Assembly (NCBI GenBank): GCA_963777315.1
Contig: CAVZQC010000005.1
Location: 1 to 64,000, forward strand
Reading direction: 5' to 3'
Length of the DNA stretch: 64,000 bases
Source: Vulcanimicrobiota bacterium
GTDB taxonomy: Bacteria; Vulcanimicrobiota; Vulcanimicrobiia; Vulcanimicrobiales; Vulcanimicrobiaceae
Under the pieces are notes generated by a model, which was given only the letters and a program-made list of their open reading frames with translations, was not told where the DNA came from and made no database searches. A program made the translations under genes and the position numbers. Of the stretch, positions 1-64,000 are shown one piece after another (within the stretch, counting starts at the first letter, position 1; the number at the start of each line of letters is the position of its first letter).

Positions 1-791
1 AACTCGAGTCGGACGCCGCCGCCGGCATGCGGCCGATGTGCGTGGTCGCCACCGCCGGCACGACTTCCACCACTTCGCGAGATCCGATCGAAGAAATAGC
101 CGGCATCGTGCGCGATCGAAACGTGTGGCTGCACGTCGATGCGGCCTATGCGGGCGTAGCGGCCATCATGCCGGAATACCGGTGGATACTCGGCGGCGCG
201 CAGTACGCCGACTCGGTGGTGGTCAATCCGCACAAATGGCTCTTCGTGCCGATGGATTGCTCGGCGCTCTACGTGCGCGATCCCGAGCTGCTGCGCCGCA
301 CGTTCAGTCTGGTACCGGAATATCTGCGCGCGCCCGAAGACACGGCGCGCAACTATATGGATTACGGGCTGCAGCTCGGCCGGCGCTTTCGCGCGCTCAA
401 ACTGTGGTTCGTGCTGCGGTACTTCGGCGCGCAGGGCTTGCGCGAACGGCTGCGCGAGCATATCGCCTTGGCGCAAGAGTTCGCGGGATGGGTTCGCGCG
501 CATTCTCCCTGGGAAGTCGTTGCTCCGCACCCGCTGTCCGTCGTATGTTTTCGGTACGCCCCTGCGCGGCTCTCGAACCGAGCGTTGGACGCGCTCAACG
601 CGCGCATCATGGAGGGCGTGAATCACAGCGGTGAAATGTTCATTTCGCATACCAAGATCGACGAACGGTTTGCGCTGCGAATGGCTATCGGCAATCTGCG
701 CACGGGCCGGGACGATGTGGCCCGGGCGTGGGAGTTGCTGCAGAAACAGGCCCTCGCGGCTTCGAGCGCCGGCAGCGCAGGCGAGGTATGA
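1..791 (+). CDS. PLP-dependent group II decarboxylase (aromatic-L-amino-acid decarboxylase-like), 5' end outside window
   Basis: Motifs VVATAGTT, WLHVDAAYAG, NPHKWL (PLP Lys) and LGRRFRALKLWF. Confidence 0.9.
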   Translation, partial: LESDAAAGMRPMCVVATAGTTSTTSRDPIEEIAGIVRDRNVWLHVDAAYAGVAAIMPEYRWILGGAQYADSVVVNPHKWLFVPMDCSALYVRDPELLRRTFSLVPEYLRAPEDTARNYMDYGLQLGRRFRALKLWFVLRYFGAQGLRERLREHIALAQEFAGWVRAHSPWEVVAPHPLSVVCFRYAPARLSNRALDALNARIMEGVNHSGEMFISHTKIDERFALRMAIGNLRTGRDDVARAWELLQKQALAASSAGSAGEV

Positions 792-851
792 GCGGGCCGA
801 GTGGCGGATATCGCGCGAAAGCGCTCAGCCTCGAGGTGCTGCCGGTTGAAG

Positions 852-2753
852 ATGCACGTTCTGGTAGTCGAAGACAGCGTCGCGGACGCCGGACTGATTC
901 GTGAGTTCCTAAAGGACGGCGAAAATACGAGCGAAGTTCATACGGCATCGCGCTTGAACGACGCCGTCGACATCGCCGGGCGTCAAGCGCTCGATGCGAT
1001 CCTGCTCGACGTGTCGCTGCCGGACGCACAAGGGCTCGAGGCCGTGCGGCGCATGCGGGCCGCCGTTTCGCACGTGCCCATCGTCGTTCTGAGCGACGTG
1101 GAGGATGACTCGGCTGCAACGCAGGCGGTCAAGGCGGGAGCGCAGGACTATCTGGTAAAGGCGCAGCTCGATGGAGTATCGCTGCGGCGCGCCGTGGGAT
1201 ACGCGATCGAGCGACAGCAGCTGCTCGACAGATTGGCCAAGAGCGAAGCGCGCCTGCAGGAAGAGAACGCCATCCTGCGCCGGTTGACCGATGCCGCCGC
1301 GCGAGTTTTCGCAACTCTGGACGTGCGGGCCGTCGTCGGTTTGCTCGCAGCCGAAGCCAGGCGGCTCTGGGGCGGAAGCGTCGTGCTGTATGCGTTGCGT
1401 TCCTCGGGCGAGCTGGTGTGCGCGGAAACCTCCGGAAGCCGCCCTGCGGCAGATGCCTTTTTAAGCGAAGCGTTCGGTTTGCAGCGTCCCGTGCTCGCCC
1501 AAGATCGGCTGCGTTTGGCGCTCCCGATAGCGGGTACGAGCGGCCGCAACGAATGGATTTTGGACATCCGGAGCAGCGGCGATCGTTTCGGCGAGAACGA
1601 CGTCTTCGCGCTCGAACTGCTTCGCCAGTACGTGGGCATAGCGATTCAGAACGTCGCCTTGTTCGGGGAGCTGCAAAGTCAGCGCGCAAGCGTCATTCAG
1701 CTCAATCAGCTCAAGGACGATCTCATTGCGGTGCTCGCGCACGATTTCAAGGGGCCGCTCACGACGATCATCGGCTTTACCGAACTGCTCGAACAGCATG
1801 CGCTCGAGGGGGACGATGCCGAGGGCGCTCTTCGAACGATTCGCCAATCCGCTACCCGGCTCGCGGGTTTGGCCAACGATACGCTGGCCCTTTCGCGCGT
1901 GGAGCAGGGCGAGCTGAATTTGGGCGCCGATCCGGTGAACCTTGCGGACATCGTCCAAGAGACGATTCAGGCAGTGGAGTCCGAGCGGCAGATCGATCTT
2001 GCAGTAAGCGCACAAGATCCCGTCGTCCGCGGGGATCCGGCGCGGTTGCGCCAAGTCTTCGAAAACGTTATCGGCAACGCGATCAAATATTCAGCGCCTG
2101 AGCGGCCCGTCGAAGTGCGGCTTTCCGAAACGGAGAGCACCGTTCGGGTGGCCATCCACGATCGCGGCATCGGCATTCCCGCCGACGAGATGAAATTCTT
2201 GTTCGAGCGTTTCACGCGAGCATCAAACGCCAAGCGATCGCGAATAAAAGGAACGGGGCTCGGATTATATTTGGCCAAGACGCTCGTCGAGCGCCACGGC
2301 GGCAATATCGAGGTACAGAGCGAGTTGAGCCACGGCAGCACCTTTACGGTCGTGCTTCCGCGAATCCGTGACGGCTTGGGCGGCGTGCTGCGCGTGGCGG
2401 CGGTGACTGCCGACGATAACCTCGGACCGTACGTCATGCATGAATTGCGCACGCACGGTATAGCGTGCCGGCGCGACAAGACGCTCACCGCGCTGTTGGA
2501 ACGTATGGACGTGGAGTCGGCGGATATCGTTATCGTGGACCGCGATACGATCACCGCCGATGTATCGGGGCTATTCCAGCGTGCGTTCTCGGCAAAGCCG
2601 CGCGTGGGCCTGATCCGTATCGGGGCCTCCGGCTGTCCCGGCGAGCCGCCGGACTCGCAATGGGACGTCGTGCTGCCCAATCCGTTTCTGCGCACGGACC
2701 TGCAGGAAGCTATCGCGCAGGCCGATCGGCTTCGTTTGGACGGCGTTTCTTGA
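852..2753 (+). CDS. Hybrid sensor kinase (REC - GAF-like - HisKA - HATPase - degenerate REC)
   Basis: MHVLVVED...ILLDVSLPD receiver; H-box LAHDFKGPL; N-box NAIKYS; G-boxes DRGIG and GTGLGL. Start moved to the ATG at 852. Confidence 0.9.
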   Translation: MHVLVVEDSVADAGLIREFLKDGENTSEVHTASRLNDAVDIAGRQALDAILLDVSLPDAQGLEAVRRMRAAVSHVPIVVLSDVEDDSAATQAVKAGAQDYLVKAQLDGVSLRRAVGYAIERQQLLDRLAKSEARLQEENAILRRLTDAAARVFATLDVRAVVGLLAAEARRLWGGSVVLYALRSSGELVCAETSGSRPAADAFLSEAFGLQRPVLAQDRLRLALPIAGTSGRNEWILDIRSSGDRFGENDVFALELLRQYVGIAIQNVALFGELQSQRASVIQLNQLKDDLIAVLAHDFKGPLTTIIGFTELLEQHALEGDDAEGALRTIRQSATRLAGLANDTLALSRVEQGELNLGADPVNLADIVQETIQAVESERQIDLAVSAQDPVVRGDPARLRQVFENVIGNAIKYSAPERPVEVRLSETESTVRVAIHDRGIGIPADEMKFLFERFTRASNAKRSRIKGTGLGLYLAKTLVERHGGNIEVQSELSHGSTFTVVLPRIRDGLGGVLRVAAVTADDNLGPYVMHELRTHGIACRRDKTLTALLERMDVESADIVIVDRDTITADVSGLFQRAFSAKPRVGLIRIGASGCPGEPPDSQWDVVLPNPFLRTDLQEAIAQADRLRLDGVS

Positions 2754-2757
2754 ACCG

Positions 2758-4017
2758 TTATAGGATCTGTTTTATCACGTAGAAGACCGACAGTGCTCCG
2801 ATGATGACTACGGTGGCCCAGGCGATTGCGTTGGCCACGCCGGAGTTCACGTAACGCCCCATGACGCTCTTTTTGTTGACGATCAGCAGCATCAGCACGA
2901 GCTCCGGCGGCAACAGAATGCCTTGCAGCACTTGGGCGTAAATCGTGAATTTGAGATAGGGAATTCCCGGAATCAAAACGATTGCGGCGCCCGCGATGAG
3001 CCCGATGCCGAACAGACTGAAGAAGACCGGTGCTTCGGAGAGCTTGCGATCGACTGCAGCTTCGAACCCAAGCGCCTCGCAGATCACAAAACTGGTGGAC
3101 AACGGCAGCACGGTAGCGGCAAAGAGGCCGGCATTCAAAATTCCAAAAGCGAAAATAACGGACGCGAGTTCTCCGGCGAGCGGTTTGAGCGCGACGGCAA
3201 AGTCGGCGGCTTGCGCGGGCTCGATGTGCGCGCCGTGCTGGTTGGCGACGAATATCGTCGCGGCGTTTGCGACGATCATGAAGCCTGCTAGAGCGATCGC
3301 AAGCACCGAGCCGGTCACCACGTCCGCGCGCGCTAAGCCGATTTCGCTCTCGTCGGTCCCTTTTTCAACGACGGCCGACTGCAAGAAGAACTGCATGTAC
3401 GGCGAGATGGTCGTCCCGATGAGCCCCACCACCATAATCAGGTAGCCTAAATTGCGGAAATCGAGATCCGGACGCAGCGTGCCCGCGGCTACGGCGTGCC
3501 AATTCGGATGAGCCAGGACTGCGGATACGATGTAACTCAGGTAGACGAGCGACAGAACGACGAAGGTGCGCTCGACCGTTTTGTTGTTGAACCGCAGAAT
3601 GAACAGAAAAACGACCACGACGGAAAGCGGAACGGCAACGTATCGCGACACGTCGAACATCTCCGAAGCCGCCGCAATGCCGACGAACTCGGTGGCCGTG
3701 ATTCCGGTGTTGATGAAGAACAGCGCGGCCATGGCAAAGAAGGAGATGCGTACGCCGAAGTTCTCGCGAATGAGCGCCGCCAGGCCTTTGCCGGTGACGG
3801 TGCCCATGCGGGTGGCCATCTCCTGTACGACGATCAGCGAGATCGCAAGCGGAACGAGTACCCACAAAACCCGGTAGCCGAACAAGGCGCCGGCTTGAGA
3901 GTACGTCGCAATGCCGCCGACGTCGTTTCCTGCGGACGCGGTTACGAATCCCGGCCCCAAAACGCCCAGCAGAATGAGAAGCGAACGGCGCAGGTTTCGC
4001 TTGCGAACTACCGCCAC
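2758..4017 (-). CDS. Nramp-family divalent metal transporter, probably the Mg2+-type (NRMT) subgroup
   Basis: GPGFVTASAGNDVGGIATYS, QEMATRMG, TM6 GTTISPY; about 11 hydrophobic segments; in an operon under an M-box. Confidence 0.88.
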   Translation of the reverse strand: MAVVRKRNLRRSLLILLGVLGPGFVTASAGNDVGGIATYSQAGALFGYRVLWVLVPLAISLIVVQEMATRMGTVTGKGLAALIRENFGVRISFFAMAALFFINTGITATEFVGIAAASEMFDVSRYVAVPLSVVVVFLFILRFNNKTVERTFVVLSLVYLSYIVSAVLAHPNWHAVAAGTLRPDLDFRNLGYLIMVVGLIGTTISPYMQFFLQSAVVEKGTDESEIGLARADVVTGSVLAIALAGFMIVANAATIFVANQHGAHIEPAQAADFAVALKPLAGELASVIFAFGILNAGLFAATVLPLSTSFVICEALGFEAAVDRKLSEAPVFFSLFGIGLIAGAAIVLIPGIPYLKFTIYAQVLQGILLPPELVLMLLIVNKKSVMGRYVNSGVANAIAWATVVIIGALSVFYVIKQIL

Positions 4018-4026
4018 GCCGGTGGT

Positions 4027-5322
4027 TTATCCGGCGGCCGCCGGATGCGGCTGGCGGCGCGCCGTGATTCGCGGCAGCTCGCGGGCGAGATTTTCGGGCA
4101 TGATCGCGTCGATCGCGTCGTCGACGGTCACTATTCCCAGCATCTTGCCGTCGTCGCCGACCACCGGAACGGCGAGCAAGTCGTATCGGGCAATCGTCGC
4201 TGCGACGTCCCTGGACTGCGTGTTCGGTGAAACGGTCACCACGTCGCTCTGCATGATTCGCTCGATGCTCGCCTCCGGCTGCGCGAGCAGCAACGCGCGC
4301 AAGGTGACCACGCCCAACAGCCGGTCTTCTTTATCGAGCACGTACAGATAGTAGATGAATTCCGATTCCGGAGCTATTTCACGGATCTTGCGAATAGTCT
4401 GTTCCGCGGTGCGGTGCGGATAGATCCACGTGTAGTCGGTGGTCATCAGGCCGCCGGCGGTATCTTCCTCGTACTGCACGAGCTGGCGCAACTCGCCCGC
4501 GGTGTACTCGTTCATTTCCGCGAGCAGTTGCGATTGCTGCTCTTCGGACAACTCCGCCAGCAAATCCGCCGCATCGTCGGAATCCATTTCCTCGATGATG
4601 TCCGCGGCGCGTTCCGTTCCGATATCGCCGATAATCGAACGCTGACGTTCGGCATCGAGATGCTCGAGCGCGTCGGCGGCGGTTTCGTCGTCGAGCGAAT
4701 GGATGACGGCCGCAGCTTCGCGCGCGGAGAGATCGGTAATGATTTCGGCAAGTTCGCTGGGGTGCAGCTTGGCGAGCTTGCTCTCTTTGACCGAGAGCGT
4801 CACCTGCGAAGGATTTGCGTCGCGGATCGGCGCCACGGAGTTCCAGGCGATCATGGTACGCGGCACGTTTTCGTATATCCAGGGCGTGAAGCGCTTGCCG
4901 AACGATTTGAGCCCGAGCCTGCGCAGCAATCCGCTCACGCCGACGTCGGCGGCGACCACGCGCAATTTCCCGCCGGTATTCGCCAGTTCGATGTCGTTGA
5001 TGCGCACGACTTTACGGCCGTCGACGTCGACGATCTGCTTGTCGAGCAGATCGCTCACCAGGTAGAGCGCGTCTTCACCCGGCGGAGCCGCGGTTTTCGG
5101 CGCCCCCGTTAGCGCGACCGTGCCGTTCGCATCGACGTCGGCGACGCTTTCCATCGGTGCGAAACGCGCGCCTTGCGCGGTTTTGATCACCAGGCCGTCC
5201 ACTTGCGGAAACGTATCGTCCGGCTTGCTCACGAGGAAGTCGGCGACTTTGCCGATGGGCAGGTCGTTCACGGCCGCGCGCCGTCCCACGAGCTCGGAGA
5301 TGAAACCTTCCTGGAATGCCAT
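4027..5322 (-). CDS. MgtE cytosolic-part protein (PRC barrels + MgtE_N + CBS pair, no membrane domain)
   Basis: LHPSELAEII, MDSDDAADLL, YEEDTAGGLMT, GIVTVDDAID; the ORF ends right after the CBS pair; RBS AGGAGG. Confidence 0.88.
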   Translation of the reverse strand: MAFQEGFISELVGRRAAVNDLPIGKVADFLVSKPDDTFPQVDGLVIKTAQGARFAPMESVADVDANGTVALTGAPKTAAPPGEDALYLVSDLLDKQIVDVDGRKVVRINDIELANTGGKLRVVAADVGVSGLLRRLGLKSFGKRFTPWIYENVPRTMIAWNSVAPIRDANPSQVTLSVKESKLAKLHPSELAEIITDLSAREAAAVIHSLDDETAADALEHLDAERQRSIIGDIGTERAADIIEEMDSDDAADLLAELSEEQQSQLLAEMNEYTAGELRQLVQYEEDTAGGLMTTDYTWIYPHRTAEQTIRKIREIAPESEFIYYLYVLDKEDRLLGVVTLRALLLAQPEASIERIMQSDVVTVSPNTQSRDVAATIARYDLLAVPVVGDDGKMLGIVTVDDAIDAIMPENLARELPRITARRQPHPAAAG

Positions 5323-5387
5323 CGCCGTTCACCTCCTTTGCAAAAAAAGACTGTCTTTGCAGGAACAGCCTCGCGCGGTGAACGGCG
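5323..5387 (-). promoter_or_regulatory. Riboswitch expression platform: RBS-sequestering hairpin
   Basis: Perfect 11-bp inverted repeat, 5377-5387 vs 5323-5333. In the RNA, CGCCGUUCACC pairs with GGUGAACGGCG, which covers the 3' part of the SD up to the AUG. Confidence 0.75.
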
Positions 5388-5396
5388 CTATACCCC

Positions 5397-5958
5397 AGTC
5401 GCGAACTGCTTCGACACCACGCATCGTAGAAGACCTTCGCGGTTGCTTTTGCCCGTCTGTGTCGTTCCTCGACGGCTTACGTGCCTTCGCACGCTGCACC
5501 GTCGAGCGCCTAACAGCCGGCGCAAAATCATTCCGCGATTCGCCGCGGTTGCTTTTGCCCGCCCGTGTCGTTCCTCGACGGCTTACGTGCCTTCGCACGC
5601 TGCACCGTCGAGCGCCTAACAGCCGGCGCAAAATCATTCCGCGATTCGCCGCGGTTGCTTCTGGCCGTCCGTGTCGTTCCTCGACGACAGCCGGCGCAAA
5701 ATTCATTCCGCGATTCGCCGCGGTTGCTTCTAGCCGCCTGTGTCGTTCCTCGACGGCAGCCGGCGCAAAATCATTCCGCGATTCGTCGCGGTTGCTTTTT
5801 GCCGTCCGTGTCGTTCCTCGACGGCAAAAAGCAGTTCGCGAGTCTTCAGCCGCATTAGACATCGCCTTGTCTCGGCGCAGTCTGGTCTACCCGCTTGGCG
5901 TCTCTCGACGTTTCGGGGCAGCGGCGTGTGTATTGCGTGGACGCCTCACCTAGCGAGG
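5397..5958 (-). ncRNA. M-box (ykoK) Mg2+ riboswitch aptamer, interrupted by a 407-nt insertion in P6
   Basis: Minus strand reads CUCGCUAGGUGAGGCGUCCACGCA...CGCCGCUGCCCCGAAACGUCGAGAGACGCCAAGCGGGUAGACCAG...AAGGCGAUGUCUAAUGCGGCUGAAGAC, then after the insert GUCUUCUACGAUGCGUGGUGUCGAAGC...GCGA. P2 (CCACGCA/UGCGUGG) and P6 (GAAGAC/GUCUUC) pair. It lies upstream of an mgtE-like gene. Confidence 0.88.
5438..5841. repeat. Modular palindromic tandem repeat (A-B-C, A-B-C, A-C, A-C, A)
   Basis: 39-nt unit CGCGGTTGCTT..GCC..C.GTGTCGTTCCTCGACG(G/A)C starts at 5438, 5544, 5650, 5719 and 5787 (periods 106, 106, 69, 68). The linkers are also repeated, so there are no unique spacers. Confidence 0.95.
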
Positions 5959-6011
5959 TATCCTTCTTTCAAGTATAGGCTGGCGCGTCAACCCCCGAAT
6001 TAGCGGGCCTG

Positions 6012-6501
6012 CTACGGCCCCACGACGATTACGCCGATTTGGCCCACGCCGATGTGGTAGCCGCACGCGTAGAAGTAATGTCCCACGCGTTTAGCTGACG
6101 AAGACCGGCGACTTTCCGCCGTGCGCGCGAACGTTTCCCGTGCTCCACTCGCTCGCGTCGATGATCCGCCCGTGCGGTTTGGTGAAATCGCCTTGGAATG
6201 TGTAATGCGCAGGCACGGTCTGTCCGCTGTACGACATGCCCGTTGCCGTGTGATTTTCATCGTCCGGATTGACCCATTGGATCTTGTCGCCCATGTGGAC
6301 GTGCACTTCAGCGGGGTCGTATCCCTTGAGCTCGCCGAAGCTGGATCGTTTGTGAGGTCGAAAATCCAGGTCCATGCGAATCGTCACCAAATGCGAAGCG
6401 CGGGCTGCATGGTGCGCGGCCGGCGCAGCGGCGTGCGCCGCGCTCAGCATGGAGGCCGCCAACGCGGCGGCCCCCAATGCGGACAACACTGACGTACGCA
6501 T
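6012..6501 (-). CDS. Secreted cupredoxin (plastocyanin/azurin-like), apparent +1 frameshift near 6096
   Basis: Signal peptide; YDPAEVHVHMGDKIQWVN, ENHTATG; the C-terminal GHYFYACGYHIGVGQIGVIVV lies in the adjacent frame. Confidence 0.8.
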
Positions 6502-7010
6502 CAGCTGCCGCCCGGAAGCGCGACGGGTACGTCTTTGATGTTGGCTCCCTGCGATTGCGCCTGCGCTTGCTCGGACGCGGTCGCGCTCTGGAGACCTTCG
6601 ATATCTTGCGGATTGAAATGACCCGACTTGAGCCTTTGTCCGACCGACGCGAAGGAGGACGTCAGTCCGCCCAGGCCTGCATCGAGCTTCTGCAGGAGCG
6701 GGTCTTTGCTTTTTTGCGCGATCTTCTCGGAAACTTTGACTTCGTGGACCGCGAACAGCAAAGCAGCGCCGCCCTTGACGATTGCGGCTACGCGATGCGG
6801 AGCGCCCTGCGCGAAGTCGCCCTCGCGGTACGGATTCATGACCCAGTGATGAAAACAGAAATAGGCGACGCCTAAATGCGCCAGAAAACGAGTCTTGTCC
6901 AAAAAGGCGGATGCGGGCTGCAAAGCGCCCGCGATCATCGCTGCGGCGAGTACTGCGGTTACGGTGAATCGTTTGAAGCGAGCTCTACTTATCATGGAAG
7001 AAGCCTCCAT
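6501..7010 (-). CDS. Hypothetical secreted protein
   Basis: Signal peptide ending QPASA; stop overlaps the cupredoxin ATG; the true start may be 6995. Confidence 0.7.
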   Translation of the reverse strand: MEASSMISRARFKRFTVTAVLAAAMIAGALQPASAFLDKTRFLAHLGVAYFCFHHWVMNPYREGDFAQGAPHRVAAIVKGGAALLFAVHEVKVSEKIAQKSKDPLLQKLDAGLGGLTSSFASVGQRLKSGHFNPQDIEGLQSATASEQAQAQSQGANIKDVPVALPGGS

Positions 7011-7048
7011 ACACGTGGCCTGAGCAGTTTTGCAACGAGTGGTCGAAG

Positions 7049-7360
7049 TTACAGCTTGCCGAGTATGCCTTTGGCAAAGCCGGGGGCAAAGTGTTCGAGA
7101 ATTTGCGGATTTGCGGTTATCAGTGAGATGGCTTTTTGTTTGAGATCCTGCGGGTTGGAACCGCTTTGCGAAAGCAGTCCCTCGATTTGCTGCGCGATTC
7201 CGCTCTGCCCGCTCTGCGCCGCATTTCCTGCGGCCGTTTGCAAGTGCTCGCGGACTTGGGACGGATCCATCGTCGAAACGTGATCCGACGCGGCCTGCGC
7301 AACGGCTGCGGAGTCGGCTCCGGTAACGCGGCCGAGCAGGTTTTGGACTTCATCGAACAT
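7049..7360 (-). CDS. Hypothetical helical protein
   Basis: GGAGG RBS before MFDEVQNLLG; co-oriented with its neighbours. Confidence 0.7.
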   Translation of the reverse strand: MFDEVQNLLGRVTGADSAAVAQAASDHVSTMDPSQVREHLQTAAGNAAQSGQSGIAQQIEGLLSQSGSNPQDLKQKAISLITANPQILEHFAPGFAKGILGKL

Positions 7361-7372
7361 TGCGTCCTCCAA

Positions 7373-7795
7373 TTATTTTTTGGCCGATTGTGCTCCGCTT
7401 TTTGCCCATTCCACGTCTTCTTTGACGTTTGCGATGGTTTGCTCGGGAACCAGCGGCGTTGCTTGTCCGATCTTGTTTTTACCGAGCAGCGCGAGCGTTG
7501 CGGCGATAATGGCCCAGACGACCGTGACGATCAGCGCTGCCAGCCACGTCGCCACGACCAGCGAAAGCGCGATGATCGCCAGCGCCGTAAGCGATCCCAG
7601 CATCAACAGCGCCGCAATCGCCGAACCGCTGAGCATTCCGGCGCCGACGCCGGCGGTTTTTGCCTTTTCGGTCAGCTCCATCCGTGCCAGTTCCATCTCC
7701 TTTTTGACCAGCAGCACTACGTCTTCGGACAACCGCTTTACGCTGTCGGCCAGACCTTCGTGCTCGGCGCGAGAGCCGGTGTCGGAATTATTCAT
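7373..7795 (-). CDS. Phage-holin-like (holin-X/YhjD-type) membrane protein
   Basis: LSEDVVLLVKKEMELARMEL, two TM helices, PEQTIANVKEDVEW. Confidence 0.8.
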   Translation of the reverse strand: MNNSDTGSRAEHEGLADSVKRLSEDVVLLVKKEMELARMELTEKAKTAGVGAGMLSGSAIAALLMLGSLTALAIIALSLVVATWLAALIVTVVWAIIAATLALLGKNKIGQATPLVPEQTIANVKEDVEWAKSGAQSAKK

Positions 7796-7873
7796 CGTGC
7801 GAATCCTCTCGTGGTTGGATGCACCGAACGTACCCACTTGCACGGTCCGATTCATCATGGCAAAAGCAAGCGG

Positions 7874-8178
7874 CTAAGGCTGTCTGCCGACCGCCCGGAC
7901 ACGTTGCCAGGCGGTCCAGATGAAGATTGCCACGGCCGCAGGCTGAGCGACGGCAGACGCGACGAGCAATGCTTGCGCCGCCGACGTTTTCCAGGTGAGC
8001 TCGTACCACGGTTCGACCACCACGCGTACGACCAGGCCGCCGTTCAAAAGCCAAAAGCACGCCCATACCGCGAACACAGGCCGAACGCTTCGAGCGCCAG
8101 CAGAACGCTGCCGAGCACGAACGTCAGCGCCAAATACGCCAAACCGGCTTTTACGAAGGCGCGCGCTTCACGCGGCAT
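7874..8178 (-). pseudogene. Oxidase-associated membrane protein, frame broken near 8080
   Basis: MPREARAFVKAGLAYLALTFVLGSVLLALEAFG from ATG 8178 is out of frame with the hydrophobic C-terminal part (VFAVWACFWLLNGGLVVRVVVEP...); the span is 305 nt. Confidence 0.55.
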
Positions 8179-8199
8179 GTCGCTGCGGCGGCGAAACCG

Positions 8200-9078
8200 T
8201 TATCGGGCGCGCTGCACTTGCCCGGGCGTTATGGTGGGGCCGTGATTGCCCCATGAGGTTCGCTCGTGGTCGATGACAGCGGCGATCTGCTCGTCGCTGA
8301 GCTGCGATGCGAACGCCGGCATCGCAGCCGAGTAATGAACGCCCCCGATCGCTTTCCCGGACAGACCGTGCAGCACGATCGTTATGTGAGCGCCGGCATC
8401 GCTGCCGTTGACGACCGGATCGTTTGCGAGCGGTGGGAAGGTTCCCGGCACTCCGGTTCCGGCTTGCCCGTGACACGACTGGCAGTTCTGCGCGTACACT
8501 TGCGCGCCCAGCGTTGCGTAATCGAAGCCCGCAACGTTTTTGCTGCCCACGGCGGCATTGTGCGCGACGGCCGCCGGCGCGTTGGGCGCGGTTTGTGTAG
8601 CCGGCGCGTTTGCTTGAGCCAAGCCGGGATTCTGCGCGAACGTCGGAGTCTGCGCGAAGGCCGCGGGCGTGGGAAAGTACTCGATTCCATACCATACCGC
8701 CCAGCCTGCGACGATCGCAAAGAATACCCACGTCCACACGGGAACCGGGCCCGAAGATTCGGCCCGCACCGGATCGAACGGCTCGTCGGATCCGAATGCA
8801 TTGATGTCGAGCTCGACGGCTCCGCGAACGCGCGAGCCGGCGCGCAGGCCGGTGACGGTTATGCCGGGACCGTTGGCGACGACGAACGGGATCCTTCGCA
8901 CGCCGACGTTTCCGACTGCGTCCATGGCTTGGATCCGCACTTCGTGTTCGCCGTCGGCCAATGCCGTCGTGTCGAGTCGAACTTTCGCCGGCGGCCTGTA
9001 CGTTGCGATCGGTTCGAGCGCATCGTCGATGAAAACGCTGACCGAAACCGGCTCGGCGGAAGCAAGCGGCTCCTGCAT
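8200..9078 (-). CDS. Membrane-anchored cytochrome c with N-terminal Ig-like domain
   Basis: CQSCH heme motif, FPPLA, distal Met in AMPAF; N-terminal LADGEHEVRIQAMDAVGN Ig-like segment; one TM helix. Confidence 0.85.
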   Translation of the reverse strand: MQEPLASAEPVSVSVFIDDALEPIATYRPPAKVRLDTTALADGEHEVRIQAMDAVGNVGVRRIPFVVANGPGITVTGLRAGSRVRGAVELDINAFGSDEPFDPVRAESSGPVPVWTWVFFAIVAGWAVWYGIEYFPTPAAFAQTPTFAQNPGLAQANAPATQTAPNAPAAVAHNAAVGSKNVAGFDYATLGAQVYAQNCQSCHGQAGTGVPGTFPPLANDPVVNGSDAGAHITIVLHGLSGKAIGGVHYSAAMPAFASQLSDEQIAAVIDHERTSWGNHGPTITPGQVQRAR

Positions 9079-9245
9079 CAGCGGTCGTCCCGAAGTATCA
9101 GATTTTTCGGATGCTGCGATTCGGTCTCGCCGGGGTGTATGGTCCAATACGCCGCAGCGGCGATCGTCCACAGCGTGGCCGCCGTTCCCACCGCGATCAC
9201 GATCCATCCCAGCGGATCGGAGTGCACCGGCTGCATGGGCATCAT
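9078..9245 (-). CDS. 55-aa single-TM protein (CcoQ-like position)
   Basis: MMPMQPVHSDPLGWIVIAVGTAATLWTIAAAAYWTIHPGE...; start and stop overlap both neighbours. Confidence 0.6.
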   Translation of the reverse strand: MMPMQPVHSDPLGWIVIAVGTAATLWTIAAAAYWTIHPGETESQHPKNLILRDDR

Positions 9246-9826
9246 TTGGCCGCGCCTTTCCCAAGCGGAACCTGCTTGAGCGATTCGAGATAGGACACCA
9301 AGTCGCGAGCGTCTTGCGTTGCAACGACGATGCCGTGCGCAGGAGCAAACGATTGCGGAACGGCGACCACCACGTCGCCCAAAGCCGCGGCCGGTTTTAC
9401 CGCAAACAGCCACGGGTATCGCGGCATGATCGAATCCTGCACGACTGCGCGCGGATCCCACAGGTGAATGTACTGCCACACCGCGCTTGGCTGCCGATTG
9501 CCGATGTTGCTCAAATCCGGGCCGTTGCGGTGATCGCTGAGCAACTCGGGCGTATCGTACGCGTAGTCTCCGGCGATCGAAGGCCGGCCGAACACCAGAT
9601 CCTGTTTGAGCGGGCGCACGTTTTGCGTATGGCAATACGCGCACCCTTCGCTCACGTAAATGTCGCGCCCGTGCCGCTCCCGTGCGTCCGGTGGGTGCAG
9701 CCCGGCCGTGGGCGGCGTGTTGGAAAGGACGATCCCCGGCACCACGCCCATCAAAACGGCAAGCACCGCGTACACCACCGCCGATGCCAAAACCAGCGAC
9801 CAAACGTTGTTCATGCCGCTTCTCAT
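9242..9826 (-). CDS. ccoO: cbb3-type cytochrome c oxidase subunit II
   Basis: GRDIYVSEGCAYCHTQNVRP, RNGPDLSNIG, HLWDPRAVVQDSIMPRYPWLF. Confidence 0.9.
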   Translation of the reverse strand: MRSGMNNVWSLVLASAVVYAVLAVLMGVVPGIVLSNTPPTAGLHPPDARERHGRDIYVSEGCAYCHTQNVRPLKQDLVFGRPSIAGDYAYDTPELLSDHRNGPDLSNIGNRQPSAVWQYIHLWDPRAVVQDSIMPRYPWLFAVKPAAALGDVVVAVPQSFAPAHGIVVATQDARDLVSYLESLKQVPLGKGAAK

Positions 9827-11226
9827 GCGCGCACCGGCCGGCGGATTGGCCGTTCATAATCGGTGCTCTCGGGAGTGGGCGCTATCGTCATCGCGTAGAC
9901 GTTGTATGCGAAGATCAGGTGCGAAAGAAGCATCAGGCATCCGGCTACCGCTCGACCCACCCAGTACGGCGCCGCCGCATCGACCGAAGCGATGAACGGA
10001 TTGCCCGCGGCCCAAGTCAGGCCTTGCAGCGTACCGGCGATCGACAACGAGATGACGTAAAACGTAACGCCGATCGTCGCCAGCCAAAAATGCAAACCGG
10101 TTGCGATTGCGCTGGGAGCTTTTCCGGTCGCGCGCGGCAGCAGCGCGTAGATGCCGCCCCAAGCGATGAACGTGATGAATCCGTACATCGTGGCGTGCGA
10201 GTGTCCGATCGTGTAGTTGGTGAAGTGCCAAATCGACTGCAGGCTGCGGAACGCCTCGATCGTGCCTTGCGTCGAGCCCAAGAAATAATAGGCCACGCCG
10301 ACCACGATGAACGGCAGCGCGTACGATCGCCGTATCGTTTCACCGTGCCCGCGCATCGTCAGTCCGAAGTTCGCCGTACCTGCCCATACCGGGACGAGCA
10401 TTCCGACGCTAAAGACGATCGCCAGCGTTTGGAACCACCACGGCAAAGGCGAAAATTCGAAATGATGCGCGCCGATGACCGGGTAGAACACTAAGTTCGT
10501 CCAAAATCCGAGCACGCCGAGCGCATACGAATAGATCGGCCGGTTGAGCAGTTTGGGCAGCGCGTAATACGTCACGCCCAGCGCCAGAAACGTGAACCAC
10601 ATGCCGACCGCATTGTGCATGAAAAACCCTTGAACCGCGACTTGCCCCATTCCGATCTGATAGCTGGGAACGATCGCGACGATGCTCAGGATCAGCGTAA
10701 AAATGAATCCGCCGATCGTGTACCAGTTCGAAATGTAGATTTCGCGCTCCACGCGTTTTGCAACGGTGCGCACGACGGTCAAGCCGCTGAGGAAAACGCC
10801 CAGCAGGAACGCAATTTTGACCCACCAGACCCATTCGCGATATTCCTGGTCGCCGTAGTTATAGCCCAGGTCGAGCGTGATCGTGCCGCACACCGCGGCA
10901 AAGTTGTAAAAAAACAGCGACAGCCATGCGATGCGTTTGCCGACGACCGGTATGCCGGACGTGCGCGAGGCCACGTAGATAACCGCGCCGGAGAGTGCGA
11001 TCGACGCCCAGCCGTAAAACGTCCCGTTCGTGTGAATGGCGCGCAGCCGTCCGAACGAGAGGAACGGACTCGTGGCCCAGTCCGGATATGGGAACTTGAA
11101 ACTGAGCAGGAGCCCTACAGCGGTGGCCAAGAGCAGCCAAAACGTCGCGGTCAGCGTGAACGCCGCAAACAACGCGACGTCTTGTGGTTCGGCATTGTCG
11201 CGCCGCACGGGAACCGAAACGCTCAC
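9823..11226 (-). CDS. ccoN: cbb3-type cytochrome c oxidase subunit I
   Basis: FGRLRAIHTNG, EYREW, HNAVGMW, PIYSY, GAHH, IGHSH; GTG start at 11226 after GGGAGG. Confidence 0.9.
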   Translation of the reverse strand: MSVSVPVRRDNAEPQDVALFAAFTLTATFWLLLATAVGLLLSFKFPYPDWATSPFLSFGRLRAIHTNGTFYGWASIALSGAVIYVASRTSGIPVVGKRIAWLSLFFYNFAAVCGTITLDLGYNYGDQEYREWVWWVKIAFLLGVFLSGLTVVRTVAKRVEREIYISNWYTIGGFIFTLILSIVAIVPSYQIGMGQVAVQGFFMHNAVGMWFTFLALGVTYYALPKLLNRPIYSYALGVLGFWTNLVFYPVIGAHHFEFSPLPWWFQTLAIVFSVGMLVPVWAGTANFGLTMRGHGETIRRSYALPFIVVGVAYYFLGSTQGTIEAFRSLQSIWHFTNYTIGHSHATMYGFITFIAWGGIYALLPRATGKAPSAIATGLHFWLATIGVTFYVISLSIAGTLQGLTWAAGNPFIASVDAAAPYWVGRAVAGCLMLLSHLIFAYNVYAMTIAPTPESTDYERPIRRPVRA

Positions 11227-11278
11227 GGGGCCTCCCAGTAAAGCGAATTTACGGTGTCTTTGCCCGTTCGGCGCGTCG

Positions 11279-12700
11279 TTAAACTGGCTGGCTGGTTTGC
11301 GGCGGGTTCGAGGTCTGCGCCGGCGGAGCGAAGAGTTCGAGCACCAACGATGCCATGATTTGCATCTGAGAAAGAACGCCGGTCGTAATTTGCGTGAGTA
11401 CCTGATCCTTGGCAAGCTCGGAGGACGACTGTCCCACGTCGTCATCGCGGATCTCGCTCTCGCTGGCAACTTCGTTCACGATCTGCGCGGAAAGGTCGCT
11501 CGCGCTCGCATTGAGCGCAACGGTCTGGGCGCCAATCTGCGCTCGCGCTTGGCTTATCTGATCCATGGCATCGTCGACGCGCTGTTCGGCCGCGCCGGCC
11601 GGGACGGCGTTGGTAACGGAATTGCCGATGTCCTGATTCCAAACGTTGATTTCATCCGACGGCTGTACGCTCAGACCGGCTAGGCTGAGCGCCTGCGCCG
11701 TGATCGTGGGCAGCGAAACGTTCACGACGGTCCCCTCGTTGCCGTGGTCGTTGACCTGCAGCGCCGTGCCCGCAGCTTGATCTTTGCCCAGCGTGCTTTC
11801 GAAGGCAATCGTCGTTCCCACGTCGGCGGCAGTGAGGTTGGCCACCTGAAAATCGAGCAGCGTGTACGGACCTCCCGGCGCTACGTACGTCGAGGGAAAC
11901 TGACCGCTGTTGACCGGGACGGCCGACGTGTCGGTGAAAATCGGCTTGGCGCCCAGATTCGGATCGGTGCTGTATGCGGTGAACGTAATGTAGACGCCTG
12001 GACCGACGTTCATTCCGCTGTCGGGATCCACCGCGCTGTCGCTGTATCCGGTGATTTGAAAAGCCATGTATGCCGGAATGAAGTAGCCCGTCGGCGGAAT
12101 GCCGTTGCCCACGAGCGTAACCAGCGGCCCGGGGTTGCCCATTCCGTCGGCGTTCGTTACGTTGGAGCTGCCTGAATTCGGGCCTGCGGGCGGCGGGATC
12201 GCGGGCGTAACCTGTTTGATCGAATTGATGCCGGCGGGCGAGTCGTCGTGCGAGCCGTCGAACAGGGTAACGCCGTTGAACTTCGCGTTGCCCGCGATTT
12301 TGTCGATCTCTTGCATCATCTGATCGATCTGCGTTTGGATCTGCTGGAGATCGCCGGGGGAGGCGAAGTCGTTGCGCGCCTCTACGATGAGCGATCGAAC
12401 GCGCTGCAGGATCATCTGGACGTTGTCGAGCGCGCCGTCGGCCACGTCGAGCATATTGCTCGCAGTCTGTACGCCTTGTGCCGCCTGCTGCATGCCGCCG
12501 ACCTGCGTCTGCAGATTTTCGGCGATCGCGAGCCCGCTGGGATCGTCGGAAGCAGAATTCACGCGAAGGCCACTGGCCAACGCGCGCACTTGCCGCTGCT
12601 CGTCCGATTGCGTCCGCGACAGGCTCAGGTCGAGTCTGTCCGGCCCCCAGTACGTCCATAAGAGAGAGTCGTTTCCTCCGTGAAACTTCCCTTGGTACAT
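11279..12700 (-). CDS. Flagellin-like protein (start uncertain; see findings)
   Basis: LASGLRVNSASDDPSGLAIAE, ADGALDNVQMILQRVR, KFNGVTLFDG, RAQIGAQ, ESEIRDDD. Confidence 0.85.
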   Translation of the reverse strand: MYQGKFHGGNDSLLWTYWGPDRLDLSLSRTQSDEQRQVRALASGLRVNSASDDPSGLAIAENLQTQVGGMQQAAQGVQTASNMLDVADGALDNVQMILQRVRSLIVEARNDFASPGDLQQIQTQIDQMMQEIDKIAGNAKFNGVTLFDGSHDDSPAGINSIKQVTPAIPPPAGPNSGSSNVTNADGMGNPGPLVTLVGNGIPPTGYFIPAYMAFQITGYSDSAVDPDSGMNVGPGVYITFTAYSTDPNLGAKPIFTDTSAVPVNSGQFPSTYVAPGGPYTLLDFQVANLTAADVGTTIAFESTLGKDQAAGTALQVNDHGNEGTVVNVSLPTITAQALSLAGLSVQPSDEINVWNQDIGNSVTNAVPAGAAEQRVDDAMDQISQARAQIGAQTVALNASASDLSAQIVNEVASESEIRDDDVGQSSSELAKDQVLTQITTGVLSQMQIMASLVLELFAPPAQTSNPPQTSQPV

Positions 12701-12703
12701 TCC

Positions 12704-12730
12704 ATATCGGCATCCGAGCGAAAAATTTTC
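12704..12730 (-). promoter_or_regulatory. sigma28 (FliA/SigD)-type promoter for the flagellin
   Basis: GAAA-N15-GCCGATAT on the minus strand vs consensus TAAA-N15-GCCGATA(A/T). Confidence 0.7.
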
Positions 12731-12751
12731 GTAGACCGTTCGGCCCACCCT

Positions 12752-12778
12752 TAATCCGTCCGACCCCCTAGACGAAAT
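12752..12778 (+). promoter_or_regulatory. Weak sigma28-like promoter for the usher-like gene
   Basis: TAAT-N15-GACGAAAT, 14 nt before the ATG at 12793. Confidence 0.4.
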
Positions 12779-12792
12779 AGAGTCGGGGAGTT

Positions 12793-15700
12793 ATGACGAG
12801 CCGACGATACGCCGTTGGCCTGCGGATCGCAGGGCTGTGCCTGTGCGCATTCTCCGCTTGGGCCTTCACCGGACTTCATCTCGCCGCCGCCGCGCCGGAG
12901 CCGGTGCGGGCCGTTCTGCAGCTTCCGCTGATTATCGCCCCGGTTGCCGTTGCGCCGCCCGAGTCCGCACTGCCGGCCGACGGAACACCCGAGCCCGAAC
13001 CTTCCTTTACGGCTACACCGGCCCCACGACTGGTCACGCGGCGCGGCGGCCCGCTGGAATTTTCGCTGTCGGGCAGCGTCAACGTAGGCAACCGCACTTC
13101 GCAAACCGACCGCGACGCCTCACTGGGAATCGCATCGGATTCGCAAACTCAGACGACCGGCAACGTGGGAATGCTTGCAGAAGTTACGCGGCGCACTGCG
13201 TCGACCACGCTGCAGTTCGGCATTCCGTTCGACGTGGCCAGCACCAACAGCAGCACGTTGGGACTGGCGCAGATATCGTACGCCACCCCGCACTACGAAA
13301 TTTCCTACCAAGCCTCGACGCCCTCGGCCTTCGGGCAGCTGCCGATCGGCTCGACCTTGCGCGGTTTCGCGCTCACATTGCCGTTCGGTTCGGGCGATGC
13401 GCAGCTCTTCGAAGGTCCTGCGATCGGTTCCAACGGCGACGTCGTTCCCGTTCAAGGCGTTCGGCTGCGCCGTCAAGTCGGACGCAGTTTGGCCGAATTC
13501 GCAGCGACGCAAAACCCTGCCGGATTCCAAACCGCCGCCGCGCGAACCGAACTGGTCGGCCTTGCATCGAGCCTGGGACGGTTGACGTTTGTGGGTGAAG
13601 CTGCGCTGCAGCAAAAGCCCGGCACGGGCACCGGCAGCGCGTTTGCCTACCAGGGACGCGTGGATGCGGGCTCTTTCGACAGCGGCTGGAGCGCCACGCT
13701 GCGTCACGTTCCCGAACGCTTTCTGCTGTACGGAACCGGAGAGGCGTACGGAGATTCGTATCTCGACGTCAGCTTCCGGCGGTTTTTCAAAGGCCAGCTC
13801 GCCAGCGCGGAAATCGGTTACGACACGACGTCGCTGAGCGGCATTTCCTCCTCGCAGCGGCGCACATCGTTCAGCTACGGCGGCCAGGTCGGTCGAGTGC
13901 AGTACCAGTTGGGCTTGCAGGAACAAAAGCTCTTCGGCGGATCGAGCCCTTCGCAATGGTCGGGACAAACCGGCTTGCAGCTGGCCACGTCGAGCTCGCA
14001 AGGGATGATGCTGCTCGGCGTGCAGGCGGGGCGCATGACGCAGCCGATCGGCGGCAACATCGGTACGGCTGCGCTGAGCGCGCAGATCGATCGCAACGTT
14101 GGACAGATGCAGATCGGCGTTGCGTATCAAGCCCAGCGTCAGACGAATCCAACGACCGGCGCTTCGCTTTCGGGAGTTGAAAATTTCAGCATCAGCCGTC
14201 TATTCGGCCGTTCCGCCGTTGGCGTCGCGTACGGAGTCAATCACGCAATCACCCCGTACTCGGACGCCGTGACGCGTTCTCCGGTGCTGCAGTTGGGACG
14301 GCAAATTTCGCCGGCGCTTTCGCTGCAGGTGCAGTACGGACGCCAATCGCTCGTCGATGCGGTCAATCCCGCGCTCAACAGCCGAGGACGTTTGTTCAGC
14401 GTGCAGATCAACGCGCCGTTCGCATTGGGCAGCGGAGCCGTCCAAGGACGCGCCGACGCGCGGCTGCCGGCGACGATCTCCGGGCGCGTGCTGGCGGATA
14501 CCGGCATGAACAACACGTTCGGATTTCTTACGAGCGGCGGAATGGGCGACGTCGTCGTGGTGTTGGACAATCGCGACGTGCAGCGCACCGACTTGGAAGG
14601 AAGCTTCCGGTTTTCGTTCGTTTCCCCCGGACCGCATACCATCCGCATCGAGAACGCGTCGCTCCCGCGCGGGTACACCGTCGACCAACCCGTCGCCACG
14701 CTGAATCTCGAAGGCGGCCAGACCGGGCAGGTCGTGTTTCGCGTAGGCAACTTCGGCGCGATCGCCGGCCACGTGTTCGGCCGCGACAGCGGCGGATCGC
14801 TCATCCCGCTTTCGGACGTCATGCTTCGCTTGGACGGGGGGATGTATTCCAAAACCGATGCGAACGGTGCGTACGGGTTCGGGCGGCTTCTCGCGGGCGA
14901 TCACGTCGTGCAGATCGTCACCCAGAGCATTCCGGCGTTTGCCGATTTTCCCGCGGACGCAGTGCGCCGCACCGTGTCGGTTCAAAACGGCAACGTTGCA
15001 ACGGTCGATTTTACCGCGCAGCAGTTGGGATCGATCGCGGGAAGGCTGCTGTTTTTGCAGGAGCTCAAGCCCGATTTCAACGGCGGCGTAAACAACGCGT
15101 ACGTCGTCGCGGAACCGGGCGAGCATGCCGCGATAACGGATCCCGACGGGTCGTTCGTATTGGACGATTTGCCTGCGGGCACGTACAACGTTTCCGTCGA
15201 TCCGCAAACGCTTCCCGATCCGACCGGACCGGTGGAAGACGGCGCTGCGGTGACGCTTGCGGGCGGCGAGCATTATGAAGGGCTGCTGTTTCACATCGGC
15301 CGCAAGAAGAAAACCGTCGTCTTTACGTTTATCCAGCAAAAGACCGCCGGCGTGGAGATCGGGCTGGGCGATTCGCGCCTTCCGCCGCTCGGAAGCACCA
15401 ACGTGCACGTAAGCGCGCCCAAGGACGCCGGCGAAGTCAGTGCCTTTGCATTCGGTAAAACCACGGCGTTGCGCTACGACGAATCCGGCAGGTACTGGAG
15501 CGGAACGATTGCGGTTCCGGCCGGCGCCAAGGCCGGCGCGCAGGACGTGGTCGCCCACTGGGGCGGTAAAGCGCCCGGGACGGCGGCATCCTCGCTGCAG
15601 ATCGATCCGCAAATGCCGCTGGCACTTCTGCAAACGATTCCCGCGCATGCGGCGATAGGTCAGTACGTCGCCGTGCGCGCTCGCTTTTTGGCCGACGTTC

Positions 15701-15858
15701 GCAGCGGAGATACCATCGAATGGCAAGACGGCACCGTGACGACCCTGCGCAAACCGGCGTCCGGGCGCATATTCAGCTTTTCGCTGCATCTTTCTTTACG
15801 GCCACTTCACGGAACGCTGCTAACTCGCTCGGGTAAGCTGCCGATAATGTTACCGTGA
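12793..15858 (+). CDS. Large exported protein, putative usher-like (amphipathic beta-strands + three Cna-B/carboxypeptidase-regulatory-like sandwiches)
   Basis: Signal peptide; about 450 aa of alternating-polarity strands; repeats ATISGRV..RTDLEGSFRF, GAIAGHV..KTDANGAYGF and GSIAGRL..ITDPDGSFVL. Confidence 0.65.
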   Translation: MTSRRYAVGLRIAGLCLCAFSAWAFTGLHLAAAAPEPVRAVLQLPLIIAPVAVAPPESALPADGTPEPEPSFTATPAPRLVTRRGGPLEFSLSGSVNVGNRTSQTDRDASLGIASDSQTQTTGNVGMLAEVTRRTASTTLQFGIPFDVASTNSSTLGLAQISYATPHYEISYQASTPSAFGQLPIGSTLRGFALTLPFGSGDAQLFEGPAIGSNGDVVPVQGVRLRRQVGRSLAEFAATQNPAGFQTAAARTELVGLASSLGRLTFVGEAALQQKPGTGTGSAFAYQGRVDAGSFDSGWSATLRHVPERFLLYGTGEAYGDSYLDVSFRRFFKGQLASAEIGYDTTSLSGISSSQRRTSFSYGGQVGRVQYQLGLQEQKLFGGSSPSQWSGQTGLQLATSSSQGMMLLGVQAGRMTQPIGGNIGTAALSAQIDRNVGQMQIGVAYQAQRQTNPTTGASLSGVENFSISRLFGRSAVGVAYGVNHAITPYSDAVTRSPVLQLGRQISPALSLQVQYGRQSLVDAVNPALNSRGRLFSVQINAPFALGSGAVQGRADARLPATISGRVLADTGMNNTFGFLTSGGMGDVVVVLDNRDVQRTDLEGSFRFSFVSPGPHTIRIENASLPRGYTVDQPVATLNLEGGQTGQVVFRVGNFGAIAGHVFGRDSGGSLIPLSDVMLRLDGGMYSKTDANGAYGFGRLLAGDHVVQIVTQSIPAFADFPADAVRRTVSVQNGNVATVDFTAQQLGSIAGRLLFLQELKPDFNGGVNNAYVVAEPGEHAAITDPDGSFVLDDLPAGTYNVSVDPQTLPDPTGPVEDGAAVTLAGGEHYEGLLFHIGRKKKTVVFTFIQQKTAGVEIGLGDSRLPPLGSTNVHVSAPKDAGEVSAFAFGKTTALRYDESGRYWSGTIAVPAGAKAGAQDVVAHWGGKAPGTAASSLQIDPQMPLALLQTIPAHAAIGQYVAVRARFLADVRSGDTIEWQDGTVTTLRKPASGRIFSFSLHLSLRPLHGTLLTRSGKLPIMLP
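15821..15847 (+). promoter_or_regulatory. sigma28-type promoter for the putative major pilin
   Basis: TAAC-N15-GCCGATAA inside the 3' end of the upstream gene, 77 nt before the ATG at 15925. Confidence 0.7.
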
Positions 15859-15924
15859 TGTTACCGCTGGTGGCATCGTTTATCACCGCCATGGATGGCA
15901 TTCTCGAGATGGTGAAAGGATTTA

Positions 15925-16614
15925 ATGAACGCTAGGAATTTTGCAGTGCTCGCTACGATGGCTGCGCTGCTCTGCCCAACGTTCGCGAACGCAGCTACCA
16001 CGAAGACCGGTTCGGTTACCGTGAAATGGAACTCGCAGGCGCTCGCGACGCTCACGTTGCACACCGATTACAATTCCTCCGGCGTGTTTAACACGTCGGC
16101 CGGAAAAGTCGACACGAACGCCAATGGCGGTACGGGTACCTGCACGGCGGCCGACCCGACCAATACCGACGGAACCGTTGATTTCGGCACGGTTTCGGTT
16201 GATCCGACGAAATACACCGACTGCCAGTACGAAAACGCCGTAAACGCAATCGTCAGCACGAGCTCCAGCAACTGGACCCTTGCGGAAGCGCTCGGCGCTA
16301 ACCCGGCTGCCGGCTACGAACTCTGCGCGTACGCCAACAACGGCGCGAAGAGCTTCGCCTCGTTCAACGCTGCGGCGCTCCCGGTTGCGCAGACACAGTA
16401 CGCGGGGTCGGCCGTTACCAATACCAGCTCGGCGGCATGCGCTTCGAACGGCCAGCCGTTGAACACGTCCGGCTTTACGGCAGCAACCAACACCAATCAG
16501 TTCACCGTCGGCAGTCCGGCGAACGTCGGTCAAGATCTCGAACTGGTCATGGCCAACAACGCTGCGTCGAACAGCACTACGGCGACGCTTACCTATACGC
16601 TTACCGCGAATTAA
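15925..16614 (+). CDS. Putative major pilin subunit (secreted, Ig-like)
   Basis: Signal peptide (ANA), Thr/Asn/Ala-rich, 4 mature Cys, VDFGTV, C-terminal TLTYTLTAN; RBS AAAGGA; followed by a stem-loop. Confidence 0.65.
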   Translation: MNARNFAVLATMAALLCPTFANAATTKTGSVTVKWNSQALATLTLHTDYNSSGVFNTSAGKVDTNANGGTGTCTAADPTNTDGTVDFGTVSVDPTKYTDCQYENAVNAIVSTSSSNWTLAEALGANPAAGYELCAYANNGAKSFASFNAAALPVAQTQYAGSAVTNTSSAACASNGQPLNTSGFTAATNTNQFTVGSPANVGQDLELVMANNAASNSTTATLTYTLTAN

Positions 16615-16628
16615 ACAACCCTTTGCGA

Positions 16629-16662
16629 TTCGGCGCGGGGCTCGCGTGGGTTCCGCGCCGAA
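16629..16662 (+). terminator. GC-rich stem-loop after the major subunit (mRNA stabiliser or partial terminator)
   Basis: TTCGGCGCGGGGCTC-GCGT-GGGTTCCGCGCCGAA; no long U-tract. Confidence 0.6.
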
Positions 16663-16680
16663 ATTCATGGCATGGAGAAG

Positions 16681-17469
16681 ATGTTTAAGTCTGCCTGCGT
16701 CACTGCATTGATCGCCGTTAGCCTGCTGCTTCCCGCCGCAGGCGATACTTCGGGATTCGGCATCGAGGTCTCACCGGCAAAGCTCGACATCTCCATCCCG
16801 GCCGGGACGACGTACAACATTCCGGTAACCGTTCATAACACCACGCCCGATTCGATCCACATTCAGGCGTCGCTGGTTGACTTCGGGGTTTCACGCGGCG
16901 GCCAGTACGAATTTCAAAAAATCGGAAGCCGAAAATTTTCGCTGATGCGATGGAGCTCCATCAATCCGCGCGAGTTCGATCTCCCCGGCGGCACCACGCA
17001 GCAAGTGCGCCTGACGATTGCAGTCCCTCCGGACGGCCGTCTGTCGGGCGAATATGCGGGCATAGCGTTCTTCCAAACCCGGCCGGTCCGCCGTGCCGGC
17101 TCGAACTTCGCCTTCTCCGCGCGCGTGGCATCGAAGATCTACGCAACGGTCGGCTCGGACCAGTCACCGTCCGGCGAAATCGTGAAGATGGATTCAACGC
17201 GAAGCTCGCGCGGACAAACCTATCGCGTCCTCTTTCGCAATACGGGCAAAGTTCACGAATATCTCAACGGGCAAGTCGTGGTTCAGCGCGGGTCCGACAC
17301 GATAGAGCGCATCGGCATGCCGGAGTCGCTGCTGGTAGAGCGCGGCGGCGAACGCCTCGTGCAGATCGGCGGAAAGCACCTGGACCCCGGGACGTATCAA
17401 GTGATTGCGACAATCGATTATGGCGGAAAAACCGAAACCGGCGGAGCGATCACTCTAGCGGTACGGTAG
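16681..17469 (+). CDS. PapD-like / WxL-interacting-type periplasmic chaperone
   Basis: GIEVSPAKLDI, VTVHN, INPREFDLPGGTTQQVRLTI, GEYAGIAFF, FRNTGKVH; two Ig-like domains. Confidence 0.7.
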   Translation: MFKSACVTALIAVSLLLPAAGDTSGFGIEVSPAKLDISIPAGTTYNIPVTVHNTTPDSIHIQASLVDFGVSRGGQYEFQKIGSRKFSLMRWSSINPREFDLPGGTTQQVRLTIAVPPDGRLSGEYAGIAFFQTRPVRRAGSNFAFSARVASKIYATVGSDQSPSGEIVKMDSTRSSRGQTYRVLFRNTGKVHEYLNGQVVVQRGSDTIERIGMPESLLVERGGERLVQIGGKHLDPGTYQVIATIDYGGKTETGGAITLAVR

Positions 17470-17548
17470 GCGCCGCGACGCTACATTTTGACGGATCGCC
17501 GGATGCGGTCCGCTATCTGACGCACGACATAGGAGGTCGGGGAAAGTA

Positions 17549-18223
17549 ATGAGCAGGGGGGCTCGCGCGTTTCTAGCGGCAGTCGTTGCCGCGACGGCTT
17601 TGGCCCTCGCGCTCGCGCCGCGGGAAGCACACGCAACGACGCGATCGTCTGCGACCACCGTCAAGTGGTATTCGCAAGCGCTCGTGAACGTCACGCTCAC
17701 GCCCAACTACTATCCCGGCTTCGGTTCGGTAAAAGCGACTTTCGGAGCCCAGCCTGCACCCACGCACGGGCCTGACACGGCGTTCGGCGCGGTCGATTTC
17801 GGTCAAGTGCTTGCGGGCGATTCCTATTTATACAAATACGCGGTGCATGTAAACGTACAGACCAGCTCCGCCAACGGCTTCAATCTGTACGGCGAAGGCG
17901 CGGCAGATTTTTACAACCAGAACGACGGGACGTCGCAAACGCTTTCCTCGACGCTGTACTACGTGCCCTCGACCAGCGGATCGCCGGCGGATTCCAATAC
18001 GGGTTTCGCGCCGGGATATCCATTTTATAAAACATCGGGCGCCGTAACGGGCGGCAGCTTCAACGTGCCGCCGAGCATCTCGTATGTCGCTTACCCCGCG
18101 CCCATTGCGAGCACGTCGCAAGAGGCGGCGGATTTTTACTACGATTACGAACTCAAGGTGCCGCCCACCGCGACGGCCGGCTCGTACTTCGTCTGGGTCG
18201 TCTACACGGTGATGGCAAAGTGA
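17549..18223 (+). CDS. Putative minor pilin, paralogue of 15925-16614
   Basis: TTVKWYSQALVNVTL vs VTVKWNSQALATLTL; VDFGQV; C-terminal GSYFVWVVYTVMAK. Confidence 0.65.
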   Translation: MSRGARAFLAAVVAATALALALAPREAHATTRSSATTVKWYSQALVNVTLTPNYYPGFGSVKATFGAQPAPTHGPDTAFGAVDFGQVLAGDSYLYKYAVHVNVQTSSANGFNLYGEGAADFYNQNDGTSQTLSSTLYYVPSTSGSPADSNTGFAPGYPFYKTSGAVTGGSFNVPPSISYVAYPAPIASTSQEAADFYYDYELKVPPTATAGSYFVWVVYTVMAK

Positions 18224-18882
18224 GACTGAAAGTCGCACTGTTCTCGCTTGCCGTCGCGTGCATAGCGGTAGTCATGGCCGGCTCACGCGGGTCGGCAACG
18301 CTGGTCCAGCAGCGCGATCAGATCGCCGTAACGATCCTGGTCAACGTGACGCCGGCTCCCATGGGGTATCGCGCTCCGTCGCAATCCGATGAAGGCATCG
18401 TCGCGCGCATGCGCATGCGTCAGCGTGGATCCGACGATTGGGTCGCGCAGGTCAAGCAGCAGCCGGTTCGCGTGGAGGCGGCCGTGACTCCGAATCCGCA
18501 GGCGACGCTGCTGTACTCGGACCAGCCCTTTACGTCGATCACGACGACGGCCGGAACGACGACGACGGTCCCGTGCGCGTTCCACGTTACCGTGCACACG
18601 GCTTCGGCATACTGGATTCTCAAGCACGGGCTTTCGAACGATTTTTCGGACGGCGCAGCCGATACGTTTACCGGCACCGCGCTGGCCAACAACACGTACC
18701 TGGCAACGCCCAAACCCGCTCCGACGCCGTACATCGTGTACGCCGACGACGGCGGCAACTGGGCCACGCTCGACACGAACAAGTACATACAGACGTACTG
18801 CGTCGATTTGTCGGTGAGCGTTCCCGCAACCGTTCCGGGCGGCACGTACAGCAGCAACGCGGTTTACACGGTGTATTACTGA
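18220..18882 (+). CDS. Putative minor pilin
   Basis: Signal peptide, Cys pair, C-terminal VPATVPGGTYSSNAVYTVYY; translationally coupled on both sides. Confidence 0.6.
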   Translation: MRLKVALFSLAVACIAVVMAGSRGSATLVQQRDQIAVTILVNVTPAPMGYRAPSQSDEGIVARMRMRQRGSDDWVAQVKQQPVRVEAAVTPNPQATLLYSDQPFTSITTTAGTTTTVPCAFHVTVHTASAYWILKHGLSNDFSDGAADTFTGTALANNTYLATPKPAPTPYIVYADDGGNWATLDTNKYIQTYCVDLSVSVPATVPGGTYSSNAVYTVYY

Positions 18883-21800
18883 TGCGGCGCTTGGGTTCGA
18901 CCGTTCTCTCGCGGCTCTTCGTGTTGATGATCGCCCTGTGCGCATCGGCCGCTGCGCAAGTGCATCCGGCCGGCCAAAATTCTTGGCCGCACTCGCTGCC
19001 GATTGCTCCCGTGCTGCATCTGCCCATGCCGCTGACCAAGGCGCCCGCACCAAGCGCGTCGCCTTCGCCCAACGCTTTTCTGCCTGCGCTGCGCGGACGC
19101 TACGTCGGCGCGGTCCCCGACGGCGCGCGGGTGCCCCTTACGATGCTGCCCACCTTGCCCATGCATACCGACGCGGCGACGATCCATCCCGGGCGCGGCC
19201 GCATGAGCGTACGCCGTCCGATGTCGGCGACCGGCGCCACGATCACCGTTACCACCGGCGCAGGCTGCAACAACGCCGTCGGCGCGCTGTTCAACACTGG
19301 CTGCACGATCAACTGGCAATCGTCTTCACTCACGCCGGCCACCGACACGTATCAGGATTATTACTTGGCGCCGAGCAACGGCGTCGGAACGACCGCCAGC
19401 GCAACGGCGTCGGGCGGAACCTACAGGGCTGCCGCGGGCAGTTCTCATTCGCTCGCGCTCGCAGCTGCCGGCACGTACGTTTTGGCCGTATACGACGTCA
19501 CCAAAGGTCTATGGGCGACCGTCGTTTACGTCAATGCCGGTCCGACGTTCTCGCTCAAAGTGTATCAAGACCCGTATCACAGCGTCGAAACGTACCAGTA
19601 CGACGTCTCGAGCAGCGGCGCTGCGTACATCGACGTCAAGAACGTCACGGCATCGGACTACTACGTCGTCTATGTCGAAGCCACGTCGGGCAATCCCTCG
19701 TGCCAGTTCATCAGCCCGCCGCAAACGCCGACGGCCACCGCGGGTCAGCTCTGCAGTCCCGCCAACTCTCCCGGCCAGCAGGCTCCGGGAGGCGAACTGT
19801 CGGTAACGTGGCCGTTGGACACGTCGATTCCTGCGGGTACGTATTCGGTCGTGATTTACGACAAGACGTTGAATCAGCGGTTGGCGCAAGTGCAAGTGGC
19901 GCTCACCGGCGCGGCCGGCAAACTGATTCTGGTGTATCCCGACGGAACCGGCGGCGGAGTCAATCCCTCGCCGCGTCCGCTTCCGGCAACGACGCCCTCG
20001 ACGACCGTTGCGTGGGACGGCAACGGCGAGGAGTCGGTAAGCGGCATCAATGCGTCGGTTTCGGGCATAACGTCGCACCCGTACATGTGGACGGTGAACG
20101 ACCCCGACGGCCGCGTCGTGAGCAGGTATTCGGCCACGATAGGTCCCAACGCGAATCACGTTTTCACGTTCGACTCTTTAGGCATCTTCAGCCCGGGCGA
20201 CTATCCTTCGGGCATCTACACCACCACGCTATACGACACGGCGACGAGCACGACGACCGCGTCGCAGCAGTTCAGAGTCGTCGGATACAATGCGACCACG
20301 GCATTCCACGTCGGTGCCAGCGATCAGTCCTCTCTCAACGTGCCGCAAAACGGCTCGGCATCCGCGTCGCTGAAAATCACCAATACGAGTGACGTGTATT
20401 ACGGCGTGGGCAACGGCGACACGTTCTCGGGGCTCGGCTTTACGACGGGTAAAGACTTTACGGCAACCGCCGGCAACGGCGTGGGCGTCATGGCGACCCT
20501 GAGCGGAGATACGATCGCCCAATGCACGCCGTCCTGCAGCACCACCGCGACCGACTCCAACGGCACGACGTGGAACGTTACCGATTACTGCAGCGCGGGT
20601 GGCCTGACGACGACCGGCGAATGCGACATCGTCGCGCTGCCCGCCAGTCCCTCGACCCAGCTGCAGGTGGGAGCGTACCTGATCGTCCCGTCGGTCACGT
20701 TCTACAATGCGAACGGCAGCAGCTGCACTCTTCGTGCAGCGGAACGACGTCGATTCTTCCAACGCACGGGCTGACGTGGTCCAAGCTGACTAATACCAGC
20801 TACGCCTGGACGCCGGTTTATTTCGCGAATGGCAGCACTTTGTCGGGCACCGCCCACGTCATGTTGTACGGCATGACCGGGCCGCCGGGGCGCTGGTTCG
20901 CAACGCCCGCGCCGACGGCGGTGGGTGCGCACCTGTATCAAACGCGCTTTCCGCAGGCGGACTACCATCAGTACTCGCCCTACTCGATCAACTACAGCTA
21001 TTACGACATCTTCGGAGTGACGATCACCAACAACACCAGCACTCCGATAACCGAATTCGCGGTGTCGCTGCCGGGGCCGTATGCCGCCAACAACACGCTG
21101 GAATACGTCGCCATCGATTCGAAGAGCTCGGGAAGCTGGGGCGTGTCGGCGCCCTGCGGCAATGCGAACCTGAGCGCAGCGTGGGTATGCTTTACCGCTT
21201 CGGGAGGCGCGAACGTGCCCGCCAACGGATCGACGACGGTCTATTTCGACGAAACGACCACGCCGACCAGCTTCGGATATACGGACATGATGGTGCAGGC
21301 GCTCCAGCCGCAAGCATTCTTCATCTCGCCCGACAACACGAACGTGACGGTCCCCGTGGGTCCGACCAACCCGTACACGGTCGACAGTTTGGCGTTTGCG
21401 CTGTACTCGCTCAACGGCGGAGACATGCCCACGTCGTTTTCGCCGAGCACGGCAGGTTCGGGCACTTCACCAACGCTCAACTTGAACCTGAGCAATACCT
21501 CGACGGCAACCGATCCGTTCCCCGACTACGTCGACGCGGTGGTCGTCGCCGTTCCCACCTCGCTCACGGTCAGCGGTAATCCCGCGCCGACGACGGCCGG
21601 GTGGTCGTATCTCGGCAAGCAAACCGTGGGCGCAAACACGAACTATTGGTTCGGCGTGTGCGCCGGACAATACGTGACGGCCGACGGTCCGCCCGCGGCC
21701 ACGCCGCTGGGCAGTCCCGCGCCTGCGCTGCCGCAGTGCACCAGCGCGCAGGAGCAAAACTCGCTGGCGCCTGCGGCAACGCTCACCGTACCGTTCACGT

Positions 21801-22888
21801 TCAGCAACTTGCCCGCCGGCACGGCGAACTTCAATATGTACGCGCACGGCGCGAACGCCAACGGGTGGACCGGCGCCAAACAGTTCTCGCTCAACGTTTC
21901 CAGCGCATCGGCGAGTGCCGGCTTTTCGGCCGCGGGCGGATATCCCACGCCGGCTCCGGTTTCAACGAACACCGTTCCTCAGATCGGCGGCAGCGCGAAT
22001 ACCACCTATGGAAACGCGTACACGTATACGATCAAGAATACCGGCCCGACGAACATCACCTCGCTCACCGTAACGGTGCCCGGCACGGATACGAACGGCA
22101 ACAATGCGACGGATCCATCGGGCCAAACCTGGGTGCTCACCGGCGCGCCGACCCTTGCAGGCAACGTCGACGGCTGCACGGTCACCTCTTCGAGCAGCGC
22201 GCAAACCAATGGGACGAACGGTTCGATCAACATCGGGGGCGGTTCGTGCGCGCTCAAACCGGGCGACACGCTGCAGATTACGTTTACTGCGAAAGGCCCG
22301 TCGGCGCAAAACGATTCGTATCAATGGGGAACGACGATCAATCCCAGCGGTACGCCGGCGGGCGAGGCGTGGCTCGGCGATACCGACGTCAAGGTCGTGC
22401 TCAGCATCGGCCTGAACATGGTGATCGATCCCACCAATCCCGGTCCGGGCGGATCTACTCCGGTGATCAGCTGCGGCTCCTGCGGATTTTCGGGAACAAC
22501 CGTCGACGTGGGAACGGTCAATAACGGTTCGTCCGGCTCGTTCAGCGATATCGCGCGCGCGAGCGTCTACATCACCTCGGGCAGCCCTTTGACGTGGTCG
22601 CTGTCGGTGCAGGCGAGCAATAATCCGGTCAACAGCACCGGCGTGCCGTCGAACGAACTGCAGACCGCCGTCGATTCGGGCAATTCGTCGCAAGGGGCAG
22701 GCATAACGTTCGATCAGACAGGCTATGCAGTGGTTCCGACGGCGGGTAACTTGCTGCTGGCCAACGGTACGAGCATTCCGGCGCGCAGCAACCCCTACGA
22801 CATCCTGCAGAACTTCAAGGTTTCGATCGGCAACGAGAACATCGTGCCGCAGGCCGTGACGCTCACGTATACGCTCGTAGCGAATTAG
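18882..22888 (+). CDS. Large Thr/Ser/Gly-rich adhesin with C-terminal pilin-like domain (about 1335 aa), frameshift near 20730
   Basis: MRRLGSTV... signal peptide from 18882; the frame switches at NANGSSCT|SSCSGTTSILP; ends TVDVGTV...TLTYTLVAN like the major subunit. Confidence 0.7.
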
Positions 22889-23655
22889 TGCCTGAGCCGC
22901 TAAGGTCGGCGGTTGCTGCAGTCCAGGAGGCCGGCGCGATTCTGCTCGAGCAATTGCGCCGGCCGCTGCATATCGAGGAGAAAGGCCGGCGCGCGGATTT
23001 GGTGACGCAAGCCGATCGCGCAAGCGAAGCGGCCATCGTGGCGCGCCTGAGCGCAGAGTATCCGGCCGCGACGATTGTGGGCGAAGAAGGCGGCGAGCGC
23101 AAAGGCAGCTCCGGCGAGCGCTGGATCGTCGATCCGCTCGACGGCACCACGAATTACGCGCACGCGTACCCGCTGTTTTGCGTGTCCATTGCGTACGAGG
23201 CGGACGGCGAGGTCGCGGCGGGCGTGGTCTATGCGCCGCTGATGAATGAATTGTTCGCCGCCGCGCGCGGCGCAGGCGCGATGCGAAACGACGCGCCCAT
23301 TCGCGTTTCGTCGATTGCGGACGTGGGCGCGGCGATGCTCTGCACGGGCTTCAAACCATACGATTTTGAAACGAACGCACCGTATTTTGCACGCGCGTCA
23401 AACGCTGCGCAGGCCGTGCGCCGCGACGGATCGGCGGCGCTCGATTTGGCCTACACGGCCATGGGGCGATTCGACGGCTTTTGGGAGTTCGATCTCGCCC
23501 CGTGGGACGTGGCTGCGGGCGCGCTGATCGTTCGCGAAGCCGGCGGAAGGGTGAGCGCGCTCGACGGCAGCGAATTCAGGGTCGACGGCGGATCGGTGCT
23601 TGCGAGCAACGGGCATATTCACGACGAGCTTGTGACGTTGTTCGCCGGCCCTTAG
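22888..23655 (+). CDS. Inositol monophosphatase family protein (SuhB-like)
   Basis: DLVTQAD, GEE, WIVDPLDGTTNY, GSAALDL, WDVAAG. Confidence 0.92.
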   Translation: MPEPLRSAVAAVQEAGAILLEQLRRPLHIEEKGRRADLVTQADRASEAAIVARLSAEYPAATIVGEEGGERKGSSGERWIVDPLDGTTNYAHAYPLFCVSIAYEADGEVAAGVVYAPLMNELFAAARGAGAMRNDAPIRVSSIADVGAAMLCTGFKPYDFETNAPYFARASNAAQAVRRDGSAALDLAYTAMGRFDGFWEFDLAPWDVAAGALIVREAGGRVSALDGSEFRVDGGSVLASNGHIHDELVTLFAGP

Positions 23656-23662
23656 CAAATAG

Positions 23663-25006
23663 CTACACCGCAATCAACTCGCGGCGCGTCCACGATTCGT
23701 CGGCCAGTTTAATCGCCGTGATGATCGATCTGGCACTCCAGGCGAAGATCCAAGCGATGGGCACGCCCCAGAGGCCGACGTGCAGCACGCGAATGCACGC
23801 GTATGACGCGGGCACGACGAGCAGACCGGTCACGATGCCGATCGTCATGGAAAAGCGCGTGTCACCCGAGGCTCGAATCGGCGCCATCGACACCATGGCC
23901 CAGCCTTTGATCGGCAGCGTCACCATGTGCGCGGCCAGCGGCCAGGCCGCCAGCGATGCTACCGCGGCGCTCAGCGTAATGACGTACGCTGCGGGCCACG
24001 CGAGCAGCGCTGCGGCGATGCCCGTTACGGCGCTGATCCAAAACGCGACCACGCGCGAGCGGCGGAAGAACCATTTCGCGCCCTCCACGTCGTTTGCGCC
24101 CAAGCGCTGACCGATGACGGTCTGCACGGCGGACTGCAGCGGGCTGGGCACGACGAACGTGATGTCGGATACCACGCTGAGCGCTCGAAACGCGGCGATC
24201 TGCACCGGTCCGAACGGCGCGAGCATGGCAACGATGAACGCGTCGGGCGCCATCATGGTAAAGAGGAAAACCGCCTCCGGCAACCCGAGCCGAGCACATT
24301 CGACGGCCAGCCGAAAGTCGAGCGTCAGCTGCGTGAAGATGCGATAGACGGGGCGCCGCCAAACGTACAGCACGCCGTACGCCGCCGCAATCGCTTCGGA
24401 CAGCAACGACGATACGCCGGCGCCTACGATGCCGAACGGGTGATGCGTGAGCCAGCCCAGCGCCAGAACGAGCACCAGCGGAATGTGAACGATGTTGATC
24501 ACCGCCAGGACGATCGCGCCGAATTTGCGGTTGCCCGCAACTCCCAAGCCCGTGATCAGCGTTCCGGAAATCGCGATGGGAATCAGCGACAGGCAGCGTA
24601 CGAACAGGTACGTGCCGCTCGCGTGCGCGCTGGGCAGACGCCCGACCATTTCGTGCAGGACGGGTTCGGAAAACAGCATGCTTGCCAGCGCGATGACGAT
24701 CGCGGCCACGAGCGGCATAACCAGCGCCGCGCGCACCGTTTTGCCGAACCCGTCGACATCGCCCGCGCCCACGCGCTGCGAAGCGATGATTCCGCCGCCG
24801 GCCATGAAGCCCAGCACCGCAAAAGCGATCGCCATGAACGCGGTCACGGCGCCGGTCGCACCCGCGAGGGCAACGGCGCCCAAGCTGCCGATGACGATAG
24901 TGTCGACGATACCTAAGACTTGATCGCCCAGCATCGCGACGCCCGTAGGAAGCGAAAGGCGCCGGAATGCGGCGCCTACGTTGCGATGGTCGACGATCAT
25001 GGACAT
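23663..25006 (-). CDS. MATE family efflux transporter
   Basis: VDTIVIGSLGAVALAG, SQRVGAGD, IGQRLGAND, RASGDTR; about 12 TM segments. Confidence 0.88.
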   Translation of the reverse strand: MSMIVDHRNVGAAFRRLSLPTGVAMLGDQVLGIVDTIVIGSLGAVALAGATGAVTAFMAIAFAVLGFMAGGGIIASQRVGAGDVDGFGKTVRAALVMPLVAAIVIALASMLFSEPVLHEMVGRLPSAHASGTYLFVRCLSLIPIAISGTLITGLGVAGNRKFGAIVLAVINIVHIPLVLVLALGWLTHHPFGIVGAGVSSLLSEAIAAAYGVLYVWRRPVYRIFTQLTLDFRLAVECARLGLPEAVFLFTMMAPDAFIVAMLAPFGPVQIAAFRALSVVSDITFVVPSPLQSAVQTVIGQRLGANDVEGAKWFFRRSRVVAFWISAVTGIAAALLAWPAAYVITLSAAVASLAAWPLAAHMVTLPIKGWAMVSMAPIRASGDTRFSMTIGIVTGLLVVPASYACIRVLHVGLWGVPIAWIFAWSARSIITAIKLADESWTRRELIAV

Positions 25007-26157
25007 CGTCGGGCCTCGTCGAGCGCAGCAAAGAACGCTTCGACGTCATCACCGGTCGTGTAGAAATGCGGGCCGACGCGAATGCCGCATCCGGGCCGGT
25101 AATCGACGAATACCCGCCGTTCGATCAGCGCACGGTACGCGCGCTGGGAGTCGGGAAAATCGATCGCAATCCACCCCGTGCGTTTGGCCGGATCCAAAGG
25201 CGTATTGACCTGCAGGCCGCGATCCAGCGCTCCATCCGCGATCGCCGTGGTCAGCCGGACGTTGTGCTCGCGGATGTGCTTGACTCCGATGTTCCCGATG
25301 AGATCGTGTCCGGGTTTGGCGACCAGATAACCCGGGATAGTCGGCGTTCCCGTTCCCCAGCGATACATCGTTGGCGACCACGTCATCGGCGCGGGTTCGA
25401 ACGAAAACGGCCGCGCGTGCGCCATCCATCCGGTAACTGCCGGCTCGAACGTGTCGAGCGATTCCGGGCGAACGTAGATCCAGCCGCATCCCGGTCCGCC
25501 GCATAACCATTTGTGGCTTCCGCCGGTCACGACGTCCAAATCCCACTCTCGAACGTCGTACGGGTAGACGCCGGTCGTCTGATACGCATCTACGCACAGC
25601 AGCGTGCCGGTGCTGCGGCAATGCGTTTGGATCGCGCGCACGTCGGCAAGCGCGCCGGATACGTAATAGGCGTGCGAAAGAACGGCGATGACGGTGCGCT
25701 CGGTAATCGCTGCGATGATGCGTTCGGTCGGAACCGTTCGGCCGTCGTCGGACGCAACTATGCATGGCTTGGCGCCGAAGCGCTGCCACTCGGTCCACAC
25801 GTACGTGAGCGAAGGAAACTGCAGCGCCTCGTACACGACTTCGTTGCGCTCGCGGGTGAAATGCAGGCATGAGGCCAGAGCCGACTGCATCACCGAAACG
25901 TTGGGGCCAAGGAAGATCGAGCCGGCCGGCGCGCCGATGATGCGTCCGATGCCGTTGGCAACTTCACCGATTTGCGGCAGCCAGCGCTCCCAGGCCTCCG
26001 GTCCGTCGGTCGCCCAGTCGTTCCAATACGCTTGAAGTGCGTCGCGAGCTCCCAGCGGCGCCGCCCCCATCGAATGGCTCACCAAATACGTCGAAGAAGC
26101 CAGCGTGGGAAACTGTTCGCGGGCAACGGCCTGCGCAGGATCGCTTCGAAGCGTCAT
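24997..26157 (-). CDS. kynU: Kynureninase (class V PLP enzyme)
   Basis: YLVSHSMG, QFPS, VDAYQTTG, GGSHKWLCGGPG; overlaps the kynA stop. Confidence 0.8.
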   Translation of the reverse strand: MTLRSDPAQAVAREQFPTLASSTYLVSHSMGAAPLGARDALQAYWNDWATDGPEAWERWLPQIGEVANGIGRIIGAPAGSIFLGPNVSVMQSALASCLHFTRERNEVVYEALQFPSLTYVWTEWQRFGAKPCIVASDDGRTVPTERIIAAITERTVIAVLSHAYYVSGALADVRAIQTHCRSTGTLLCVDAYQTTGVYPYDVREWDLDVVTGGSHKWLCGGPGCGWIYVRPESLDTFEPAVTGWMAHARPFSFEPAPMTWSPTMYRWGTGTPTIPGYLVAKPGHDLIGNIGVKHIREHNVRLTTAIADGALDRGLQVNTPLDPAKRTGWIAIDFPDSQRAYRALIERRVFVDYRPGCGIRVGPHFYTTGDDVEAFFAALDEARRCP

Positions 26158-26933
26158 TCGTAGCCTTTGCCCAAGTACGAACGCACTTCCCACAGCTCGG
26201 GAAAGAAGCGATGCTCGAGCGTGGTCGCCAAGTACGCCGCGCCAAGCGATCCGCCCGTGCCTTTCTTGGCACCGATCATGCGTTCGACCATGCGAATGTG
26301 CCGGCCGCGCCACAGCAGAAACCGCTCGTCGAATTCGATCAGATCTTCCAGGAGAAGATACAGATCGTAGTTGTCGCGCGGGTGCGTGTATATCGTTTTA
26401 CAGCTGTCGATCAGCCCGTCGTGCGAATCGGCTGCGAATCCGCGGCGCGCCAGCAGCGCTTTGACGTTGTCGTACAGCGAAGGCTCGGCAAGCCGGCGAT
26501 CCAGACGCGAGCGCTGCGCATCACTGGTCTGAATGTGCTTGAGCGCGTCCAGCCGGCGCACGCCGCAAAGAAACTCGAGTTCCCGAAACTGGATCGATTG
26601 AAAGCCGCTGGCGGGATTGAGGTTGTCGCGAAACGCGTTGAACTCTTGGGGCGTCATCGTCTCCAAGATGTCGATCTGCTGTTCGAGCAGGCGTTGAATC
26701 GTGTGGATCCGCCGGAAGTGTTTGGTCACCTGGAGCAGCTCGTCCCGATCGAGGTCGCGCATCACGGCCTCGACTTCGTGCAGGATCTGCTTGAACCACA
26801 GTTCGTACACCTGATGAATGATGATGAAAAGCATCTCGTCGTGGTGCGCGGGCGACGAGAGCGGGCGCTGCAGTTCGAGCAGTTCGTTCACTTTCAGGTA
26901 CGATCCGTACGAGAGACGTTCTTGCTGCTGCAT
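26154..26933 (-). CDS. kynA: Tryptophan 2,3-dioxygenase
   Basis: HDEMLFIIIHQVYELWFKQ, ASGFQSIQFRELEF, VERMIGAKKGTGGS. Confidence 0.95.
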   Translation of the reverse strand: MQQQERLSYGSYLKVNELLELQRPLSSPAHHDEMLFIIIHQVYELWFKQILHEVEAVMRDLDRDELLQVTKHFRRIHTIQRLLEQQIDILETMTPQEFNAFRDNLNPASGFQSIQFRELEFLCGVRRLDALKHIQTSDAQRSRLDRRLAEPSLYDNVKALLARRGFAADSHDGLIDSCKTIYTHPRDNYDLYLLLEDLIEFDERFLLWRGRHIRMVERMIGAKKGTGGSLGAAYLATTLEHRFFPELWEVRSYLGKGYE

Positions 26934-26936
26934 CGA

Positions 26937-27344
26937 TTATCTATGCACGGTTACGGTATACGTTTGAACTTTTGCCGGTTTGGCTCCACGCTCCCAAGCG
27001 CGCTGGTATGCGAGCGTGAGACGAAACTTCCCCACGCCGGCCGCGCGAAAGACGAGCACTTCGATCCCCGGACCGCCGGGCATCAGTCTGCCGCGGGCCT
27101 GCTGAAAGACGCCCAGCAAGGTGAGTCCCGGCGGCAGGGGCCCCTGCGGTCTCCAAGTGTATCCGGTTCCCGAAGTAACCTCCAACTGCACCTGAAACGC
27201 GCGGCCGGTTCGTATCGCTATGGAGGAATCCTTTGCCGTAAACGTCGGCATGGCCACGCGCCTCATTGCAGGCGCCAATGACGGCAAAGCCGTGGGCGCG
27301 GGTACCGAAGCGGCGACGGCGGCCGCAAAAATCACTGCGAGCAT
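26937..27344 (-). CDS. Chagasin-like (I42) protease inhibitor family protein
   Basis: Signal peptide, GTGYTW, MPGGPG, YQRAWE. Confidence 0.75.
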   Translation of the reverse strand: MLAVIFAAAVAASVPAPTALPSLAPAMRRVAMPTFTAKDSSIAIRTGRAFQVQLEVTSGTGYTWRPQGPLPPGLTLLGVFQQARGRLMPGGPGIEVLVFRAAGVGKFRLTLAYQRAWERGAKPAKVQTYTVTVHR

Positions 27345-27353
27345 AGCTTGCGT

Positions 27354-27680
27354 TCAATCCTCTTCTTGCGCGGTATCCAATTGTCGATCTATCGTTCCGC
27401 GCAGCACGTGGAAAGCCATCACGAAGTCGGCCGCCAGAGAAGCTAACGGCGCGCGCAGCGTTTCCGGCCGGTTACGTTCGATGAGCGCGTGGGACAGCCA
27501 CGCGGGACCGTAGCCGGCGGCAAGTCCGGCCGCCGCAAGCCAAGGTTTGCGCAGTACGATCGCGCGCAGCAGCAGACCGGTGCCGGCGAGCGTACCGGCC
27601 ACGTGAAACAGACGCGTTCGCGGGTCGCGATGAGCCTGCAGATACCGTGGCCAAAACTCTCGGAACGACAACCGCCGCAC
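27354..27680 (-). CDS. DUF962/Mpo1-like small membrane protein
   Basis: SFREFWPRYLQAH..RLFHVAGT, GYGPAWLSHALIERNRP. Confidence 0.8.
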   Translation of the reverse strand: MRRLSFREFWPRYLQAHRDPRTRLFHVAGTLAGTGLLLRAIVLRKPWLAAAGLAAGYGPAWLSHALIERNRPETLRAPLASLAADFVMAFHVLRGTIDRQLDTAQEED

Positions 27681-27739
27681 CCCCTTGCCGCAATCGCTTA
27701 CGGGGTCGGCGCGCCTTCTCCTCGAACGGCTCGTGCGCT

Positions 27740-28429
27740 ATGCAGAACAAGAATGTCGTCGCTCTGGCCGCTGCGCTGCTGCTTGCCGCGGGATGCTCCT
27801 CGCAGCAAAGCGCAAATCAAACCGGTCCGTCGTCCCCGCCTGCGCTGCGAAACCCGCTGAATTTTCCGTTGTACGCCGGCGCCTCCGTGGTGAGCTCGCG
27901 AGCGTTCACGCAAAACGTGCAATTGGGAAACGCAGCCGGGGGGCACTCGGTTTTTACGGGCGGCAGCGGAACGTACTCGGGTCACGAAGTCATCGCCGCA
28001 TCCAACGCGTCGTTCGGGCAGCTCTCTTCATGGGTCGAGCATCTTGCCGGTTCGCCGCCGTCCGGATACCGGTCGGTTGAAACCGGCAGCAATCCGCAGG
28101 CGCAGACCCAAGCGCAGCGCTACGGATTGGATTATGCCGGCTTTGAAAGACAGCAAGGTACGCAAAAGCACGGCGTGCTGGTGATCGTGATGGACCCTGC
28201 GCGCGTGAACGAGCGGTTCGGGCGCATACTGGGCTTGATTGGCAAGTACCGAGCGTTGCCGCAAATGATGCGCGCTCCCATCGACAATGAAGCCAAGGCG
28301 CGCATCGGCATGACGATCACGCAAGCGACGCAGCCGCAAAGCCCCATCGGCGCAACGCTTGCCGCGCTGGATCAATTCGAACACCGGAATGCACGCGGTA
28401 TCGTCGTGATCGATGCTGTTAAGCAGTAG
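27740..28429 (+). CDS. Hypothetical lipoprotein
   Basis: MQNKNVVALAAALLLAAG-C lipobox. Confidence 0.75.
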   Translation: MQNKNVVALAAALLLAAGCSSQQSANQTGPSSPPALRNPLNFPLYAGASVVSSRAFTQNVQLGNAAGGHSVFTGGSGTYSGHEVIAASNASFGQLSSWVEHLAGSPPSGYRSVETGSNPQAQTQAQRYGLDYAGFERQQGTQKHGVLVIVMDPARVNERFGRILGLIGKYRALPQMMRAPIDNEAKARIGMTITQATQPQSPIGATLAALDQFEHRNARGIVVIDAVKQ

Positions 28430-28433
28430 CGCC

Positions 28434-29093
28434 ATGCTGGCGGCAGTGTACGTTGGCGCGCAAGGCCTGCTCGCTACCGGCGCGCACACCGACGTGGCCG
28501 GCACCCAGCACGGCGTGGCGGCCGGTGCGATTCTGCAGCTGGGCGTACTGGGCAAACGCGTGGCGATGCGCTTGGAAGGCGTTCCGCCCGTTTCGCTGCC
28601 GCAGAAACCATCGGCATTTTACGGCGCGGCCACCCCGCAACTCAGCTTGATCAACGGCGCCGTTCGATTTGCGATCGATCCGGCGGGACATCTTTGGGCC
28701 GGCGTGGGCGAAACTATAGTCAACCAGCGAACTCCTTTGCCGAACCTGTCCCAGGTGGTGGCATCGCGGCTCGCCGGCGTCCGTTACGAGATGACGTATC
28801 GCGTACCTGCGGGGCATGCGCGCTTCATCGAAGTGATGCTCGGCGCGGCGCCGCATATGACCGGAACGGATCGCTACATGTACAGCATCGGCCTTCCCGA
28901 GGTCGACAAAGCGGAAGTCGCGTCTGAAGAAGACGTCATGGCCGCGCTGGGCATGTCGTTCGCACGTTCCGAATTGCTGGTGGGATTGCGCAGCATCGGC
29001 TTTTCCGCGCGCTATCCGGCTACCGGAGAAGCCGGCGATCGCAACAACGGCGCCGGCATCGCCGTCGAGTGGCGGCGCTTTATCGCAAGATGA
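28434..29093 (+). CDS. Hypothetical protein, possible small beta-barrel
   Basis: Amphipathic strands ending GAGIAVEWRRF; start uncertain (28413 or 28434). Confidence 0.55.
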   Translation: MLAAVYVGAQGLLATGAHTDVAGTQHGVAAGAILQLGVLGKRVAMRLEGVPPVSLPQKPSAFYGAATPQLSLINGAVRFAIDPAGHLWAGVGETIVNQRTPLPNLSQVVASRLAGVRYEMTYRVPAGHARFIEVMLGAAPHMTGTDRYMYSIGLPEVDKAEVASEEDVMAALGMSFARSELLVGLRSIGFSARYPATGEAGDRNNGAGIAVEWRRFIAR

Positions 29094-29559
29094 CGCCTTC
29101 GAATTCGAGCAGGCGCCGGCGCAGCGACCGCGGTCCGGCGCCGCGCAGGCTGCCGTCCGAGCCGACCACCCGATGTGCGGGCACGAACAAGTCCAGGGGC
29201 GAGTGCGCCATAGCCGATGCAACGCCGCGGGCCGCACGAGGCGCGCCGACGGCACGCGCGAGGTCGCCGTACGAGATGATTTCGCCGGTGTCCAGGCCGG
29301 CGACGAAACTCCACACGGCGGTTTGAAACGGCGTTCCTTCCAAGAGAAGCGGAAGGTCGAATCTCTGCAGCCGCCTGCGGAAATACGCCGCGACTTGCGC
29401 CGCGGCTTCGCGTAGCAGCGGATGGCGCGATCGCGCGCCGCTTTTTCCGGTCATGCGAATGAAATCGCTTGCGATGATGCGGCGCTCATCTGCCCGAACG
29501 GCAAGCGCCACTCCCAGCGGAGTAGCCATTACGACCGAGTCCGGGTACAAGGCAGCCAT
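29080..29559 (-). CDS. O6-alkylguanine alkyltransferase-like protein (Ogt fold, catalytic Cys replaced by Ala)
   Basis: GTPFQTAVW, ISYGDLA, AARGVASA, VPAHRVV (canonical PCHRV); start 29559 or 29529. Confidence 0.85.
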   Translation of the reverse strand: MAALYPDSVVMATPLGVALAVRADERRIIASDFIRMTGKSGARSRHPLLREAAAQVAAYFRRRLQRFDLPLLLEGTPFQTAVWSFVAGLDTGEIISYGDLARAVGAPRAARGVASAMAHSPLDLFVPAHRVVGSDGSLRGAGPRSLRRRLLEFEGVILR

Positions 29560-29719
29560 GGAACGCGATGATAAGATCGTGCAGGCGCCAAAACCTGCGG
29601 AAAAAGCCGAGATCAAAGAACAAGCACGTGAAGCGCACGAGGGCGACAAGCAACTGGACGACTATGACAAGACCGTCGCCGACTCGTTTCCTTCCAGCGA
29701 TCCTCCGGCGCAGCCGTAG
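29558..29719 (+). CDS. 53-aa acidic small protein with DSFPSSDPP motif
   Basis: MERDDKIV...YDKTVADSFPSSDPPAQP; resembles the recurring SFPASDPP small-protein motif. Confidence 0.6.
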   Translation: MERDDKIVQAPKPAEKAEIKEQAREAHEGDKQLDDYDKTVADSFPSSDPPAQP

Positions 29720-30023
29720 AACACGCGGTGCCGAGCGTCTTGTGCTCGGTTTCGGACTGACCCGGGCCGGCCGTATAATTTATCCATATAGGCCGGTCCC
29801 ATAGAAGACGGCGACGTTGCGAGATTTCTCGGTGAGGGCCAACCGGTGAGGCTATGAGGTGAGCGGCGGCCGCGCATGCCTTTGCCGGTTACCGCCCTGG
29901 CCAGCCTTCATCCAAACCCAACGCGGACAGCGAACGCCAATCGTCCGGCGGAGGAGCACTTTGACGCGATCGTCAATTCGCCGGCTGAACATTGACATCA
30001 GACGGAGTGCAAAGAGGGATAGC

Positions 30024-30536
30024 ATGCGATTGAGAACGTTCCTGACGGCAGTCGGCTTCATCGGCTGCGCAACGGCCTTTCTCTGCACGGCTTGCCCCGC
30101 TGCGCAGACGCCGATCGTACGACGGCAAAGGCTGATGACATTTCGCACGCTGCCGAACGTACCGAGCTGTATTTCGGCCGGCCTCGATCGGGGCAATCCG
30201 ATGAAAGGCCCTTCGGTAATCTTTGCCAAGTTGAGTCCGGGCTGCATCGTACCATGGCACTGGCATCCTTTTAATGAAACGTTGATGACGGTGGCGGGCA
30301 CCATTGAGAATCAGGTAAAGGGCGGAGCGGCGTATACTGCTCGTAGCGGCGACTATCTCTTCTTGCCCGCACGCCATCCGCATCGCGCAACGTGTTTGGG
30401 CCCAAATGCGTGTTCGATCTTTCTCATCTCCGAAGGGAACAGCAACGCGCACTGGATCGATCCGGCCGGCCGCGAGATTACGCTCAAGGCCGCGCTACAA
30501 GCCGCAATGCCGGCTTCTACCGCAAATCCAAAGTAG
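30024..30536 (+). CDS. Secreted cupin-domain protein
   Basis: PWHWHPFNE and GDYLFLPARHPH; GAGGG RBS. Confidence 0.8.
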   Translation: MRLRTFLTAVGFIGCATAFLCTACPAAQTPIVRRQRLMTFRTLPNVPSCISAGLDRGNPMKGPSVIFAKLSPGCIVPWHWHPFNETLMTVAGTIENQVKGGAAYTARSGDYLFLPARHPHRATCLGPNACSIFLISEGNSNAHWIDPAGREITLKAALQAAMPASTANPK

Positions 30537-30586
30537 TCATTGCAGGCAGATCCGCGGCAATCCGTATAAAGCCGAGTTTGCGGTGG

Positions 30587-30674
30587 GGAGAGATGGCAGA
30601 GCGGTTGAATGCGGCGGTCTTGAAAACCGCTGAACGCGATGAGCGTTCCGTGGGTTCGAATCCCACTCTCTCCT
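30587..30674 (+). tRNA. tRNA-Ser (anticodon UGA), CCA not encoded
   Basis: Acceptor GGAGAGA/TCTCTCC; anticodon arm GCGGT-CTTGAAA-ACCGC; long variable arm; T-loop GGTTCGAATCC. Confidence 0.97.
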
Positions 30675-30691
30675 GATCTTTAGAAACACAA

Positions 30692-31912
30692 GTGAATGCG
30701 TACCAGGCGCTTTCGGCTTCCACGTCGCTGCGCTTTCTTTGCCTGGGCCGCATGTTGCGCAGCTTCAATCAATCCTATCTCGGCGTCATAACGCCGCTGT
30801 ATCTGCTCGGCCGGGGCGCGAGCGCTGCGGAAGTCGGCGTACTCGTTACGGTGTGGGCGAGCGGCAGCGCGATTCTGGCGTTGGCCGCGGGTTTCATCGG
30901 CGACCGGTTCGGCAGAAAGAAGGTTCTGGCGGTCTTTAGCGCCTTCAGCGCAGCCGCAGCGCTCGCTTTCTCTTTCGATATGCCGTTCTGGGTGCTGGGT
31001 TTGGCGGGTGCGCTCGGAACCATCGGTCGCGGCGGCGGCCCTGCGTCGGGCGGCGGTTTGGGGCCGTTTTACTCAGCCGAACAAGCGCTCTTGGCCGAGC
31101 ACGTCGATCAGCGGTTGCGCACGCGGGTCTTTGCGGCATTTTCGATGATCGGGGCGCTGGGCGGCGCATTCGGTTTTCTGCTGACGTTCGTGCATCAGTA
31201 CCGTCTCGTCTTTTTCATCGCAAGCGCAATCTCGGTACTGCTTCTGTTCTCCGTCGTGCCGATTCACGAAACCGCGGCACATTCGCAAGCCGCGCCGCGC
31301 GGGGGCCGACCGGCGCCTGCGCTTTCCAAGCGCACGCGCGCGCTCGTGCTGCGTTTCATGGTCACGAACGCAACCAACGGCCTTGCGGTGGGATTCCTCG
31401 GCCCGATGCTCGTGCTGTGGTTTCATCTGCGCTATAACGCACGGGCCGACCAGATCGGCGTAATCTATATGACGATCGGCTTGTGTTCCATCGCATCGTA
31501 CTCACTGGTGGGCCGTGCGGTCGACGCCATCGGTGGTGCAGTGCGCACCGTCGTGAGCCTGCGAGTCGTATCGTGCGGCCTGCTCGCGGTGCTGCCGCTC
31601 ATGCCGTCGCTGTGGTTCGCGGGCGCAGTGTTTCTGCTTCGCGTGTTGGTGAACAGCCTGACGGTGCCCGTGCGGCAATCGTACGTCATGGGAATCGTAT
31701 CCCCGCAGGAGCGGGCGCGCGTCGCAAGCATTTCGAACGTGCCCTCGCAATTCGCAGCCATGGTCGGTCCATCGGTTGCCGGCATCATGCTGCATTCGAT
31801 TTGGATCGGTGCCATGCTGGAAGCAGCGGCAACTCTGCAGTTGCTCAACGCGTCGCTGTACTGGACGTTCTTTCGACGAACGAAGCCGCCCGAAGAGCGA
31901 CCGGTGCGCTAA
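30692..31912 (+). CDS. MFS transporter
   Basis: Motif A GFIGDRFGRKK; about 12 TM segments. Confidence 0.88.
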   Translation: MNAYQALSASTSLRFLCLGRMLRSFNQSYLGVITPLYLLGRGASAAEVGVLVTVWASGSAILALAAGFIGDRFGRKKVLAVFSAFSAAAALAFSFDMPFWVLGLAGALGTIGRGGGPASGGGLGPFYSAEQALLAEHVDQRLRTRVFAAFSMIGALGGAFGFLLTFVHQYRLVFFIASAISVLLLFSVVPIHETAAHSQAAPRGGRPAPALSKRTRALVLRFMVTNATNGLAVGFLGPMLVLWFHLRYNARADQIGVIYMTIGLCSIASYSLVGRAVDAIGGAVRTVVSLRVVSCGLLAVLPLMPSLWFAGAVFLLRVLVNSLTVPVRQSYVMGIVSPQERARVASISNVPSQFAAMVGPSVAGIMLHSIWIGAMLEAAATLQLLNASLYWTFFRRTKPPEERPVR

Positions 31913-32002
31913 CCTTCCGTGGCCTCGCTCGCATTGAACTCGAGCACTGTGCGATGCGTTATACCTGCAGCAATCATTCCAATCGAAAAGGAGTCGATAC
32001 AA

Positions 32003-32788
32003 GTGCGAAATGTGTATGCCTGCTGCGCTGCGGCGGCGTTCCTCGCCATGGCCGCGCCCGCCGGCGCTCAAACGACGCCGCGCGTGATCAGCGGTACCAT
32101 TACGGCCGTTAACGGACATCTGGTTACCATACAGCGCAGCGACGGCACGATCGTCGTCAACGATCAGCCCGCGCTGGATCAGCAGATGACCGGAAACGTT
32201 GCCGTCGGACGCCAAGTCGTCGCGCGGGGCCACTGGCAGAATGGAACCTTCTACGCGACCAGCTTTGCCGATGCGAACGTGTACGGTTATGCCGGCTTCA
32301 ACGGTCCGGGCGCCGGCCTTGCCGGTCGCCTGCGCGGGGCGGTTCGAGGAACGGTCACGGCGGTGGACGGGCACCTGGTAACGGTGCGCGGGACGGACAA
32401 CTCTATCGTCATCAACGACCAGCCGGCGCTCAGCCGCAAAATGACCGGCAACGTGGCCGTCGGCCGCGACATCGTTGCGTCGGGCTACTGGCGCGGCGGA
32501 ACGTTCTATGCCACGACGATTTCCGACGCAGCCTCGGCGGACGTGCAAACCATGCCGAATTTCGGCGCGTTTGCGCGAAGGCCCGACAGTTTGAGCGGAA
32601 CGATCAGCTCGGTGAGCGGCAATCAAGTGACATTGCAGCAGTCGACTCGTTCCATCGTCGTGAACGATCAGCCGGCGCTCAACGCGCGCAGCACCGGCAA
32701 CGTTGCCGTAGGACGCCAAGTCGTCGCCGACGGCTACTGGCTGCACGGCATTTTTTACGCAACCAGTTTCGCGGACGCGACGCCGTAG
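32003..32788 (+). CDS. Secreted protein with three tandem ~60-aa OB-fold-like (DUF5666-like) domains
   Basis: Three copies of GT(I/V)..V.G..VT....IV(V/I)NDQPAL....TGNVAVGR..VA.G.W..G.FYAT; GTG start after AAGGAG. Confidence 0.75.
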   Translation: MRNVYACCAAAAFLAMAAPAGAQTTPRVISGTITAVNGHLVTIQRSDGTIVVNDQPALDQQMTGNVAVGRQVVARGHWQNGTFYATSFADANVYGYAGFNGPGAGLAGRLRGAVRGTVTAVDGHLVTVRGTDNSIVINDQPALSRKMTGNVAVGRDIVASGYWRGGTFYATTISDAASADVQTMPNFGAFARRPDSLSGTISSVSGNQVTLQQSTRSIVVNDQPALNARSTGNVAVGRQVVADGYWLHGIFYATSFADATP

Positions 32789-32799
32789 CGTCCAGCATG

Positions 32800-32862
32800 T
32801 AGTGTCCTCCAGTCAGAAGCCCGCTGACTTTCTTGCCATCAACTTCTGACTGGAGGACACTA
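32800..32862. repeat. Perfect 20-bp inverted repeat, MITE-like
   Basis: TAGTGTCCTCCAGTCAGAAG-N23-CTTCTGACTGGAGGACACTA. Confidence 0.8.
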
Positions 32863-32875
32863 GAACGGCGCAACA

Positions 32876-32907
32876 AAGGCCGTCCCGGTGAAAGTCCGGG
32901 CGGCCTT
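32876..32907. terminator. GC-rich hairpin, possible terminator
   Basis: AAGGCCGTCCCGG-TGAAAGT-CCGGGCGGCCTT; weak U-tract. Confidence 0.4.
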
Positions 32908-32933
32908 GCCGTAATAAAAGGAGCCGCTGCGCG

Positions 32934-34466
32934 ATGGCGCAGAAGCGAGACGAGCGCTCCGCCGCACTGCGGAGATCCGGGAGGTTCAACATCTACACGA
33001 GGCGCGCTACATACAGCTCGCTGCTTCCTATACTGCTCGTTTTGGCCGTGCTCGGCGCGTTCAGCGTCGGCGCTGGACTCTACCTGCACGGGCAAATAGC
33101 AGCCTCACTCCAGGCGTCGGAGCAGATTCGGCAGGCCCGTGCCGATGCGTTCGCCGTCATTCGCGGGCAGCTCGATGAAGAAACCGGTTTGCGCGGGTAT
33201 GCCGCCACCGGTGACTCCGTATTTTTGGAGCCATACCGCTTTGCGCGTGCCGTGTTACCCCGCGATCTGGCGCACCTTCGCGCGCAGGTCTCCAACTTGG
33301 ACATTTCGCGTGCGGCGCAGCTCGTAGACGAGACGGGCAGTCTGAACCGGGAGTGGCTCGCGACGGTCGCCGATCCTATTTTACGCAACCGCGCAACGGG
33401 CGCCACCCTGCAGCTTCGCGGGAAGTCGCTCGTGGATCGGTTCCGCGCGGCAATGAACGGCATCGATGCACTGTTGGATCGGCGGGAGCGCAGCGCTGCG
33501 GCCCACATTCAAAATGCCATAACCCGCATCGTGCTGCTGCTCTTGGGCGTTATTCTCGTGCTGCTGATCGGGACGATGCTGTTCGCACTCTTTCAAGCGC
33601 GCCTATCGAGCGCCTTGGAGCGCGAGCGCAACCGCAGCGAACTGCAACGCGAAGAAGCCGCGGCGCTGCGGGCTGCCTATCAAACCGAAAAGCATATCGC
33701 AGATACGCTGCAGGAAGCGTTCGTGCAGCGTCCTTTGCCCGCGCATCCTTCGTTGCATTTCAGCGCGATGTACACGCCGGCGGCCGAAGAGAGCAAAGTG
33801 GGCGGCGATTGGTACGATGCGCTGGAAATTTCGAACAACCACGTTTTGTTCGCAATCGGCGACGTGGCCGGACACGGCATCGGGGCTGCGGTCGGCATGA
33901 ACAGAGCTCGGCAGGCCATGATGTCCTCCGCGTTGGCCCAAGCCGATCCGGCGTCGATACTGGCGCGCGTAAATGCCGAGCTGCTGCAGCAGGACTCGCC
34001 TATGGTGACGGCTCTCGTCGGATTTGCCGATCCGCACGCGTGTGAGTTCTCGTACGCGACTGCCGGACATCCGCCGCCCGTGCTGCTCGAGCCCGGTCGA
34101 CCGCCAAGACTGCTCCATTATGGCGGACTTCCCCTCGGCGTCTTTGCCGATGCTCAATATTCCACGCAGCATGTGCAAAGCGTCCCCGGAGCGACTCTGG
34201 TGCTATATACCGACGGTGCGGTGGAACACTCTCACAACGTCATCGAAGGCGAGCAGTTGCTGCTGCGCGCGGTAAGCCAAGCCGGCTTCGGCCAACAGGC
34301 CGACCCGGCGGCGGCAATACATCATGCTATTTTTGCGCAGCGCAGCGCTGGCGACGACGTTGCAATCCTGACTGTGGGCTTTGCGGGGACGCCGCTGACG
34401 CAGGTTCGCGTGTCGGCGGATCGAGCCGACACCGGGCTGGCCGCACGCATCGCGACGTCGCGGTAG
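32934..34466 (+). CDS. CHASE3 sensor + SpoIIE/PP2C phosphatase
   Basis: LDEETGLRGYAATGD..FLEPY; VGGDWYD, GDVAGHG, AGHPPP, LYTDG, DDVAIL. Confidence 0.9.
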   Translation: MAQKRDERSAALRRSGRFNIYTRRATYSSLLPILLVLAVLGAFSVGAGLYLHGQIAASLQASEQIRQARADAFAVIRGQLDEETGLRGYAATGDSVFLEPYRFARAVLPRDLAHLRAQVSNLDISRAAQLVDETGSLNREWLATVADPILRNRATGATLQLRGKSLVDRFRAAMNGIDALLDRRERSAAAHIQNAITRIVLLLLGVILVLLIGTMLFALFQARLSSALERERNRSELQREEAAALRAAYQTEKHIADTLQEAFVQRPLPAHPSLHFSAMYTPAAEESKVGGDWYDALEISNNHVLFAIGDVAGHGIGAAVGMNRARQAMMSSALAQADPASILARVNAELLQQDSPMVTALVGFADPHACEFSYATAGHPPPVLLEPGRPPRLLHYGGLPLGVFADAQYSTQHVQSVPGATLVLYTDGAVEHSHNVIEGEQLLLRAVSQAGFGQQADPAAAIHHAIFAQRSAGDDVAILTVGFAGTPLTQVRVSADRADTGLAARIATSR

Positions 34467-34514
34467 CGTTCGCAGCGCGAAGGATTTTCTACAACGCTTC
34501 CCGCCATAATAGGC

Positions 34515-37500
34515 ATGAATCGTTGCGTAACCGTTCTTCTTAGTGCCATTGCGGCGGCGCTTGCGTTGTCCGCGTTCGCGGGCGCAGCTGCCGCGCCGCC
34601 GTCCGTGCCGCAAACGCTCGGCAAGCTGCATTGGCGCAACATCGGTCCGTTCATCGGCGGCCGAGTCGTCGCCGTCGCCGGCGTGCCCAGCGATCCGGAT
34701 CTGTTTTACATGGGCGGCGTGGAAGGCGGCATTTGGAAGAGCACCGATTACGGCCAGCGCTGGACGAACATCAGCGACGGAAAGATTCCGGGCATTGCGG
34801 ACAGCATCGGCGCGCTGGCCGTTGCACCGTCCAACCCTCGCGTGATTTATGCCGGAACCGGTGAAGCCGACATCCGCAGCGACTTCGATACCGGCGACGG
34901 AATCTACAGGACGACGGATGCGGGCAAGACGTGGCAGTATGCCGGTTTGCGCGACACGCACATGACGTCGTCGCTGGCGATCGATCCGCGCGATTCGAAC
35001 GTGGTGTATGCAGACTCGATGGGGCACGTATTCAAACCAAACGCGCAGCGCGGCGTGTTCAAAACGACGGACGGCGGCAAGACTTGGCGCAAAGTGCTGT
35101 ACGTCGACGAGGATACGGGCGCGAACGTCGTCGTGATGGACCCGCACGATTCCAGAGTGCTGTACGCGGCCATGTGGCAAGCGCAGCGCACGCCCTGGGC
35201 CTTGACGAGCGGCGGCCCCGGAAGCGCCTTATATAAAACGGTCGACGCCGGCGCGCACTGGACGAAGATTTCAACGCATCCGGGGTTCGCGCATGCGCTC
35301 CTCGGCAAAATCGGCGTGGCCGTTTCCGCGGCGGATCCGCTCGTGGTCTACGCGATAGTGCAAGCACATGACGGAGGGGTGTTCCGCTCGGCAGACGGCG
35401 GCGCCACCTGGAAGCGGGTGAACAGCCAGTGGAACCTGCGCCAGCGCGCCTTTTACTACATGGCAATCTATGCCGATCCTACCAACGTGAACGTGGCCTA
35501 CGTGCCGCAAGTCGACGGAGTGTTCAAAACGATCGACGGCGGAAAAACCTGGCGTCCGATCATGCGGCCTGGGGATCACCACATCATTTGGATCAATCCG
35601 CGCAATACCAAACTGCTGCTCGAAGGCGACGACGGCGGCGCAACGGTGTCCGTGGACGGCGGAAAAACGTGGAGCACGGAAAACAATCAGCCGACGGGGC
35701 AATTCTACCACATCGCGCTCGATAACCGATTCCCGTTCCACGTTTACGGAGCCCAACAAGACGAAGGCGCATACGAAGGTCCCAGCGCGTCCAACGAAGG
35801 TTTGAACCTGGGCGCATGGCATACGGTAGCTTCGGGTGAAAGCACGTTCGTGGCGCCGCAGCCCGGAAGCCCGAACGTCACCTACGGCAGCGGCTACTAC
35901 AGCTTTATGGCGCGCATGGACACGCCCACCGGCGAAGTAAAGAACGTCACACCGTGGCCCAAGTACATGTCGGGCGCATCGGCGGCAGAAACACAATATC
36001 GCTTCGGCTGGACGCACCCCATTCTTTTTTCGCCGGTGAATCCGCACGAGCTGCTCGTCGCCTCGCAGATCGTGTTCAAGAGCGACGATTACGGACAGAC
36101 GTGGCAGCAGATCAGCCCCGATCTCACCCGAAACGACAAGCGAACCGAAGCCCCCAGCGGAGGTCCGATCGATCTCGATCAGAGCAACGCCGAAACGTTT
36201 CCCGACATTGCTTCGCTTGCGGTTTCTCCTCTGACCGGTGCGGTGATGTGGGCGGGTTCGGCCGACGGGTTGGTACACGTCACGACCGACGGCGGCGCGA
36301 GCTGGCATCTCGTCACGCCGCCACAACTCCCGCAGTGGGCGCAGATCAGCAGCATCGAACCCTCGCATATCGATCGCGGCACGGCATACCTGAGCGCCTC
36401 GCGCTACATGTGGGACGACTTTCATCCGTACGTCTTTAAGACGACCGATTACGGCGCGCACTGGACGCCCATCACGCAGGGATTGCCCGCCGATCAGTAC
36501 GTTTTCGTCGTGCGGCAGGATCCGCGCGATCCGCGCTTATTCTTTGCAGGCACGCGCAGCACGGTGTACGTCAGCTTCGACGGCGCAGGCGGCTGGCAGC
36601 CGCTAACGCTCAACTTGCCGGGCGTTCAGGTTCGCGACATTGCCGTTGATGCACGCCAAGGCGACGTAGCAGTTGCCACGCACGGGCGCTCGTTTTGGAT
36701 CCTGGATAATCTTAAACTGCTCGAGCAGATCGCCGACGGAGCCGCCCCGAGCAGCCCGATGCTTTTCGCACCCGAAACGGCATGGCTCTCGCACGCATAT
36801 GGCGAGTCGCCGTACGCTCCGACCGACGTTGGTGAAAATCCGCAATACGGCGCGAGCGTGTTTTTCGACGTACCGTCCGACTACGACGGGAGGCAGCCCG
36901 CCGCGCTGACGTTCCTGGATGCGCAGGGCAGAACAGTACGCAGCTTTTCCCTTCATTTGCGGCCCAAGCACGAGAAAAAACCCTCAGCCGAAGAACTTGC
37001 CGGCATGGATCACGCGCAGCAGATCGCGCGTGAGCTGAGCGAAGCGACCGCCATCGAGCCGGGCATGAACCTGTTTCTCTGGGACATGCGGTATCCGCCG
37101 GCAACCGAAGTGCGCGGCTTTCACATGCCGACGTCGGACGACATCGACGATGGAGTGAGCGGACCGACCGTGGTGCCCGGCACGTACACGGTGGCGCTGG
37201 AATACGGCGGCAAGAAGATGCAGCAGCGGTTCAGCGTCGAGCTCGATCCGCGATTGCACCCGGGACCGGAAGCTCTTGCCGCCCGTTTGTCGCTGGCCAT
37301 GCGCATTCACGGCACGCTGGACGATTTGAATCGCGCGATCGATGCTGCGATCGCCCGGCGGGATCGTCTTTCGCCGGCTAAGCGCGAGCAGCTCGACGGC
37401 GTGCTGGCTCAGGTCGTGCAGTTGAAGATTCGTTCCAGCGAGGGCGACCTGATGCACGAAACCAAGCTGCGCGACTATTTAGCATTCCTGATGAACGAAC

Positions 37501-37607
37501 TCGACATGGCATATCAGGCTCCGACGGCGGCGGAGTACGCTACGTACACGCAGCTTCAGGCGCAGACGAATGCGGCATTGACTCATTTGAACGCGGCGAT
37601 GCGTTAG
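34515..37607 (+). CDS. Secreted BNR/Asp-box (VPS10-like) beta-propeller protein, putative glycosyl hydrolase
   Basis: WRNIGPFIGGRV; many (S/T)xDxGxTW repeats. Confidence 0.88.
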   Translation: MNRCVTVLLSAIAAALALSAFAGAAAAPPSVPQTLGKLHWRNIGPFIGGRVVAVAGVPSDPDLFYMGGVEGGIWKSTDYGQRWTNISDGKIPGIADSIGALAVAPSNPRVIYAGTGEADIRSDFDTGDGIYRTTDAGKTWQYAGLRDTHMTSSLAIDPRDSNVVYADSMGHVFKPNAQRGVFKTTDGGKTWRKVLYVDEDTGANVVVMDPHDSRVLYAAMWQAQRTPWALTSGGPGSALYKTVDAGAHWTKISTHPGFAHALLGKIGVAVSAADPLVVYAIVQAHDGGVFRSADGGATWKRVNSQWNLRQRAFYYMAIYADPTNVNVAYVPQVDGVFKTIDGGKTWRPIMRPGDHHIIWINPRNTKLLLEGDDGGATVSVDGGKTWSTENNQPTGQFYHIALDNRFPFHVYGAQQDEGAYEGPSASNEGLNLGAWHTVASGESTFVAPQPGSPNVTYGSGYYSFMARMDTPTGEVKNVTPWPKYMSGASAAETQYRFGWTHPILFSPVNPHELLVASQIVFKSDDYGQTWQQISPDLTRNDKRTEAPSGGPIDLDQSNAETFPDIASLAVSPLTGAVMWAGSADGLVHVTTDGGASWHLVTPPQLPQWAQISSIEPSHIDRGTAYLSASRYMWDDFHPYVFKTTDYGAHWTPITQGLPADQYVFVVRQDPRDPRLFFAGTRSTVYVSFDGAGGWQPLTLNLPGVQVRDIAVDARQGDVAVATHGRSFWILDNLKLLEQIADGAAPSSPMLFAPETAWLSHAYGESPYAPTDVGENPQYGASVFFDVPSDYDGRQPAALTFLDAQGRTVRSFSLHLRPKHEKKPSAEELAGMDHAQQIARELSEATAIEPGMNLFLWDMRYPPATEVRGFHMPTSDDIDDGVSGPTVVPGTYTVALEYGGKKMQQRFSVELDPRLHPGPEALAARLSLAMRIHGTLDDLNRAIDAAIARRDRLSPAKREQLDGVLAQVVQLKIRSSEGDLMHETKLRDYLAFLMNELDMAYQAPTAAEYATYTQLQAQTNAALTHLNAAMR

Positions 37608-37610
37608 CCT

Positions 37611-37654
37611 CGCCATCCTGAAGCAGTGAACCAACTCGATGCCTCAGGATGACG
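37611..37654. repeat. REP-like hairpin between convergent genes
   Basis: CGCCATCCTGA...TCAGGATGACG (10/11 match). Confidence 0.5.
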
Positions 37655-37681
37655 CCGTTGCTTTTTGGACCAGCGTAGCGA

Positions 37682-38287
37682 CTAGATCATCTGCGTCGCG
37701 TAGAAGACCCCATTCTGAACGTATCCGTATGCCGTCACGTTACGGCCGACGTAAACGCGTCCGGAACTCTGATTGTCGAGCGCCGGTTGATCGTCGATCG
37801 TTATGGTGCGCGAATACCCCTGCCGGATGCTGACCTGGCTGCCGTTCACGCCGACTATCGTGCCGCTGATCCGCGCGTTGCCGCCGCTATTGTAGCCGCC
37901 GTTGTTGTAGCTCCCGTTGTTGTAGCTGCCGTTGTTGTAGCCGCCGTTGTTGTAGCCGCCGTTGTTGTAGCCGCCGTTGTTGTAGCCGCCATTGTTGTAG
38001 CCGCCGTTGTTGTAGCCGCCGTTGTTGTAGCCGCGGTAGCGTCCGTTGTCGTCGCGGTCGTTGTCGTTGCGATTGCGCCGGTCGTCCGCCCAGCGGTGGT
38101 CGTTGTCACGCTGGCCGCGGCCGTTGTCCGTGCCTTGGTGAGACCAGCCGTTGTGATTGCCCCTGTCGGACTGCTGGTGCTGTTGCGGGGGCCGATGCGA
38201 ATCATTGTCGGCCAGCGCCGGGATCGTGCTGATAAGCATGCCCGCGCCAAGTGTTGCTGCGGCGAGCGCAGCTCGAACGTTCATCAT
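37682..38287 (-). CDS. Secreted protein with (YNNGG)n low-complexity tract and one OB-fold-like domain
   Basis: Signal peptide (PALA); C-terminal ISGTIVGVNG..IDDQPALD..VGRNVTAYG..GVFYAT is homologous to the repeats in 32003-32788. Confidence 0.8.
   Translation of the reverse strand: MMNVRAALAAATLGAGMLISTIPALADNDSHRPPQQHQQSDRGNHNGWSHQGTDNGRGQRDNDHRWADDRRNRNDNDRDDNGRYRGYNNGGYNNGGYNNGGYNNGGYNNGGYNNGGYNNGSYNNGSYNNGGYNSGGNARISGTIVGVNGSQVSIRQGYSRTITIDDQPALDNQSSGRVYVGRNVTAYGYVQNGVFYATQMI
37880..38029 (-). repeat. 10 x 15-nt coding tandem repeat (YNNGG/YNNGS/YNSGG)
   Basis: Forward consensus GCCGCCGTTGTTGTA. Confidence 0.97.
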
Positions 38288-38388
38288 GATAGTGTACCTG
38301 CTTTGAGTTACCGTAGTCCGCGTATGCCGCGTGTCCTCAAAACGGAACGCCGGTTCCAAGCGTTGCTCGGCAAATTCCCAGGTATGGG

Positions 38389-41124
38389 CTACACCAGTAA
38401 GGCGGCGGCGACCGCGCGGTCTTGCGTCCATCGGCGGCCTTCTTCGCACAATTCGCGCAGTACGGCCTCGTCGAAATTTTGCCGCAGCCGTCTCATGACG
38501 CGATCGTACTCCTGCTGCTCGGTGTATTCGCGCGCAGTCTCCAGCGCAAGCAAGCGCGCATCGACAAAGCCCATCAACCACGCCGCGCGCCTGCGATCTT
38601 CGACTTGGGCATCGGCATCGCCGGACTGCTGCAAAGCTGCAATGGCGGCCAAGTGCTGCAGCGCAAACGCAACCGAAACGTCGACCTGAACCTCGCGAGC
38701 GAGCGCGAGTGCTTCTCGTGCGTGCGCGCGCGCGGGCTCGTAGCGGTCCAATGCGACGTAATACGCGGCGATGTTTCCCAAGATCGCCGCCACGGTGCGT
38801 TGCCGGCCGAGCTTTCGAACGGCATCGAGGGCCTTTTCGGCATATCCCAGTGCGATTTGCGCATCGCCGCATCTAAATTCGGCTTCGGCAAGCGTAGCGG
38901 CGGTAATCGCAACGTTTCCTTCGTCCGTGCCCTCTTCGAACGCGGCCGACGCCTGCGCGAAAAGCTCGCGCGCTCCGGTGACGTCGCCCTTCAACCCGTG
39001 CGCGGCGGCCAGGTCGCGCAGCGTTCCGCCCACGCGCCACGAGCCGGATTGGCGCCGCGTGACGAGCGATTCGCGCAGCAGCTGCTCTCCCTCGTCGACT
39101 CGGCCCAGATACACCAGCGAACGGCCCGCCAGACGCTGCGCTTCGGCCATTCCGGGCTCGTCGTGCAACTCGACGAACGCTGCCAACGCCCGCTGCGCGG
39201 CCGAAAGCGAGGACCGGAACTGGTTGAAGGCCGAGGCCAGAAACGCTTCTCCGAGTTGCAGCCGGGCTGCCACGAGCGGCGGCGTCGCATCGTCGACGCG
39301 TTCGAGCGCCGACTGAACCCAACGCCGTGCTTCAGCGGCGGCAAAAACGCCGAAGACGCGATGCAACGTCGCGGCCAGCCTTTCTCCCACACGCGGATTC
39401 CCGTCCGATCCGAACGACCACGTCAGCGAAGCGCGAATGTTTTCCAGCTCTCGCTCGGCGCGGCAAAGCCAAACGCGATAGGGGAGTTGCTCGTAATTCA
39501 GCGCGAGCGTTTCGGCCAACTGCGTGTACGCGTGCGCGTGGGCCGCCGCAGTTTCCATCTGCTCGGCGCACTCGATCAGCTTTTCGCGCGCGTACTGCCG
39601 GGTCGATTCGAGCAGACGATAGCGGACGTCTTGCTCGACCGGCTCGGCAAGGACGAGCGACTTGTCTACCAGCGACGAGAGCAGCTCGAGGGTTTCGAAC
39701 TCATCGACGCAATGCGCCGCGCCGACGGCGATCGCCGCGTCGAGCGTAAAGCCGCCGGCAAAAATGGAGACGAGCCGGAACATGCGCTGTTCCACGGGTA
39801 CGAGCAGATCGTAGCTCCAGTCGATGAGCGCCCGCATCGTTTGCTGGCGCGGCAGCGCAGTACGATCGCCGCCGGTGAGGATTCGAAAGCGCTCACCGAG
39901 TTTCTGCGCCAGCTGTGCGGGCGAGAGCATTCTCATGCGGGCCGCCGCGAGCTCTATCGCCAGCGGAATGCCGTCGAGCGCCGTGCAGACTTGCGCCACG
40001 ATTCGCGCGTTGTCGCCCTCGAGCGAAAAGCGCGGGTTCACCGCGCACGCGCGCGCGCGAAACAGCTCGATCGCTGCCGCGACGTCGAGCGACGGCATGC
40101 GATAAACGGACTCTCCGGTGAGATTGAGCGCTTCGCGGCTGGTCGCGAGCAGCGTCACTTTCGGGCAGGCGCGCAGAATGGCGGCCGCACTCGTGGACAC
40201 TGCGTCGACCAGATGTTCGCAGTTGTCCAGAATCAACAACAGATGCTTTTGCTTGAGGTGCGCGAGCAGCGAGTCGAGTACGGGACGCCCGGGGCTTTCC
40301 TGAAGGTCGAAGATCGCGGCGACCGCGGCGGGCACCAGCAGCGGATCGCTGAGCGCGGCGAGGTCCGCGAACCAAACACCGTCCCCGTACCGCTCGAATG
40401 CATCCGCGCCGGCCTGCAGCGCGCAGCGCGTTTTGCCCACGCCGCCGGCGCCGCACAGCGTAACGAGGCGTGCCTGCACCAGCAGCGCTTGGATGTCGCG
40501 CAGGTCTTGCTCGCGCCCGACGAATCCGGTGATCTGCGAGGGGAGATTGGTGTTGAGAACGTTGAGCGAACGAAGTTTGGGAAAGTCCGCGCGCAGATCA
40601 GGCGCAACGAGCTGAAAAACGTGCTCGGAGGCGGTGAGATCCTTGAGACGATGTTCGCCCAGATCGCGCATGGACGTGTCGCGCGGAAGCCTTCCGTCGA
40701 GGCGGCCGGCAACTGCGCCGGAAAGAACGATTTGGCCGCCGTGCGCTACTGCCAGCAATCTCGCTACGCGGTTGAGCGTGGGCCCGAAGTAGTCGCCGTC
40801 ACGTTCGTCGGACTCGCCCACGTGTATCGCCATGCGCACGCCCACGCCGTCGACGCCGGAAAAGTCTTGTGCGCCCAGCATTCGTTGCGCGGCCACCGAC
40901 GCGTCGATTGCGTCGTAAACGTCGGCAAACGCCACGCAAAACGCGTCGCCGAGCGTCTTGAAAATGTAGCCGTGGTGTTCGGCCATGGCGGCCTTGAACA
41001 GGTCGTCGTGCCGGCGCACCGCCTGCTGCATTGCCTGCGGATCGCGATCCCAACGCACGGTGCTGCCTTCGATGTCGGTGAAGAGGAAAGCGACCTTGCC
41101 CGAGGGCGGCGCGACGGGAACCAT
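38389..41124 (-). CDS. Class III adenylate/guanylate cyclase + STAND-type NTPase + TPR protein
   Basis: FTDIEGST, KTLGDAF, DYFGPTLNRVARL; Walker A GAGGVGKT; LILDNCEH; LDGIPLAIELAA. Confidence 0.9.
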   Translation of the reverse strand: MVPVAPPSGKVAFLFTDIEGSTVRWDRDPQAMQQAVRRHDDLFKAAMAEHHGYIFKTLGDAFCVAFADVYDAIDASVAAQRMLGAQDFSGVDGVGVRMAIHVGESDERDGDYFGPTLNRVARLLAVAHGGQIVLSGAVAGRLDGRLPRDTSMRDLGEHRLKDLTASEHVFQLVAPDLRADFPKLRSLNVLNTNLPSQITGFVGREQDLRDIQALLVQARLVTLCGAGGVGKTRCALQAGADAFERYGDGVWFADLAALSDPLLVPAAVAAIFDLQESPGRPVLDSLLAHLKQKHLLLILDNCEHLVDAVSTSAAAILRACPKVTLLATSREALNLTGESVYRMPSLDVAAAIELFRARACAVNPRFSLEGDNARIVAQVCTALDGIPLAIELAAARMRMLSPAQLAQKLGERFRILTGGDRTALPRQQTMRALIDWSYDLLVPVEQRMFRLVSIFAGGFTLDAAIAVGAAHCVDEFETLELLSSLVDKSLVLAEPVEQDVRYRLLESTRQYAREKLIECAEQMETAAAHAHAYTQLAETLALNYEQLPYRVWLCRAERELENIRASLTWSFGSDGNPRVGERLAATLHRVFGVFAAAEARRWVQSALERVDDATPPLVAARLQLGEAFLASAFNQFRSSLSAAQRALAAFVELHDEPGMAEAQRLAGRSLVYLGRVDEGEQLLRESLVTRRQSGSWRVGGTLRDLAAAHGLKGDVTGARELFAQASAAFEEGTDEGNVAITAATLAEAEFRCGDAQIALGYAEKALDAVRKLGRQRTVAAILGNIAAYYVALDRYEPARAHAREALALAREVQVDVSVAFALQHLAAIAALQQSGDADAQVEDRRRAAWLMGFVDARLLALETAREYTEQQEYDRVMRRLRQNFDEAVLRELCEEGRRWTQDRAVAAALLV

Positions 41125-41224
41125 ACTCAGCACAGACTTACGCCGGCCGGTACCGCGGAAAAGAGGCAGGTGCGGAGTCGTCGCAGCACCAACGCCTTGT
41201 CGAACCATCATTCGAGGAGCGGCC

Positions 41225-42667
41225 ATGAAACTCGTTCGGACATGCATTCTCTATCCGATCGCTTTTTCTTCGCTGGTGCTGGCATCATGCGGCGGCGGAG
41301 CGCTTCATCAGATTCCGCAGTCCGATCAAAGCGGATCGGCACAGCCGCCTGCGCAGCCGCCTGCGAGCGGGGCGACGGTCAGTGCCGCGGACGGCACTTA
41401 CGCGATCCCACTTTCGGGCGGGTACGGCGCAACCATCACGCTGCACGCGCAGAATGCCCCGTCCGGTGCCCATCTCCTCGTGCATGGCGACCAAACTGCG
41501 ACCGCGCCCAGCACCGCTCGACAGACGCAGTCGGCGCGATCCGCGGCCTGCCCCATCCCGCCCACGATTTATCTGCAGAACCCCTTTCCGTTTCCCATCA
41601 CCATTCGGCTGGAAAGCTTTTCGGTTGTCTTGCCGTGCGACGTCGACGGCACGTTGTTCGGCGTGAGCTTCTATCAGGCGATACCGCAGCCGGCCGTCGT
41701 CACTTCGACCAAAGTGGGCGATGCGACGGCGATGGGCCGCAAGATTTCGTTCAGGCCGGCCGTCACGCGGCTGACGTTCGCGCCGTTCACGACCTCGGCG
41801 CTGGCGATCCGGCAAGAAACCTCGACGGCGCAGGTGGTTCTTCCGGTGGCGCCGGGATCGACCACGATGCTGACCTCCAACGTTTCGCACGTTCCGTCGA
41901 CGCTGTCATTCAACTACGCGACCGCTACGGGCGGCTCGTCATATTCTTCAGCATGCTTTAACGCGCACGACGCCTCCGGTGCGCTCGTTGCCGCGCTGCG
42001 CGGCGTGCCGATCGCGGGAACGCCGTCGTTCTACTGCAGCGTCGATCCCGGAACGTCGGCGATCGCGTTCGGCCGCGTGATCAAGTTTTTCATCGGCAGG
42101 CCCAAATACGATGCGAGCGTCTTTGAATTCGACGGACCGAGCAGCGCGTATCTGTGCACGAGCGGCTCTAGCGTCCAGTGCGACACGCCGTCGTTCAGCA
42201 TTCCAACGTACCGGAACTTGATCGTCGCCAATGCGAAAGATCTGCAGATGTGCGTGCCGGTCACGCCAAACGCGGACTGCAATAACGTGGCAGGCAAACC
42301 TTCGCCCCCGCCGTCCATGCAGACCGTCTCGCGCGGCGCGGAATTCCAACTGCTCGTCGCCGACGATCCGACGTACAAGCCGGGCACCCGAACCGCGCCC
42401 GTCCCGTGGGACGGCCTGCTGCGCCTGACGGTGAGCGGCAAGTGCCGCATCAATACGCGTCCCGACTCGGAAAACGGTGAAACACCGCCGGGCTACAGCG
42501 ACGACGATCAGAGGGGCGTCGGGCCGTCCGCCGAGTTCGACATCAGCCCCACCGGCAGCGGAACGTGCAGCATAACGACGAGCGAAGATCCGAAGTTCAT
42601 CACCGACTATAGCGATCCGCAGCATCCCACGGGACGTTCAAAGACGATCGCGATTACGATCCGTTAA
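41225..42667 (+). CDS. Hypothetical Cys-containing beta-rich lipoprotein
   Basis: Lipobox LVLAS-C; GAGGAG RBS. Confidence 0.75.
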   Translation: MKLVRTCILYPIAFSSLVLASCGGGALHQIPQSDQSGSAQPPAQPPASGATVSAADGTYAIPLSGGYGATITLHAQNAPSGAHLLVHGDQTATAPSTARQTQSARSAACPIPPTIYLQNPFPFPITIRLESFSVVLPCDVDGTLFGVSFYQAIPQPAVVTSTKVGDATAMGRKISFRPAVTRLTFAPFTTSALAIRQETSTAQVVLPVAPGSTTMLTSNVSHVPSTLSFNYATATGGSSYSSACFNAHDASGALVAALRGVPIAGTPSFYCSVDPGTSAIAFGRVIKFFIGRPKYDASVFEFDGPSSAYLCTSGSSVQCDTPSFSIPTYRNLIVANAKDLQMCVPVTPNADCNNVAGKPSPPPSMQTVSRGAEFQLLVADDPTYKPGTRTAPVPWDGLLRLTVSGKCRINTRPDSENGETPPGYSDDDQRGVGPSAEFDISPTGSGTCSITTSEDPKFITDYSDPQHPTGRSKTIAITIR

Positions 42668-42707
42668 AGCGCGTCGCGCGCCGACCGCGGTGAAGGCGAT
42701 TTGCCCG

Positions 42708-42836
42708 TTACGGGCCGCCTTTGCCGTTGCGCCTGTCGCGATACTCCTTGTAGGCCGGACTCGTCATGGTGGCTTCCATGAATTTGAAAATGCAGTACAT
42801 GACGAGCGGCACGAGGAGCAGTTCGACCGGGAACAT
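42708..42836 (-). CDS. Possible 42-aa single-TM protein
   Basis: MFPVELLLVPLVMYCIFKFMEATMTSPAYKEYRDRRNGKGGP; follows the upstream minus-strand operon. Confidence 0.4.
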   Translation of the reverse strand: MFPVELLLVPLVMYCIFKFMEATMTSPAYKEYRDRRNGKGGP

Positions 42837-42849
42837 CAGGGCCGTACGG

Positions 42850-43344
42850 TTAGCGGCGCGAACTCGAACGAATCTGACCGCAAGGGAACGCAACGATCTG
42901 CTGGGGCAGGATGACGGCGTCGTTGAACGGCCATTGGTGCGCGAGGAGAAACGGCGGCGGAAAGATCGCGTTGAGCTCGGGGTTGATCTCGGCGCTGAAG
43001 AAATAGCCTTGCGGCGAGAGCGCCGGAGCCAGCGATGCGATGCGGTAGATCGCAAGAGGGCGCCGGTAGAAGAGCGCGTAGCCCTGATCGGTTCCGATGA
43101 AATCGTAGCCGTGTATCGCGAGATCCGCGCTGAGTCTGCCGATCGGCACGTGCGGGCGGAACAGTCTTCCGAACCCGCTGGATCCGAAGCTTCGAAACGC
43201 CGTCGAACCGACGCGCGTGCCCGGACGGCACGAGTCGGCGTACTTGACGTGCCGCGCAGAATCCCGTGCCGGCGCGGGGCCGGCGTGTGCCGGTACCCCC
43301 ATCGAAGAGACGAGCGCTGCCAGGAAAAGCGCGGTGTGGTTCAT
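42850..43344 (-). CDS. Hypothetical secreted protein
   Basis: Signal peptide (PAHA), Cys pair. Confidence 0.6.
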   Translation of the reverse strand: MNHTALFLAALVSSMGVPAHAGPAPARDSARHVKYADSCRPGTRVGSTAFRSFGSSGFGRLFRPHVPIGRLSADLAIHGYDFIGTDQGYALFYRRPLAIYRIASLAPALSPQGYFFSAEINPELNAIFPPPFLLAHQWPFNDAVILPQQIVAFPCGQIRSSSRR

Positions 43345-43360
43345 CGAATGCCCCGTTCTT

Positions 43361-43774
43361 TTAGCGGTGCAGCTCAGACAGTTCGTTCAGGGCGCTTGGG
43401 TTTCCGTAGGGCTGCGGATCGCCTTTGAACAGCACGCCGAGCACCGTACACCGTACTGCCGCGAGCCCCATGGGCCAAGGCGAGTGCGTCCACTTGCCGT
43501 AGAATGGAACTCCCGGGACCGGATGCACGCCGTTGGAGTCAAGATCGGCGAGCAGGGTGATGTCTTCTCGGGACGGATCCCACAAGTCCATGCGCAGACG
43601 CGTTTTGCGAATTTGGCGCCCGGTGAGGTTCGTCTCTTTCACCGTCCACGCAATGTCCATTTGTCCCGTCGAGGGACGTCCGTAAATATGCGCTTGACAC
43701 GTGTTGACGGTGACTGCGTTGGGCTGTAGCGGCAATAACGTCACTACAGCCAACATCAGTGAAGGCAGCGTCAT
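43361..43774 (-). CDS. Hypothetical secreted protein
   Basis: Hydrophobic N-terminus, Cys pair, ATGA overlap with the upstream gene. Confidence 0.6.
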   Translation of the reverse strand: MTLPSLMLAVVTLLPLQPNAVTVNTCQAHIYGRPSTGQMDIAWTVKETNLTGRQIRKTRLRMDLWDPSREDITLLADLDSNGVHPVPGVPFYGKWTHSPWPMGLAAVRCTVLGVLFKGDPQPYGNPSALNELSELHR

Positions 43775-44709
43775 CGGTTAGCCGCCAGCAAACGCGCGAG
43801 CGTCATCGGGTCGACGCATTGCAGCCGGCGCATGCCGTTCAGGACGGCCTTGGAGTCGTTGTGCAGAACGCTTTTCCGGATCGAAGCGATGATGCTGCGT
43901 TCGTGCACGGATGGCTGATGGTATGACGGACACGGGGAGTCGCTTTGCGCGAGTGTTTTCGCGACGGGTGCAAACTTCCAGTCCGGAGCTGCCGCAGGCG
44001 CGGGTTGCTGCGACACCGTCTTGGCGACGACGCTATCGGCAGCGGGTTTGGTTTGCGGCACGGCGGACTGATCGGACGACGGGGGCAGACCGGGCGCGCC
44101 CGGTGCTACCGAAACCGCTTTGCAAACGTCGGCGATTGGCTGCAGCGCGGGGTTCATCTCGGGATGCAGCACGAGCCCGGCTTTGGCGAACTCGCCGCAC
44201 TTGGAGATCATCGTCAGCGTCGTGTCGAGCTGCTTTTGCTTGAGGATCTCGTCCCCGAGCTGCTGGCAGGTCTTGGACGGCGCGTGGCCGATGGGCGCTT
44301 GATATCCTATCGATGCGCCGAAGTTGTACGCGTTCGAACCGAATCCGCCCGTCTGCGGCTGTCCCACCGGCGCGGGGTTGTTGGCGTTTTGGTTGACGTT
44401 GTTTTGGTACAGAGCCGCGGTGAATTGCGGGGTCGGGCATTGGATGCCCACGCCGTACGAGTACAGGCCCAGCGGTACCGTGTTGATCTGCGTGTTGACG
44501 TTGGCGCTGGAGGCGTTCGAGTCCGTGAACGGGTTGACCGACTGCGCGTTGCTCGGCTGCGCCGTAACGTTGGTCGTCCCGCCGACGGTCACTTGCGGTG
44601 CCGCGGTGGGCGCCGGAGCGGGCGCGACCTGTGCGACGGCGAGCGATCCGGAGAATCCGCTCAGGGCCGTCACCAGCGTCGTCAGAACCAGAATTCGATT
44701 GTTACGCAT
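43771..44709 (-). CDS. Hypothetical secreted Cys-patterned protein
   Basis: Signal peptide; YSYGVGIQCPTP...NFGASIGYQAPIG...CQQL...KQKQLD...SKCGEFAKAGLVLHP...VC. Confidence 0.75.
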   Translation of the reverse strand: MRNNRILVLTTLVTALSGFSGSLAVAQVAPAPAPTAAPQVTVGGTTNVTAQPSNAQSVNPFTDSNASSANVNTQINTVPLGLYSYGVGIQCPTPQFTAALYQNNVNQNANNPAPVGQPQTGGFGSNAYNFGASIGYQAPIGHAPSKTCQQLGDEILKQKQLDTTLTMISKCGEFAKAGLVLHPEMNPALQPIADVCKAVSVAPGAPGLPPSSDQSAVPQTKPAADSVVAKTVSQQPAPAAAPDWKFAPVAKTLAQSDSPCPSYHQPSVHERSIIASIRKSVLHNDSKAVLNGMRRLQCVDPMTLARLLAANR

Positions 44710-44732
44710 GATGCTAATCCTTCTGAACTGGG

Positions 44733-44758
44733 AGGGGATTCATCGGGATGAATCCCCT
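44733..44758. other. Intergenic hairpin between the first two genes of the secreted-protein operon
   Basis: AGGGGATTCATC-GG-GATGAATCCCCT. Confidence 0.6.
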
Positions 44759-44769
44759 GCCGCGCTGGT

Positions 44770-45369
44770 TTATTGGAAGTTCGAGAACGCCTGGCTCTCG
44801 ATCGACGTGGTCGAGGAACCGAATTCCTCGTGCGTGTTGGTGTACGCGGTGTCATTGCCGTACACGTGTACGTGCGTGTAGGAACCGGCCGAGTCGTACG
44901 TCACTTCGATGCTCGGGTTGTCGAAGTTCAGTTTGAACGACTGAGATTGGCCGCTGTACGTGCCGGCCAGGTTGCCGTTGAAGTCGGAGGTCGAACCGGG
45001 GTTCTCGATCTTGACGACATCCTTGGGAATGTCGTTGCCGAAAACGTCGATGCCCGAGTTCGTCGGGGGATTCTTGATCGTGCCCGTGATGGCTCCGTTG
45101 ATGTCGCCGCTGTCGGAGGACTTGGTGAAGTTGCCGCTGATCCCGTTGAACGAGACGCCGGCTTTCTCCGAGGAGGTCCAGTTGTTGACGTAGCCGTCGT
45201 AGTAGTCGTGGTTGACTTGGCTGACGTTGGTGCATCCGGTCATCCATGAGTTCGTGAAGATCGACGTCGTTCCGGTGGTTTCCGCGAACGCAGGCGATGC
45301 CGCCACGGCGATGAATGCGCCGACTGCCGCAAGTGCGAGCGCTTTGCTCTTTAGCATAGAGAGAAGCAT
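44770..45369 (-). CDS. Hypothetical secreted Ser/Thr/Asn-rich beta-strand protein
   Basis: Signal peptide (SPAFA); AAAGGA RBS; C-terminal aromatic end (FSNFQ). Confidence 0.75.
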   Translation of the reverse strand: MLLSMLKSKALALAAVGAFIAVAASPAFAETTGTTSIFTNSWMTGCTNVSQVNHDYYDGYVNNWTSSEKAGVSFNGISGNFTKSSDSGDINGAITGTIKNPPTNSGIDVFGNDIPKDVVKIENPGSTSDFNGNLAGTYSGQSQSFKLNFDNPSIEVTYDSAGSYTHVHVYGNDTAYTNTHEEFGSSTTSIESQAFSNFQ

Positions 45370-45576
45370 CCTTTCTTTCTATCGCCCGGGTCTCGGCGCG
45401 ATAGGGGGTGAGGAGATACTCGGACAGCGTACCGGAAGCGGTTAAGCAAGGCACGGGCTAAGCGTTCCGGGAGCAAGTGGTGATTGCAGCCCGGGTTTAG
45501 GGCCCGTCGAATCTGATCAGCGTGATAGGTTGCGCAAAAATCCTGGAAGTAAAGGCCGTTTGCTGAGACCTACGGC

Positions 45577-46512
45577 TCATTTTCCGCGCGCAGCCGCAGT
45601 ATTTCGCGCGCTCAGCCTGCGCATGATCGGCGGAAGCTCCGCGAGCAATTCGCGCGCCAGAAATCCTACTCCCATTTTGCGCCCGAGCGTCAAACCGGCT
45701 TGCGCATGCAGGAAAACGCCCCAGATCGCCGCTTCGGCCGGGCCTGCCCCCCGTGCAAGAATCCCACCGATGACGCCGGCGAGCGTATCGCCCGAGCCCG
45801 ACGTCGCCAAGCCGACGTGGCCGTACCGGTTGCAGAAGAGCTCGCCCTGCGGCGTTGCGATGTACGTCGCCGCGCCCTTGAGCGCGACCACCGTACCGAA
45901 GCGGCGAACGGCCTCGAGCACGTGACTTGCCGGATCGGCCTCAACGACATCGCGCTCGATCCCGAGCATCGCGGCCATTTCTCCGGCGTGCGGCGTGAGA
46001 ACGGCGCGAGAGCCCAATTTTCCCAGTGCGCCGGCACGATCGCGAACGAAAGCCAGCGCGGCCGCATCGAAAACCGCCGGCCTTTCCAGGCGCGGCGCGA
46101 GCGAGGCGAAGAGCCCCGCGCACGTGGCGTCTTGGGTCAAGCCCGGTCCAAAGACGAGCGCGTCGACGCGGTTGGCTCTGCGGGCGATCTCGGCAGCGGC
46201 CGCCGGTAGTATTGCGCCCGATTCGCTTTGCGCAAACGGCACGACCAGCGCTTCGGGAACCGCGGCGGCTACGTGGAGCGCAATGCTCTCGCACGTGGCG
46301 ATCTGCAGTTTGCCCGCGCCCACGCGCAGCGCGGCCGTGGCCGCCAAGATCGCCGGGCCGGGCATTTGCGGACTGCCGGCCACGATGAGCACGCGGCCCC
46401 GCGCATCCTTATCACCCTGCGCAAGAGCTGGGAGCGGGCGGCGATGCAGGAGCGCCGGGCCAATGCGCGCAGCGGCGGGGCGGCGCGCTTTACTTGGGTG
46501 CGACGGGGACAT
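45577..46512 (-). CDS. nnrD: ADP/ATP-dependent NAD(P)H-hydrate dehydratase
   Basis: KDARGRVLIVAGS, GPGL, LTPHAGEM, LKG, LATSGSGDTLAG. Confidence 0.9.
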   Translation of the reverse strand: MSPSHPSKARRPAAARIGPALLHRRPLPALAQGDKDARGRVLIVAGSPQMPGPAILAATAALRVGAGKLQIATCESIALHVAAAVPEALVVPFAQSESGAILPAAAAEIARRANRVDALVFGPGLTQDATCAGLFASLAPRLERPAVFDAAALAFVRDRAGALGKLGSRAVLTPHAGEMAAMLGIERDVVEADPASHVLEAVRRFGTVVALKGAATYIATPQGELFCNRYGHVGLATSGSGDTLAGVIGGILARGAGPAEAAIWGVFLHAQAGLTLGRKMGVGFLARELLAELPPIMRRLSARNTAAARGK

Positions 46513-47248
46513 CGGGACCGCGGGTCACCGGTTCGCCGGCCTCGCGCAGCGGCGCGGTGGCGTTGTATCGCTCCAATTGCATGCGCGCGGAGCTGCCCGC
46601 GCCGACGGCGCGATATGCGGTAATCGAACAATTCGCCACGTCCCCTGCGGCGTCAATGGCAAGAATCTCCCCCTCGTTCATGTCCTCGAGCAGATAGCGA
46701 AAGCACAGAACGATCACTTGATGCCCGATCACGGCCACGCGCCGGCCGGGATAATCGAGCGTCAAGGAATCCAGCAGGCTGCGCAAGCGCAGAATGACGT
46801 CCGTCCAGCTCTCTCCGCCGGGCGGCCGGTAATAGAACTTGCCCAGGCGCGAGCGCATCTGCGCCTGATCGGGGTAGCGCTGTTCGATTCCCGTGCGCGT
46901 CAGGCGGTCGAGGATGCCGAATTCCTTTTCCCGCAGCCGCTCGTCGCTTCGGACTTCGACGCCCTGCCATTGCGCGGCGGCCAGTGCAATCGCGGCGGTC
47001 TGCTGGGCGCGCACGTAGGGCGAAGTGAGCACCGCGGTCACCGGCTTGCTGTTGTGCGCGAGCCACTCTCCCAGCGCGCGCGCCTGGCGTTCACCCAGTT
47101 GTGAAAGCGGGACGTCGCAATCGCGCTGCTCGATATCGATCGTCGACAAGCCTTGAGAAAGCGCGAGGTCGCGGGCGACGTTGCCGGCGCTCTGCCCGTG
47201 CCGGATCAGCAGCAGTTCGTCGGGCCATCGCCGGTCGGATTCGTGCAC
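46490..47248 (-). CDS. Histidine phosphatase (phosphoglycerate mutase-like) family protein
   Basis: IRHGQS, SPYVRAQQTA, LREKEFG, PPGGES, VIGH. Confidence 0.9.
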   Translation of the reverse strand: MHESDRRWPDELLLIRHGQSAGNVARDLALSQGLSTIDIEQRDCDVPLSQLGERQARALGEWLAHNSKPVTAVLTSPYVRAQQTAAIALAAAQWQGVEVRSDERLREKEFGILDRLTRTGIEQRYPDQAQMRSRLGKFYYRPPGGESWTDVILRLRSLLDSLTLDYPGRRVAVIGHQVIVLCFRYLLEDMNEGEILAIDAAGDVANCSITAYRAVGAGSSARMQLERYNATAPLREAGEPVTRGPDVPVAPK

Positions 47249-47328
47249 GTCGGAACTGTACCCGCGAACGACGTTCCCAGTCCGGGCTCAGCGGCATTCG
47301 TTACCCTGGCACCCAAAAAAGGAAGTAC

Positions 47329-47760
47329 ATGATTAGAGCCTTCATCGCGGGAGTTCTGCTGGCGGCGTGGGCGCGAACGCCGACGACAAGCCGCCCAAAT
47401 TTGAAGCGTGGGCGGCGCGCACGTCGCTGAGCGCAACTTTACGGCGAAGCGCTCCACGCGGGGACAACCCGCTGCCGGCAACCGATCGCAATGTGCTCGC
47501 CGGCGTCAAACTCTACGGTGCGAATTGCGCGGTTTGTCACGGCGATTCAAGCGCGAACGCCACGAACGTGGCCAAAGGCCTCTATCAAAAGCCGCCGCAG
47601 TTGGCAAAACGCGATCGCGCACGGCATTCGTTGGACCGGAATGCCTGCATTCGGCAAGACGTTGGATCGAACCCAGCTCTGGCAGCTCACGCTGTTCTTG
47701 AAGAGCATGGACCGTCTGCCGGCCGCGCCCTACGCGGCCTGGCACAACATCAGAGCGTAA
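47329..47760 (+). pseudogene. Cytochrome c fragmented across three frames
   Basis: MIRAFIAGVLLAA | ANADDKPP...CAVCHG...KPPQLAK | IAHGIRWTGMPAF...; frame breaks near 47367 and 47610. Confidence 0.7.
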
Positions 47761-47765
47761 GGAGC

Positions 47766-48164
47766 CTATCGCGCGGAACGCGCCTGCGGCGTGGCGACGA
47801 AGGTGTACTGCGCGTTGGCGCTCGTAAATGCCGTGCCTACGATCGCGCCGGCTTCGATGCGCGCATTGACGTGGGTGACGGCCGTCGAACCGATGTCCAG
47901 CCAAATCGAGTTGCCCGTTTTCCCGCCCACGACGGGCACGTACATCGCGCTGAAGTCGGCCGGAAAGTAGTAGCCGTCGACGATGCCCTCAGCGTCGATC
48001 CGTAAATCCAGCGCGCCGGTGTACGGTCCGCTCGAGCCGTAGAGCTGCGTCATCGCAGTCGAATAGTGCGCCGTGGCCAGTCCGGTATCGGCGGCCGCTG
48101 CCGCGGGAAGCGTGCACAAGGCCAAACCTATGCTCGCCGCGAGCGCGAGCGTCGTGAGTTTCAT
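47766..48164 (-). CDS. Hypothetical secreted protein
   Basis: MKLTTLALAASIG... signal peptide; beta-rich mature part. Confidence 0.7.
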   Translation of the reverse strand: MKLTTLALAASIGLALCTLPAAAAADTGLATAHYSTAMTQLYGSSGPYTGALDLRIDAEGIVDGYYFPADFSAMYVPVVGGKTGNSIWLDIGSTAVTHVNARIEAGAIVGTAFTSANAQYTFVATPQARSAR

Positions 48165-48260
48165 TGCATTTGCGTTCATCGCTACGATCAACGCGCGAGA
48201 GGGCGCTTTTGCTACGGCGAATGGATGAAAGGGGGGCAAAGGGCGAGAACGGCGTTTCCC

Positions 48261-49190
48261 ATGATGACACGCGAACATCTGGATTTGCGCCGTCTGCCGG
48301 TTTGGGAGCGCGCCGCGATCGTGCTCGATCGATCGGATGCGCTGGGTGCCGGCGGTTCTTTCGATTTCATGATGGAGAGAGATCCGCGGGCTTTGACCGC
48401 CCGCCTGGAGCAGTTGCGTCCCGGACAACTCGTGTTCGAGCAGCGGCGCGTGGGTGACGCGGAATGGCGCGTCACCCTTACGCGAGTTCGCGCCGAAGAC
48501 AGCTCGTCGTTACTCTCGTCGGCGCTGGCCCGCAGCCCGTTGCTTTCGCAGCTGAGTGAGTCGGCGCGTTCGCTGCTCGGCGAGCGCATGAGCGAGCACA
48601 CCGCGCGAAAAGGCACGGTCGTTTTTACGGAAAACGCCAATTGCGGCACGTTGGGCGTGCTGCTCGAGGGCGCGATGGCAGTGGTCGTGGGCGCGGGAAC
48701 GCGCGAACGGCTGCTGTTTCACCTCTACCCGTTCGATGTGTTCGGCGAAATCGAATTTTTCGACGGGGGCTTGACGATGGGCCGCACGGTGGTCGTTTCC
48801 AAGATTGCCAAATACGGCGCGGTGCCTTACGACGTCGTGCGCCTGATCGGCATGCGCGACCCCGGATTCTTGGTTTCGCTTGCGGCATCGGTCTCACAGC
48901 GCAGCCGCACGCTGGCCAGCGCTTTGGCCGCGCAAGTGTCACAGTCGATTTTGGCGCGAGTCGCCGGCGCGCTGCTGCCGTACGCAGCGCCCGAACGCGG
49001 CCAGCATCCCGCGCTGCAGCCGCTGCCGGCGATGACGCAGGCGCAGGTTGCCGCAGCCGCAGGCACCGTCAAAGAGGTCGCGGCGCGCGCGATTGCCGAG
49101 CTCGAGCGCACGCAAGCGCTGCGGCGAGAGCGCGGCCACATCCGGTACCTGGATCGCTCTAGGCTGCTCGAAACGATCGATCGTTCCTAA
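48261..49190 (+). CDS. Crp/Fnr-family regulator with N-terminal DUF2249-like domain
   Basis: LDLRRLPVWER...ERDPRAL...GDAEWRV; cNMP-like FGEIEFFDG; HTH TQAQVAAAAGTVKEVAARAIAEL. Confidence 0.85.
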   Translation: MMTREHLDLRRLPVWERAAIVLDRSDALGAGGSFDFMMERDPRALTARLEQLRPGQLVFEQRRVGDAEWRVTLTRVRAEDSSSLLSSALARSPLLSQLSESARSLLGERMSEHTARKGTVVFTENANCGTLGVLLEGAMAVVVGAGTRERLLFHLYPFDVFGEIEFFDGGLTMGRTVVVSKIAKYGAVPYDVVRLIGMRDPGFLVSLAASVSQRSRTLASALAAQVSQSILARVAGALLPYAAPERGQHPALQPLPAMTQAQVAAAAGTVKEVAARAIAELERTQALRRERGHIRYLDRSRLLETIDRS

Positions 49191-49905
49191 GACCCTCCCA
49201 AAAGGTTTCCACCGCGTCCAGAACCGCCGCACCCGCGCGCAGAAAACGTTCGGGTTCAAAACCGGGCTGTGCGAATGCCGCCGCCAATTCGTCGTCCACG
49301 TGCGCAGCATGGCGCTCCTCGATCCGGTCGTGCCAAACCCAAAAGCCCAGCGGCAGACCTGGAATACGCTGCTCTTTGATCCGCGTCAGACCGGCGATCA
49401 GCTGTTTCCAAAAGCCGGCCGCAGCCCAGTGTTCGACGGCGTGGGATGCACCGGTGCTTTCGGACGGATCGGAGGACGCGTACCACGTCATCAGCGCATC
49501 GCAGAATTCCAGCGTGGCCGGCGTGCCCAGTTCGCGTCTGCCGATGTCTTCGAAACGCAAGCCCAGCGCCGCGGCGAAATCCGCGAGCCATTCAAAGTGC
49601 GCCGCGCGGAACGTGAACCGCCCGTTTTCGACCGACCCTCCCGGCGTAAAGCTGACGCCGAGTTCGTTCATGAGGATCTCCTTGCCCGCGCGATATGCGC
49701 GCAGGTCGCGCGAGTTGATGCATTTGCGCAACTGGGCTTCGACGAACAAATGGCTGAAGACCGAAAACTGCACGGTGAAATGACGCAACTCGGCGGTGGT
49801 CGCTCGCCCGTGGGCGAACCATGACGCGTAGCGGTTCATCCGAACGATCGGATGATCTTCGATGTGAGCGCTGACGGAAATTTTGAACTGCTCGAGATTC
49901 TGCAT
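49159..49905 (-). CDS. Heme-oxygenase-like di-iron oxidase/oxygenase (HDO; CADD/PqqC/TenA fold)
   Basis: DHPIV N-terminus; candidate ligands NELG...AAHFEW, AVEHW and WHDRIEERH (H-x3-E-x2-H); C-terminal FWEGL. Confidence 0.75.
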   Translation of the reverse strand: MQNLEQFKISVSAHIEDHPIVRMNRYASWFAHGRATTAELRHFTVQFSVFSHLFVEAQLRKCINSRDLRAYRAGKEILMNELGVSFTPGGSVENGRFTFRAAHFEWLADFAAALGLRFEDIGRRELGTPATLEFCDALMTWYASSDPSESTGASHAVEHWAAAGFWKQLIAGLTRIKEQRIPGLPLGFWVWHDRIEERHAAHVDDELAAAFAQPGFEPERFLRAGAAVLDAVETFWEGLRNDRSFRAA

Positions 49906-49933
49906 GGACGTGGTCCCTCAAAGGCAAGGCCGT

Positions 49934-49975
49934 AAACAAAGAAAAAACCGCCCCGGCGCCGGCCGGAGCGGTTTT
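49934..49975 (-). terminator. Intrinsic terminator in the 5' leader of the HDO gene (attenuator)
   Basis: AAAACCGCUCCGG-CCGGCG-CCGGGGCGGUUUU followed by UUCUUUGUUU. Confidence 0.85.
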
Positions 49976-50010
49976 GAACTGAGCTTTTACTGCTTTAGAA
50001 CAACACCGAA

Positions 50011-50070
50011 CTAGCCGACTGCACCGTAGCGGCCGTAATAGTACGAGGTTGCGTAAAGCGCGAACAGCAT
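50011..50070 (-). CDS. Tyr-rich leader peptide MLFALYATSYYYGRYGAVG
   Basis: 19 codons, 5 Tyr including TAC-TAT-TAC; between a promoter and a terminator; below the ORF-track length cut-off. Confidence 0.75.
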   Translation of the reverse strand: MLFALYATSYYYGRYGAVG

Positions 50071-50080
50071 GTTGGGGAGC

Positions 50081-50109
50081 ATCCTATCAGCTCCGCGGCG
50101 AAATATCAA
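50081..50109 (-). promoter_or_regulatory. sigma70-type promoter for leader peptide + HDO gene
   Basis: TTGATA-N17-TAGGAT; predicted +1 at about 50073, 2-3 nt before the leader ATG. Confidence 0.7.
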
Positions 50110-50111
50110 GC

Positions 50112-50783
50112 GTGGATGTGACTTTTTCGCCGCTCATCGGAATAGCGGGGGCCGCGGTGCTCGGGGGCGCCATCGGCATTCAGCGCCAGGCGGCGGCAAA
50201 GCCCGCCGGTTTCCGAACGCATCTTCTGGTTGCAGCCGCTTCGGCTGCGTTCACCGCGATGGGCGCGCATCTGCACGACACGCGCATTCCTTCCTACGTG
50301 GTGGTCGGCATCGGGTTTTTGGGCGCCGGCGCAATCGTGCGTCAGGGTACCACGCCGCACGGCCTGACCACCGCGGCCAGCATCTGGATGGCCGCCGCCG
50401 TTGGGCTGGTGATGGGATACTCGAACACTTTCGGCTTGTACGTCGGACTGCTGGCTACGGCGATAACGCTGGCGGCGCTCACGCTGTCCGACAACGATCT
50501 CATGCGGATTTTCCGCATTCCGCGCAAGGCGACGCTGCGCATAACCTGCGCCTCCCCGCAGATCTCGCTCGCAAGGGTTACGCAAGCCTTCCGGGAAGCG
50601 CGCGTGCGCTTCGAAAGCAGCGACATCGTTTCGATCCAAACCGAGGGAGCGGACGAAATCGTGCAGCTCGTCTATTTGATCGACCTTCCTCGCCGGCGCG
50701 ATCTGAGCGCCATCGTGCGCGAGATCAGCGCGCTGGGCGGCGTGCGCAAAGTCGAAGCCAACGAACCGTTCTTCGTCGCATAG
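50112..50783 (+). CDS. MgtC/SapB family protein with C-terminal ACT-like domain
   Basis: KPAGFRTHLLV, TRIPSYVVVGIGFLGAG, GLTTAASIW. Confidence 0.9.
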   Translation: MDVTFSPLIGIAGAAVLGGAIGIQRQAAAKPAGFRTHLLVAAASAAFTAMGAHLHDTRIPSYVVVGIGFLGAGAIVRQGTTPHGLTTAASIWMAAAVGLVMGYSNTFGLYVGLLATAITLAALTLSDNDLMRIFRIPRKATLRITCASPQISLARVTQAFREARVRFESSDIVSIQTEGADEIVQLVYLIDLPRRRDLSAIVREISALGGVRKVEANEPFFVA

Positions 50784-50786
50784 CGC

Positions 50787-51128
50787 GTGCGGTTTCTCTT
50801 CCAATGGCTGCGCCCGCCGCGGCCCTCCGGGACGGCGCTGCATCCCACGCGCACGGTGGACGTCGATGAACCGTTCGCGCAGGTGTTCGAAGGCAGCGTG
50901 CACGGCGTCGAGCAGGTGCTGGGCGGAGTCGTTCGCGACGCCGACGGCGAGCGCGGCACGATCGAGGCGACTTTCGGTTTGATTGGCTCCGAACGCGTGA
51001 CGATTACGCTGCAGGATATGGGCGAACGGCGCACCCGCGTCACCGTCGAAAGCCGCCGCGGCGCCGCCGTAGGCGCCTCGCAACATTCGCAATACGTCGA
51101 CGCGTTGATCGCTTATCTCCAGAAGTAG
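50787..51128 (+). CDS. Hypothetical protein
   Basis: Compact ORF filling the gap between the mgtC-like gene and serS. Confidence 0.6.
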   Translation: MRFLFQWLRPPRPSGTALHPTRTVDVDEPFAQVFEGSVHGVEQVLGGVVRDADGERGTIEATFGLIGSERVTITLQDMGERRTRVTVESRRGAAVGASQHSQYVDALIAYLQK

Positions 51129-51136
51129 CTCGTATT

Positions 51137-52420
51137 TTAGCGAATGACGTCCGCGCCCATGTACGGCACGAGTACCGGCGGAACGCGAACGGAACCGTCG
51201 CGCTGCTGAAAGTTCTCGACGATCGCCAAAAGAGTTCGCCCGACGGCCAGGCCTGAACCGTTGAGCGTGTGAAGCAGCTCGGGCTTGGAGGAGGCATCGC
51301 GCCGGAAGCGCATTCGCCCGCGGCGCGCCTGAAAATCCGTGTCGTTGGAACAGGAGCTGATTTCGCGGTACGTCTGCGCGCTCGGAAGCCACACTTCCAG
51401 ATCGTACGTTTTAGCGGCGTTGAATCCGGTATCGCCGGCGCACAGCGCCACGGTACGGTAGGGCAATTCCAAGGCTGTAAGCAGTGCTTCGGCATCGCGC
51501 GTGAGCTCTTCGAGCGCGTCGAAGGACTGCTCGGGCAGGCTGTACCACACCAGTTCGACCTTTTCGAATTGATGCTGGCGGATGAGCCCGCGCGTATCTT
51601 TGCCTGCGGCTCCCGCTTCTTTGCGGAAGCACGGCGTATAGGCCGTATACTTGAGCGGCAGGACCTGGTCGGAAAGAATTTCGTTTGCGTGCAGCGCCGC
51701 GAGCGGCACTTCGGCCGTGGGAATCAAAAAGAGGTCGGCGTCGCGATCGAGGAACATCGCGTCTGAAAATTTCGTCAGCTGTCCGGTCGACCACATCGTT
51801 GCGCGCGAAACCAGAATGGGCGGAATGACCTCGACGTAGCCTTTGGCAGTCGCGCGGTCCAGAAAAAACTGCACGATCGCGCGCGACAGGCGCGCTCCTT
51901 GCCCTTTGACGATCGAAAAGCGGCTCCCCGAAAGTTTGGCGGCTCGTTCGAAATCGAAGATATCGAGCCGTTCTCCCAGCTCCCAATGCGGGAGCGGTTC
52001 GAAGTCGAACGCGCGCGGGGTGCCCGCACTGCGAACGACGACGTTGGCGGATTCGTCGCAGCCGTCCGGCACGGAGTCGTCGAGCAGATTGGCGGACTGT
52101 GCCAGCAGCTCGGCCAGCGGCGAGCCGGCGTTTTCGACGGCCAGCGTCCTCGCGCGTTCTTCGGACTGTTCGATGCGTGCAGCCAGTTCGTCGAGCGCCG
52201 GCTTGAGTTCGCGCGCCGCCGCGGCTTTGTCGGCGGCTTTGCCGATTTGCGCCGAGAGCCGGTTCTTGTGCGCTTTTGCCGTCTCCGCGTCGGTCAACGC
52301 GGAGCGGTGCAGCGCGTCCAAACGCAGAATCTCGTCGACGAACCCAGCATCTTGGCCGCGCCGCCGTGCCGATCGTCGAACGCGATCGGGATCGCGGCGA
52401 ACCAGTGAAAGATCCAGCAT
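51137..52420 (-). CDS. serS: Serine--tRNA ligase
   Basis: LIPTAEVP, CFRKEAG, GLIRQHQFEKVE, EISSCSN, TLNGSGLAVGR. Confidence 0.97.
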   Translation of the reverse strand: MLDLSLVRRDPDRVRRSARRRGQDAGFVDEILRLDALHRSALTDAETAKAHKNRLSAQIGKAADKAAAARELKPALDELAARIEQSEERARTLAVENAGSPLAELLAQSANLLDDSVPDGCDESANVVVRSAGTPRAFDFEPLPHWELGERLDIFDFERAAKLSGSRFSIVKGQGARLSRAIVQFFLDRATAKGYVEVIPPILVSRATMWSTGQLTKFSDAMFLDRDADLFLIPTAEVPLAALHANEILSDQVLPLKYTAYTPCFRKEAGAAGKDTRGLIRQHQFEKVELVWYSLPEQSFDALEELTRDAEALLTALELPYRTVALCAGDTGFNAAKTYDLEVWLPSAQTYREISSCSNDTDFQARRGRMRFRRDASSKPELLHTLNGSGLAVGRTLLAIVENFQQRDGSVRVPPVLVPYMGADVIR

Positions 52421-53683
52421 ATGGAAGAACCGCGCTTTACGCGAGCCGGCAGCGCGCTCCTACCGGGACGCGGATTCGACGCAAACGCGCTGCTTGCACC
52501 GCAGCAGGCGCTCACGCTGTATTTTGCGCGCGCCGGTTTGCGCGCGCCGCAAACGCAGATCGTCGGTTTGCAGGACGCGTTCGGACGCATTTTAGCCCGG
52601 CGCGTCGCCGCCGACGCCGCTTATCCGTTAGCGGCACGCTCTGCGATGGACGGCTTTGCGGTGCGTTCGCGCGAAACGCCGGCGCGGTTGCGCGTGGCCG
52701 GCGACATTCGCATGGGCGTGCCGTGGACGCAGCCGTTGGCCGAGCGCACCGCGGTTCGCATCCCGACCGGCGGCGTGGTCCCTGCGGATGCCGACGCCGT
52801 CGTTCCGCTCGAGGACGCGCGCGAGGACGCAGGCTGGATCGAAGTCGGCGCCGTTGCGGCAAGCGATTGCATTACGCCCGCCGGCTCCGACATGCGTGCC
52901 GGTGAAACGCTGCTCGAACCCGGCCGGCGGATTGGCGGCGCCGAGCTGGGAGTGCTCGCAACATTGGGCATTACCGCGGTGCAGGTGTTCGCCAAACCGG
53001 TGGTCGCGGTGCTTTCCAGCGGTGACGAGCTGGTCGACGCGAGCGCGCAGCCCAATGTCGCGCAGGTACGCGATTCCAACCGTTGGGCGGTGGCCGGCAC
53101 GCTTCAGGCGCTGGGCGCGGCGGTGCGCCATCTTCCGATTGCTCCGGACGATCCTGACGCGCTCGAAACGCTGCTGCGGAGCGCGCTCGAACGCGCGGAC
53201 GCAGTGGTGTTGACCGGCGGATCGTCGGTGGGCTCGCGCGATCACACGCCTGGAATCGTTCAACGTCTGGGCGCACCGGGCGTCATCGTGCACGGCTTGC
53301 GCGTCAAACCCGGCAAACCGACCGTGCTGGGCTGCACGGACGGGAAACCCGTGATCGGTCTTCCCGGCAATCCGGCCTCGGCGCTGATGATTCTGCAGGC
53401 GGTGGCCGCACCGATTTTCGATGCGCTGACCGGGGCTGCGCGCAATCCGGCAACGGTCGAAGCGCGCCTCGGTGAGCCGTATGCCAAACGCGCCGGCTGG
53501 ACGTGGTTCGTGCCGGTTCGTCTGGACGAGGCGCAAGCGCAGCCGTCGGCGTATCCGCTGGAGCTGCGGTCGAGCTCGGCCAGCCTGCTCGCCCGCGCAA
53601 GCGGTTTTTTGACTTTGGACGAAACGATAGACGCGCTCCCGGCGGGAGCTCGAGTTTACGTAAGCAGATTTATCGGGAGCTGA
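52421..53683 (+). CDS. moeA: Molybdopterin molybdotransferase
   Basis: SAMDGFAV, SSGDEL, VRDSN, TGGSSVG, KPGKP, GLPGNP. Confidence 0.93.
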   Translation: MEEPRFTRAGSALLPGRGFDANALLAPQQALTLYFARAGLRAPQTQIVGLQDAFGRILARRVAADAAYPLAARSAMDGFAVRSRETPARLRVAGDIRMGVPWTQPLAERTAVRIPTGGVVPADADAVVPLEDAREDAGWIEVGAVAASDCITPAGSDMRAGETLLEPGRRIGGAELGVLATLGITAVQVFAKPVVAVLSSGDELVDASAQPNVAQVRDSNRWAVAGTLQALGAAVRHLPIAPDDPDALETLLRSALERADAVVLTGGSSVGSRDHTPGIVQRLGAPGVIVHGLRVKPGKPTVLGCTDGKPVIGLPGNPASALMILQAVAAPIFDALTGAARNPATVEARLGEPYAKRAGWTWFVPVRLDEAQAQPSAYPLELRSSSASLLARASGFLTLDETIDALPAGARVYVSRFIGS

Positions 53684-53782
53684 AAAACGAATACCACCAC
53701 GGACTCCGGTTCGGGCTTTCCGGCCGCGCCGCACATCGAAGCCATTCCGCTCACCAGACCCTTCATCGGGCCCGAGCAGATC

Positions 53783-54811
53783 ATGCGCGAAGGCGGACAT
53801 GGCTCGCTGCTGCGGCTGGGCGCCAACGAGAGCAACTTCGGCCCCTCGCCTAAAGCCGTGCAGGCGATGGCGGCCGAATTGCCGCGCATTTCGTGGTACG
53901 GCGATCCGGAATCGTACAAACTGCGGGTTGCCGTTGCGGCGCGCCACGGGTGCGGGATCGACAACGTGTGCGTCGGATCCGGCATCGACGATCTCATGGG
54001 CCTAACGGTTCGCGCATTCATGTCGCCGGGTTCGATCGCGCTCGCGACGCTGGGGACGTATCCGACGTTCGCTTACCACGTGATGGGTTTCGGCGGCGAG
54101 CTCGCGACCGTGCCCTACCGCCCCGACGGCACGGTGGACGTCGAGGCGCTCGCGCAGACCGCGCGCCGGCTGCATCCGGCCATCGTCTATATCGCAAATC
54201 CCGACAATCCCGGCGGAACGTACCTCGCGCTTGACGAGATCGAGCGGCTTTTCGAATCGCTTCCAGGCGAATCGCTGCTGTTTTTGGATGAAGCTTATGC
54301 CGACTTCGTCAGCGAAAGCGACGGGTGTGCTCCGCACATTCATCCCGGGCTGATTCGCGCGCGCACCTTTTCCAAAGCGTACGGCATGGCCGGCGCGCGG
54401 ATCGGATATGCGATTTGCGCGCCGCGCACGGTGCGAACGTTCGAAAAGATTCGCCTCCAGTACGGCGTGAACCGCAACGCGCAAATCGGCGCGCTTGCGG
54501 CGCTGGCCGACGTGCAGTTCCACCGGTACGTCGTCGAACAGGTGGCGCGCGGGCGCGAGGATTACTACGCGCTCGCGGAATCGCTCGGCTGCGACTTCGT
54601 GCGGTCCCACACGAACTTCGTGTGCATCGGTTTCGGATCGGCCGCGGAGGCGACGGGCGTCATGAACGCGCTGCTCGCGCGCGCGGTGTTCGTGCGCAAA
54701 CCCGGTGCTCCGCCGCTGGATCGCTTCGTGCGCATCTCGGTCGGCACGCCGCCGGAGCGCGAAGCGCTGGCCGAACATCTGCGCGCGGTGACGGCCGAAC
54801 GCACGCCATGA
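53783..54811 (+). CDS. Class I/II PLP aminotransferase (HisC-like); true start probably further upstream
   Basis: LGANESNFGPSP, ANPDNPGG, LDEAY, RTFSKAYGMAGARIGY. Confidence 0.88.
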   Translation: MREGGHGSLLRLGANESNFGPSPKAVQAMAAELPRISWYGDPESYKLRVAVAARHGCGIDNVCVGSGIDDLMGLTVRAFMSPGSIALATLGTYPTFAYHVMGFGGELATVPYRPDGTVDVEALAQTARRLHPAIVYIANPDNPGGTYLALDEIERLFESLPGESLLFLDEAYADFVSESDGCAPHIHPGLIRARTFSKAYGMAGARIGYAICAPRTVRTFEKIRLQYGVNRNAQIGALAALADVQFHRYVVEQVARGREDYYALAESLGCDFVRSHTNFVCIGFGSAAEATGVMNALLARAVFVRKPGAPPLDRFVRISVGTPPEREALAEHLRAVTAERTP

Positions 54812-55533
54812 GATACGCGATCATCTCCGACGTCCACGGGAATTTGGAGTCGCTGCGCACGGCGCTTTCGCTCATACGCGCCGAGGACAGCCTATTGTGC
54901 TTGGGCGACATCGTGGGCTACGGGCCGAATCCCAACGAATGCGTGAAGCTGGTGCGCGAGCGCGCCGCCGACACGGTACTGGGGAACCACGACGTCGCCG
55001 CTGTCGACAACTTCGGAATCGAGTATTTCAACCCCGCCGCGCGGCGCGCCATCGAATGGACGCAGGGCGTCATCGACCCGCAGGCGTCCGCGTGGCTCAA
55101 CGGCCTGAGCTACGAGATTCGCCATCCCGACTTTTTGATGGTGCACGGCGCGCCCGTGCATTACTTCGAATACGTGCTCGACAAACGCCATGCCAAGGCC
55201 GCCTTCGACCGCACCGACGCGCCGCTGATCTTCATCGGCCACACCCACATCGCCGAGTATTACGCGCTCGAGCCGGACGGCAGCATTTCGCACGCGCACA
55301 TGCAGCACGGAGGCGAACTGGATCTGCAGGCGGGGAAGCGGTACATCATCGACGTCGGCAGCATCGGTCAGCCGCGCGATCTCAATCCTCAACCGTGCTT
55401 TGTCTTTTACGACGATGACCGGCGTCGCGTGCAGTGGGTGCGCTACGACTATGCGATCGGTCAAGTGCAGCAGAAGATGGCTGCGGCGCAGTTGCCCGCC
55501 GCGCTGGCGGCGCGCCTGGACGTCGGGCGATGA
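54808..55533 (+). CDS. Metallophosphoesterase (calcineurin-like)
   Basis: SDVHGN, LGDIVGYG, GNHD, VHG, GHTH, GSIGQPRD. Confidence 0.92.
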   Translation: MRYAIISDVHGNLESLRTALSLIRAEDSLLCLGDIVGYGPNPNECVKLVRERAADTVLGNHDVAAVDNFGIEYFNPAARRAIEWTQGVIDPQASAWLNGLSYEIRHPDFLMVHGAPVHYFEYVLDKRHAKAAFDRTDAPLIFIGHTHIAEYYALEPDGSISHAHMQHGGELDLQAGKRYIIDVGSIGQPRDLNPQPCFVFYDDDRRRVQWVRYDYAIGQVQQKMAAAQLPAALAARLDVGR

Positions 55534-55988
55534 TGCCGGTCGACGACGGACGCTGCTTTGCGTGCGGAGCCGACAACGCCATCGGTCTGCATTTACGCTT
55601 CGAGCGCCGGGGCGATCTCGGCGTGCGCGCGCATACGATGCTGCGCGCCGAGTTTCAGGGCTGGCAGGGAATCGCGCACGGCGGCATCGCGCTCTGCCTG
55701 CTGGACGAGGCAATGGCTCACGCCGCCGCAGCCGCGGGCTATCGCGGAGTGACGGCAAGCATGGACGCGCGTTTTCGCCGGCCGGTTCCGCTGGGCGTGC
55801 AGCTCGAAGTCGACGGCTGGGTCAAATGGCAGCGGCGCAACGTGCTGGAGCTGTGCGCGCGCGTCGTCGATCCCGATGGGACCGTGCTGCTCGAGGGCCA
55901 AGGCCGTTTCGTCGCGCAGGGCCGCATCGAGGACGTTGCCGATCGCCGCAATCCAGCCGCGGCGCAGCGCGTTCGTGCCGAAATCTAA
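55530..55988 (+). CDS. PaaI-family (hotdog) thioesterase
   Basis: CFACGADNAIGL, GIAHGG...LLDEAM. Confidence 0.88.
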   Translation: MMPVDDGRCFACGADNAIGLHLRFERRGDLGVRAHTMLRAEFQGWQGIAHGGIALCLLDEAMAHAAAAAGYRGVTASMDARFRRPVPLGVQLEVDGWVKWQRRNVLELCARVVDPDGTVLLEGQGRFVAQGRIEDVADRRNPAAAQRVRAEI

Positions 55989-56472
55989 GCAGATTCGCAA
56001 AGCGGCGCAGACGCAAGCCGCAAAGAATCTCTCGCCAAGCGTCGACAACCGCCGCGCGCGCCACGAATACCACATCTTGGAATCGCTGGAAACCGGAATC
56101 GAGCTCACGGGCACCGAGATAAAATCCATTCGTCAGGGCGGCATCAGTTTGAACGAAGCCTACGCGCGCGTACGCGAGGGTGAACTGTGGCTGCTGGGCA
56201 TGCACGTTCCCGCCTACAAACAGGGCAGCTTCTCCAACGTGGAGCCCAACCGTCCGCGCAAACTGCTGCTGCACAAAGAGCAGATCGCGCGCCTTGGCGG
56301 CCGCGCCGCGGAAAAAGGCTTGACGATCGTGCCGCTGCGCCTGTACTTCACGCGCGGCAAAGTCAAGCTCGAGATCGGTCTGGCGCGCGGCAAGAAGCTG
56401 TGGGACAAACGCGAGGCGTCGATGGAGCGGGATGCGCGCCGGGAGATGGATCGTGCGCGGCACGCGACCTGA
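55975..56472 (+). CDS. smpB: SsrA-binding protein
   Basis: NRRARHEY, GIELTGTEIKSIR, RKLLLHK, RGKKLWDKR. Confidence 0.96.
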   Translation: MPKSKQIRKAAQTQAAKNLSPSVDNRRARHEYHILESLETGIELTGTEIKSIRQGGISLNEAYARVREGELWLLGMHVPAYKQGSFSNVEPNRPRKLLLHKEQIARLGGRAAEKGLTIVPLRLYFTRGKVKLEIGLARGKKLWDKREASMERDARREMDRARHAT

Positions 56473-57343
56473 ACGCGCGCTCGAGCAGATCGTCCGCCGC
56501 AGCGGAGCGCTCGAGAGCGGCGAGCGCGTTTTGGTTGCCTGCAGCGGCGGCAGCGACAGCGTCGGATTGGCTGCGCTATGCGCGGCAATCTCGAAACCGC
56601 TGCGCCTGCGCCTCACGCTCGCGCACGTCAATCACGGCTTGCGCCGTTCGGCATGGCAAGACGAAGCCGTTGTTTTGCGCGTGTCGGCCGCACTCGAGCT
56701 GCCCGTACGCATTTGCGCGATCGATCCCGGCGCAATGGACGAAGCGTCTCTGCGCGATGCGCGATACGATGCGCTCGTGCGAATCGCACGCGACGCCGGA
56801 GCGCGCGTCGTCGCAACCGCGCACAATGCGGAAGATCAAACCGAAACCGTTCTGCTGGCGCTGTTTCGCGGCACGGGATCGAAAGGGCTGGGCGGCATGG
56901 CGCTGCGGCGCAAGCTTGCGGACGGCATCGATTTGGCGCGCCCGCTTTTACGCAGCAGGCGCAGCGACATTCGCGCTTACGTGCAGCGCGCGGGACTGCC
57001 TTATGCCGTCGACCCGACGAACGCCGACGAATCGTTTCGTCGTAACGCCGTGCGCGCGGCTTTGACGGCGCTTCGTCCGCTTTTCCCCGGCCTGGACGAA
57101 GCGGTTTCGCGGGCGACGGAAGTGATCGACGCGGAACGTTCGGCGGGCCCGGTTGCCGAGCTGCGCCGTCACGTTCGCCAAACCTTGCACCGCGAGCAAG
57201 CGTTGCGCGACGTCGATTTCGAGCACGTCGAAGCGGCGGTTCGCGCTCTGCGGCTTGGCCGTTCCGGGCGTTTCGTAATGGCTCCCGGGGTGGAACTGAA
57301 GATTGAGCGTGGGGCGTTGACGGTACACCGAAAAGAGAGATGA
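56453..57343 (+). CDS. tilS: tRNA(Ile)-lysidine synthase (short form)
   Basis: ACSGGSDS, HVNHGLR, TAHNAEDQTET, DPTN, RNAVR. Confidence 0.93.
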   Translation: MRGTRPERALEQIVRRSGALESGERVLVACSGGSDSVGLAALCAAISKPLRLRLTLAHVNHGLRRSAWQDEAVVLRVSAALELPVRICAIDPGAMDEASLRDARYDALVRIARDAGARVVATAHNAEDQTETVLLALFRGTGSKGLGGMALRRKLADGIDLARPLLRSRRSDIRAYVQRAGLPYAVDPTNADESFRRNAVRAALTALRPLFPGLDEAVSRATEVIDAERSAGPVAELRRHVRQTLHREQALRDVDFEHVEAAVRALRLGRSGRFVMAPGVELKIERGALTVHRKER

Positions 57344-57912
57344 GCATCGATTCTTACGGCCCGACAATCGAGCGCACGCTCTTTACGAAAAGCGAGATCG
57401 CGGCCGCTATCGACCGGTTGGCCCAAGAAATCGCGCGGGACTACCGCGGGCAACCGATGCTGGTGCTGGGCGTGTTGAAGGGAGCACTCTACGTCACAGT
57501 CGATCTGGTCCGCGCGATCTCGCGAGTGCCGGATGGGCCGAGCCCGATCGAACTCGATTTCTTGGTCGTTTCGAGCTATGGGAACTCGGCGCGGTCGAGC
57601 GGTGAGGTTCGTTTGCTCAAGGATACCAGTGAAAACATCGCCGGCAAAAACGTGCTGATCGTGGAAGACATCGTCGACAACGGCCTCACGCTGCAGTACC
57701 TTCGTTCGTTACTCTCGGGGCGACGAGCCGAAAGCCTCAAATCGTGCGTGCTTTTCGACAAACCGTACAACCGGCGCGTCGACGTGCCCATCGATTATAA
57801 AGGTTTGGTGTCCCCTGACGCCTTCGTCGTAGGGTACGGCTTGGATTACGGGGAAAGCTACCGTAATCTCCCCTACCTTGCGCAACTGCGTCCGTGGGTA
57901 TTTTCAGAGTAA
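57340..57912 (+). CDS. hpt: Hypoxanthine phosphoribosyltransferase
   Basis: VLKGA, VLIVEDIVDNGLTL, FVVGYGLDY. Confidence 0.95.
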   Translation: MSIDSYGPTIERTLFTKSEIAAAIDRLAQEIARDYRGQPMLVLGVLKGALYVTVDLVRAISRVPDGPSPIELDFLVVSSYGNSARSSGEVRLLKDTSENIAGKNVLIVEDIVDNGLTLQYLRSLLSGRRAESLKSCVLFDKPYNRRVDVPIDYKGLVSPDAFVVGYGLDYGESYRNLPYLAQLRPWVFSE

Positions 57913-57930
57913 GGTAATTGTAAAGACATC

Positions 57931-59841
<1,911 letters not shown>

Positions 59842-59845
<4 letters not shown>

Positions 59846-61203
59846 CGCCGTTCAAGTTCACGGCCGCAGCGATATGCCTGTGCATATCGCTGCTTGCGTT
59901 TAGCCCCGGACGGGCGCGCGCGGCGGCGGAGCCGGCATCCGCGGCTACGGGCATGCAGCAGTCGGGAATGCTGCCCGGAGGCGGTGCGTACATCGTTCGC
60001 CGCGACAGCTTTGCTCCCACGGTCGCAGTCGAGCTGTGGTATCGGGCGCCCGGTGCCGGTTACGACAACGCGTACCCGGGCATCTCGCGTTTGGCCATCA
60101 CCGCACTGGCGGCTTCGGCGCCGCCGCACGGAACCTCGCTGGCCGAACTGGTCACCCGTATCGGCGGCACGCTGTCCATCAACGTCTATCCCGACATCGC
60201 CATGGTCGGAGCGAGCGTTCCTTCAACGCAGGCGCACGCGGTGATTCGCGCGATGACGAACGCGTATTTCTCGGCAACGATCGACGACGCGGCGCTAAAG
60301 GCTGCCTTGCGCGACACTGCCGTCGCTTCGACGGAGTCTCACTTCGATCCCGAGCGCATCCTTCAGGACGCGCTCTTCTCGCACGTGTTCAGCGCGGGCC
60401 CGGCGCACTATGCGCCGCTGCCGGCTTCGACGCAGGATTTCGCCAAGATTCCCGCCGAGCGGGTGCGGGCGTTTGCCGCACGGGCATTCCGGCGGTTGAA
60501 CGCGGTGCTTACCGTGGTCGGTGACGTCGATTCGGAATGGGCGTCTTACGTCGTGGCCGGCGCTCCCGCGCGCGCAACGGATCGCGTTTCCGACGTTGCG
60601 TCCGACAATCCGATCGATTCAACGGTTTCCGGCGCGCCCGTGGACGTAACGCAAGCCGCGCAAGTCGGCGGCATCGGCTTTGCGTGGACGGGACCGCCGA
60701 TCGCCGATCCCAAAGCGGCGACGGCCATGGATTTCATCGCCGACTACCTGTTCGATCCACAGCGCGGAGCGGTTGCGTCGCAGGTTCGCGCGGACAACGG
60801 CGATGCGTTCGTTTCGGGACAGTTCATAACGCTGCACGATCCCGGCATTTTGCTGGTCACGGTTTCCGGCGATGCAGCCAATACGTACCGCGCAACAGTG
60901 CTTGACGGAGTGAGCGCGGTGCAGCAGCCGCTCGACCCGCGGGCCTTCGATGCTGCGCGAAACGCTTTCATGTATCGCATCTTGAACCAGTCTCAAACGC
61001 CTTCCGCCCGCGCGGACAACTTCGGCTGGTATGCCGCCGAAGGAAATGCACCGTACGCGCCGGGTGACCAGTCCGGGCAGTATCTTCAGATTGCACGGTC
61101 GCTCGATCCGCAATACGTTGCACGCATTGCGCGCACGTATCTGCAGCATCCCGCGATCGTGAGGCTGCTTTCGACGCCGCACGCGGCAGGTAACGCGATA
61201 TGA
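59842..61203 (+). CDS. Exported M16 peptidase-like protein lacking HxxEH
   Basis: VAVELWYRAPG...PGISRLAITAL at the position of GxAHxxEH. Confidence 0.75.
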
Positions 61204-62513
61204 TGCCGGCCCGCGCGCTCGCGCTGCTTTTGGCCGCAGCCATGGCCGTGGGGACGCCCTGCGCTCGCGCTGCCGCGCCCGCCGGCCGCAACGTCACGGT
61301 GGTCCGCCAATCCGATTCGGGCGCCGATTTAGCCGGAGCGGAACTGCTGCTGCAAGCGGGCCTGGACCGCCAGTCGCCGCGTCAGAACGGGCTTGCCGCG
61401 CTGGTTGCCCAGGTAATCCTCGACACGCCGGTGTCGCCCGGCGGAGTTGCGCTCGAGAAGACTGTTGCCGGCGGCGGCGGCTCCATCGACTACGTCGTCG
61501 AGCCGCGGCACGTGCGTTTCTATCTCCAAGCGCTTCCGTCGTCGTTCGTGCCGTCGCTGGCGCAATTTCGCGCCGCGCTGGCCAAACCCGACTTCAGCGA
61601 TGCAACGCTGCGCGCAGCGCGCGCCTCGCTGGATCGAAAGCGTGCGCGAAATCAGCGGCTCGCGCTCAGCGTCGGCGTCGATATGCTCAACCGCGCCTTT
61701 TACAAAAATTCGGACGCCGGTCTGCCTCCGCTTGGAATGCCCCAAACCGTCGCAGGCTTTTCCGCCGCAGACGCAGCGGCATTTTACGCAGCGCACTACC
61801 GCCGCGGTGACGCCGTCGTGAGCGCCGTCGGAAAACTCTCCGCCGTGAACGACGCCGATTTCGCCGGGCTCGTCGACGGTTTGCCGGCGGGCACGTCGCC
61901 GACCATTGCGGTGCGCATGGCCGCGTTGCCGTCCAACTCGCAGCAGCTGATCGCTCATCGCGACGTTCCTGTGCCGTGGCTGGTGGCGCAGTATCCGGCT
62001 CCGGACTTGCGTAGCAAAGATTTCGGGGCAATGCTGATTCTCACCGCGTTCATGCAGCGCACCCTGGCGGACGTTTCGGAAGTGCCGTCGATTGCGACGC
62101 CTTCGGCAGCGCAGCGCGGTGTGGGTGCGTACTACAACTTCGACACCCATCCCGCGAACGTCATCATTTACGTCGACGGCGGTTTGGGCGATCCCACGCG
62201 TACGTTCGCAACCGCGCTGACGGTCGTCAACGTGCTGGGCCACGCCAAACTCGCCGGCGACTTGAATGAAATGCGGGCGTTCGCGGCCGGCCGGTTCTTG
62301 GAAAGCACGCAGTCGCTGCAGGACCGTGCATGGCTTGCCGGCGTGTTTGCAGCAACCGGTACGAACGGCGATCCGCTGGCGTCGATAGTCAAAGCCATCG
62401 ATTCCACCAACGCTACGGATCTTCAGCGCGTCGCACTGCACTATCTGGGCTCTCCGACCATTGCGCTGGTGCTGCCGCGTTCCCAGCCGACGGTTCAAAA
62501 CCCCACACCCTAG
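61200..62513 (+). CDS. Exported M16 peptidase-like protein, inactive-type subunit
   Basis: NGLAALVAQV, AAFYAAHYRRGDAVVSAVG, DLQRVALHYL. Confidence 0.75.
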   Translation: MMPARALALLLAAAMAVGTPCARAAAPAGRNVTVVRQSDSGADLAGAELLLQAGLDRQSPRQNGLAALVAQVILDTPVSPGGVALEKTVAGGGGSIDYVVEPRHVRFYLQALPSSFVPSLAQFRAALAKPDFSDATLRAARASLDRKRARNQRLALSVGVDMLNRAFYKNSDAGLPPLGMPQTVAGFSAADAAAFYAAHYRRGDAVVSAVGKLSAVNDADFAGLVDGLPAGTSPTIAVRMAALPSNSQQLIAHRDVPVPWLVAQYPAPDLRSKDFGAMLILTAFMQRTLADVSEVPSIATPSAAQRGVGAYYNFDTHPANVIIYVDGGLGDPTRTFATALTVVNVLGHAKLAGDLNEMRAFAAGRFLESTQSLQDRAWLAGVFAATGTNGDPLASIVKAIDSTNATDLQRVALHYLGSPTIALVLPRSQPTVQNPTP

Positions 62514-62519
62514 CGCATT

Positions 62520-63620
62520 TTGCGCGTCGCTCTAGTCCACGATTACCTCAATCAGCGCGGCGGCGCGGAACGCGTATTCGCGCACATCGCCCGGGCGTAT
62601 CCGCAGGCGCCCGTTTACACTGCGCTGTTCGATGCCCGCCAAACCGGCGACCTCGTCGACAGCTCGCGCGTACGCACCTCGTACCTGCAGAAAATTCCCG
62701 GCGCCGGCGCGCATTTTCGCTATCTCGCCCCGCTCTATCCGCGTGCATTCGAATCGTTCGATCTTTCGGCTTTCGACACGATTGTGAGCTCGACGACGGC
62801 CTGGGCCAAGGGGGTCGTCGTGCCGCGCGGTGCCGTCCACGTTTGCTACATCAACACGGTGAGCCGCTTTGCGTTCGCCTACGACGATTACGTTTCGCCG
62901 CTTCACCAAGGCGCGATGCAACGCTTCATTTCGCTGGCCGCGCGCCCGGTAGTCGCGCGGCTGGTTCGCTGGGACAGGCGCGCGGCGCAGCGTCCGACGG
63001 CGTTCGTTGCCAATTCACGCAACGTGGCCGAGCGCATCCGGCTGCATTACGGACGCGATGCCGCGGTGCTGCACTGCCCGGTCGACGTCGATCGCTTTAC
63101 CGTTGGGCCGGGCGGAGGCGAGTATTTTTTCATCGCTTCACGCCTGCTGCCGTACAAACGCATCGATCTCGCGATCCGCGCCGCGGCGTCGGCCGGCGTT
63201 CGGCTTTTCGTTGCGGGCACCGGCCCGGCTGAGGCTTCGCTGCGCGAGCTCGCGCGCGGCACGACCACGACGATGCTTGGATACGTCGACGACGCGGGGG
63301 TGAACGAACTGCTGGGTACCGCGCGGGCCGCGATCCTGCCCGGTGAAGAGGATTTCGGGCTCGTGCCGCTCGAGGCCGCGGCGTGCGGGCGGCCTACGAT
63401 TGCCTATCGCGCGGGCGGCGCCTTCGAAACGATCGTGCCCGGCGAGACGGGGGAGTTTTTCGAACGGCAAACCGTCCAGTCGCTCGCGCAGGCGCTGCGC
63501 GATTTCGACGAGCGACGCTACGATCCGCAGCGTTTGCGGGCGCACGCGCAGACGTTCGCGCCCGATCGCTTCATCGCTGCGCTCAAAGCGATCGTCGAAC
63601 GAACGCGAGCAGCGCTTTAG
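62520..63620 (+). CDS. GT4-family glycosyltransferase
   Basis: ALVHDYLNQRGGAERV, SRLLPYKRID, EDFGLVPLEAAACG. Confidence 0.92.
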   Translation: MRVALVHDYLNQRGGAERVFAHIARAYPQAPVYTALFDARQTGDLVDSSRVRTSYLQKIPGAGAHFRYLAPLYPRAFESFDLSAFDTIVSSTTAWAKGVVVPRGAVHVCYINTVSRFAFAYDDYVSPLHQGAMQRFISLAARPVVARLVRWDRRAAQRPTAFVANSRNVAERIRLHYGRDAAVLHCPVDVDRFTVGPGGGEYFFIASRLLPYKRIDLAIRAAASAGVRLFVAGTGPAEASLRELARGTTTTMLGYVDDAGVNELLGTARAAILPGEEDFGLVPLEAAACGRPTIAYRAGGAFETIVPGETGEFFERQTVQSLAQALRDFDERRYDPQRLRAHAQTFAPDRFIAALKAIVERTRAAL

Positions 63621-64000
63621 CGGGCCCGTCCGCGTCCATGCGCGCGACGCGCCCCAGCCCGCGCTCGCGCAATTCTTTTCGCAACTGCGCGTTCGCATCG
63701 AGTTCGCGCAGCGCCGCAGTCCACGCGCGCTCGTCACGCGCCGCAACCAGCATGGCCGCCCCTGCGCAGGTTTCCGGAAGCGCAGCCGCATCGGCGGCTG
63801 CTACGGGAGCACCGCACGCCATCGCTTCAATCGCCGGCATGCCGAAGCCCTCGGCCAGCGATGGAACCAACACGGCACGCGCGGCGCGATACAGTTCGCG
63901 CAGCTGCTCGTCCGAGGGATGCACGCGCAGGTGCGGAGCGCGCATTGCTTGCAACACGCGCTCGTCCGTTTGGCTCAGCGCTCCGGCGACTACCAGAGTG
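63583..64000 (-). CDS. GT4-family glycosyltransferase, 5' end outside window
   Basis: PSLAEGFGMPAIEAMACG. Confidence 0.88.
   Translation of the reverse strand, partial: TLVVAGALSQTDERVLQAMRAPHLRVHPSDEQLRELYRAARAVLVPSLAEGFGMPAIEAMACGAPVAAADAAALPETCAGAAMLVAARDERAWTAALRELDANAQLRKELRERGLGRVARMDADGPAKALLAFVRRSL

Follow-up and report, generated by a model that had tools for sequence, protein, structure and literature searches.

What reaction is served by a small oxygenase-like protein encoded as the sole gene behind a tyrosine-rich leader is the question raised by one locus of the window, i.e. the whole 64,000-nt stretch of Vulcanimicrobiota DNA that was analysed. The original prediction described the product as a helical 248-aa protein with an HDO ligand pattern, and this description is confirmed by a structural model, an alignment and a covarying terminator/antiterminator pair. 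It also proposed a new route of tyrosine supply, naming phenylalanine hydroxylation first, a proposal that phylogenetic profile and gene neighbourhoods support strongly at the level of inferred function. Judging from the genomes, the HDO is probably a phenylalanine 4-hydroxylase non-homologous to PhhA, biosynthetic in this organism and catabolic elsewhere.

Table 1. Features of the HDO transcription unit in the window.
Feature	Position	Strand	Description and basis
Promoter	50081..50109	(-)	sigma70-like, TTGATA, 17 nt, TG-extended TAGGAT; 1 found vs 0.5 expected
Attenuator leader peptide	50070->50011	(-)	Tyr-rich, 19 aa, 5 Tyr
Antiterminator	49958..50019	(-)	GTCGGC hexamer with terminator loop and upper 5' arm, plus inner stem; folding and covariation
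Intrinsic terminator	49934..49975	(-)	14-bp stem (49975..49944), 4-nt loop, U-rich tail; computed folding and covariation
Ribosome-binding site of the enzyme gene	49915..49919	(-)	GAGGG; read directly from the sequence
Enzyme ORF	49905->49159	(-)	248 aa, HDO-fold di-metal protein, proposed Phe 4-hydroxylase

The tyrosine leader and its attenuator

The transcription start of the unit is an inferred position. The -10 box stops 10 nt short of the leader ATG, so translation of the leader is probably almost leaderless; of 64 related leaders, 43 have a TAnnnT box ending 9-10 nt upstream of their start. The tyrosine codons occupy residues 6, 10-12 (YYY, 50043-50035) and 15, and thus include the tandem codons for one amino acid that mark a classical attenuator. 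Among 18,885 short ATG-started ORFs of the genome, this leader is the only site combining at least three Y/F/W/H in six residues with a terminator, the two alternative starts matched by the scan both belonging to it. Related leader peptides are 19-32 aa long and hold 2-7 Tyr, which make up 21.5% of their residues (TAT 144, TAC 138). Leaders with at least three Tyr in 8 aa precede 40 of 44 loci of the Vulcanimicrobiota/Obscuribacterales type, and none was found at 36 Actinomycetota loci. In the host family they occur in 33 of an additional 37 genomes with the HDO, a set that overlaps the 44 loci. The sampled leader-bearing HDO proteins form one clade in a quick tree (support 86), and the attenuator is therefore taken to be one event.

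The terminator (-25.1 kcal/mol) is matched in stability by none of 200 shuffles; across 42 leaders 95.8% of its cells are paired and 7 of 12 pairs show two-sided changes (0/500 shuffles). The antiterminator (-24.6 kcal/mol, z -2.5), the hexamer of which sits immediately ahead of the leader stop, has 87.5% of cells paired across the same number of leaders and two-sided changes in 6 of 10 pairs; its covariation score was reached by 0/500 shuffles, and slid controls were 19-52% paired. Of 59 distinct leaders, 44 received a terminator call. Most of the 15 missed by the finder have interrupted U tracts, and the weak hairpins called in L133 and L145 are false. Upstream pairing of the terminator 5' arm averaged 9.3 nt for a stalled ribosome, 2.6 nt for one at the stop and 6.3 nt in shuffles, the stalled value exceeding the at-stop value in 43 of 44 leaders. 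According to these computations the two structures are mutually exclusive and stalling frees the antiterminator, a geometry that predicts expression at low tyrosine. When Tyr-tRNA is scarce, the ribosome would stall on the YYY run, and the hexamer 15-20 nt downstream would pair with the nascent terminator, so that the HDO gene is read; when tyrosine is plentiful, a ribosome at the stop would cover the hexamer and the terminator would form.

Classical ribosome-dependent attenuators (trp, his, pheA) consist of a short leader, tandem codons and an overlapping antiterminator and terminator. The HDO leader has all of these and covariation in common with them, but it senses tyrosine, precedes a single oxygenase gene and starts nearly leaderless. 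It is common to Vulcanimicrobiota and Melainabacteria, and no Rfam family matched it. One published source reports putative attenuators before tyrA operons only (PMC1173090).

The enzyme gene and its fold

The HDO gene, preceded by its ribosome-binding site at 9 nt, is the only gene of its unit, and the next gene, a convergent DUF2249-Crp gene, overlaps its 3' end. This gene and an mgtC-like neighbour are lineage-local and lie on the other strand, and for these reasons both were left out of the parts in Table 1.

The AlphaFold2 model of the protein is all-helical (pLDDT 96.1) and has the seven-helix heme-oxygenase-like fold of the HDO superfamily. Foldseek placed CADD on top (E 7e-6, TM 0.72-0.74). 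In structural alignment HrmI (Z 23.5, rmsd 2.7, 224 aligned), CADD (Z 22.6, rmsd 2.4, 213 aligned) and BesC (Z 22.0, rmsd 2.8, 214 aligned) matched at 15-19% identity; HrmI, FlcD, CADD and BesC together span Z 22-23.5 over 211-224 residues, and matches within 1 Z of each other are ties. The predicted ligands E81, H103, E158, H192, E196 and H199 align with CADD E81, H88, E142, H174, D178 and H181 (CADD numbering counted from this alignment). By sequence alignment, the 3His/3carboxylate motif is present on the core helices, and the six positions are conserved in 78-80 of the 85 rows in alignment A1 and in 12/12 rows spanning bacteria, algae and a virus. Alignment and model together confirm the protein as a member of the HDO superfamily with predicted metal ligands of the CADD type. 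The fold is common to the known members (CADD/NePabS, HrmI, BesC, FlcD, UndA, AetD, PolF, SznF, RohS; Z 20-23.5, rmsd 2.3-3.1), as is, in the aligned sequences, the ligand set; the protein is, however, only 10-19% identical to them and has 21 additional residues inserted between E81 and H103, an insert that is longer in many homologues.

Family searches were less specific. PF14518 (Haem_oxygenas_2) scored 24.9 bits (E 2e-5), below its gathering cut-off of 28.9, and this label is present on some close homologues. NCBIfam gave no match, nor did PF00351 (Biopterin_H), the domain of the pterin-dependent aromatic amino acid hydroxylases. A PDB sequence search with the protein alone returned chance matches only, one with the HDO profile weak HDO matches (best E 7e-4), and the ESM Atlas only clusters that are unnamed, TenA-like or PqqC-like. 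Some homologues carry the automatic labels PqqC, TenA and thiaminase, which were dismissed as naming the fold only, because the di-metal ligands are conserved and pqq and thi genes do not recur in the neighbourhood.

Exchange with TyrA and PhhA

In the host's own genome (89.9% complete), which carries aroC and hppD, searches for PhhA, TyrA, PDT and both chorismate mutase families found none of them. Among 125 genomes of the host family, 31 have the HDO only, 66 TyrA only, 7 both and 21 neither; the corresponding counts for one genus of 44 genomes are 16, 18, 6 and 4. The anti-correlation with tyrA anticipated by the original prediction is thus found (Fisher p 2e-9 for the family and 7e-4 for the genus, both overstated by kinship). 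The 21 genomes with neither, which include the one congener, indicate that tyrosine auxotrophy is tolerated; a divergent HDO copy, sought in five such genomes without a positive control, was not found. A TyrA-like gene occurs in 8 of 17 Obscuribacterales. Neither chorismate mutase family was detected in the two of its bearers tested for both, and the search can therefore miss divergent forms there.

The expected anti-correlation with phhA was seen as well: PhhA is found in 0/97 HDO genomes, 38 of which are one family without any PhhA, and in 0/42 HDO-bearing Actinomycetota, against 11/23 hppD-positive, HDO-negative Acidimicrobiia. In the unbiased class sample alone the comparison is 0/4 with the HDO vs 11/23 (p 0.12). 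In Acidimicrobiia the HDO orthologue lies between an Lrp regulator and hppD, which is the phhA slot in related genomes. Relatives of one genome provided 21 hppD loci: six read Lrp-HDO-hppD, four have phhA beside hppD (two of them arranged Lrp-phhA-hppD) and none has both. A divergent Lrp gene accompanies 36/36 Actinomycetota HDO loci, hppD follows the HDO directly in 34/36 and hmgA is present in 12; TyrA is kept in 34/36 of these genomes. Elsewhere the runs hppD-hmgA-HDO-acetoacetate-CoA-ligase-like-aminotransferase (a cyanobacterium) and FAH-HDO-hppD (viral) occur. The predicted link of homologues to aromatic amino-acid genes and tyrosine leaders was accordingly recovered in both of its forms (hppD 34/36, leaders 40/44). 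Replacement of HPPD was rejected as the function of the HDO because hppD is the next gene. The homologue of Gloeothece has an unrelated gene context.

PhhA would thus share with the HDO the proposed reaction, the slot, the arrangement with a divergent Lrp/AsnC gene and the double use, as a source of tyrosine without TyrA and as the first step before hppD and hmgA. The same double role of PhhA, in tyrosine supply and phenylalanine catabolism, is described in the literature (bioRxiv 10.1101/741918), and its gene is said to be often divergent from an Lrp/AsnC gene (PMC1173090). The two proteins are nevertheless unrelated in sequence and fold, PhhA has a mono-iron site vs the predicted di-metal site of the HDO, and only the HDO is, in one clade, under a tyrosine attenuator. 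Pterin-4a-carbinolamine dehydratase is present in 4/5 genomes tested; its gene, phhB, lies beside the HDO in 0/168 loci, and no reductase gene recurs alongside the bacterial HDO copies.

Proposed reaction

As a di-iron monooxygenase, the enzyme would convert free L-phenylalanine to L-tyrosine by hydroxylation at C4 and would stand in for the pterin-dependent PhhA. From what is known of HDOs, the diferrous site would bind O2 and a peroxo-derived oxidant would attack the ring, the two electrons being supplied by a separately encoded partner or, where a cytochrome b5 is fused to the enzyme, as in some probably eukaryotic homologues, by that domain. In this organism tyrosine would be made from imported phenylalanine, while the HDO of Acidimicrobiia, one cyanobacterium and phage-like contigs would open phenylalanine catabolism via hppD and hmgA. 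The fuller proposal is modestly favoured: a single-gene, pterin-free, di-iron HDO-fold phenylalanine hydroxylase, the second independent Phe-to-Tyr enzyme and the first ring-hydroxylating HDO, found in several bacterial phyla, algae and viral contigs, exchangeable with PhhA and with aroH-tyrA, and in possession of its own tyrosine attenuator.

Against ring hydroxylation, the substrate is a ligand of Fe1 in a number of HDO structures, a binding mode that could place C4 far from the oxidant. Ferritin-like di-iron aromatic monooxygenases (toluene/phenol) provide the chemical precedent of O2-dependent arene hydroxylation, but they have another fold and are multi-subunit enzymes with genes of their own for effector and reductase; the HDO locus has none of these. 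Known HDOs belong to natural products, vs the primary metabolism proposed here, and ring hydroxylation is not among the reactions listed in the accessible part of a 2026 HDO review, where a full-text term search for ‘aromatic’ gave no match (PMC13108848). In a search of mostly open-access main texts, no description of the present family, no HDO phenylalanine hydroxylase and no tyrosine attenuator ahead of a hydroxylase was found; similarity tables of HDO papers may list the family.

Alternative substrates

The main rival, an unlikely one, is a phenylpyruvate 4-hydroxylase, the product of which, 4-hydroxyphenylpyruvate, would be converted to tyrosine by an aminotransferase or broken down through HPPD. 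Genomic context fits phenylalanine and phenylpyruvate alike: all genomic patterns are compatible with the keto acid, including the HDO directly before hppD in 34/36 loci and the aminotransferase in the cyanobacterial run. The amino acid is favoured by the substrates of characterised HDOs, mostly amino or fatty acids in the portion of the review at hand (PMC13108848), and by the non-ligand residues Arg72, Glu76 and Asn80 on a ligand helix, which are kept in 23-24 of 24 rows of alignment A2 and could anchor an amino-acid backbone.

It is improbable that the HDO is a salvage enzyme releasing tyrosine or 4-hydroxyphenylpyruvate from an O-methylated, halogenated, nitrated or reduced tyrosine derivative. 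Induction at low tyrosine, a relaxed need for TyrA and feeding of hppD would all be expected of it too, but it does not account for the HDO and phhA replacing each other in one slot or for the 0/42 HDO-bearing Actinomycetota with PhhA, and a rare substrate is unlikely to allow repeated loss of aroH and tyrA.

Quite improbable is a tyrosine-consuming enzyme, either an oxidative deaminase providing 4-hydroxyphenylpyruvate for hppD or a tyrosine-modifying oxygenase. In its favour, most actinobacterial HDO operons have no aminotransferase gene and hppD follows directly. The attenuator geometry, however, predicts expression at low tyrosine, the HDO gene is enriched in genomes without TyrA, and some Lrp-hppD units (L247, L248, L254, L257) have no first gene at all.

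The oxidative prephenate or arogenate decarboxylase in place of TyrA, offered in the original prediction, has been largely refuted and is very improbable, although the HDO is anti-correlated with TyrA, UndA is a precedent for decarboxylation and a class II DAHP synthase gene lies near 8/36 actinobacterial HDO loci. AroH chorismate mutase was found in 1/31 HDO-only genomes, in 7/7 with both genes and in 27/27 TyrA-only genomes tested (34/34 TyrA-positive), and AroQ in 0/31 HDO-only genomes. As 30/31 HDO-only genomes have neither Pfam family, prephenate and arogenate are unlikely substrates; moreover, the actinobacterial orthologues sit in a catabolic hppD operon of genomes that keep TyrA.

Equally remote is the earlier suggestion that the tyrosine-rich peptide is itself the substrate (RiPP or PqqA-like), together with a CADD-like sacrifice of the enzyme's own tyrosine, for which CADD is among the nearest folds and its Tyr27 aligns with Tyr26. 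The peptide is no RiPP precursor, because what is conserved in its tail is the RNA and not the amino-acid sequence: the hexamer after the Tyr run is read in three frames (14, 3 and 14 of 31 pattern-matching leaders; 59 in total). The leader is absent from 36/36 actinobacterial loci, and neither a conserved precursor nor co-located maturation genes were found, with no protease, transporter or tailoring gene recurring in the HDO neighbourhoods. The Tyr27 and Lys152 donor pair of CADD/NePabS is not reproduced, Tyr26 being Phe in 10/85 rows and Lys152 aligning with Leu169, which is Leu or Ile in 80/85.

Significance and distribution

If true, phenylalanine hydroxylation by an HDO would give textbook metabolism a second Phe-to-Tyr enzyme, and bacteria, algae and viruses would share a new way of making a standard amino acid. 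Many genomes scored as tyrosine-auxotrophic or unable to degrade phenylalanine (Vulcanimicrobiota, Melainabacteria, Acidimicrobiia, marine algae) would need new annotation, and arene hydroxylation and a role in primary metabolism would be added to the HDO family. A small enzyme, possibly with no need for a pterin, would find use in laboratory strains that make tyrosine-derived compounds and as a phenylalanine-removing enzyme.

Homologues were found in several bacterial phyla, cyanobacteria, haptophyte and pelagophyte algae, and phage-like and giant-virus contigs; an annotated phage collection gave no match. Kovacikia minuta, Alkalimarinus coralli and Emiliania huxleyi are cultured carriers of the HDO family. 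Cytochrome b5 fusions account for 4/120 homologues among the matches listed, and some of these are probably eukaryotic. Longer fused forms, sought by alignment length and thus at 973-2775 residues only, were not found, and a b5 fusion had no usable match in the ESM Atlas.

Transcription unit and fold of the HDO protein

The 248-aa protein of the window belongs to an uncharacterised subfamily of heme-oxygenase-like, di-metal proteins (HDOs) which, judged from sequence and gene context, most likely represents a phenylalanine hydroxylase non-homologous to PhhA. That the substrate is either Phe or phenylpyruvate is decidedly probable, although gene context cannot tell the two apart. In agreement with the original prediction, the gene was found as the only one behind a Tyr leader, with its own promoter and terminator. 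The unit comprises a single gene, since a DUF2249-Crp gene, recurring in 7 close loci, runs toward it from the 3' side and an mgtC-like gene points away on the upstream side. Among 18,885 short ATG-started ORFs of the 2.83-Mb genome, this leader alone combines a Y/F/W/H cluster with a following terminator.

Features of the HDO locus and a separate riboswitch in the window
Feature	Position	Strand	Remarks
HDO ORF, 248 aa	49905-49159	minus	good ribosome-binding site
Leader ORF, 19 aa	50070-50011	minus	five Tyr, including one YYY run
Sigma70-like promoter	50109-50081	minus	
Intrinsic terminator	49975-49944	minus	
DUF2249 fused to Crp/Fnr-type regulator	48261-49190	plus	convergent, overlaps 3' end of HDO gene by 32 bases
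M-box (ykoK) magnesium riboswitch	5810-5964	minus	Rfam RF00380, 70.4 bits

The protein matches PF14518 weakly (24.9 bits against the Pfam cut-off of 28.9) and has no matches in NCBIfam. Its AlphaFold2 model, built with 85 sequences (pLDDT 96.1), has the HDO fold, as revealed by comparison with HrmI (Z 23.5, rmsd 2.7, 224 aligned), CADD (Z 22.6, rmsd 2.4, 213 aligned) and BesC (Z 22.0, rmsd 2.8, 214 aligned), at identities of 10-19%. The predicted ligand pattern was recovered as well: in the profile alignment E81, H103, E158, H192, E196 and H199 correspond to the CADD metal ligands E81, H88, E142, H174, D178 and H181, each position being kept in 78-80 of the 85 rows. The protein thus presumably binds metal through the 3His/3carboxylate set which a passage of PMC13108848 describes for HDOs. 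A seventh protein ligand is probably absent, because helix 37-63 has no conserved acidic residue (E56 in 14/24). Lys152, the amine donor of CADD, is replaced by Leu169 in the window protein, which argues against pABA synthesis of the CADD type.

The tyrosine leader

A short ORF with at least three Tyr per 8 residues precedes 40 of the 44 Vulcanimicrobiota/Obscuribacterales-type loci and none of the 36 Actinomycetota loci. Two of the four misses are an element with two Tyr (L003) and a locus with its upstream DNA missing (L030). The other two (L021, L028), both from Obscuribacterales, carry apparent insertions upstream of the HDO gene, where the terminator U tract meets what we take to be a group II intron 3' end; such a position fits terminator-targeting introns. 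In the phylum sample, the leader was present in 33 of 37 other HDO carriers, the exceptions being two genes at contig edges, one truncated (G085) and one divergent (G100). The sampled leader-bearing proteins form a single clade (support 86, quick tree), and the attenuator is therefore counted as one evolutionary event.

The leader has the structure of an attenuator. Across an alignment of 42 leaders, pairing reaches 95.8% for the terminator, where 7 of 12 pairs show two-sided changes, and 87.5% for the antiterminator, where 6 of 10 do; their covariation scores exceed those of 500/500 shuffles and every slid control, with a bias in their favour, as the structures were derived from the same 42 leaders. 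The geometry was modelled for the 44 of 59 distinct leaders with a called terminator: upstream pairing of the terminator 5' arm averaged 9.3 nt when the ribosome was placed on the Tyr run and 2.6 nt when it was placed on the stop, shuffles giving 6.3 nt. The model thus predicts expression of the HDO gene at low Tyr. The second reading of the original prediction, that the Tyr-rich peptide is itself a RiPP/PqqA-like substrate, is rejected: the antiterminator hexamer falls into each of the three reading frames and the two Tyr codons occur equally often, hence RNA and codon identity, not the peptide, are selected.

Phylogenetic profile and tyrosine biosynthesis

The genome of origin (89.9% complete) has chorismate synthase and hppD, and gave no matches for PhhA, TyrA, prephenate dehydratase or chorismate mutase. 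The HDO gene occurs in 38 of 201 phylum genomes, all within the family of the genome of origin (125 genomes). With TyrA counted above the Pfam cut-off (five weaker matches left out), the anticipated anti-correlation with tyrA was observed: 31 genomes of the family have HDO only (one gene truncated), 66 TyrA only, 7 both (one HDO gene split) and 21 neither. The corresponding numbers in one genus of 44 are 16, 18, 6 and 4 (Fisher p 2e-9 and 7e-4, respectively, both overstated by kinship). A set of 75 genomes chosen by hand had AroH chorismate mutase in 1/31 HDO-only, 7/7 both, 27/27 TyrA-only and 6/10 neither genomes, and prephenate dehydratase in 2/31, 1/7, 14/27 and 5/10; AroQ was absent from all 31 HDO-only genomes. 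In both TyrA-positive loci read, aroH adjoins tyrA.

The loss of chorismate mutase and TyrA indicates that HDO-only carriers have dropped the whole prephenate branch, so the substrate must be external, Phe being the obvious one. Of the two activities originally preferred, prephenate/arogenate decarboxylation is thus very unlikely, as it would need that branch, while Phe hydroxylation is supported by profile and neighbourhoods. The pattern is weaker in Obscuribacterales, where 8 of 17 HDO carriers have a TyrA-like gene; chorismate mutase was not found even in two of these.

Five genomes of genus g2 (G010, G049, G094, G105, G109) have chorismate mutase and prephenate dehydratase with no match for TyrA, PhhA or HDO; Tyr synthesis has another unexplained gap in these genomes. 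Fusions of prephenate dehydratase with DAHP synthase and of DAHP synthase with AroH chorismate mutase also occur in Vulcanimicrobiota (L119:2964-4730, L118:3315-4451).

Association with phenylalanine catabolism

Actinomycetota HDO loci have a divergent Lrp/AsnC gene in 36/36 cases and hppD directly downstream in 34/36, with hmgA (12/36) or fumarylacetoacetate hydrolase (6/36) nearby; TyrA is kept in 34/36 of the genomes. The expected link of homologues to aromatic amino-acid genes or Tyr leaders is borne out by hppD here and by the leader in the Vulcanimicrobiota/Obscuribacterales-type loci. PhhA, against which the profile was also to be compared, was found in 0/97 HDO carriers, the informative part being the 0/42 from Actinomycetota; with the unbiased sample on its own, the exclusion has p 0.12. 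Among 151 Acidimicrobiia genomes, 27 have hppD, accompanied by PhhA in 11, HDO in 4, both in 0 and neither in 12. Seven of 13 phhA loci adjoin hppD, hmgA or Lrp. Relatives of one genome yielded 21 hppD loci, six with the order Lrp-HDO-hppD, two with Lrp-phhA-hppD (Lrp more distant), two more with phhA beside hppD and four with Lrp-hppD alone, so that HDO and phhA exchange for one another in this slot; in genome-wide checks of seven of the genomes the exclusion held. The counts include genomes flagged as unpublished, namely G166 (TyrA-only), G385-G387 (Lrp, hppD, PhhA, TyrA) and G437 (one hppD locus with neither HDO nor phhA), and the conclusions are independent of them.

On a plasmid of Kovacikia, HDO stands in a single run behind hppD and hmgA and ahead of an acetoacetate-CoA-ligase-like gene and an aminotransferase. 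In a Gloeothece plasmid operon (L211:8908-11803), HDO is followed by genes for a 2OG-Fe dioxygenase and a cysteine-desulfurase-like protein. This context differs from the others and may be biosynthetic, so the role is not necessarily common to all members. HDO homologues were found on 8 viral contigs, one with a FAH-HDO-hppD run. Phage-like contigs (L203:3995-7009, L205, L206:1-2210) harbour HDO-VOC-saccharopine-dehydrogenase-like-FAH or FAH-HDO-hppD cassettes amid virion-type genes, which may serve as auxiliary metabolic genes in the breakdown of aromatic amino acids.

Proposed reaction

Phe para-hydroxylation would be the one reaction uniting a gene predicted to be induced by Tyr starvation in prephenate-free genomes with the opening position of the homogentisate pathway. 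As in HDO peroxo chemistry, a putative diferrous site may bind O2 and attack the ring, and the reaction would need two electrons; ferritin-like arene monooxygenases are a further chemical analogue. No recurrent partner gene was seen in bacterial HDO loci. Pterin dehydratase was found in 4/5 genomes tested, yet beside HDO in 0/168 loci, which makes pterin independence plausible, if unproven. The analysis establishes the fold, the ligand motif, the RNA structure, the gene neighbourhoods and the profiles, from which metal, substrate, product, reductant and switching are inferred. Both proposed roles, Tyr supply and the first catabolic step, are known for PhhA from a portion of bioRxiv 10.1101/741918, and the arrangement divergent from Lrp/AsnC, likewise seen at the Actinomycetota HDO loci, is often found for its gene according to a passage of PMC1173090.

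Distribution of the family

At least 3,403 homologues were recognised among 8,000 scored candidates, and 375 clusters (50% identity) reached E 0.001 or better; no member bears a specific name. Vulcanimicrobiota, Obscuribacterales/Melainabacteria and Acidimicrobiia account for the best 80 of 116 GTDB loci, and there are named homologues in cyanobacteria, Alkalimarinus coralli, Emiliania huxleyi, Prymnesium parvum and Chrysophaeum taylorii as well. The literature searched, mostly outside subscription journals, describes neither this family, an HDO Phe hydroxylase nor the Tyr attenuator; the term "aromatic" is absent from the 2026 HDO review PMC13108848, and ring hydroxylation is not among the HDO activities in the relevant part of PMC13133933.

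A cross-domain alignment of 12 rows shows no variation at any of the six ligands, which are also all present in the algal homologues P0334, P0337 and P0357 (Prymnesium, Emiliania, Chrysophaeum), which have N-terminal hydrophobic extensions. Cytochrome b5, a candidate source of the electrons, is fused to the HDO N terminus in 4 of the 120 homologues listed (P0122, P0171, P0296, P0342). A quick tree places a homologue with a hydrophobic N terminus, encoded in a giant-virus genome bin (L209:3887-4762), together with one cytochrome-b5 fusion protein. Two actinobacterial loci (as at L055:831-1598) have a second, distinct PF14518 protein ∼4 kb from the HDO locus. Finally, the leader and gene of L011, a record titled Flavobacterium psychrophilum, are near-identical to Obscuribacterales loci, and the record is probably a mislabelled or mixed bin.

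Follow-up and report, generated by a model that had tools for sequence, protein, structure and literature searches.

The DNA analysed here, a stretch of 64,000 nucleotides of Vulcanimicrobiota origin referred to below as the window, almost certainly holds a classical ribosome-stalling transcription attenuator specific for tyrosine. It lies on the minus strand, ahead of a gene whose product is predicted to adopt the heme-oxygenase-like dimetal (HDO) fold and likely hydroxylates a ring at the level of phenylalanine. There is also a good chance that both halves of this reading hold together, with the attenuator placed before a Phe-level 4-hydroxylase that is unrelated to PhhA and makes Tyr from Phe.

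The original prediction had picked out at this locus a promoter, an almost leaderless 19-codon ORF with five Tyr codons, three of them consecutive, and a terminator 35 nt after its stop that ends about 30 nt before the HDO gene; all of these are present (Table 1). The promoter boxes are spaced by 17 nt, the -10 box is TG-extended, and similar boxes stand at homologues. This is the only promoter-like site between 48800 and 50800, but since shuffled sequences give 0.4 sites on average, the match is weak on its own. The ATG of the leader ORF (50070) is found 10 nt 3′ of the -10 box, and transcription is predicted from the sequence to start 2–4 nt before the AUG, which would yield a near-leaderless mRNA. 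From the leader stop to the start of the terminator stem there are 35 nt, and 28 nt separate the end of the U tract from the HDO ATG (49905). Folding of the complete leader gives a z of -3.09 against 200 shuffles. A genome scan listed 1746 terminator-like sites preceded by 772 short ORFs, and this locus alone among them has three Tyr within five codons; a comparable Tyr ORF arises by chance in 1 of 612 background windows drawn from the same loci. No Rfam family reaches its gathering score at the window leader (best 19.2 bits against 55), the T-box included; Rfam gives no match at the leaders of homologues either.

Table 1. Elements of the Tyr leader and the HDO gene, in window coordinates.
Feature	Position	Strand	Basis or remark
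-35 box TTGATA	50104..50109	-	TTG(A/C)-type boxes at the equivalent place in homologues
Extended -10 box TG-N-TAGGAT (TAGGAT 50086-50081)	50081..50089	-	TAnnnT box conserved among leaders
Leader ORF, 19 codons, 5 Tyr (codons 6, 10, 11, 12, 15), stop TAG ends 50011	50011..50070	-	
Sensing run Tyr10-Tyr11-Tyr12	50035..50043	-	Tyr peak at codons 10-12 in 33 representatives
Anti-antiterminator (1:2) helix; core 50034-50030 with 50017-50013	50000..50052	-	Predicted; forms without ribosome
Antiterminator (2:3): 50019-50013 with 49964-49958 (terminator loop and arm), 50008-50001 with 49976-49969	49958..50019	-	Predicted
Intrinsic terminator (3:4): 14-bp stem 49975-49944 and U tract	49934..49975	-	Sequence and covariation
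Shine-Dalgarno-like GAGGGA of HDO gene	49914..49919	-	Sequence
HDO-fold protein, 248 aa; predicted phenylalanine 4-hydroxylase unrelated to PhhA	49159..49905	-	Fold, ligands, context, gene complement

Genes on the plus strand flank this arrangement. A divergent MgtC/SapB-ACT gene (window 50112-50783) has its apparent GTG start at 50112, which leaves two bases to the -35 box; its promoter must hence overlap the attenuator promoter on the opposite strand, and the spacing is identical in locus L001. A DUF2249-cNMP-binding-Crp HTH regulator (window 48186-49190), present beside HDO only in close relatives, runs toward the HDO gene, and the two share about 30 nt at their 3′ ends. The window neighbours mgtC, crp-like and serS were rejected as parts of the system, being retained only in close kin.

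Among the best 80 of 116 homologue loci from a genome scan, 44 were placed in Eremiobacterota/Melainabacteria by record title or kinship, some titles being uninformative. In 41 of these 44, the HDO gene is preceded by a short ORF that starts with ATG and contains a cluster of Tyr codons (40 with at least three Tyr in six codons, one with two); the remaining three are explained by a contig edge (L030) and by group II intron insertions (L021, L028). The introns (L021:1-105, L028:1-1690, from two Obscuribacterales genomes) sit just 3′ of the terminator and 5′ of the HDO gene; class IIC introns typically insert behind terminators. A separate sample of the phylum, overlapping the first set, contained 26 HDO genomes, of which 22 have at least three Tyr and 2 have two, while in the last 2 the gene is at a contig edge or broken. 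The leader is also found in 21 of the 23 HDO-bearing genomes of Obscuribacterales, as detected with a search model to which leaders of this kind had themselves contributed. All 23 leader-bearing proteins in a quick tree form one clade with a support of 100; the 41 loci therefore represent one origin common to two phyla instead of independent cases, and genome counts among kin overstate. No Tyr leader stands upstream of the actinobacterial homologues (0/36 loci in the best 80 of 116), whose proteins are 51–62% identical, and the leader model found no match above chance near 80 distant metagenome homologues. At two of these, short Tyr ORFs (L341, L347) were not accepted, the DNA being AT-rich. 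Three single records deserve mention: L011, titled as a Flavobacterium bin, has a leader and gene nearly identical to Obscuribacterales copies and is probably a binning error; G112 (L105/L107) has a split HDO gene, a tyrA and a preserved leader; and G085 (L106) has a partial HDO gene with an internal stop and no leader.

When the 65 leaders are collapsed to 33 representatives (<88% identity), codons 6–14 contain 130 Tyr, 0 Phe and 0 Trp. The length of the run goes from 2 to 6 Tyr, and outside it the peptides vary in sequence, in length (18–28 aa) and in C-terminal frame. A TAnnnT -10 box lies 6–12 nt before the ATG in 31 of the 33, the box having also served as a tie-breaker between alternative starts. 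The original prediction had named an absence of conserved Tyr codons upstream of homologues as the result that would speak against it, and these codons are conserved. The layout of a ribosome-stalling attenuator that it recognized is likewise supported, with the Tyr run and its position, the near-leaderless start, the terminator and the antiterminator all preserved.

For covariation, the two most divergent representatives were set aside and the other 31 of 33 were aligned. The terminator (3:4) is 97.9% paired with 27 double-sided changes, and 0 of 500 shuffles do as well; the corresponding values are 80.9%, 18 and 0/500 for the antiterminator (2:3), and 80%, 15 and 2/500 for the 1:2 helix. The consensus structures came from the very alignment tested, which favours them over the slid controls. 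Antiterminator covariation is modest, with seven pairs showing double-sided changes, a number reached by 175 of 500 shuffles. The 1:2 pairing first proposed by eye coincides with the consensus helix across homologues, while the 2:3 pairing is in the register of the minimum free energy structure and really extends by three pairs, into the terminator loop.

The effect of translation was modelled by equilibrium folding of truncated transcripts, with the ribosome represented as a 12-nt footprint. Counting the leaders in which 8 nt or more of the 5′ arm and loop of the terminator find upstream partners, one obtains all 33 with the ribosome on the first Tyr codon, 32/33 with it on the last Tyr, 5/33 with it at the stop, and 21/33 without ribosome. 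Compared with shuffles of segment 2, the antiterminator has a mean z of -2.0 (p ≤ 0.05 in 21 of 33 leaders). For the full-length leader of the window, a ribosome on Tyr10 gives the antiterminator fold (-36.6), and a ribosome at the stop, or none, gives the terminator fold. The predicted polarity is therefore ON when the Tyr codons are slow. Three marks of attenuators of the trpL/pheL type are found here: a uORF in which repeated codons for a single amino acid are conserved, an intrinsic terminator between uORF and gene and, by computation, a terminator-exclusive antiterminator gated by ribosome position.

This polarity bears on a TnaC-like arrest peptide, in which free Tyr or Phe would stall the ribosome and induce a catabolic gene. 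The relatives of the HDO gene in catabolic clusters would suit such a device; however, a ribosome held at the stop covers segment 2 and leaves the terminator in the folding model, and the nascent peptide is not conserved, its run varying from 2 to 6 Tyr. Of the explanations weighed, arrest is the most improbable. For the Tyr attenuator, induction of the HDO gene by Tyr-tRNA shortage, as originally proposed, would follow from the geometry and the folding.

The same RNA scaffold is used elsewhere. Searching 150 genomes of the phylum with a covariance model built on the leader turned up another 31 full-length matches at places distant from any HDO gene. Twenty-seven were inspected, and 26 have a short ORF with a codon run that fits the downstream pathway, a few of the genes being named through the coordinates of matches or likeness to neighbours. 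Nine Ile/Leu/Val leaders precede acetolactate synthase-like, ilvC or class IV aminotransferase genes; 14 mixed Phe/Tyr/Trp leaders precede a prephenate dehydratase-DAHP synthase fusion or a DAHP synthase; and there is one Tyr-rich leader before tyrA, one Met leader before a Cys/Met PLP enzyme, and one Cys leader before sulfate assimilation genes. The 27th match consists of a gene end and terminator only. These loci (L227-L233, L244-L251, L253-L263) come from other Eremiobacterota genomes and include ilvB-like, ilvE-like, metB-like and cys genes; Rfam had no match at the five scanned. Fusions of prephenate dehydratase and DAHP synthase of about 600 aa head aromatic operons in many Eremiobacterota (L245, L246, L248-L251, L256, L261). 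No second leader of the Tyr-leader family rises above chance in the window genome, which is 90% complete. Judged by sequence, the codon run in this family appears to name the product amino acid, and since the sister runs match their pathways, the HDO leader would name tyrosine as the product. The leaders of aro operons mix aromatic codons; the HDO leader has Tyr alone.

Queuosine and ms2i6A37 are tRNA modifications that act on Tyr codons. The leader might then sense the modification of tRNA-Tyr (queuosine, or the Fe-S-dependent ms2i6A37) and report iron or nutrient state to an iron enzyme. This would agree with the enrichment of TAT in the representative leaders (79 TAT to 62 TAC, against 2539 to 5503 in the genome), yet Phe and Trp codons, which share the position-37 modification, are missing from codons 6–14, His, Asn and Asp are not enriched among leader codons, and the sister leaders obey the product-amino-acid rule. 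Modification sensing is accordingly very improbable as the main signal, even if tRNA-Tyr modification may still modulate the response of a Tyr attenuator.

The protein encoded downstream belongs to an orphan enzyme family. Pfam PF14518 stays below its curated cut-off (24.9 bits versus 28.9), PF00351, the pterin-dependent aromatic amino acid hydroxylase family, does not match, NCBIfam has no family for it, and phage records contain no match. A sequence search of the PDB gave chance matches only, a profile got to BesC at E 0.07, and no close solved relative was found; in the Atlas, relatives occur only in unnamed or TenA/PqqC-labelled clusters. A single-sequence structure model was poor (pLDDT 54), and an alignment-based model (pLDDT 89.9) was used instead. 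Its best structural match is CADD (Z 22.0, rmsd 2.4, 211 aligned residues; Foldseek E 8e-6), followed by HrmI, BesC and FlcD (Z 20.8–21.5), with an identity to the known HDOs compared of 10–19%. On this model the window protein is predicted to have the heme-oxygenase-like seven-helix dimetal fold. E81, H103, E158, H192, E196 and H199 are invariant in 48/48 sequences and fit the 3His/3carboxylate set. All but E81 fall within the stretch aligned to BesC, and E81 we take to be a ligand from the CADD pattern. Fusions of HDO with a UbiA prenyltransferase, a cytochrome b5 domain and a methyltransferase-like domain (P0122, P0139, P0158) occur as single protein-level sequences, the cytochrome b5 domain being in one relative (P0139). 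A fusion of HDO and HppD (P0123) looks intact; other long forms are possibly assembly errors.

CADD, the top structural match, cleaves a protein Tyr, and ribosomal peptides are modified by HDOs according to the available passages of a review (PMC13108848). One could therefore imagine the Tyr-rich peptide as the substrate, either a RiPP-like precursor or a sacrificial Tyr donor comparable to Tyr27 of CADD, with the terminator setting an excess of peptide over enzyme. A conserved peptide travelling with the enzyme, as expected of a RiPP precursor, is not what the loci contain: what is preserved is the RNA pairing, the peptides differing outside the Tyr run in sequence, length and frame, the peptide is missing at 36/36 actinobacterial loci (best 80 of 116) whose homologues are 51–62% identical, and the scaffold occurs with different codon runs ahead of ilv, aro, met and cys genes. 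The chances of this explanation are slight, lying between those of modification sensing and of an arrest peptide.

The gene complement points to a Tyr-supplying role for HDO. In the 81 other genomes of the window's family, TyrA is found in 6/25 HDO genomes versus 43/56 others (Fisher p 1.4e-5), and within one genus in 5/15 versus 12/15 (p 0.025), p values that kinship inflates. PhhA is found in none of the 81. Both HDO and TyrA occur in 6 of the 25 family HDO genomes, one with a split HDO gene, and 13 of the 81 have neither. Prephenate dehydratase was detected in 3/26 HDO genomes and chorismate synthase in 26/26; no chorismate mutase of either type was found in the five HDO-positive, TyrA-negative genomes tested, so prephenate is probably not made there. 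The window genome (90% complete) has DAHP synthase, aroC, hppD, hmgA and fahA, and shows no match for TyrA, PDT, chorismate mutase or PhhA. The organism would import Phe and make Tyr from it. With 10% of this genome missing, queries for ilvC, cysH, pheA, tyrA and chorismate mutase gave no match; the organism is probably a multiple amino-acid auxotroph.

A complete Melainabacteria chromosome (G154) has HDO with the Tyr leader and two PDT matches, and neither TyrA nor PhhA. In Obscuribacterales, strong-scoring TyrA is found in 0/23 HDO genomes versus 38/78 others, a mutual exclusion that holds for that type only: a second, divergent TyrA-like protein occurs in 12/23 HDO genomes, giving any TyrA match in 12/23 versus 68/78. 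Dismissing the weak PDH_N matches behind it as unrelated Rossmann folds was considered and rejected, the proteins being TyrA-like. These divergent prephenate dehydrogenase-like proteins (L234-L241) occur either as stand-alone proteins of about 260 aa or joined to prephenate dehydratase (460–495 aa). Co-occurrence with hppD is uninformative (26/26 HDO genomes, 31/34 others), and as pterin-4a dehydratase is present in 5/5 HDO genomes, pterin independence cannot be argued from its absence.

Outside the leader-bearing lineages, the neighbourhood of HDO is largely that of aromatic catabolism. In Acidimicrobiia, among the best 80 of 116 loci, hppD lies directly 3′ of HDO in 34/36 loci, a Lrp/AsnC gene is divergent from it in 36/36, and hmgA is nearby in 12. 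The phhA genes of Acidimicrobiia adjoin hppD, hmgA or a Lrp gene in 9/17 loci, and one locus with hppD divergent from HDO (L131) mirrors those with hppD divergent from phhA (L136/L138). HDO (7 genomes) and PhhA (17) never occur together in 201 Acidimicrobiia, a non-overlap too small to test with only 0.6 expected. One of these seven HDO genomes (G330) is an unpublished record on which no statement depends. All five HDO-bearing Acidimicrobiia tested have a PDH_N match, which fits a catabolic role, so the gene is not only a TyrA substitute. A distant clade was sampled through the best 80 of 318 metagenome loci plus 2 plasmids, many on short contigs: hppD is found in 35/82 and hmgA in 37/82, rising to 28/32 for hppD and/or hmgA where about 5 kb of upstream sequence is available, and phhA in 0/82. 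Named relatives include cyanobacteria and a gammaproteobacterium, the Gloeothece copy having a different context. No conserved reductase gene adjoining HDO was seen among the neighbour genes of homologue loci. A group II PLP decarboxylase directly follows HDO in six Obscuribacterales loci (L022, L034, L036, L038, L040, L041), with best scores, below threshold, to tyrosine decarboxylases; a gene of the tryptophanase/tyrosine phenol-lyase family, passing no specific cut-off, occurs in five metagenome HDO loci. Both enzymes would use the amino acid. Context is without power to separate Phe from phenylpyruvate as the substrate; L-Phe is the more probable of the two. The HDO family probably replaces PhhA.

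Such context only assigns the gene to a pathway, which leaves some room for a real Tyr-sensing attenuator placed before an HDO with another aromatic job: an O2-dependent conversion of prephenate or arogenate, salvage of modified Tyr, or an accessory homogentisate step. Oxidative decarboxylation is known for HDOs (UndA; accessible parts of PMC13108848), and chorismate synthase is kept in all 26 HDO genomes. Against this, chorismate mutase is lacking in 5/5 HDO-positive, TyrA-negative genomes, a biosynthetic step makes little sense before hppD-hmgA-fahA-maiA, and the HDO gene stands where phhA would. Another aromatic job is hence unlikely, though it has the best prospects among the alternatives to a Phe 4-hydroxylase.

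Under the favoured explanation, that of a Tyr attenuator before a Phe 4-hydroxylase, a sigma-70-type promoter would fire just before the AUG of the Tyr-run ORF, with the terminator next in line. When Tyr is plentiful, the ribosome would reach the stop and cover segment 2, or the 1:2 helix would reform, and the terminator would result. When Tyr-tRNA is scarce, the ribosome would wait at codons 10–12 while segment 2 pairs with the terminator 5′ arm and loop, and RNA polymerase, the antiterminator once formed, would read into the HDO gene. The HDO would then bind two metal ions through the six invariant residues, activate O2 and hydroxylate L-Phe at C4. Catabolic in hppD/hmgA clusters elsewhere, it would have been recruited here as a Tyr supply in cells without TyrA. 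In its fullest form, which is reasonably probable, HDO would be a third bacterial route to Tyr, a pterin-independent dimetal Phe 4-hydroxylase carrying out the first ring hydroxylation of a free amino acid by an HDO and filling the missing phhA step in many hppD/hmgA clusters; its Tyr-only leader would belong to an undescribed leaderless attenuator family, with codon runs readable as gene-function labels across Eremiobacterota.

With this leader, Tyr would join the amino acids sensed by classical leader-peptide attenuators, and Eremiobacterota would possess a whole family of near-leaderless attenuators built on one RNA scaffold with exchangeable sensing codons. The leader also gives a direct and cheap function test for an orphan enzyme family spread across several phyla. 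Should HDO convert Phe to Tyr, it would stand in for PhhA without homology to it, represent a new HDO reaction type and possibly serve as a pterin-free biocatalyst, and predictions of Tyr auxotrophy for genomes without tyrA and phhA would need correcting. In the portions of the literature searched, including PMC3082878, PMC2965389, PMC1262725, PMC13602947 and PMC4833913, neither a Tyr-run leader-peptide attenuator nor an HDO phenylalanine hydroxylase appears; attenuation surveys in subscription journals, outside that scope, could list Tyr-containing leaders. In the available part of the HDO review (PMC13108848), free aromatic amino acids do not figure as substrates of ring hydroxylation.

Among known systems, the trpL, pheL, hisL and ilvL leaders of E. 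coli share with the window leader a short uORF, a run of codons for one amino acid, helices 1:2, 2:3 and 3:4, and a terminator before the gene. The window leader differs in being Tyr-only, near-leaderless and without an Rfam family match, and in governing an oxygenase instead of a de novo biosynthetic operon. AroR of Corynebacterium glutamicum (a Phe-Tyr-Phe leader before aroF) also has aromatic codons including Tyr, whereas the sensing window of the HDO leader is Tyr-only; Tyr availability is without effect on the AroR operon, according to the passages available (PMC11802643). For aroF-tyrA of E. coli and Shewanella, an “attenuator sensing tyr-tRNA” figures as a table entry (in the accessible part of PMC2659441) and attenuation by Tyr-tRNA is hypothesized (in that of PMC8632094), both citing a paper of 1980; the proposal is likewise Tyr-tRNA-dependent, the passages giving no Tyr-run leader. 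The polycysteine sORF attenuators of mycobacteria are also leaderless, with a homopolymeric codon run and several loci in one lineage, but as far as the available text goes they sense Cys and act on translation initiation (bioRxiv 10.1101/834739), in contrast to the terminator/antiterminator of the HDO leader. The Tyr T-box of tyrS leaders similarly responds to Tyr-tRNA shortage by antitermination (available passages of PMC3315439), yet it binds the tRNA directly and is untranslated, while the HDO leader has no T-box match and is ORF-based. On the enzyme side, CADD, HrmI, BesC, FlcD and UndA have the seven-helix fold and the 3His/3carboxylate pattern in common with the window HDO; known HDOs, for the most part acting in secondary metabolism, carry out C-C cleavage, N-oxygenation, desaturation, rearrangement and self-sacrifice. 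PhhA (PF00351) resembles it in the predicted reaction and in its place within hppD/hmgA clusters, but has an unrelated fold and uses a mononuclear Fe with pterin, where the window HDO is predicted to use a dimetal centre.
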